Shown here piece after piece: positions 1-20,000 of a stretch of DNA of 20,000 nucleotides. Source of the stretch: Balamuthia mandrillaris (taxonomy: Eukaryota); assembly GCA_031835245.2 (NCBI GenBank), contig JAVKOQ020000029.1:304561-324560 (forward strand), in the 5' to 3' direction. Within the stretch, counting starts at the first letter, position 1, and the number at the start of each line of letters is the position of its first letter. A model generated the notes under the pieces. That model had not been told where the DNA came from. It saw only the letters and a list, made by a program, of their open reading frames with translations, and made no database searches. Both the position numbers and the translations under genes were made by a program.

Positions 1-212
1 TTGGATTGGAGCTTGGCCTCGTCGCCGTACTTGCTGGCCATGTCCTCGGCGATATCCACCAGCACCAAGACGGCCTGTTTGACGGCCTCGGCGCCTGGCG
101 CGATGTTGGGCAAGGTGCTGTTGTTCTCCTCAGCCTCCACAGAGAACAGGACCAACTGCGTTACCGCGTCGGCCACCGCCTCCAGCACTTGCTCCATTCC
201 CGTTTCAGCCAT
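1..212 (-). CDS. Vinculin/alpha-catenin family protein, N-terminal part (runs off the window)
   Basis: Not in the ORF track. Manual translation from ATG at 212 gives MAETGMEQVLEAVADAVTQLVLFSVEAEENNSTLPNIAPGAEAVKQAVLVLVDIAEDMASKYGDEAKLQS. This resembles, from memory, the vinculin head N-terminus (IESILEPVAQQISHLVIM...IPDLTAPVAAVQAAVSNLV) and Dictyostelium vinculin/alpha-catenin. The reading frame is GC-rich and preceded by an A-rich leader. Confidence 0.8.
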   Translation of the reverse strand, partial: MAETGMEQVLEAVADAVTQLVLFSVEAEENNSTLPNIAPGAEAVKQAVLVLVDIAEDMASKYGDEAKLQS

Positions 213-611
213 CTGTTTCTTTGTTTTTTTTTGTGTGTGTTTATTCAAAAGTAAAAGCGAGTTAAACAGAGCGAGTAGCAACTATTCCTGAGAGAAGGCT
301 GTACCACTGCTTCCTCTCCCGACAAGCCTTTTTTTTTCTCTCTTTCCTTGCCACACAGGAATACTAGAGAGCAGCAAAGCGCTGACCGAAAAGAAATCTA
401 TTTCAAAAAAAAAAAAAGTTAAATTGGAGTGTCCTGGGAGATCAAATTGGCCAAACTTTGTGCAGAGATCTGAGGAGGGGGGTGATGTCCGTATTTCCTT
501 TTATGAGGCGGAGTGACGTGTGCGGGGTGTCCCTTTGTCCACCCGACAAGAAAAGTAAAGCTCGACAGAAGGTCGGGCAGGATAGAAGGGGGTCTGGTCA
601 AGGCAACAAGG

Positions 612-1812
612 ATGGTGGATATCATCACACGGAAAAACAGAACCATGTAAGTAAAACCATCCAATCTTCTCTCTCCTTTGCTCTCTCTCCTCTTTCTCTG
701 TATCTACCTACCCCTTCATCAGCTACGCGTTAGCCGCACTATCCGTATTCTTTTGTGTGCTTTGGTTGCGGAGCTCACGTTCTTCAACTACTTACACTGT
801 TATCCGCTATGAAACAGCCCCGACGCCACAACCTACTTCCCAATATCCCTACATGAATAGTAATAACAAGTTCAAGCGAAGGGACCAGGCTGACCCCTCC
901 CCTCTTTCAATCGACCCAACAACTGCCCCCCTCAGCGACCAGTGCATAATCTTTTGGCACGTTACCAAAACCGGGGGAACAACTCTCCGGCATATCCTCC
1001 TTCGTGAAGCCACAGCCAGAGGACGCACCGTGGAACACATGGACGAGTTTGTCACCCTTCCAGGGGACATAACTTTTGGCCACGTGGCTCCAGGCCGTAT
1101 CATCCAACTACTAGAAAACGGCCGGGCAGAGGAGCGTCGGCTCAAGGGAGGAAAACAATGCTACTGGTTGACAAGCAACCGTGACCCTTTAGAGCGTTTT
1201 ATCTCCCGGTTCTACTTTCGCAGGGAGTGGGGACCCTCTTTGGAGGACTTTGTGCGAAGCGGGGATCCAGCCCTCCGCACCTTTCCCATCTTTAACAACC
1301 GCAACCTGCTGGATCGCACGCTCAACCTCCTCGACGAGTTTGACCTCATCCTTTTGTCAGAACGCTTCGATGAGTCGTTGATACTTCTGGTTGAGGAGGA
1401 CCACGTCCTTTCCCACAACGCCCTCAACTACACTAGCTACGGCGTCATCCAAGGGCGCCCCAAACAGGACGACTTGCCACCCGACGTGCGTGCTCGGCTA
1501 CGTGAGCTGCTGGCCCTGGACCTGCGTTACTTTGAGGCCACGCAGCGGCATTTGGAGCGGCGGATAGAGCGGTTCGGGGTGGAGCGGATGCGGGAGAGGC
1601 TAGAGGACCTGCAACGGTGGAGAGGGGAACCGCCTTGCGCCAAGCCCAGGGAGGCACTGGTCAATGGCTCTGGCGCCTGCAAGAACTTTGGCTACATTGC
1701 CAAGCAGTTGCAGAAGCAAGCGAGGGTGGTCCAAGTCGTAGCTGTGCCCATCAAGCAGATGGTGTGGGTTAGTGTTGAAGCTCCCAAGAGGAAACAAAAT
1801 GGGATAAAATGA
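612..1812 (+). CDS. Golgi-type type II membrane sulfotransferase (Gal-3-O-/Sulfotransfer_2-like), 2 exons: 612-646, 723-1812
   Basis: Intron 647-722 (GTAAGT...pyrimidine tract...CAG) joins in frame to give MVDIITRKNRTIYALAALSVFFCVLWLRS, a short cytosolic tail plus TM anchor. PAPS-binding motifs are present: 5'-PSB FWHVTKTGGTTL and 3'-PB RDPLERFISRFYF, followed by ERFDESL and LDLRYF. Confidence 0.85.
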
Positions 1813-1884
1813 AAGAAGAAAGGAAGCGGTGGTAACGTTTGTTTGTTTTCTGTTTTTTTCGTTGCCCTCTTGGAGAGAAGAGAA

Positions 1885-3317
1885 ATGCAAGAAGCGCAGC
1901 AAGTGGAGGCACAAACGGGTGGGGTGGAGAGGTCCATAGTTCGTTTGGTTTGTTCGTGTCTTCGTCATTTTTTCTTCTTGAAAGAAAAGAACAACAACCA
2001 GCAGAAGCACAGAGAGAAGAAAGCGGTTGGAGCGTAAAAGAAATAGGGGACGGCAACCTCAACTTTGTTTATGTTGTCACTCGTCGCTCCCAAGATGGCC
2101 AGCAACAACAACAGGAGCGCAGCCTCGTCGTCAAGCAAGCGGTCCCTTATGTGCGAATGGTCGGCGAGAGTTGGCCTCTCTCCCCCGAACGGGCGTTCTT
2201 CGAGCATGAAGCACTGCGAGAGCAGCATCGACACGCTCCCGAGCACGTCCCTCGAGTCTTTCATTTCTTCCCTGGCCCTCACCATGCCACCGTCATGGAG
2301 TACCTTCCAAACGCCTCCTACCGTTCATTGCGTAAATCTTTGATTCGGGCACGAAAGCATCCAGCATTGGCTCCACACATGGCTCGTTTTCTCGCTCGCT
2401 CTTTGTTCTTCACGAGCGCTTTGTGTGAAGCGAATCGACAGCAAAACGATCGGTTGAGAGACATCTTTAACGGTAATCAACTCTATCGACTGACCCAAGC
2501 GGTCATCTTTGAGGAACCCTTCACACGAAACCACAAGAACAACCGATGGACGTCACATCCGCTGCTGGACGAGGAAGTGGCGAGCATCCAAGCCAACGCT
2601 GCCCTCCTTCGGCGCGTGGAAGAGGCCAAGACAACATTTCTGACCCACAAAGAAGCTTTGCTTCATGCCGATCTTCACACCGGATCCGTTCTAGTGGGAG
2701 AAGGTGGCGGAGAAACCAAAGTGCTTGACCCAGAGTTTGCTTTCTTCGGACCTATTGCTTTTGATGTTGGCCAGTTTGTTGGCAACTTGCTTCTCGCTGT
2801 ATACAGTCAGCGTGGCCTCGTTGAGAAGGAAGAGGAAGAGGAGAAAAGAAAGGATATGGAAGAATGGATCCTGACCGCCATCGAAGAACTATGGGACCGG
2901 TTTCTTGCTCTCTTTCGTGACTTGGTGGAACAGCACTCTTCCTACGGCTTGCTCTCTTTACCTTTGCATGAAGAGAAAGCTGGCGTGAAAGAAGGAAAAG
3001 AAGAGGAAGAAAGGATTTGGGAAGCCTTCACGACGCAGTTGCTGAAGGATGTGTTGGCGTTTAGCGGGGTGGTCATGATCAGACGGATTGTTGGCATTGC
3101 GCATGCGGAGGACATGGAGGTCATTCAACGGGTGGAGAGAAAGGTTGCCTGCGAGAGAAGAGCGCTTCGTATGGCTCAGCAGTTGATCCTCGCATCTCCT
3201 CCTTTTGACGAGAAGGAGAAGATAGAGGAGCAACAAGGCACAGGAGGAGGAGCGTCTATGCGTGATGTGCTGATGGATGTTAGACGTTCTCTTCTGTTGG
3301 AGGATGAAGCTGACTGA
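1885..3317 (+). CDS. mtnK: S-methyl-5-thioribose kinase (methionine salvage)
   Basis: Motifs EIGDGNLNFVY, VKQAVPYVRMVGESWPL, ALLHADLHTGSV, DPEFAFFGPIAFDVG and IRRIVGIAHAED. The start is uncertain: probably ATG 1885 with a short intron somewhere in ~1919-2004, since the ORF-track start at 1839 lies in UTR/intron-like sequence. Confidence 0.92.
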
Positions 3318-3334
3318 AAAAAAAAGAAAAAGAA

Positions 3335-3349
3335 AAAGGCGGTGTTCTG
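3335..3349. repeat. 15-bp direct repeat, copy 1 (AAAGGCGGTGTTCTG), at the 3' flank of the Fanzor remnant; putative guide position
   Basis: Exact match to 3866-3880. Confidence 0.95.
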
Positions 3350-3530
3350 ATGGATTAAAAGTCACACAAGTGAGTAAACTCACAAAATGAAAGTTCTTGC
3401 GAGGATGTGGTGATGGGGTGGACTAGTGGGCTTCAGAAGCGCCCATCCACTTTCCCACCAGCACGCCCCCATTGGCTCCATCGGGCAACGCTGCGCAACA
3501 GAGGCTCCGGAGGAGTATGTTGCGCGCTCC
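3335..3530 (-). ncRNA. Putative omegaRNA (scaffold ~3350-3530 plus guide ~3335-3349)
   Basis: Position overlaps the 3' end of the Fanzor ORF and reaches the element end. Inverted repeats: GCGCAACA 3493-3500/TGTTGCGC 3518-3525; GTGGA 3418-3422/TCCAC 3446-3450 enclosing TGGGC 3427-3431/GCCCA 3441-3445; ATGGGG 3413-3418/CCCCAT 3467-3472; GTGAG-TAAA-CTCAC 3370-3383. Boundaries are inferred. Confidence 0.55.
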
Positions 3531-3865
3531 ATTTATGTCGCGATCCAGTCGTATCCCACAGTCCCTGTGTTTGCACTCGAAGATCCGCTCTCGTCGATTG
3601 TGTTGTTTCTGTTCGTGGGTCACACGGAGGCACCAGGTGCAAGTCTTACTGGTCCAAGCCTCCGATCGAACGTAGACCCTGGGCCCCATTCCCTCGCCTT
3701 GTGCATCAGCCACTGGCGGAATCGGTAATGGCCCCAGGAGTAGAGCATCCTGGCCGTCTTTTTGCCGATCTTCCTCCGCCGTCTCCCCCGGATGGCAGTC
3801 ATGCCCTTTACACCAAAGGTGGGGATGATGACATGATCGTAGCGGCGGCACAGGAAGAGGGCCGT
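3350..3865 (-). mobile_element. 5'-truncated Fanzor2/IS607-TnpB-like insertion (516 bp) bounded by a 15-bp direct repeat
   Basis: Sequence between the two repeats is visibly more GC-rich than the A/T-rich flanks. TnpB/Fanzor similarity begins at the junction (TALFLC...), and the other end is a structured non-coding segment. Confidence 0.85.
3423..3865 (-). pseudogene. Fanzor2/TnpB RNA-guided endonuclease C-terminal remnant with one frameshift
   Basis: Frame A: TALFLCRRYDHVIIPTFGVKGM...RKIGKKTARMLYSWGHYRFRQWLMHKAREWG. A 1-nt frameshift at ~3681-3688 leads to frame B: RVYVRSEAWTSKTCTWC...FECKHRDCGIRLDRDINGARNILLRSL. These show Pro at the canonical RuvC-II position, the relocated Glu (EAWTSK), a zinc finger and RuvC-III DRDxNGARN. 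There is no RuvC-I, WED/REC region or start codon. Confidence 0.9.
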
Positions 3866-3880
3866 AAAGGCGGTGTTCTG
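3866..3880. repeat. 15-bp direct repeat, copy 2 (AAAGGCGGTGTTCTG), at the 5'-truncation junction
   Basis: Exact match to 3335-3349. Confidence 0.95.
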
Positions 3881-4027
3881 CAAAAGAAACGCTAGGTGTT
3901 TTGCATGCCAAAGAAGAGAAACAAGGAAAGAGCAGAGGGAGAGAACGAAATGAAAGGCGTTCCTTTTAACAGTTTTTGTTGGTTTTATAAGGGTTTGTGT
4001 TGTTGACTATAAGAAAGAGAGAGAGTT

Positions 4028-7000
4028 TCACGATGTAGAGGAAGAAGCAGAAGCAGATAAAGAGGAAGGCCCAACTGTAACTTTCCGTCTCTTCCGATCA
4101 AAGCTTTTGTGAATGACCTTTGAGTGTTTAAGATAAGGATCCTTCAGAAATAGAAACTCGAGGTCTTTGAGGTTAATCGTCCGACCGGTTTGTTGTTGCT
4201 GCGGACCAAGCGCTCGTCCTCTTGCTCCTCCCACCGTTGTGCCCGCAGCAGCAGAAGCAGGAAGATGTGATAACACAACGCCACTGCCACCAGCGGCAGC
4301 TGCTTTAGCGCTGGCTTTTTGTCGTTGCACCTGTTCTGTCATTCTTCGGAACATCAGCGCAAGTCTCTCAAACTCTTGAGCCATCTCAGGGGTGAGAGTG
4401 CCGGCTTGCTTGGCTTGCTGTAGTTGTTGAAGTTTTCGCAAGTGTTCTTTCGTGAATGTGATTTGCGGTTGTTGTGATTGTTGTTGTTGTGATGATGGTG
4501 ATGACGGGGGTGGGGGTTGGTTTTGTTGTTGTGGCTGAGAAGAAGGAAGATGACTTGTTGTGGCAGGGGTGGTTGTAGAAGCGGTGGGTCTTGTGCGAGG
4601 GCGGCCAATGTCGCCGATAGCTTGAAGGGCGGTTATGTTGGCGTGTCTGGTCCGAATCCTTTCTTCTTCTTCGTGGCGTCTTGCTTGTGTTTCCCGATCT
4701 CCTCCTTTCTTGCTGCTATCATCCTGTTTATTTATAGTCAGTTTCTCTCCATCTAATTTGAAAGTGAGAATAGCTAAAGTAACCTTTAATCCTTTTAGTT
4801 TTTCTTTTTCTTCAGCGTCTCTTTGCTCTTGTTCTTCCCGTTCTCTCTTTTCTATGAGTTGCAATTGTCGCCGTGGATCTGATGTGATGGTTATCTTAAA
4901 GTCATCCTTCAACGTATCCTGCCGCTGCTGAGAAATGATGGCGAGCTGTTCGATGATATTCCGTAAACGTTCCTCCACAGCACAGGTTAAATGATCGTAC
5001 ACTTCTTTATGAATTTGTTTCATTTGATGTATGCTTGCTGTTATTGATAAAGAGATAAATAAAATGGTGAGAAAACGCACTCACTGATGAAATGCAAAAC
5101 AGAAAAAAGAAAAATAAGGATCGATCGTAGTCAGACTGACGTGCAATTTCTCATCATAAAGATGCAGAGAAGCGATACTTTGTGTGTCATCATAAAGGAT
5201 GCAAGAAGGAGAACATGAAAAAGAGGGAAGATACCAATTTCTACAACTTTTCTCCGTAAAGCCTCTCGTTGCAAAAAGGGACCTCGCGGGTCTTCTTCTG
5301 GCCACACAAGATCCATTCCCGAGTCCTTCCCCTCCCCACGCATAAATCGAAGGGACTCTTCCTTGAGATTGACACCAGCAAACTGCGTTACATCGTTCAG
5401 CTGTTTTAACGAAGTGGGTTGATCGGCATCTGCTTTTTTGCTCTCAGCTCCAGTCTTTTTGGCTTTGGCAGCGCTTTGTGTTGGTGCTCCTCCGCTAAGA
5501 ATAAAAGAAAAAGCGAGTTAACAAAAAAGCTTTTGTAAAGCTGGCAGGTGGTCACTACCTTGAACTCAAATTATTCGCAGGAGGAGGTGGAGGCGGTTGT
5601 GTGAGTTGTTGTGAAGGTGTAGAAGCGGTTGAGCCAGTCGTGGGTGTTGTGCGTGGTTTTTTACTAATGGTGAATAAAAAGTAAATAACATAAACAAACC
5701 ATAACAGCATTAGACGTTTGTGGGAGTTCAAAGGCTGGATAACAAAGATAAAAGAACGGAGGGAGGGAGTCATACGCTGGAGGCTGTTTGATATCGGTGA
5801 TAATAGGAGGATTAGAGACGTTGGGTGTTGGAGTGTTGACAGTAGAGGAGGCGGTAGAAGGAGGTGGATGGATGGTTCCTCGTTTGACCATCCGAACGAT
5901 GGGCTGCTGTTTATTTTGTTCATCGACGACGTTCGCAAAGGCTTGTGTGGGCGGCCGGCCCTGTTGATGTGATGGTTGCTGTGGTGGTTGTTGTTGCGGA
6001 ATGGTAGTGCCTTGGGTAAGTTTGTAGGACGTTTGTGGAGGTGGTTGTTGCGGATGATGTTGTGGGTGCTGGGCGATAACGAGGAGAAATGGGCGAAAGA
6101 ACGAAAGAAAAATGAGACAGAAACTGGCAACAATACAAGAAGAGAATTACGTACGGTGGCAGAGGAAGGGGTAGTAGTGTGTGGAGGGGCCTGAGTGGAG
6201 ACAACACGGCTCTGTTGCGGGGCTCTTGGCTTGGAAAACTTTTTAATGAGCTCCATAGCAGTGGCAGGTCCAAGTGAGGCGCTCAGCTTATGCGTGAACT
6301 GCTCTTTGGTTATCTTTCCTGCCTATTAAACATTCATCGGAGTCAGAATAACAAAACGTCATCATTTCTGAAGACGGAAGCGAACGAGACAAGAAGGAAC
6401 ACTTTACCTGCAACTCACTCAAAAGATGTCTAAGCACGTCTTGGTAGTGTTGAGTCACTGATTGTGTCGTATGAGCAGTCAGAGGAGGAGGGGCTCCTCC
6501 TGGAGGAACGCCAGTGGCAACAGAAGGAGCAGGAGAAGAAGAGGGTGGCAGAGCAGTAACATGCGGCCGATGAGCGAGTGCAGCGCTTCTAGCAGCCGCT
6601 GCAGCTGCTGCACTGGCCGCGTTGGTGGTAGTAGCTGTCGAGTAAGAGGAGACACCGGAAGGAGCAGTTGATGTTGCAGAGGAGGTTACGGGCATGCCTG
6701 TAGAATGGAAGTTTGTGGTGGTGGCTGGTCGCTGATGAGAGAGTTGAGCAGCAGTTGTGTGTTGTGGATTAAGATTCGTAGCAGCGGGTGACATTGTTGT
6801 GGCTCTGTGTGCAGTAGCAGTGTAAGAAGGGGGAAGACCGACGCGTTGTTGTGTAGCAGTGGCCAGGGGTTGTTGTTGTGGCGGCCGTGCTTGTTGTGTT
6901 GTTTGCTGTGGCGTCAGAGAGGTTGGTGGTTGTCTTGGTGGTGCCACGTTTCGGCTTTGCACGGTCTCCTTCTGCAGCGACTCCGCCAAGAGGTTGATCT

Positions 7001-7088
7001 GCTGTGCGTCTCCATCCATCTCATCGACCGAGAAGAGACTGTCTCCAAGCGGATCAGGTGCTCCTCCACCGGGAGCAGTGCTACTCAT
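4028..7088 (-). CDS. TAF4: TFIID subunit TAF4, multi-exon (approx. 7088-6408, 6322-6155, 6068-~5706, ~5663-5558, ~5494-5235, ~5035-4028)
   Basis: Q/P/T/A-rich N-terminus followed by TAF4 motifs LNDVTQFAGVNLKEES, PFLQREALRRKV, histone fold VYDHLTCAVEERLRNIIEQL, ANITALQAIG and C-terminal RTINLKDLEFLFLKDPYLKHSKVI. GT-AG introns link the frames; later exon boundaries are approximate. Confidence 0.88.
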
Positions 7089-7457
7089 TTTCTTGCTACT
7101 CCTTTTTTTTGTGGCTTGTTTTTGTTTTTTGTTTTCCTTCTTTCCTCCCCAAAAGCAAGCAAAAATAATTACCCCTTTTTTTTCCCCCCTTTTTTTTTTG
7201 CCTCCTATTTTTATATCCTACGAGTGCTCTCTGGAGTTTGAAATTATGGGATAAGACGGGCCAAGAAGAAAGTGAACCCCCACAAGAATACGTCTGAGAT
7301 TAAGAGGTGATGTTAAAAATCAAAACCTTGTTATGACTGCAAACAACTTAAATAATGTGGTGGGATGAGGTGGGGTGGGATGAAGGATGGGGGGGTGGGG
7401 TGTTTGTCATGCGAGAGGTGAAGTGAAGAGAAGCCCTGGCTCTCTCAAGGGCTGTTT

Positions 7458-8882
7458 TCACCAAAACAACATGGGGGTGGAAGCAGCAGAGGACTGTTCC
7501 TCCGGGGCCTCTCCTTCCTGACCTTCCGCCAACCTGGCCCCGCTGGGCGCGGAGGTGGTCAAGCAGGCCGTCCTGGCGGAGACTCGGAAGGTGTACTGGC
7601 ACATCTGGGAGACAGCCACGGAGGGGAAGGCCGTGGCACGGCTGTTCACCGAGGCCGCCATGATGTTGCTGCTGTGCCTGGCTCCGAAGTTGTGGCCGAT
7701 CTCGTGGGCGGGGATGACCCAGCGAGCATTGCCGCCCATGTAGCCGGTGATGCCGCAGCCGCGGGTGGAGTAGAGGCAGATGGCGCCGTAGTAGGCCCTT
7801 CCCGCCACGCCGCTGCGGTCGGGCAGGCAGCCGGAGAGCAGGTGCCAGAGACCGATGGAGCGGTCTCCCTGGCGGGTCCTCCAGGAGCAGAAAGGAGAGA
7901 GACGGGACTGGACGTCGGAGGGGCAGCTGGCGGTGTTGAAGCCGAGGGAGGAGGCGGAGGAGTGGATGAGGAGGGACTTGATGACGGGCTTGTTGCGCAC
8001 GGCGGAGTAGTACTTGGACTGGAGGGTGTTGAAGACGTAGGAGATGGTGTTGCGGGCACCGGAGGAGCCGCCGGCCTTGCGGACGTACTGGTTGTCCGTG
8101 GCCACGCCCATTTGCAGGTAGGTGCTGCTGCGAGGGGGGCAGCTGCTGGTGGGAGAGGCATCGGCAAAGTCCTGGTTGTCCTCCTCTTCCTCCTCGTCCA
8201 CGGCCACGTCCTCATCGTCAGGAGTGCCACAGGAGAGGTTGGCTTGTTGCTCTTCCTCCTCCTCTTGTTGGCGGGCGCTCTGCTGGACGTTGTGCAACAT
8301 GTTGTTGAGGTCGTGGAGGTTCTCCTTGAAGACCACCATGTGGTTGCCCAGCATGTCGTGGAGCTCGTTGTCAAAGCTCCTCTTGAAGAGGGTGGGGTGG
8401 AGGTAGGTGGGCTCCACCACGAAGCTCTCCCCGGACTCCTCGTTGTTGATGCTCATGTGGAAGATGCCTTGCTCCTCATCCACCAAGACAGCGGAGACCA
8501 TGGCCTTGTCCTTGCCGTCGATCAGGGCCTCTCCCAAGTAGGCGTTGCTCCTCGGGGGGAAGCTCTGCACCAACTCGTCATCCTCGAACTCGGAGATGAG
8601 AGCATCGTCGGCAAAGAGCTCGGCATTGTGGTGCAAGGAGGCGGAGAACTGGCGGTCCAGAGCGCGGAAGGAGAGGGTCATGGAATGATGGCTGTTGAAG
8701 GTGGCATCCCCCACGGTCCTGCGTTGGACGGAGGTCTGGTCCTCCGGATGGTGGATGGTGAAGGAGATGGTGGAGAGCAACTCCCTTCTCTCAGGCAGGG
8801 ATTGGGAGCGAGCTGCAGAGAGAGAGATTCCTTTGATGAGAATGACAGAACAGACGGACATGCACTGCGTGGAAGGGAGAGG

Positions 8883-8937
<55 letters not shown>

Positions 8938-9048
8938 GGAGAAAGAAAACGGACCAACAATGTCAGCAAAGTCAGCAGAGCCGAAGGCCAAGGTGGCACA
9001 ACAGGCAAAGAAGAGCACTGCCAAGAGGGCGGTTTGTTTGGTCGTCAT
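7458..9048 (-). CDS. Secreted zinc metalloprotease, metzincin reprolysin/M12B-like, 2 exons: 9048-8955, 8812-7458
   Basis: Signal peptide MTTKQTALLAVLFFACCATLAFG. Intron 8954-8813 (GTCCGT...CTGCAG) splices in frame. The prodomain has a Cys-switch-like LSCGT and an acidic linker, followed by LQMGVATD, GVAGRAYYGAIC, the zinc motif HEIGHNFGARH and the Met-turn NIMA. Confidence 0.88.
8888..8928. repeat. (GA)n/(TC)n microsatellite inside the metalloprotease intron
   Basis: About 20 consecutive GA units. Confidence 0.95.
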
Positions 9049-9121
9049 TGTCAGTGTTCCGATTGTTGTTGTTGTTGTTGGTGGTGAGTGTTGGTTGTTG
9101 AAGATGTGAAGGTGAGAAGAA

Positions 9122-9152
9122 GGAATGGTGGCAGGAGGGCTGGATATTTATA
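9122..9152 (-). promoter_or_regulatory. Candidate TATA box (TATAAATA, 9152-9145) and Inr-like CCATTCC (9128-9122) for the metalloprotease gene
   Basis: Consensus TATA lies ~26 nt upstream of a pyrimidine-flanked A and ~100 nt upstream of the ATG at 9048. Confidence 0.5.
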
Positions 9153-9903
9153 GGCGTGGGAGGGAGCATCCGGTTCCCCATGCATTCACCAGATAACAGG
9201 AATGCAAGGGAGGAGTGGGGACGGAAGGACAGGTTTGGCAAGGACCAAACGAGGACGAAGGGGAAGGTGATTGGGGGGGAAAGGGCATCTGTGGATGCCG
9301 TGGCTTTCGCTTTTTGGGGTGGAACCACATCTTTTTGAAATGCGTTTGTTGCAGTTGTACTTGGTTTTACAACTTTTGTCGGGGGGGGGGGGAAGGAGGA
9401 GGCAAAGGCATGCCTGTGGTTGATGTTCAAAGGGGAAGAGGGGGAGGGATCTAGATCGGGAAGGGATGGGATTTGAAAGAGTTGACGTGGGTTGTTTGGT
9501 GTTTGGTGGCTTTGTCTGGTGGTCGGATATTTTAGGGGGGAACAGCCATTGGTGGGGAGGTTTGGTTGGTGGTGTCTGTTCATTGCTTGAAGCACCGCGG
9601 GCAACCCCCAAAAAAAAAAATAAAAAACTAAAATCTTGACAAGAATGAATGCTCCCCCTCAATGGTTGTGTCCACCGCTGCGGGAGGAGAGAGGAGAGAA
9701 TTGACACGATTGAATGCTCCGCTCAATTTTGTGTCCGCAGTGAGTGTGAGAGGAAGAGAGAAGGGAGTGAGTGAGCGCGCAAGAGACGAGAAGAAGAGAG
9801 AGCGAATTCAACTGAGCCAAGTGACACAAACGACAGGAAAATAAAAACACAACGTGTATTTTGTGATGACAACAGAAAAGAACGAGATAGGGAGCAAATG
9901 GGA

Positions 9904-12900
9904 CTAACTTACATTGCCAAACTTGAGCAAACGTTGTGAACGCCGCTTGCCCTTCCGATCATCTACCTTGGCCTTCTTTGGCTCCGTTTTGGGGCCAGAC
10001 GCCGGAGAGGCAGACGGTACAAGAGCCAACAGCGCCACCATTTCATCTTTCATTCTCACCACTTCCTCCTGAAGCCTCCGTTGAAACTCTTGCCTGAGCT
10101 TTGTCTCTAGTTTGTTGAGCTCTGCCTCCAGGTGGCTCTTACTGACGTATTCTTCTCCTTTGAGAACCACCGTCGCCCCACTCTGTTGTTTGACTTCTTG
10201 ATGAGTTGCGCCACCTTTAGGCTGTGCAACAGAGCTTTTCAGAGGTTGTTTAGCGCCGCCTCCAAACTGAGCTTCTATCAGAGCATCAAAATCGTCGTCA
10301 TCATCGACAAACAAAGCTCTATTTGCCTTTGCTTCCTCTTTCTCTGCTCTTTGTTGCGGTTGAGATTTGCTATTATGAGCACCGAACTGAGCAGCAACCA
10401 TGGCACCAAAGTCATCATCTTCGTCTGCGCTGACTAGCAGCGTTTCAGCAGCGTTGGAGCGTAGAGATAGGTTGGGTGACTCATCGTTGAGGATGAGAGT
10501 GGCAGTGGGACTCTCCCCTTCGCTCGAACTGCTATCCGAGTCGTAGAGCAGAGATGTGCTAAAGTTGCCGATAGAGGGAAGAGAGGAGGGTTCACCACCT
10601 CCTTCCTCCTCTTCATCATCTAAAGGGAGAGAGAGACCGAGCATCGTCAGTGAAAACATAGGGAGGGGAAATGAAAGAAAAGAATAAGAAGGCAAAGAGA
10701 GAGGAAAGTAAGTAAGCTACCAGAAAGAGTGGATGTGGCAAAAGCAACAGTGCATGCTGATGAAACAGGAATAGCAGCAATGGCCGCTGCAGAGCTAGCA
10801 GCGTTACGAGATGGTGCTGCTTGAGAAGTTTTTTCCTTAGTTTCTTGCGAAGCTTGTTTGGCTTGTTCTTTCATCTTCAGCTGAAAGTATTCCGAAATAC
10901 GACCACGAAGAACGGAAGGGCCCTTTGCGCCTCTTATGAACGGATGTTTCAGTAGTTCTGCTGCATCAGGACGGTGAGCCGGATCTGTTAATACATGGCG
11001 TATTTTGTTGTTGTCAGTCTCCAAGAGCAGAAAGAAGAGAAAGAGAAAGAGAGGGAGAGAGAGAGAGAGAGAGAGAAAGAAAGAGAGAGGACCTTTTATC
11101 AGGCACAACGAAATAAAGTTGTTGAAGGTGGAGGAGAATTTGGAGGGATCTGTGAGAGTTGGAGGTGGAGAGGTGGCCACAAGTTTCATTGCAGTCATTG
11201 GATTCATGTCATAGTTTGGAGGAAGGCCATCCGCTAGCTCGATAGCCGTTATCCCCAATGACCATATGTCACACCGAGGTCCGTATTGAGTTCCTGCAAT
11301 GACTTCTGGTGCCATCCACTTTGTGTTGGAAAAGCGAAGGTGAGAAAGAAGAAGGAAGAAGAACAAGAATAACTAGAACAAGTACAAAAAGGAAAGACAA
11401 ATCAAATCAGAGAATCAGAATGTGATAAGAACTTACCAACGGAGTACCAATCCTTGTCCTAGACTTGGCTACCGCATCACTCAATTGCTCTGAAACTCCA
11501 AAGTCGGCTTAAAGCAGAGAGATTCAGCAATGAGATAAAGAAAACAAAGCAAACGTCAAATACAAAGAATATACGGATAGTTACCAATTTTGACATCGCC
11601 GTCGCCATTTATTAACACCTGTTATCACATTGGAAAGAGGTTTCAAACATCGATCGTTACAAAGGTTGTTCACAAAACACGAAACAAGGTGATAACGTAC
11701 ATTGCCAGCCTTGACGTCCCTGTGTATAATGTTCATGCCATGAAGGTATATGAGTCCTTGAATGGACTGCTGCAAAATGTATGCTATTTGGTCTTCCAAC
11801 AGAGGTTTGTTGCACGTCTCGATCAAGTCCCGAGCGGAGCCAATATCACAAAAGTCCATCAATATCTACTCTCCCAAAAAACATAATGGGGTTAGTTTAA
11901 GAACGAGAGAGAGAGAGAGAAAGAGATGAAGAAGAACAAGAAGAACAATACAAGGAGAAAAGCATTACCCAAAAGCTTGTTGGTGTTTGACAACTGCCAT
12001 AATAGCAGACAATATTATCGTGTGAACACTAAAAGAGAAAATGAGCCATGCAGTAAAACAACAGGTGCGGAGTCAGTAAAACAAAAGCTAACCTTTTTCA
12101 AAATATCAATTTCTTTCTTGAGGTCTTCATCGTCCTCAAGAGCAGGCAGTTCTTTTATGGCCACCACAAACTCTGTTTCTCTGTGCACTCCTTTATAAAC
12201 AGCTCCATACGCTCTATTTTGCATTTCAGTATAACATAAAAGATACAAAAAAACAAACGAAAATACACCAACCCTTCTCCCAAAAGTTGGGCCTTCAGAA
12301 ATACTTGCTCCGGATCAACGACTGACCATTGCATGTCAGGTCCCACGTGCACCTTTTGAGATACGTTTCGAGGAGCACTGACCATCAGTTCCAGTTGTGA
12401 AACTTCTCTATAAAGCGTTTTCTTCCGAAGCGCTGCTTTGTTGCGTTTCCTCTCCCGCTCCAATCTCTTCTCTTCCTTTCTTCTCTCCTTCCGTTCTTTC
12501 TTGATCTCCTTTTGAGTGCGTGGTGGTGAGGCAAACTGTTGTTGGTTCTGAGCCTTCAAGTCGTTGACTAGCTTCGTAAAGTCTTTGGAACCTATTCCAA
12601 TGCCATACATTTGATCTTTGGACAGTTTGCCTAAACTCTTTGACCTTGGTTCTAATGATGGTTTGCCTTTCAACAATTGAGCAAACACGGTATAGAGAGA
12701 GAGAGAGAGAGAGAGACGCGCGCGCGCGAGAAATATGCGAGAAGAAGGCTCAACGGACCTTTATGCGAGGAAGGAGGGCCGTGCTTCAAGAATGCGTCAA
12801 GCTGTTGTCCTCTCTGGCGGACAATGCTATGTTGTTCAGGAATCTGAGGATAAGAATGATTCGTTGGAAGACCGGGATGATACACAGCGCCTCCTTCTGG

Positions 12901-14584
12901 TGTGTTTGAGTAATAACCCTGGCTTTGCTCAACAGTCCATCCTTCTTCAAACCTCTCTTTAAAGCAGTACAAAGAGAGCGAGAATTCGCTTGTAAGATAG
13001 CTATTTACAAAAGAGAGAAGAGGGAACGGACCCAAATGATAAAGAATGGTAAGATCGTTGCTTGGAATCTGACGTTTGCCAACGTTTTGGCCCTCACGGT
13101 AGAACCGTTCTTTGATGCCACCAAAAACACAAACTTTGGTGGTCATCATCAAGTTCATGCCCATTTTGGCAACAGCCTGTGGCTCTCCCTCTGTTCGTGA
13201 CATCTTTACTTGTCTGTACTCCCAATTACGTGAGTCTACAATTGGTTCATCCTCGTTAGTAACAGTCAATGCAATAAAAGAGCAAATAAGAGAGAAGCAA
13301 ACTTGTAAAAAAGAGATAGAGGTCGTTGTAGAGAGTTGGTTTCTGTAAATACATGTCTTGTCCCCCATGGAAGATTATAGTACTGCCCAAAACCACCGCG
13401 CAATGACAGCAGCGAGGAGGTGGTGGCCGAGAGGAATTTTGCGAAGTTGAGTCTGCTCCTCCTCCAGCAGGAGAAGTAACAGCAGTAATGCTCGATGGAG
13501 GCAGATGTTTCTCATTGTGTTCCAGTCGAATCCATGCAAGCTCTGAGTTTTTCATCTCTAACATGTGCATGTCACCAAAGCATTGTTTGCCGTTAGCGCC
13601 ACCAAAGGTATATATCTTTTCGTTTACGCCTAGTTTGTGACATGGATGAAGGAGAATGATGAGGATCTGCAAAGGATAAAGAACCGAGATGAAGCAGGTA
13701 AGAAACGAGATGAAGTTTAAGTACAGGAGGAAGTATGCCAAGCACGAGGAGAGGGTGCTGTGCCCGTTGCCGTTCGCTTCTCCCATTTCAGAGCGACTGC
13801 AGACACAGCGAACAGAGAAATGAGAAAGAGAAGGAGAAGGCCAACAACAAGAAAAAGAACAAGCAAAACAGAAGTGGTTAGAGTCAAGGTGGACTTAGCG
13901 AAGCAAAACGCAGTGTACCTGTGTCGAGCACATAGACCTCTTGCAAGCTTAAAAAGGTTCCTGTACTGTTGCGACCGCCCAATACTATGATAGTACCATT
14001 CAGCAGGGAAGCCGTATGACCACACCTTGCCTCCGGAACGTCTCCGCTGGTCTCACCTTTTCGCCAACTCCAGTTTTCTGCGGGGCATATTTGTCAACAA
14101 AAACACAATAAAACAAAGAATCAAAAGAGGATGAACCTAAGTCAAGTATGAACAAGTCGTTGAGACAAGAGGTTCCATCGAAACCTCCAAACACAAACAG
14201 CTGCTGGCCAACGGTGGTGGCGCTGTGTTGGCTTCTAGCGGAGGGATTGCTTCCGGTGGGAGTGAGCATGGCCGCTAGCTTCGAGGGCTTACTCCATTTA
14301 AGACCTGTTTGTGTCGATCGGTTGTTTATTTTATTTTTTTGAACAAGAAGAAGGCAATAAGGATGGCATTACTAAGAGGAACCAAAGAAATAAATATTCG
14401 ATCATAGGGTTAGGAAAAGGAGTTTAGGGGTACCCATGTCCAGCACGTAGACATCGTCAAAGTAGCGCTGGCCATCTTCCCCGCCGAACAGGACCGCCCG
14501 TTCGTTGCCTTCGTCGATGGAGTTCTGAGTATGACCAAAGCGGGCCGCTATGGGACAGCCGGCTTTGGGTTGTATCCAGGCCAT
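9904..14584 (-). CDS. Kelch-repeat / CRIB-like / STE20-family Ser/Thr kinase with C-terminal coiled coil, many exons
   Basis: Kelch repeats: ARFGHT..LFGG, ARSQHSAT..VFGG, GRQGVVIRLPC region, PSPRAWH..IYTFGG, PRCCHCAV..FHGG. CRIB-like motif VSAPRNVSQKVHVG. Kinase motifs LGEG|AYGAVYKG, VAIKEL, IHRDVKAGN, DFGVSEQL, WMAPEVI, DIWSLGIT. The Kelch-to-kinase junction (HKG|KPSLE, intron ~12758-12667) and the last exon junction (LS|DDEEEE) are phase-compatible. Confidence 0.85.
12692..12729. repeat. (GA)n directly followed by (CG)n microsatellite, intronic
   Basis: agagagaga...gagaga then cgcgcgcgcgcg, within the kinase gene intron. Confidence 0.9.
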
Positions 14585-15051
14585 CGTGAAGATGGTGAGC
14601 GTGGTTTAGAGTGGCTTCCCTTCTCTGTTTCTTCTATGTTACCCTGGTGCTGCTGTTATCGTATTGCATTCCGCACGGATATTAATATCCCTATCCATAT
14701 ATACGCCCCTTTCATTAATTCAAAAAAATTATTATTATTTTAACCGGTGTTTCTCCGCCATTTCGTGACCAGTGTTCTTGTTCTTTCGTTTTGTCGTTGT
14801 TGCTTTCTTTTCAAACAAAGAAACTTCCTTTTGTGCTCTCCTTGTCCTCGCCGTTTTTCTTCGAGCTCGTCCGGTTACTATGGTGCTCTCCTCTCCATTC
14901 TCCTGTCCTCAAAAGGAAAACATGGAACGTCGCTTCGACCGACAACGCAATAAGCGTTGTTCGCACGAACGGCGACGCAGAAACTCAACGGCAACCGACG
15001 GAGAAAACATCGTTTTTGGTGGGAAAAGCAAGCAACGGAAGGGAGGACAGC

Positions 15052-16035
15052 ATGTTTGGCTATTTCAAAAGAACAAAAACTCAGTTGGAAGAAGACCCCC
15101 AACCTGGAGAGGAGGGTGAAGGAAAGGAAGCCCAAGGCAAAGGTAAAGCGGTAAGGCGCCGAGCCCGGACGTTGGACGGGCAGTCGGACAAACGCGTGAG
15201 CAAAGGTGCAGACCAGCTAAACACAGCTGAATCGTCCGCCAACACCAAAGCCATCCACCGCAAAAGCAAGGACCCCTTGAAAGAAATCCCTTTTCTGAGA
15301 AACCTTGGCAGGGACTCCAGCGGGAGCTCCTCGCTACCAGATCTGTATCAAGACTTGGAGGAACGGCCCGTCACCCGCGAACGAAGAGCCTCCTTTTCCA
15401 AAGTGCGGAGCATTTCCCTCAAGATCGTCGGCGAGAAGAGCTCAGAGTCAGAGCATGGTGACCTCGCCGAAGCGGCTCAAGTATTAGAGGCAGCCAACCA
15501 ACAACAACTAACACAAAGTGAAGATGTAGAGCCCTCCTCTTCCCCGTCGTCATCCGGGGGAACATCCCCAGGAAACTCTTTGCTGCACATGCTCCCTTCC
15601 TCCCCTCTTTCCTTCTCCTTCGCCAACTTTGGGCTAGCCGGTGCAGACGAGCGGCGTGAGCGGAGGCGCCTCAAACGTGATGAAAAGGAGGAACGCAACC
15701 TCCTCAAGCAACTCGCGAAACAGAGAAGCCGTGAGCTGCGTGCTCTCGCCGCCGCCAAGGAAGGAGGTTTGCGGCAGGTTACCTCTGCCCCCACCCTCTC
15801 TTCCATGAACCCCACCTCCACTTCCTCCTCGCCAGGCACCACCAGTGACTCTGACTCTGACGAAGAGAAAGCAGCTGTGGCATTTAGTCGGTACCAGGAG
15901 AGGGTGGGCAACCCCATGCGGTTCCAGGAGTATGTCAGTACGGGGGCGCCCTCAAGCATCCCGCCCAAGCTCGTTCGCAGCACCTCCCTGAAGCTCACTC
16001 GCAAGGAATGGAAATACGTCTTGGGCATCCCCTAA
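15052..16035 (+). CDS. Uncharacterised Ser-rich, largely disordered protein with a charged coiled-coil stretch
   Basis: Open frame 14791-16035; first in-frame ATG is 15052 (MFGYFKRTK..., ~327 aa). Composition is coding-like but I recognise no domain. It is divergent from the kinase gene, and additional exons are possible. Confidence 0.55.
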   Translation: MFGYFKRTKTQLEEDPQPGEEGEGKEAQGKGKAVRRRARTLDGQSDKRVSKGADQLNTAESSANTKAIHRKSKDPLKEIPFLRNLGRDSSGSSSLPDLYQDLEERPVTRERRASFSKVRSISLKIVGEKSSESEHGDLAEAAQVLEAANQQQLTQSEDVEPSSSPSSSGGTSPGNSLLHMLPSSPLSFSFANFGLAGADERRERRRLKRDEKEERNLLKQLAKQRSRELRALAAAKEGGLRQVTSAPTLSSMNPTSTSSSPGTTSDSDSDEEKAAVAFSRYQERVGNPMRFQEYVSTGAPSSIPPKLVRSTSLKLTRKEWKYVLGIP

Positions 16036-16780
16036 TAGAATTCCATGGAATCCTTCCCTGAGAGGACGGATGGAACTGTGTATAGCATAAGAATAAACTC
16101 CACCCACCTGGCAAGTGTCTCTGCGCAGTGTTATTATGTTTCTTGTGGTTCTAGACGACTTCTCCGTTGTCTTTTCCATTCCGGGGGTATACCGCATGTT
16201 TTATCGACCACTAGCGGCTCCCAGTGGTTTTTTTTTATCCTAAATAGATATAACATCTGGTGGCAGAGGACCCATTCGTTCCTTTTGCTCCATCCATCAA
16301 CAGCGCATCTCCTTGCCGTTTGCTTTTTTGGGGGAGGAGAAGGGGTGAAACCGAATAAGCAAGAGATAGTCTAAATTGTGGTGTTGGACTTGTTGTGGTG
16401 ATGCCTCAACTTTGAAGTGTTTTGCTCATTGGAGGTGCACCGCTACGCGAGCTTCTTCGTAGCCACAAAAAAGGGAGGGAAGGTCAAACGAAATAAAAAG
16501 AGTGGGTCTTTCCTTTCGTTTCTTTTTTTTTTAAGTTTGGGAACAGAAGAGGAAGTGGTGGTGGTGGTGGCGAAGAGAAAGGAGCACACAACAAGCAAGT
16601 GTTGTTTGTTGGAATCTCCTCCTTCCAGTTTTCAACGTCTCTTCTTTTCTTTTGTTCTCGTGATCATCATCTCTCTGTCCATCAAGGTATGGCTCGCTCA
16701 CTCTCTTGTTGTGAGGCAAACCAAACTGACTGCTTCTTTTGGTTGCGCTTATGAAGGTTTGACACACGCATTTGAGGAGG

Positions 16781-19686
16781 ATGTTGATTTCGTGGTTGAT
16801 CTCGGCTGGGGCCTGTTTAGTTCTCTTGCCTTTGAGGGTATTGCTTCCATTCTCCACCTCCTCGCCTGTCCACAAGCGAGCACTAATGAAGATTTTCACT
16901 TGCCTCAGATCTTCGTGAGAATCATCACGATCTTCTTGCCTTTCCTCAAGGCCAAGGAGCGACTCATCGACAGGGATCTGCATGAAGAGAAAAAGCGCCT
17001 CTTTGTGTCAGCATGGAAGAAGCGATTGGAGCAAGTGGACTCGCCAGTCGCCCTGAAAAGCAACCAATCCAACGCCCTGCGAGTGCATTCTAGCAGACGC
17101 TCGTTGCTCCAACTGGACCTTTCCTCTTTCAACAAGGTGATAGAAGTGGACTACACGAAATACCTGGTAGAAGTAGAAGGGCGCACAACCTTTGATGGTA
17201 TACTTCGTTGACCCCATTCGTTACTTTCGTCTTCTCATTTATGTCTTCCTCTTTTCTCCCATGGATAGACTTGGTGAAGGAAACATTGAGGTATGGTCTA
17301 GTCCCGGCCGTGGTGCCGAACATGAAAGGCGTCACTGTGGGGGGCAGCATTACCGGGGTTGCTCTAGAGAGTTCGAGCTTCAAGTACGCTCACGCGGCAT
17401 TCTCTTCTCTGCCTCTTTGTTCCCTCCTCACTCTCCCTCTCTCCGTCTCTACTCTCCTTTATCTCCTCCCTCTCTCTCTCTCCTCTCTCTCTCTACCTCT
17501 CTACCTCTCTATCTCTCTTCACCCCGCTAACAAACATGACGTTAGATATGGCTATGTGCATGAAACAGCAGTTGAACTAGAAGTACTATTGGGGGACGGG
17601 CGTGTTGTGGTGTGCACTCCTACCAACGACTACAAAGATCTATTCTTTGCGTTGCCAAACTCGCAGGGTACCTTAGGATACATCCTTCGCGCAAAGCTTC
17701 GCCTTATTCCTGCTAAGAAGTTTGTGCAGGTTAGTCAAGTTATTGATGAAAAACCTTGAAAGTAAGCAAACTAGTAACCTCATCTTTTATTCTAGTTGAG
17801 GCACTTTAGGTTTAATGACGCGGAAAGCCTCTTCACTGCTTTGGAGCAACAAAGTTCTTTGGTGAAAAATGGAGAAATCTCCACTGCCTCAAAGGTATGG
17901 TATTTTGCAACCGGGTTGAGTTCTTTATTCCAACTAACTCGTGGCCGTGTCTTTTTGGTTTGAGCAGCCTGATTTCATCGAGGGAGTTATGTACGGACCA
18001 AATGAATACTACCTCACATTAGCCAAATTTGTGGATGATGCCCCCTACACAGAAAGTTATACCTGGCGTCATGTCTACTACAAGTCCTTGGCCACCAAGA
18101 ACACTGATTACATGCAAACATATCACTTCCTGGTTAGCAACACTTTGCTGATGATATTTTCCATCTCTTTCTCTTTTATTTTGCTAACGAAGAAATATGG
18201 CTGTTGTTTCTTTAGTGGCGTTGGGATTCAGATTGGTTTTGGAACTCTAACCAATTCTATTTGTTCACGCTCCACTTCTGCATTCCTCTCTGGTCCACTT
18301 CTAGACGCAGCGCTGGGCTTGCTCAAGACAAACTGTCTACAGGAGACAACACCAGCGCTTTTCAATTGAAAGCTTTGAAGAAACGCTTCCTCGGTCACTG
18401 GCACATGAAACGCGTTTCCTTTTACTTTATCAACCTTCAACATCCTCTCTTCCGTTGGCTCTTGGGTCCTATCTTTGGACCTTACGTTCTCAACTCAAAG
18501 AATTTCACCAAGGTTTGGAAGAAGTGGTACACCTCCAAACTCTTTAGGAGCATCTTTCACATCCCTTCCTCCTTCTTTTCGTTCTTCTTCTCCTTCCCTT
18601 TCAACTGGCGTCTGGACAACATCGCAAGTGCTACTTCCTATCCTTCGGAGGACGTGGTGCCCACTTCATTGAAACATCAACCTACCGGTCGTCAGAAGGA
18701 AAGGGTCGAAACGGAAGAGGTAGAGAAACAGCAACAGGACAAGGAGGAAGAAGTTGATAAGAAGAGTAGACAGAAAAGGTCTCACTCATTGTGGCGTGTC
18801 TCTACTTCCAGAGGAAGAGAGATGGTCATTCAAAATGCCAGCGTTCCTATTGAGAATTGCGCGGAGTTTGCGCGATTCCTTGACCAAGAAATCGGTATGC
18901 ACTCTTTCCTCTGGCTCTATTCTCTTTTCGCTTATCTTTTACCCTCATTTATGTTGCACTTCACATAACAACACAACCAAACAAAAAAAAGGTGTTTCTC
19001 CTATTTGGATTTGTCCATTTAGAACGGGACTTCCCCAAAAGTGGCTCACCGGAAAGCTATCTCCTCCTTCCTCCCCTACCTCTTCCGGCAAGCAGACCCC
19101 GCGCCGCTCCTTCCAAATCGAAGAGAGCGACTCCCTTCCCTTCCCCCTCTGCCACTTTGAACCCGGTAAGCTTTACTGCACATTTGGAGTGTGGGGTAAG
19201 AGCTATTTGGAGCATCACTATCAACAGTATCAACAGCATCGCAGATGCAACAGCAGTGGCAGCGTTAGTAGTGGCAGCAGCAGCGCCAGAACCTCTCGCA
19301 GCGCTTCGTTCACGTATACCACCGAGTCACTCTCCCTTATGCTTTCACCTGAGCCACCCGCCAGGAAAAAGGACAAAGAGCCACAAGACATAGATCTTCC
19401 TTCTTTTCTCCTGTCCTCTTCGCCAGCAAACAAACTCGAACAGCTGACAACACCAACTTCAACGATGATGACGCTGATGAACAAAGATCCTAACTACTTC
19501 AATAAGAAGGTGGAGGAGAAAGCGGTGGAATACGGAGGAAAGACACTCGGCACTGCCGTTCACATGAGCAGCAAAGAGTTTTGGAAGGTGCACGACCCTG
19601 ACGACCTCTACCCTTCCTTCAAGGCCAAGTTTGATCCTCACGGAAGGTACTTGGACCTTTACCAAAAGTGCGGTATGGGCATGTAA
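16781..19686 (+). CDS. FAD-binding PCMH-type oxidoreductase, delta24-sterol reductase / Rv3719-TmsA-like, ~8 exons
   Basis: Exon 1 16781-16837 (MLISWLISAGACLVLLPLR) and intron 16838-16908 splice in frame. Motifs VVPNMKGVTVGGSITGVALESSSFKYGYVHE, ALPNSQGTLGYIL, FLWRWDSDWFW, VIQNASVPIE, SPIWICPFR and KAKFDPHGRYLDLYQK. Further GT-AG introns lie near 17198-17268, 17383-17545, 17730-17794, 17895-17967, 18133-18215 and 18895-18992. Confidence 0.88.
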
Positions 19687-20000
19687 ACACACGCACGCAG
19701 ACAAACAACCAACTTCTCTGCCACTTTTTGTAAACATTGAATTTATTATCATTAGCACACAACGAATCCTTCTTTGACAGACTTTCCTTCTCTTTCCTTT
19801 CTTCTCACTTCTTTTCGTTGCTCTCTTCTCTCTTTTCTCCTCTCTCTTCTTTCTTCTCTCTCTCCACTCTCGCAGCAGTGGACACAACCATTGAGGGGGA
19901 GCATTCATTCTTGTCAAGCTTTTATTTTTTTAATTGGGTTGGGGTGCTCCAAGCATCAAGGGGAGGGACCACAAACAGATGCAATGAACAGACACCACCA

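What the first reader, a model, noticed from the sequence alone, without database searches (positions are those of the whole stretch)
3335..3880. Truncated Fanzor2 insertion flanked by a 15-bp duplication that equals its own predicted guide/target
Seen: on the minus strand the locus reads ...TTCTTTTG-[CAGAACACCGCCTTT]-5'-truncated Fanzor ORF + structured end-[CAGAACACCGCCTTT]-TTCTTTTT. Established: TnpB/Fanzor guides are read from the DNA just 3' of the element end, and cleavage occurs toward the TAM-distal end of the target. IS607-type serine-recombinase insertion does not make long target-site duplications. Inference: target + 5'-truncated element + target is what would result if Fanzor cut the empty allele about 15 nt into the target and repair copied the element from its right end before aborting. 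That would be a footprint of RNA-guided homing in a eukaryote. An alternative is RNA-templated (TPRT-like) insertion of a Fanzor/omegaRNA transcript, which also gives 5' truncation and a ~15-bp TSD, although no poly(A) tail is present between element and repeat. Either route would be an unusual mode of Fanzor spread. The shared CAG at the start of the repeat could belong to the TAM/element end, so boundaries are uncertain by a few bp.
Basis: partly seen in the sequence, partly recalled or inferred. Interest (0 to 1): 0.9.

Follow-up and report, generated by a model that had tools for sequence, protein, structure and literature searches.

The report
Aborted Fanzor homing scar in amoeba
The tail end of an RNA-guided-nuclease transposon sits in an amoeba genome between two copies of the 12 bases that its own guide RNA is predicted to target, with empty and filled versions of the site in one DNA sample, and it is likely the scar of a cut-and-copy repair that stopped short, an in-cell trace of how these nucleases would spread their transposons in eukaryotes.

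Summary
Confirmed and real. An exact 15-bp repeat (3335-3349, 3866-3880) flanks 516 bp of a 5'-truncated IS607-type Fanzor2 element; its nearest proteins are named Balamuthia mandrillaris transposases. Public DNA runs hold empty alleles with one copy of the 15-mer, and one run holds the truncated junction letter for letter beside an empty allele. Five contigs from other copies share only the element end through CAG (three also the next 2-3 bases), so the repeat is CAG plus 12 bases of host DNA, the predicted guide. Best reading (0.55): Fanzor cut the empty allele, the far end copied the element from its right end and stopped, then rejoined. RNA-templated repair (0.15) and a Fanzor-free template switch at a 6-bp microhomology (0.15) give the same product. 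No full-length allele was seen here, the TAM is unmeasured, and 0 of 3 truncated Naegleria Fanzor2 copies read show an exact duplication. The layout is not new: Bao and Jurka 2013 described it for Chlamydomonas Fanzor1-Helitrons, and Craig 2023 tentatively blamed Fanzor. New here: the same layout with a serine-recombinase element, polymorphic within one sample, which points to Fanzor as the shared cause.

The parts
3866..3880 (-). Left copy of the 15-mer: CAG core (3880-3878, end of the predicted TAM) plus first 12 nt of the predicted target (3877-3866); this is the one copy kept in empty alleles
   Evidence: empty-allele contigs align from 3866
3423..3865 (-). 5'-truncated Fanzor2 ORF, residues 340-486 of P0001; lacks HTH, REC and RuvC-I Asp265, keeps Glu408, zinc finger and Asp449; stop at 3425-3423; one base missing at 3682/3683, probably a consensus error
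   Evidence: for the missing base
3347..3460 (-). Predicted omegaRNA scaffold and element right end: three stem-loops, ending CAG at 3347; loop 3438-3433 is complementary to the last 4 scaffold bases plus the next 2 (predicted pseudoknot)
   Evidence: right-end boundary from loose ends at 3347, 3345, 3344; no Rfam match
3335..3349 (-). Right copy of the 15-mer: element-end CAG (3349-3347) plus the first 12 nt of the predicted guide (3346-3335)
3865..3866 (-). 5' truncation junction; the intact ORF has CACCGC 4-9 bases upstream of it, matching target positions 3-8 (offset by one base)
   Evidence: junction contig and loose ends at 3865; chance about 0.6% for random pairs, test chosen after seeing it
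1836..3317 (+). Host kinase reading frame (PF01636 APH family; looks like methylthioribose kinase, name recalled); its stop lies 17 bases before the right repeat, so the insert is probably in its 3' UTR
4028..5080 (-). Host TAF4 reading frame, convergent with the kinase; the insert lies about 150 bases past its stop

Best explanation
A 519-bp right-end piece of an IS607-type Fanzor2 transposon lies between two copies of CAG plus 12 host bases, and it was likely made when Fanzor, guided by the RNA of an inferred full-length copy at this same site, cut an empty chromosome copy and repair copied the element from its right end but stopped early. Steps: (1, inferred) the serine recombinase inserts a full element at the CAG/AG core on one chromosome copy, with no duplication; (2, inferred from family knowledge) its omegaRNA takes the right flank as guide; (3, inferred) Fanzor cuts an empty homologue or sister 9-20 nt into the target and stays on the TAM-side end, which is trimmed to 12 nt; (4, inferred) the released far end, which alone has perfect homology to the donor, invades and copies guide, right end and 516 bp of the element; (5, inferred) synthesis aborts and the new strand is end-joined to the TAM-side end, possibly aligned by CACCGC. 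Shown: the product, the empty alleles, the right-end boundary, the intact continuation of the ORF in other copies. The remnant is dead as a nuclease but keeps a whole predicted omegaRNA and guide.
For: Exact repeat, beyond chance. Truncated junction in X2 with 0 differences; empty allele in the same run; empty alleles in X1, X12 and, on the window's own flank haplotype, apparently X4. The insert ends exactly at the common element end and the duplication starts exactly at the shared core: two coincidences that a guide-directed cut predicts. 3428-3865 is identical to contigs of a multicopy subfamily at depth 206-270, so the event is recent. IS607 elements make no TSD (Bao and Jurka). Fanzor2 cuts fall inside the target: MmeFz2 target strand 9-14 and non-target strand 17-18, NlovFz2 19/19, ApmFz2 15/18/21 and 19-20; trimming an MmeFz2-like overhang leaves 9-14 nt. 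Cas12a stays on the PAM-side product, trims it and releases the far end, which gives right-end-first polarity by analogy. Same layout in Chlamydomonas CRe-1/2/3: 7-19 bp duplications right after the target motif on 5'-truncated copies, none on full-length copies, 1 of 200 in a Fanzor-less relative.
Against: No full-length allele at this site: no loose end near 3878 among the 5 X2 rows at 96% likeness; one search showed only 24 of 102 loose ends and 32 of 357 pieces. The TAM was not determined, and since CAG is on both sides it must reach further or the donor would cut itself. 12 nt is shorter than all three published Fanzor2 non-target-strand cuts (17-20). The junction keeps CTTT in place of the element's AAG after the CACCGC match, which plain microhomology joining would not do. 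The filled allele keeps TAM plus 12 matching bases and might still be cut (guides of 11-12 nt reach a plateau for two Fanzor2s), yet it holds 57% of X2 depth. 0 of 3 5'-truncated N. lovaniensis Fanzor2 copies read by eye have an exact duplication. One locus only; no genome was held.
Confidence: 0.55

Rival explanations
1. RNA-templated repair of a Fanzor cut: the cut target strand, still paired with the guide, primes reverse transcription of a precursor transcript (ORF end, scaffold, guide) by a host enzyme, and the cDNA is joined to the TAM-side end.
For: Gives the same product with no poly(A) (longest A run in the insert is 5). Published target-strand cuts at 9-15 lie inside the guide-paired region. 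The element is transcribed at a low level in run X21 (36 reads of 12.9 million). 5' truncation is typical of reverse transcription (established knowledge).
Against: No reverse transcriptase is encoded in the paralogues scanned; 516 nt is far longer than the roughly 115-nt predicted scaffold; it needs the same allelic donor that was not seen. The remnant has no intron whose loss could be scored.
Confidence: 0.15
2. Fanzor-independent template switch or ectopic recombination between an empty and a filled allele: a fork or break on the empty allele switched into the filled allele's ORF at the CACCGC match.
For: The 6-bp match at the junction (about 0.6% by chance; 0 of 504 positions in the retained element match as well). 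X2 carries at least three haplotypes at this site, so heterozygous templates exist.
Against: It does not explain why the switch falls 12 nt past the core, inside the Fanzor cut window, nor the 7-19 bp core-anchored duplications confined to Fanzor-bearing Helitrons. The junction is not a clean crossover in the microhomology.
Confidence: 0.15
3. Faulty one-ended integration by the serine recombinase: only the right end was joined at the core and the other side was resolved by replication and end-joining.
For: The right junction is exactly at the recombinase core; the family has an intact-looking resolvase domain and differs strongly in depth between runs, which suggests recent activity. No full-length allele is needed.
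Against: Serine recombinases exchange both strands at a 2-bp core (established knowledge) and give no 12-bp stagger; the same layout occurs with an unrelated HUH transposase.
Confidence: 0.08
4. Retrocopy of a Fanzor transcript inserted by a LINE machinery at its own nick, with an ordinary 15-bp TSD.
For: 5' truncation and a 15-bp TSD next to a T-rich tract look like a LINE-type insertion.
Against: No poly(A), no donor flank; the insert stops at the element's DNA end and the TSD begins with the element's core, which a LINE nick would not arrange.
Confidence: 0.04
5. Assembly chimera of an empty allele and a full-length allele.
For: The window has at least one probable consensus error in the insert (3682); the bridging contig has 30, not 31, letters on the element side; the right junction of this allele was not among the 8 pieces shown.
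Against: A short-read contig reproduces the 5' junction with 0 differences at depth 66.5, and the 143-letter element contig ends exactly at that branch.
Confidence: 0.02

Closest known systems
CRe-1, CRe-2, CRe-3 Fanzor1-Helitron2 elements of Chlamydomonas reinhardtii (Bao and Jurka 2013, PMC3627910, section 8 read; Craig 2023, PMC10288648, passages read)
   Same: 5'-truncated, 3'-intact copies flanked by 7-19 bp duplications that start right after the target motif; full-length copies have none. Craig tentatively suggested Fanzor cleavage contributes.
   Different: Those are Fanzor1 with an HUH Helitron transposase; Bao and Jurka explained the truncation by rolling-circle copying, Craig by HUH plus Fanzor acting together at integration. 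Here the element is Fanzor2 with a serine recombinase, so no rolling-circle enzyme is available, and empty and filled alleles are seen in one run.
IS607EU / Fanzor2 elements (NlovFz2 of Naegleria lovaniensis, ApmFz2, ACa-1/2; Saito 2023 PMC10432273, Jiang 2023 PMC10530073, Yoon 2023 PMC10711439)
   Same: DPG RuvC-I motif, catalytic Glu just before the zinc finger, serine recombinase partner, 3' omegaRNA with predicted pseudoknot, short core shared by left target and right end.
   Different: Core is CAG/AG rather than GG or CG; the Balamuthia family appears in none of the papers searched (0 hits for Fanzor plus Balamuthia; 0 in the Yoon supplement); canonical copies have no TSD.
TnpB transposon restorative homing in bacteria (IS605, IS607/IStron; reviewed by Kojima 2026, PMC13565253; bioRxiv 2023.11.20.567912)
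   Same: Guide equals right flank; the nuclease cuts the empty site; recombination with a filled copy restores the element.
   Different: Shown in bacteria with complete restoration; the review lists cleavage but no homing evidence for Fanzors. This locus would be an incomplete product in a eukaryote.
Incomplete homing in engineered CRISPR drives; abortive gap repair of P and Ac/Ds elements (the latter recalled)
   Same: Repair synthesis from a homologue stops early and is end-joined; a large insertion from incomplete homing is mentioned in PMC7886172 (one passage).
   Different: Those usually keep both element ends or lack a target duplication; a TAM-distal cutter leaves target bases on the near end, hence the duplication (inference).

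Membership tests
Fanzor2 / IS607EU | RuvC with DPG motif and catalytic Glu about six residues before a C4 zinc finger, then RD | tested here: met
   P0001 has DPG at 265, Glu408 before TSKTC and Asp449; the window keeps residues 340-486 at 99-100% identity
Fanzor2 / IS607EU | Serine recombinase TnpA in the same element | tested here: met
   Paralogues P0002 and P0076 (88-92% identical to the remnant) carry PF00239 resolvase, E 3e-14 and 1e-14; P0001, the closest paralogue, shows none as annotated; the window copy has lost that end
Fanzor2 / IS607EU | No TIRs and no TSD in full-length copies; insertion at a short shared core | tested here: inconclusive
   Right ends of 5 other contigs share CAG and then diverge; left ends and their flanks could not be read
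Fanzor2 / IS607EU | omegaRNA at the right end with stem-loops and a pseudoknot to the scaffold 3' end | tested here: inconclusive
   Three stem-loops, z -2.99; loop complementary to the last bases; one sequence, no covariation test, no small-RNA data; no Rfam match
Fanzor2 / IS607EU | RNA-guided, TAM-dependent DNA cleavage | not testable with these tools
   Needs protein and RNA; inferred from relatives
Fanzor2 / IS607EU | Placement in the Fanzor2 clade on a tree | not tested
   No tree was built; similarity to N. lovaniensis Fanzor2 judged by eye
Aborted homing product | Empty allele with a single target copy | tested here: met
   X1, X12, X2, apparently X4
Aborted homing product | Duplication starts at the core and ends within the cut window; right end intact | tested here: met
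   12 nt from the core; right end at 3347; needs 5-8 nt trimming relative to published non-target-strand cuts
Aborted homing product | Full-length donor allele at the same site | tested here: inconclusive
   None seen in X2 at 96% likeness; contigs drop rare variants and one search was cut
Aborted homing product | Recurrence in other copies of the family | not testable with these tools
   No genome held; in a relative 0 of 3 truncated copies read had an exact duplication
LINE-mediated retrocopy | Poly(A) tail between insert and 3' TSD | tested here: not met
   None; longest A run 5

The most novel reading that the evidence does not exclude
Core-anchored 7-19 bp duplications around 5'-truncated Fanzor elements are a general, transposase-independent footprint of Fanzor cutting empty alleles in living eukaryotes. 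Their length would record the in vivo cut and trimming position, and the truncated allele, which keeps a whole guide RNA and now has homology to both broken ends, could itself spread to the other chromosome copies with Fanzor supplied in trans (it holds 57% of the depth in X2).
Probability: 0.4. Interest if true: 0.8.

Novelty: new variant of a known kind. Interest (0 to 1): 0.62.

Why it matters
Fanzors are known to cut DNA in vitro and in human cells, but whether they home in their own eukaryotic hosts is open: the 2026 review lists homing evidence only for bacterial TnpB and IscB. A recent, polymorphic allele with the geometry of an interrupted homing event, in an element whose transposase cannot make such duplications, ties an unexplained 2013 observation in Chlamydomonas to Fanzor itself and gives a signature that can be counted in any genome. 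It also offers a natural guide, target and empty allele for a direct test.

Tried and rejected
No whole genome was held, so copies could not be collected. No relatives in viral contigs or by protein in metagenome contigs (41 pattern hits, 0 confirmed). The right-end 20-mer gave 2 metagenome and 2 prokaryote hits; 0 of 4 extend beyond 23 bases or encode a relative: chance. No second copy in the window. No Rfam match. No RNA holder was listed as holding the stretch; RNA run X21 gave 36 reads, both orientations, none on 3881-3960, so it says nothing on this allele or on omegaRNA ends. N. lovaniensis check in Saito 2023 supplementary file 9: of 29 matches reaching the C-terminus, 4 loci with a late start were read by eye; locus 19 keeps its left end (internal deletion), loci 26 and 37 show no duplication, locus 30 has 11 of 14 matching bases without the CCG motif (ambiguous); other truncated loci were not read. 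The search for Balamuthia ploidy and retrotransposons returned only off-topic papers, so a host reverse transcriptase is neither shown nor excluded. Depth was not used as a copy number beyond saying multicopy. Earlier-finding look-ups by sequence and place were empty; e1-5312354 concerns a different case and was not used. I first suspected a consensus chimera because of the CACCGC match; one search removed most of that doubt.

Full report
Observation. On the minus strand the locus reads host flank, CAGAACACCGCCTTT, 516 bp, CAGAACACCGCCTTT, host flank. The two copies (3866-3880, 3335-3349) are exact, are the only sequence-complex repeated 15-mer in the window, and 0 of 2000 shuffles of the 900-bp region reach 15. 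The site lies between a kinase gene (stop 17 bases away) and TAF4, which converge on it.

What the insert is. The 516 bp encode the C-terminal third of a Fanzor2. Both pieces of the frame match P0001 (486 aa, named Transposase, Balamuthia mandrillaris) at 99-100% and P0002 (672 aa) at 88-92%. P0002 and P0076 carry a resolvase domain ahead of the HTH, OrfB and zinc-ribbon domains, so the family is IS607-type. The remnant starts at residue 340, after RuvC-I Asp265, so it cannot make a nuclease. Its last 114 bases fold into three stem-loops (z -2.99; 2 of 200 shuffles as good), and the first loop is complementary to the last bases of the element, as in the pseudoknot described for IS607 TnpB and Fanzor2 RNAs (Yoon 2023, passages). 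This rests on one sequence.

Alleles in public data. No genome was held; 19 of 23 listed runs hold part of the stretch. I laid 4 contig runs on 3000-4250 (24 of 102 loose ends and 32 of 357 pieces shown) and then X2 and RNA run X21 on 3335-3960 at 96% likeness (all 6 loose-end rows, 8 of 39 pieces shown). X1 and X12 each have one contig that covers both flanks with 27 letters between 3309 and 3866, against 25 expected for one copy of the repeat; the X2 loose end shows that the difference lies in the A-rich tract. X4 has a contig identical to 3866-4094 with 25 unaligned letters before it, read as an empty allele on the window's own flank haplotype (inference; the letters fall in a masked stretch). 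X2 holds the filled allele: 98 letters, 3836-3933, 0 differences, depth 66.5, with 30 letters on the element side (the tool asks 31 for a bridge). X2 also holds an empty allele (19.4) and a third, more divergent haplotype (29.9, apparently empty). The right junction of the filled allele was not displayed; 7 X2 records run over the ends of the reference and 6 are accounted for, so the seventh is probably it. Other copies continue into the intact ORF at 3865 (4 contigs in X12, 6 reads in X21). Five right-end contigs diverge from the window at 3347 (2), 3345 (2) and 3344 (1): CAG is the common end, so the duplication is core plus 12 host bases. From 3428 to 3865 the insert is identical to contigs at depth 206-270 except for one base at 3682, present in 206.1 of 206.1 of that depth; the frameshift is probably an assembly error and the insertion is recent. 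No left-end junction of a full-length element was seen near 3878.

Mechanism. IS607 elements make no TSD (Kojima 2026, passages and section 6 part 1; Bao and Jurka). Guides are the right flank, and Fanzor2 cuts fall inside the target: MmeFz2 9-14 on the target strand and 17-18 on the other, NlovFz2 19/19 (Saito 2023, passages), ApmFz2 15/18/21 and 19-20 (Jiang 2023, passages). Cas12a stays on the PAM-side product, trims it and releases the far end (PMC7054755, passages). By inference the far end, which has perfect homology to a filled allele, copies guide, right end and ORF; the near end keeps target bases that the donor lacks on that side, so an abort followed by end-joining gives core plus 12 nt, truncated element, core plus guide. 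This is the observed product. I put it at 0.55. Reverse transcription primed by the cut target strand on the guide gives the same product (0.15). A Fanzor-free template switch is kept alive by a 6-bp match between target and intact ORF just upstream of the junction (about 0.6% of 200,000 random pairs; test chosen after seeing it), although the junction keeps CTTT where the element has AAG, which is unexplained under any model (0.15). Faulty recombinase integration (0.08), a LINE retrocopy (0.04) and artefact (0.02) are weaker.

Results against. No donor allele; TAM unmeasured, with CAG on both sides; 12 nt is shorter than the published non-target-strand cuts; the filled allele may still be cleavable; and in N. 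lovaniensis, the nearest characterised relative, 0 of 3 5'-truncated copies read by eye from Saito's supplementary file 9 show an exact duplication (one has 11 of 14 matches) (5 of 68 parts read). So the layout is not how most truncated Fanzor2 copies look there.

What is known. Bao and Jurka 2013 (sections 8 and 14 read) report that Chlamydomonas CRe-1/2/3 Fanzor1-Helitrons are often 5'-truncated, 3'-intact and flanked by 7-19 bp duplications that begin right after the TTTT target motif (about 70% of 150 CRe-1 loci), while full-length copies have none and only 1 of 200 copies of a Fanzor-less Helitron has one; they left the cause open. Craig 2023 (passages) tentatively proposed that Fanzor and the HUH enzyme cut together. 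Jiang 2023 found no cleavage by that Chlamydomonas Fanzor in vitro, which weighs against the link. An earlier AI note, e1-7219758, describes a similar locus for a chytrid Fanzor1 (unchecked). My searches listed no paper on Balamuthia Fanzors, on this layout in an IS607 element, or on in vivo Fanzor homing; most listed papers were seen as titles and abstract starts only, and subscription journals are missing. Also seen as passages only and little used: bioRxiv 2023.11.20.567912, 10.64898/2026.06.23.733901, PMC7886172. Saito's first supplement was too large to read, and bioRxiv supplements are closed; either may bear on novelty.

Verdict. A real, recent, polymorphic allele with the geometry of interrupted Fanzor homing. 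New variant of a known kind: the layout is in print for another element, the mechanism is inferred, but its appearance with a serine recombinase singles out Fanzor and makes the question of eukaryotic homing directly testable. Interest 0.62.

Noticed in passing
window 3310-3883, runs X2 and X4: A third, divergent haplotype has 31 letters between 3309 and 3883 where 42 are expected and does not align over 3866-3882: the target region is changed or deleted. It could be an end-joining scar or plain divergence; the letters were not shown.
   Followed up: no
window 3347-3865: Element depth against flank depth differs widely between runs (X1 about 1100-3300 vs 47; X4 about 7-33 vs 17 over the ORF but 340-640 over the last 70 bases), which suggests strain differences in copy number and many right-end-only relatives. 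The tool warns that depth is no copy number.
   Followed up: partly
window 3427: All laid contigs and 4 of 4 RNA reads have another base here (P0001 ends in Leu, the window in His); X2 has no cover at 96% likeness. Consensus error, private change or filtered record.
   Followed up: no
window 3723-3865, run X1: The exact-match element contig also ends at 3865 in X1, where this site is empty. A silent variant at the next base or a second truncation at the same point could explain it.
   Followed up: no
window 3344-3346: 3 of 5 other right-end flanks, and this one, begin with AA after CAG, which would extend the predicted pseudoknot by two pairs: possible target preference.
   Followed up: no
protein P0076: A full resolvase-Fanzor2 element is annotated inside a RICTOR gene in the public Balamuthia proteins: an insertion into a TORC2 subunit gene or its intron.
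   Followed up: no
Saito 2023 supplementary file 9, part 40: A second N. lovaniensis Fanzor2 family has, downstream of its ORF, a 12-base stretch like window 3355-3366 near the right end; possibly a shared end motif. Seen by eye.
   Followed up: no
window 7458-9044 (-): Long GC-rich, apparently intron-free frame with an HEIGHNFG zinc-metalloprotease-like motif (motif recalled), standing out in composition (GC 0.57-0.68).
   Followed up: no
window 9618-9693 and 19860-19935: A 76-nt inverted repeat pair, 91% complementary, 10 kb apart: possibly a small dispersed element or a shared gene end.
   Followed up: no
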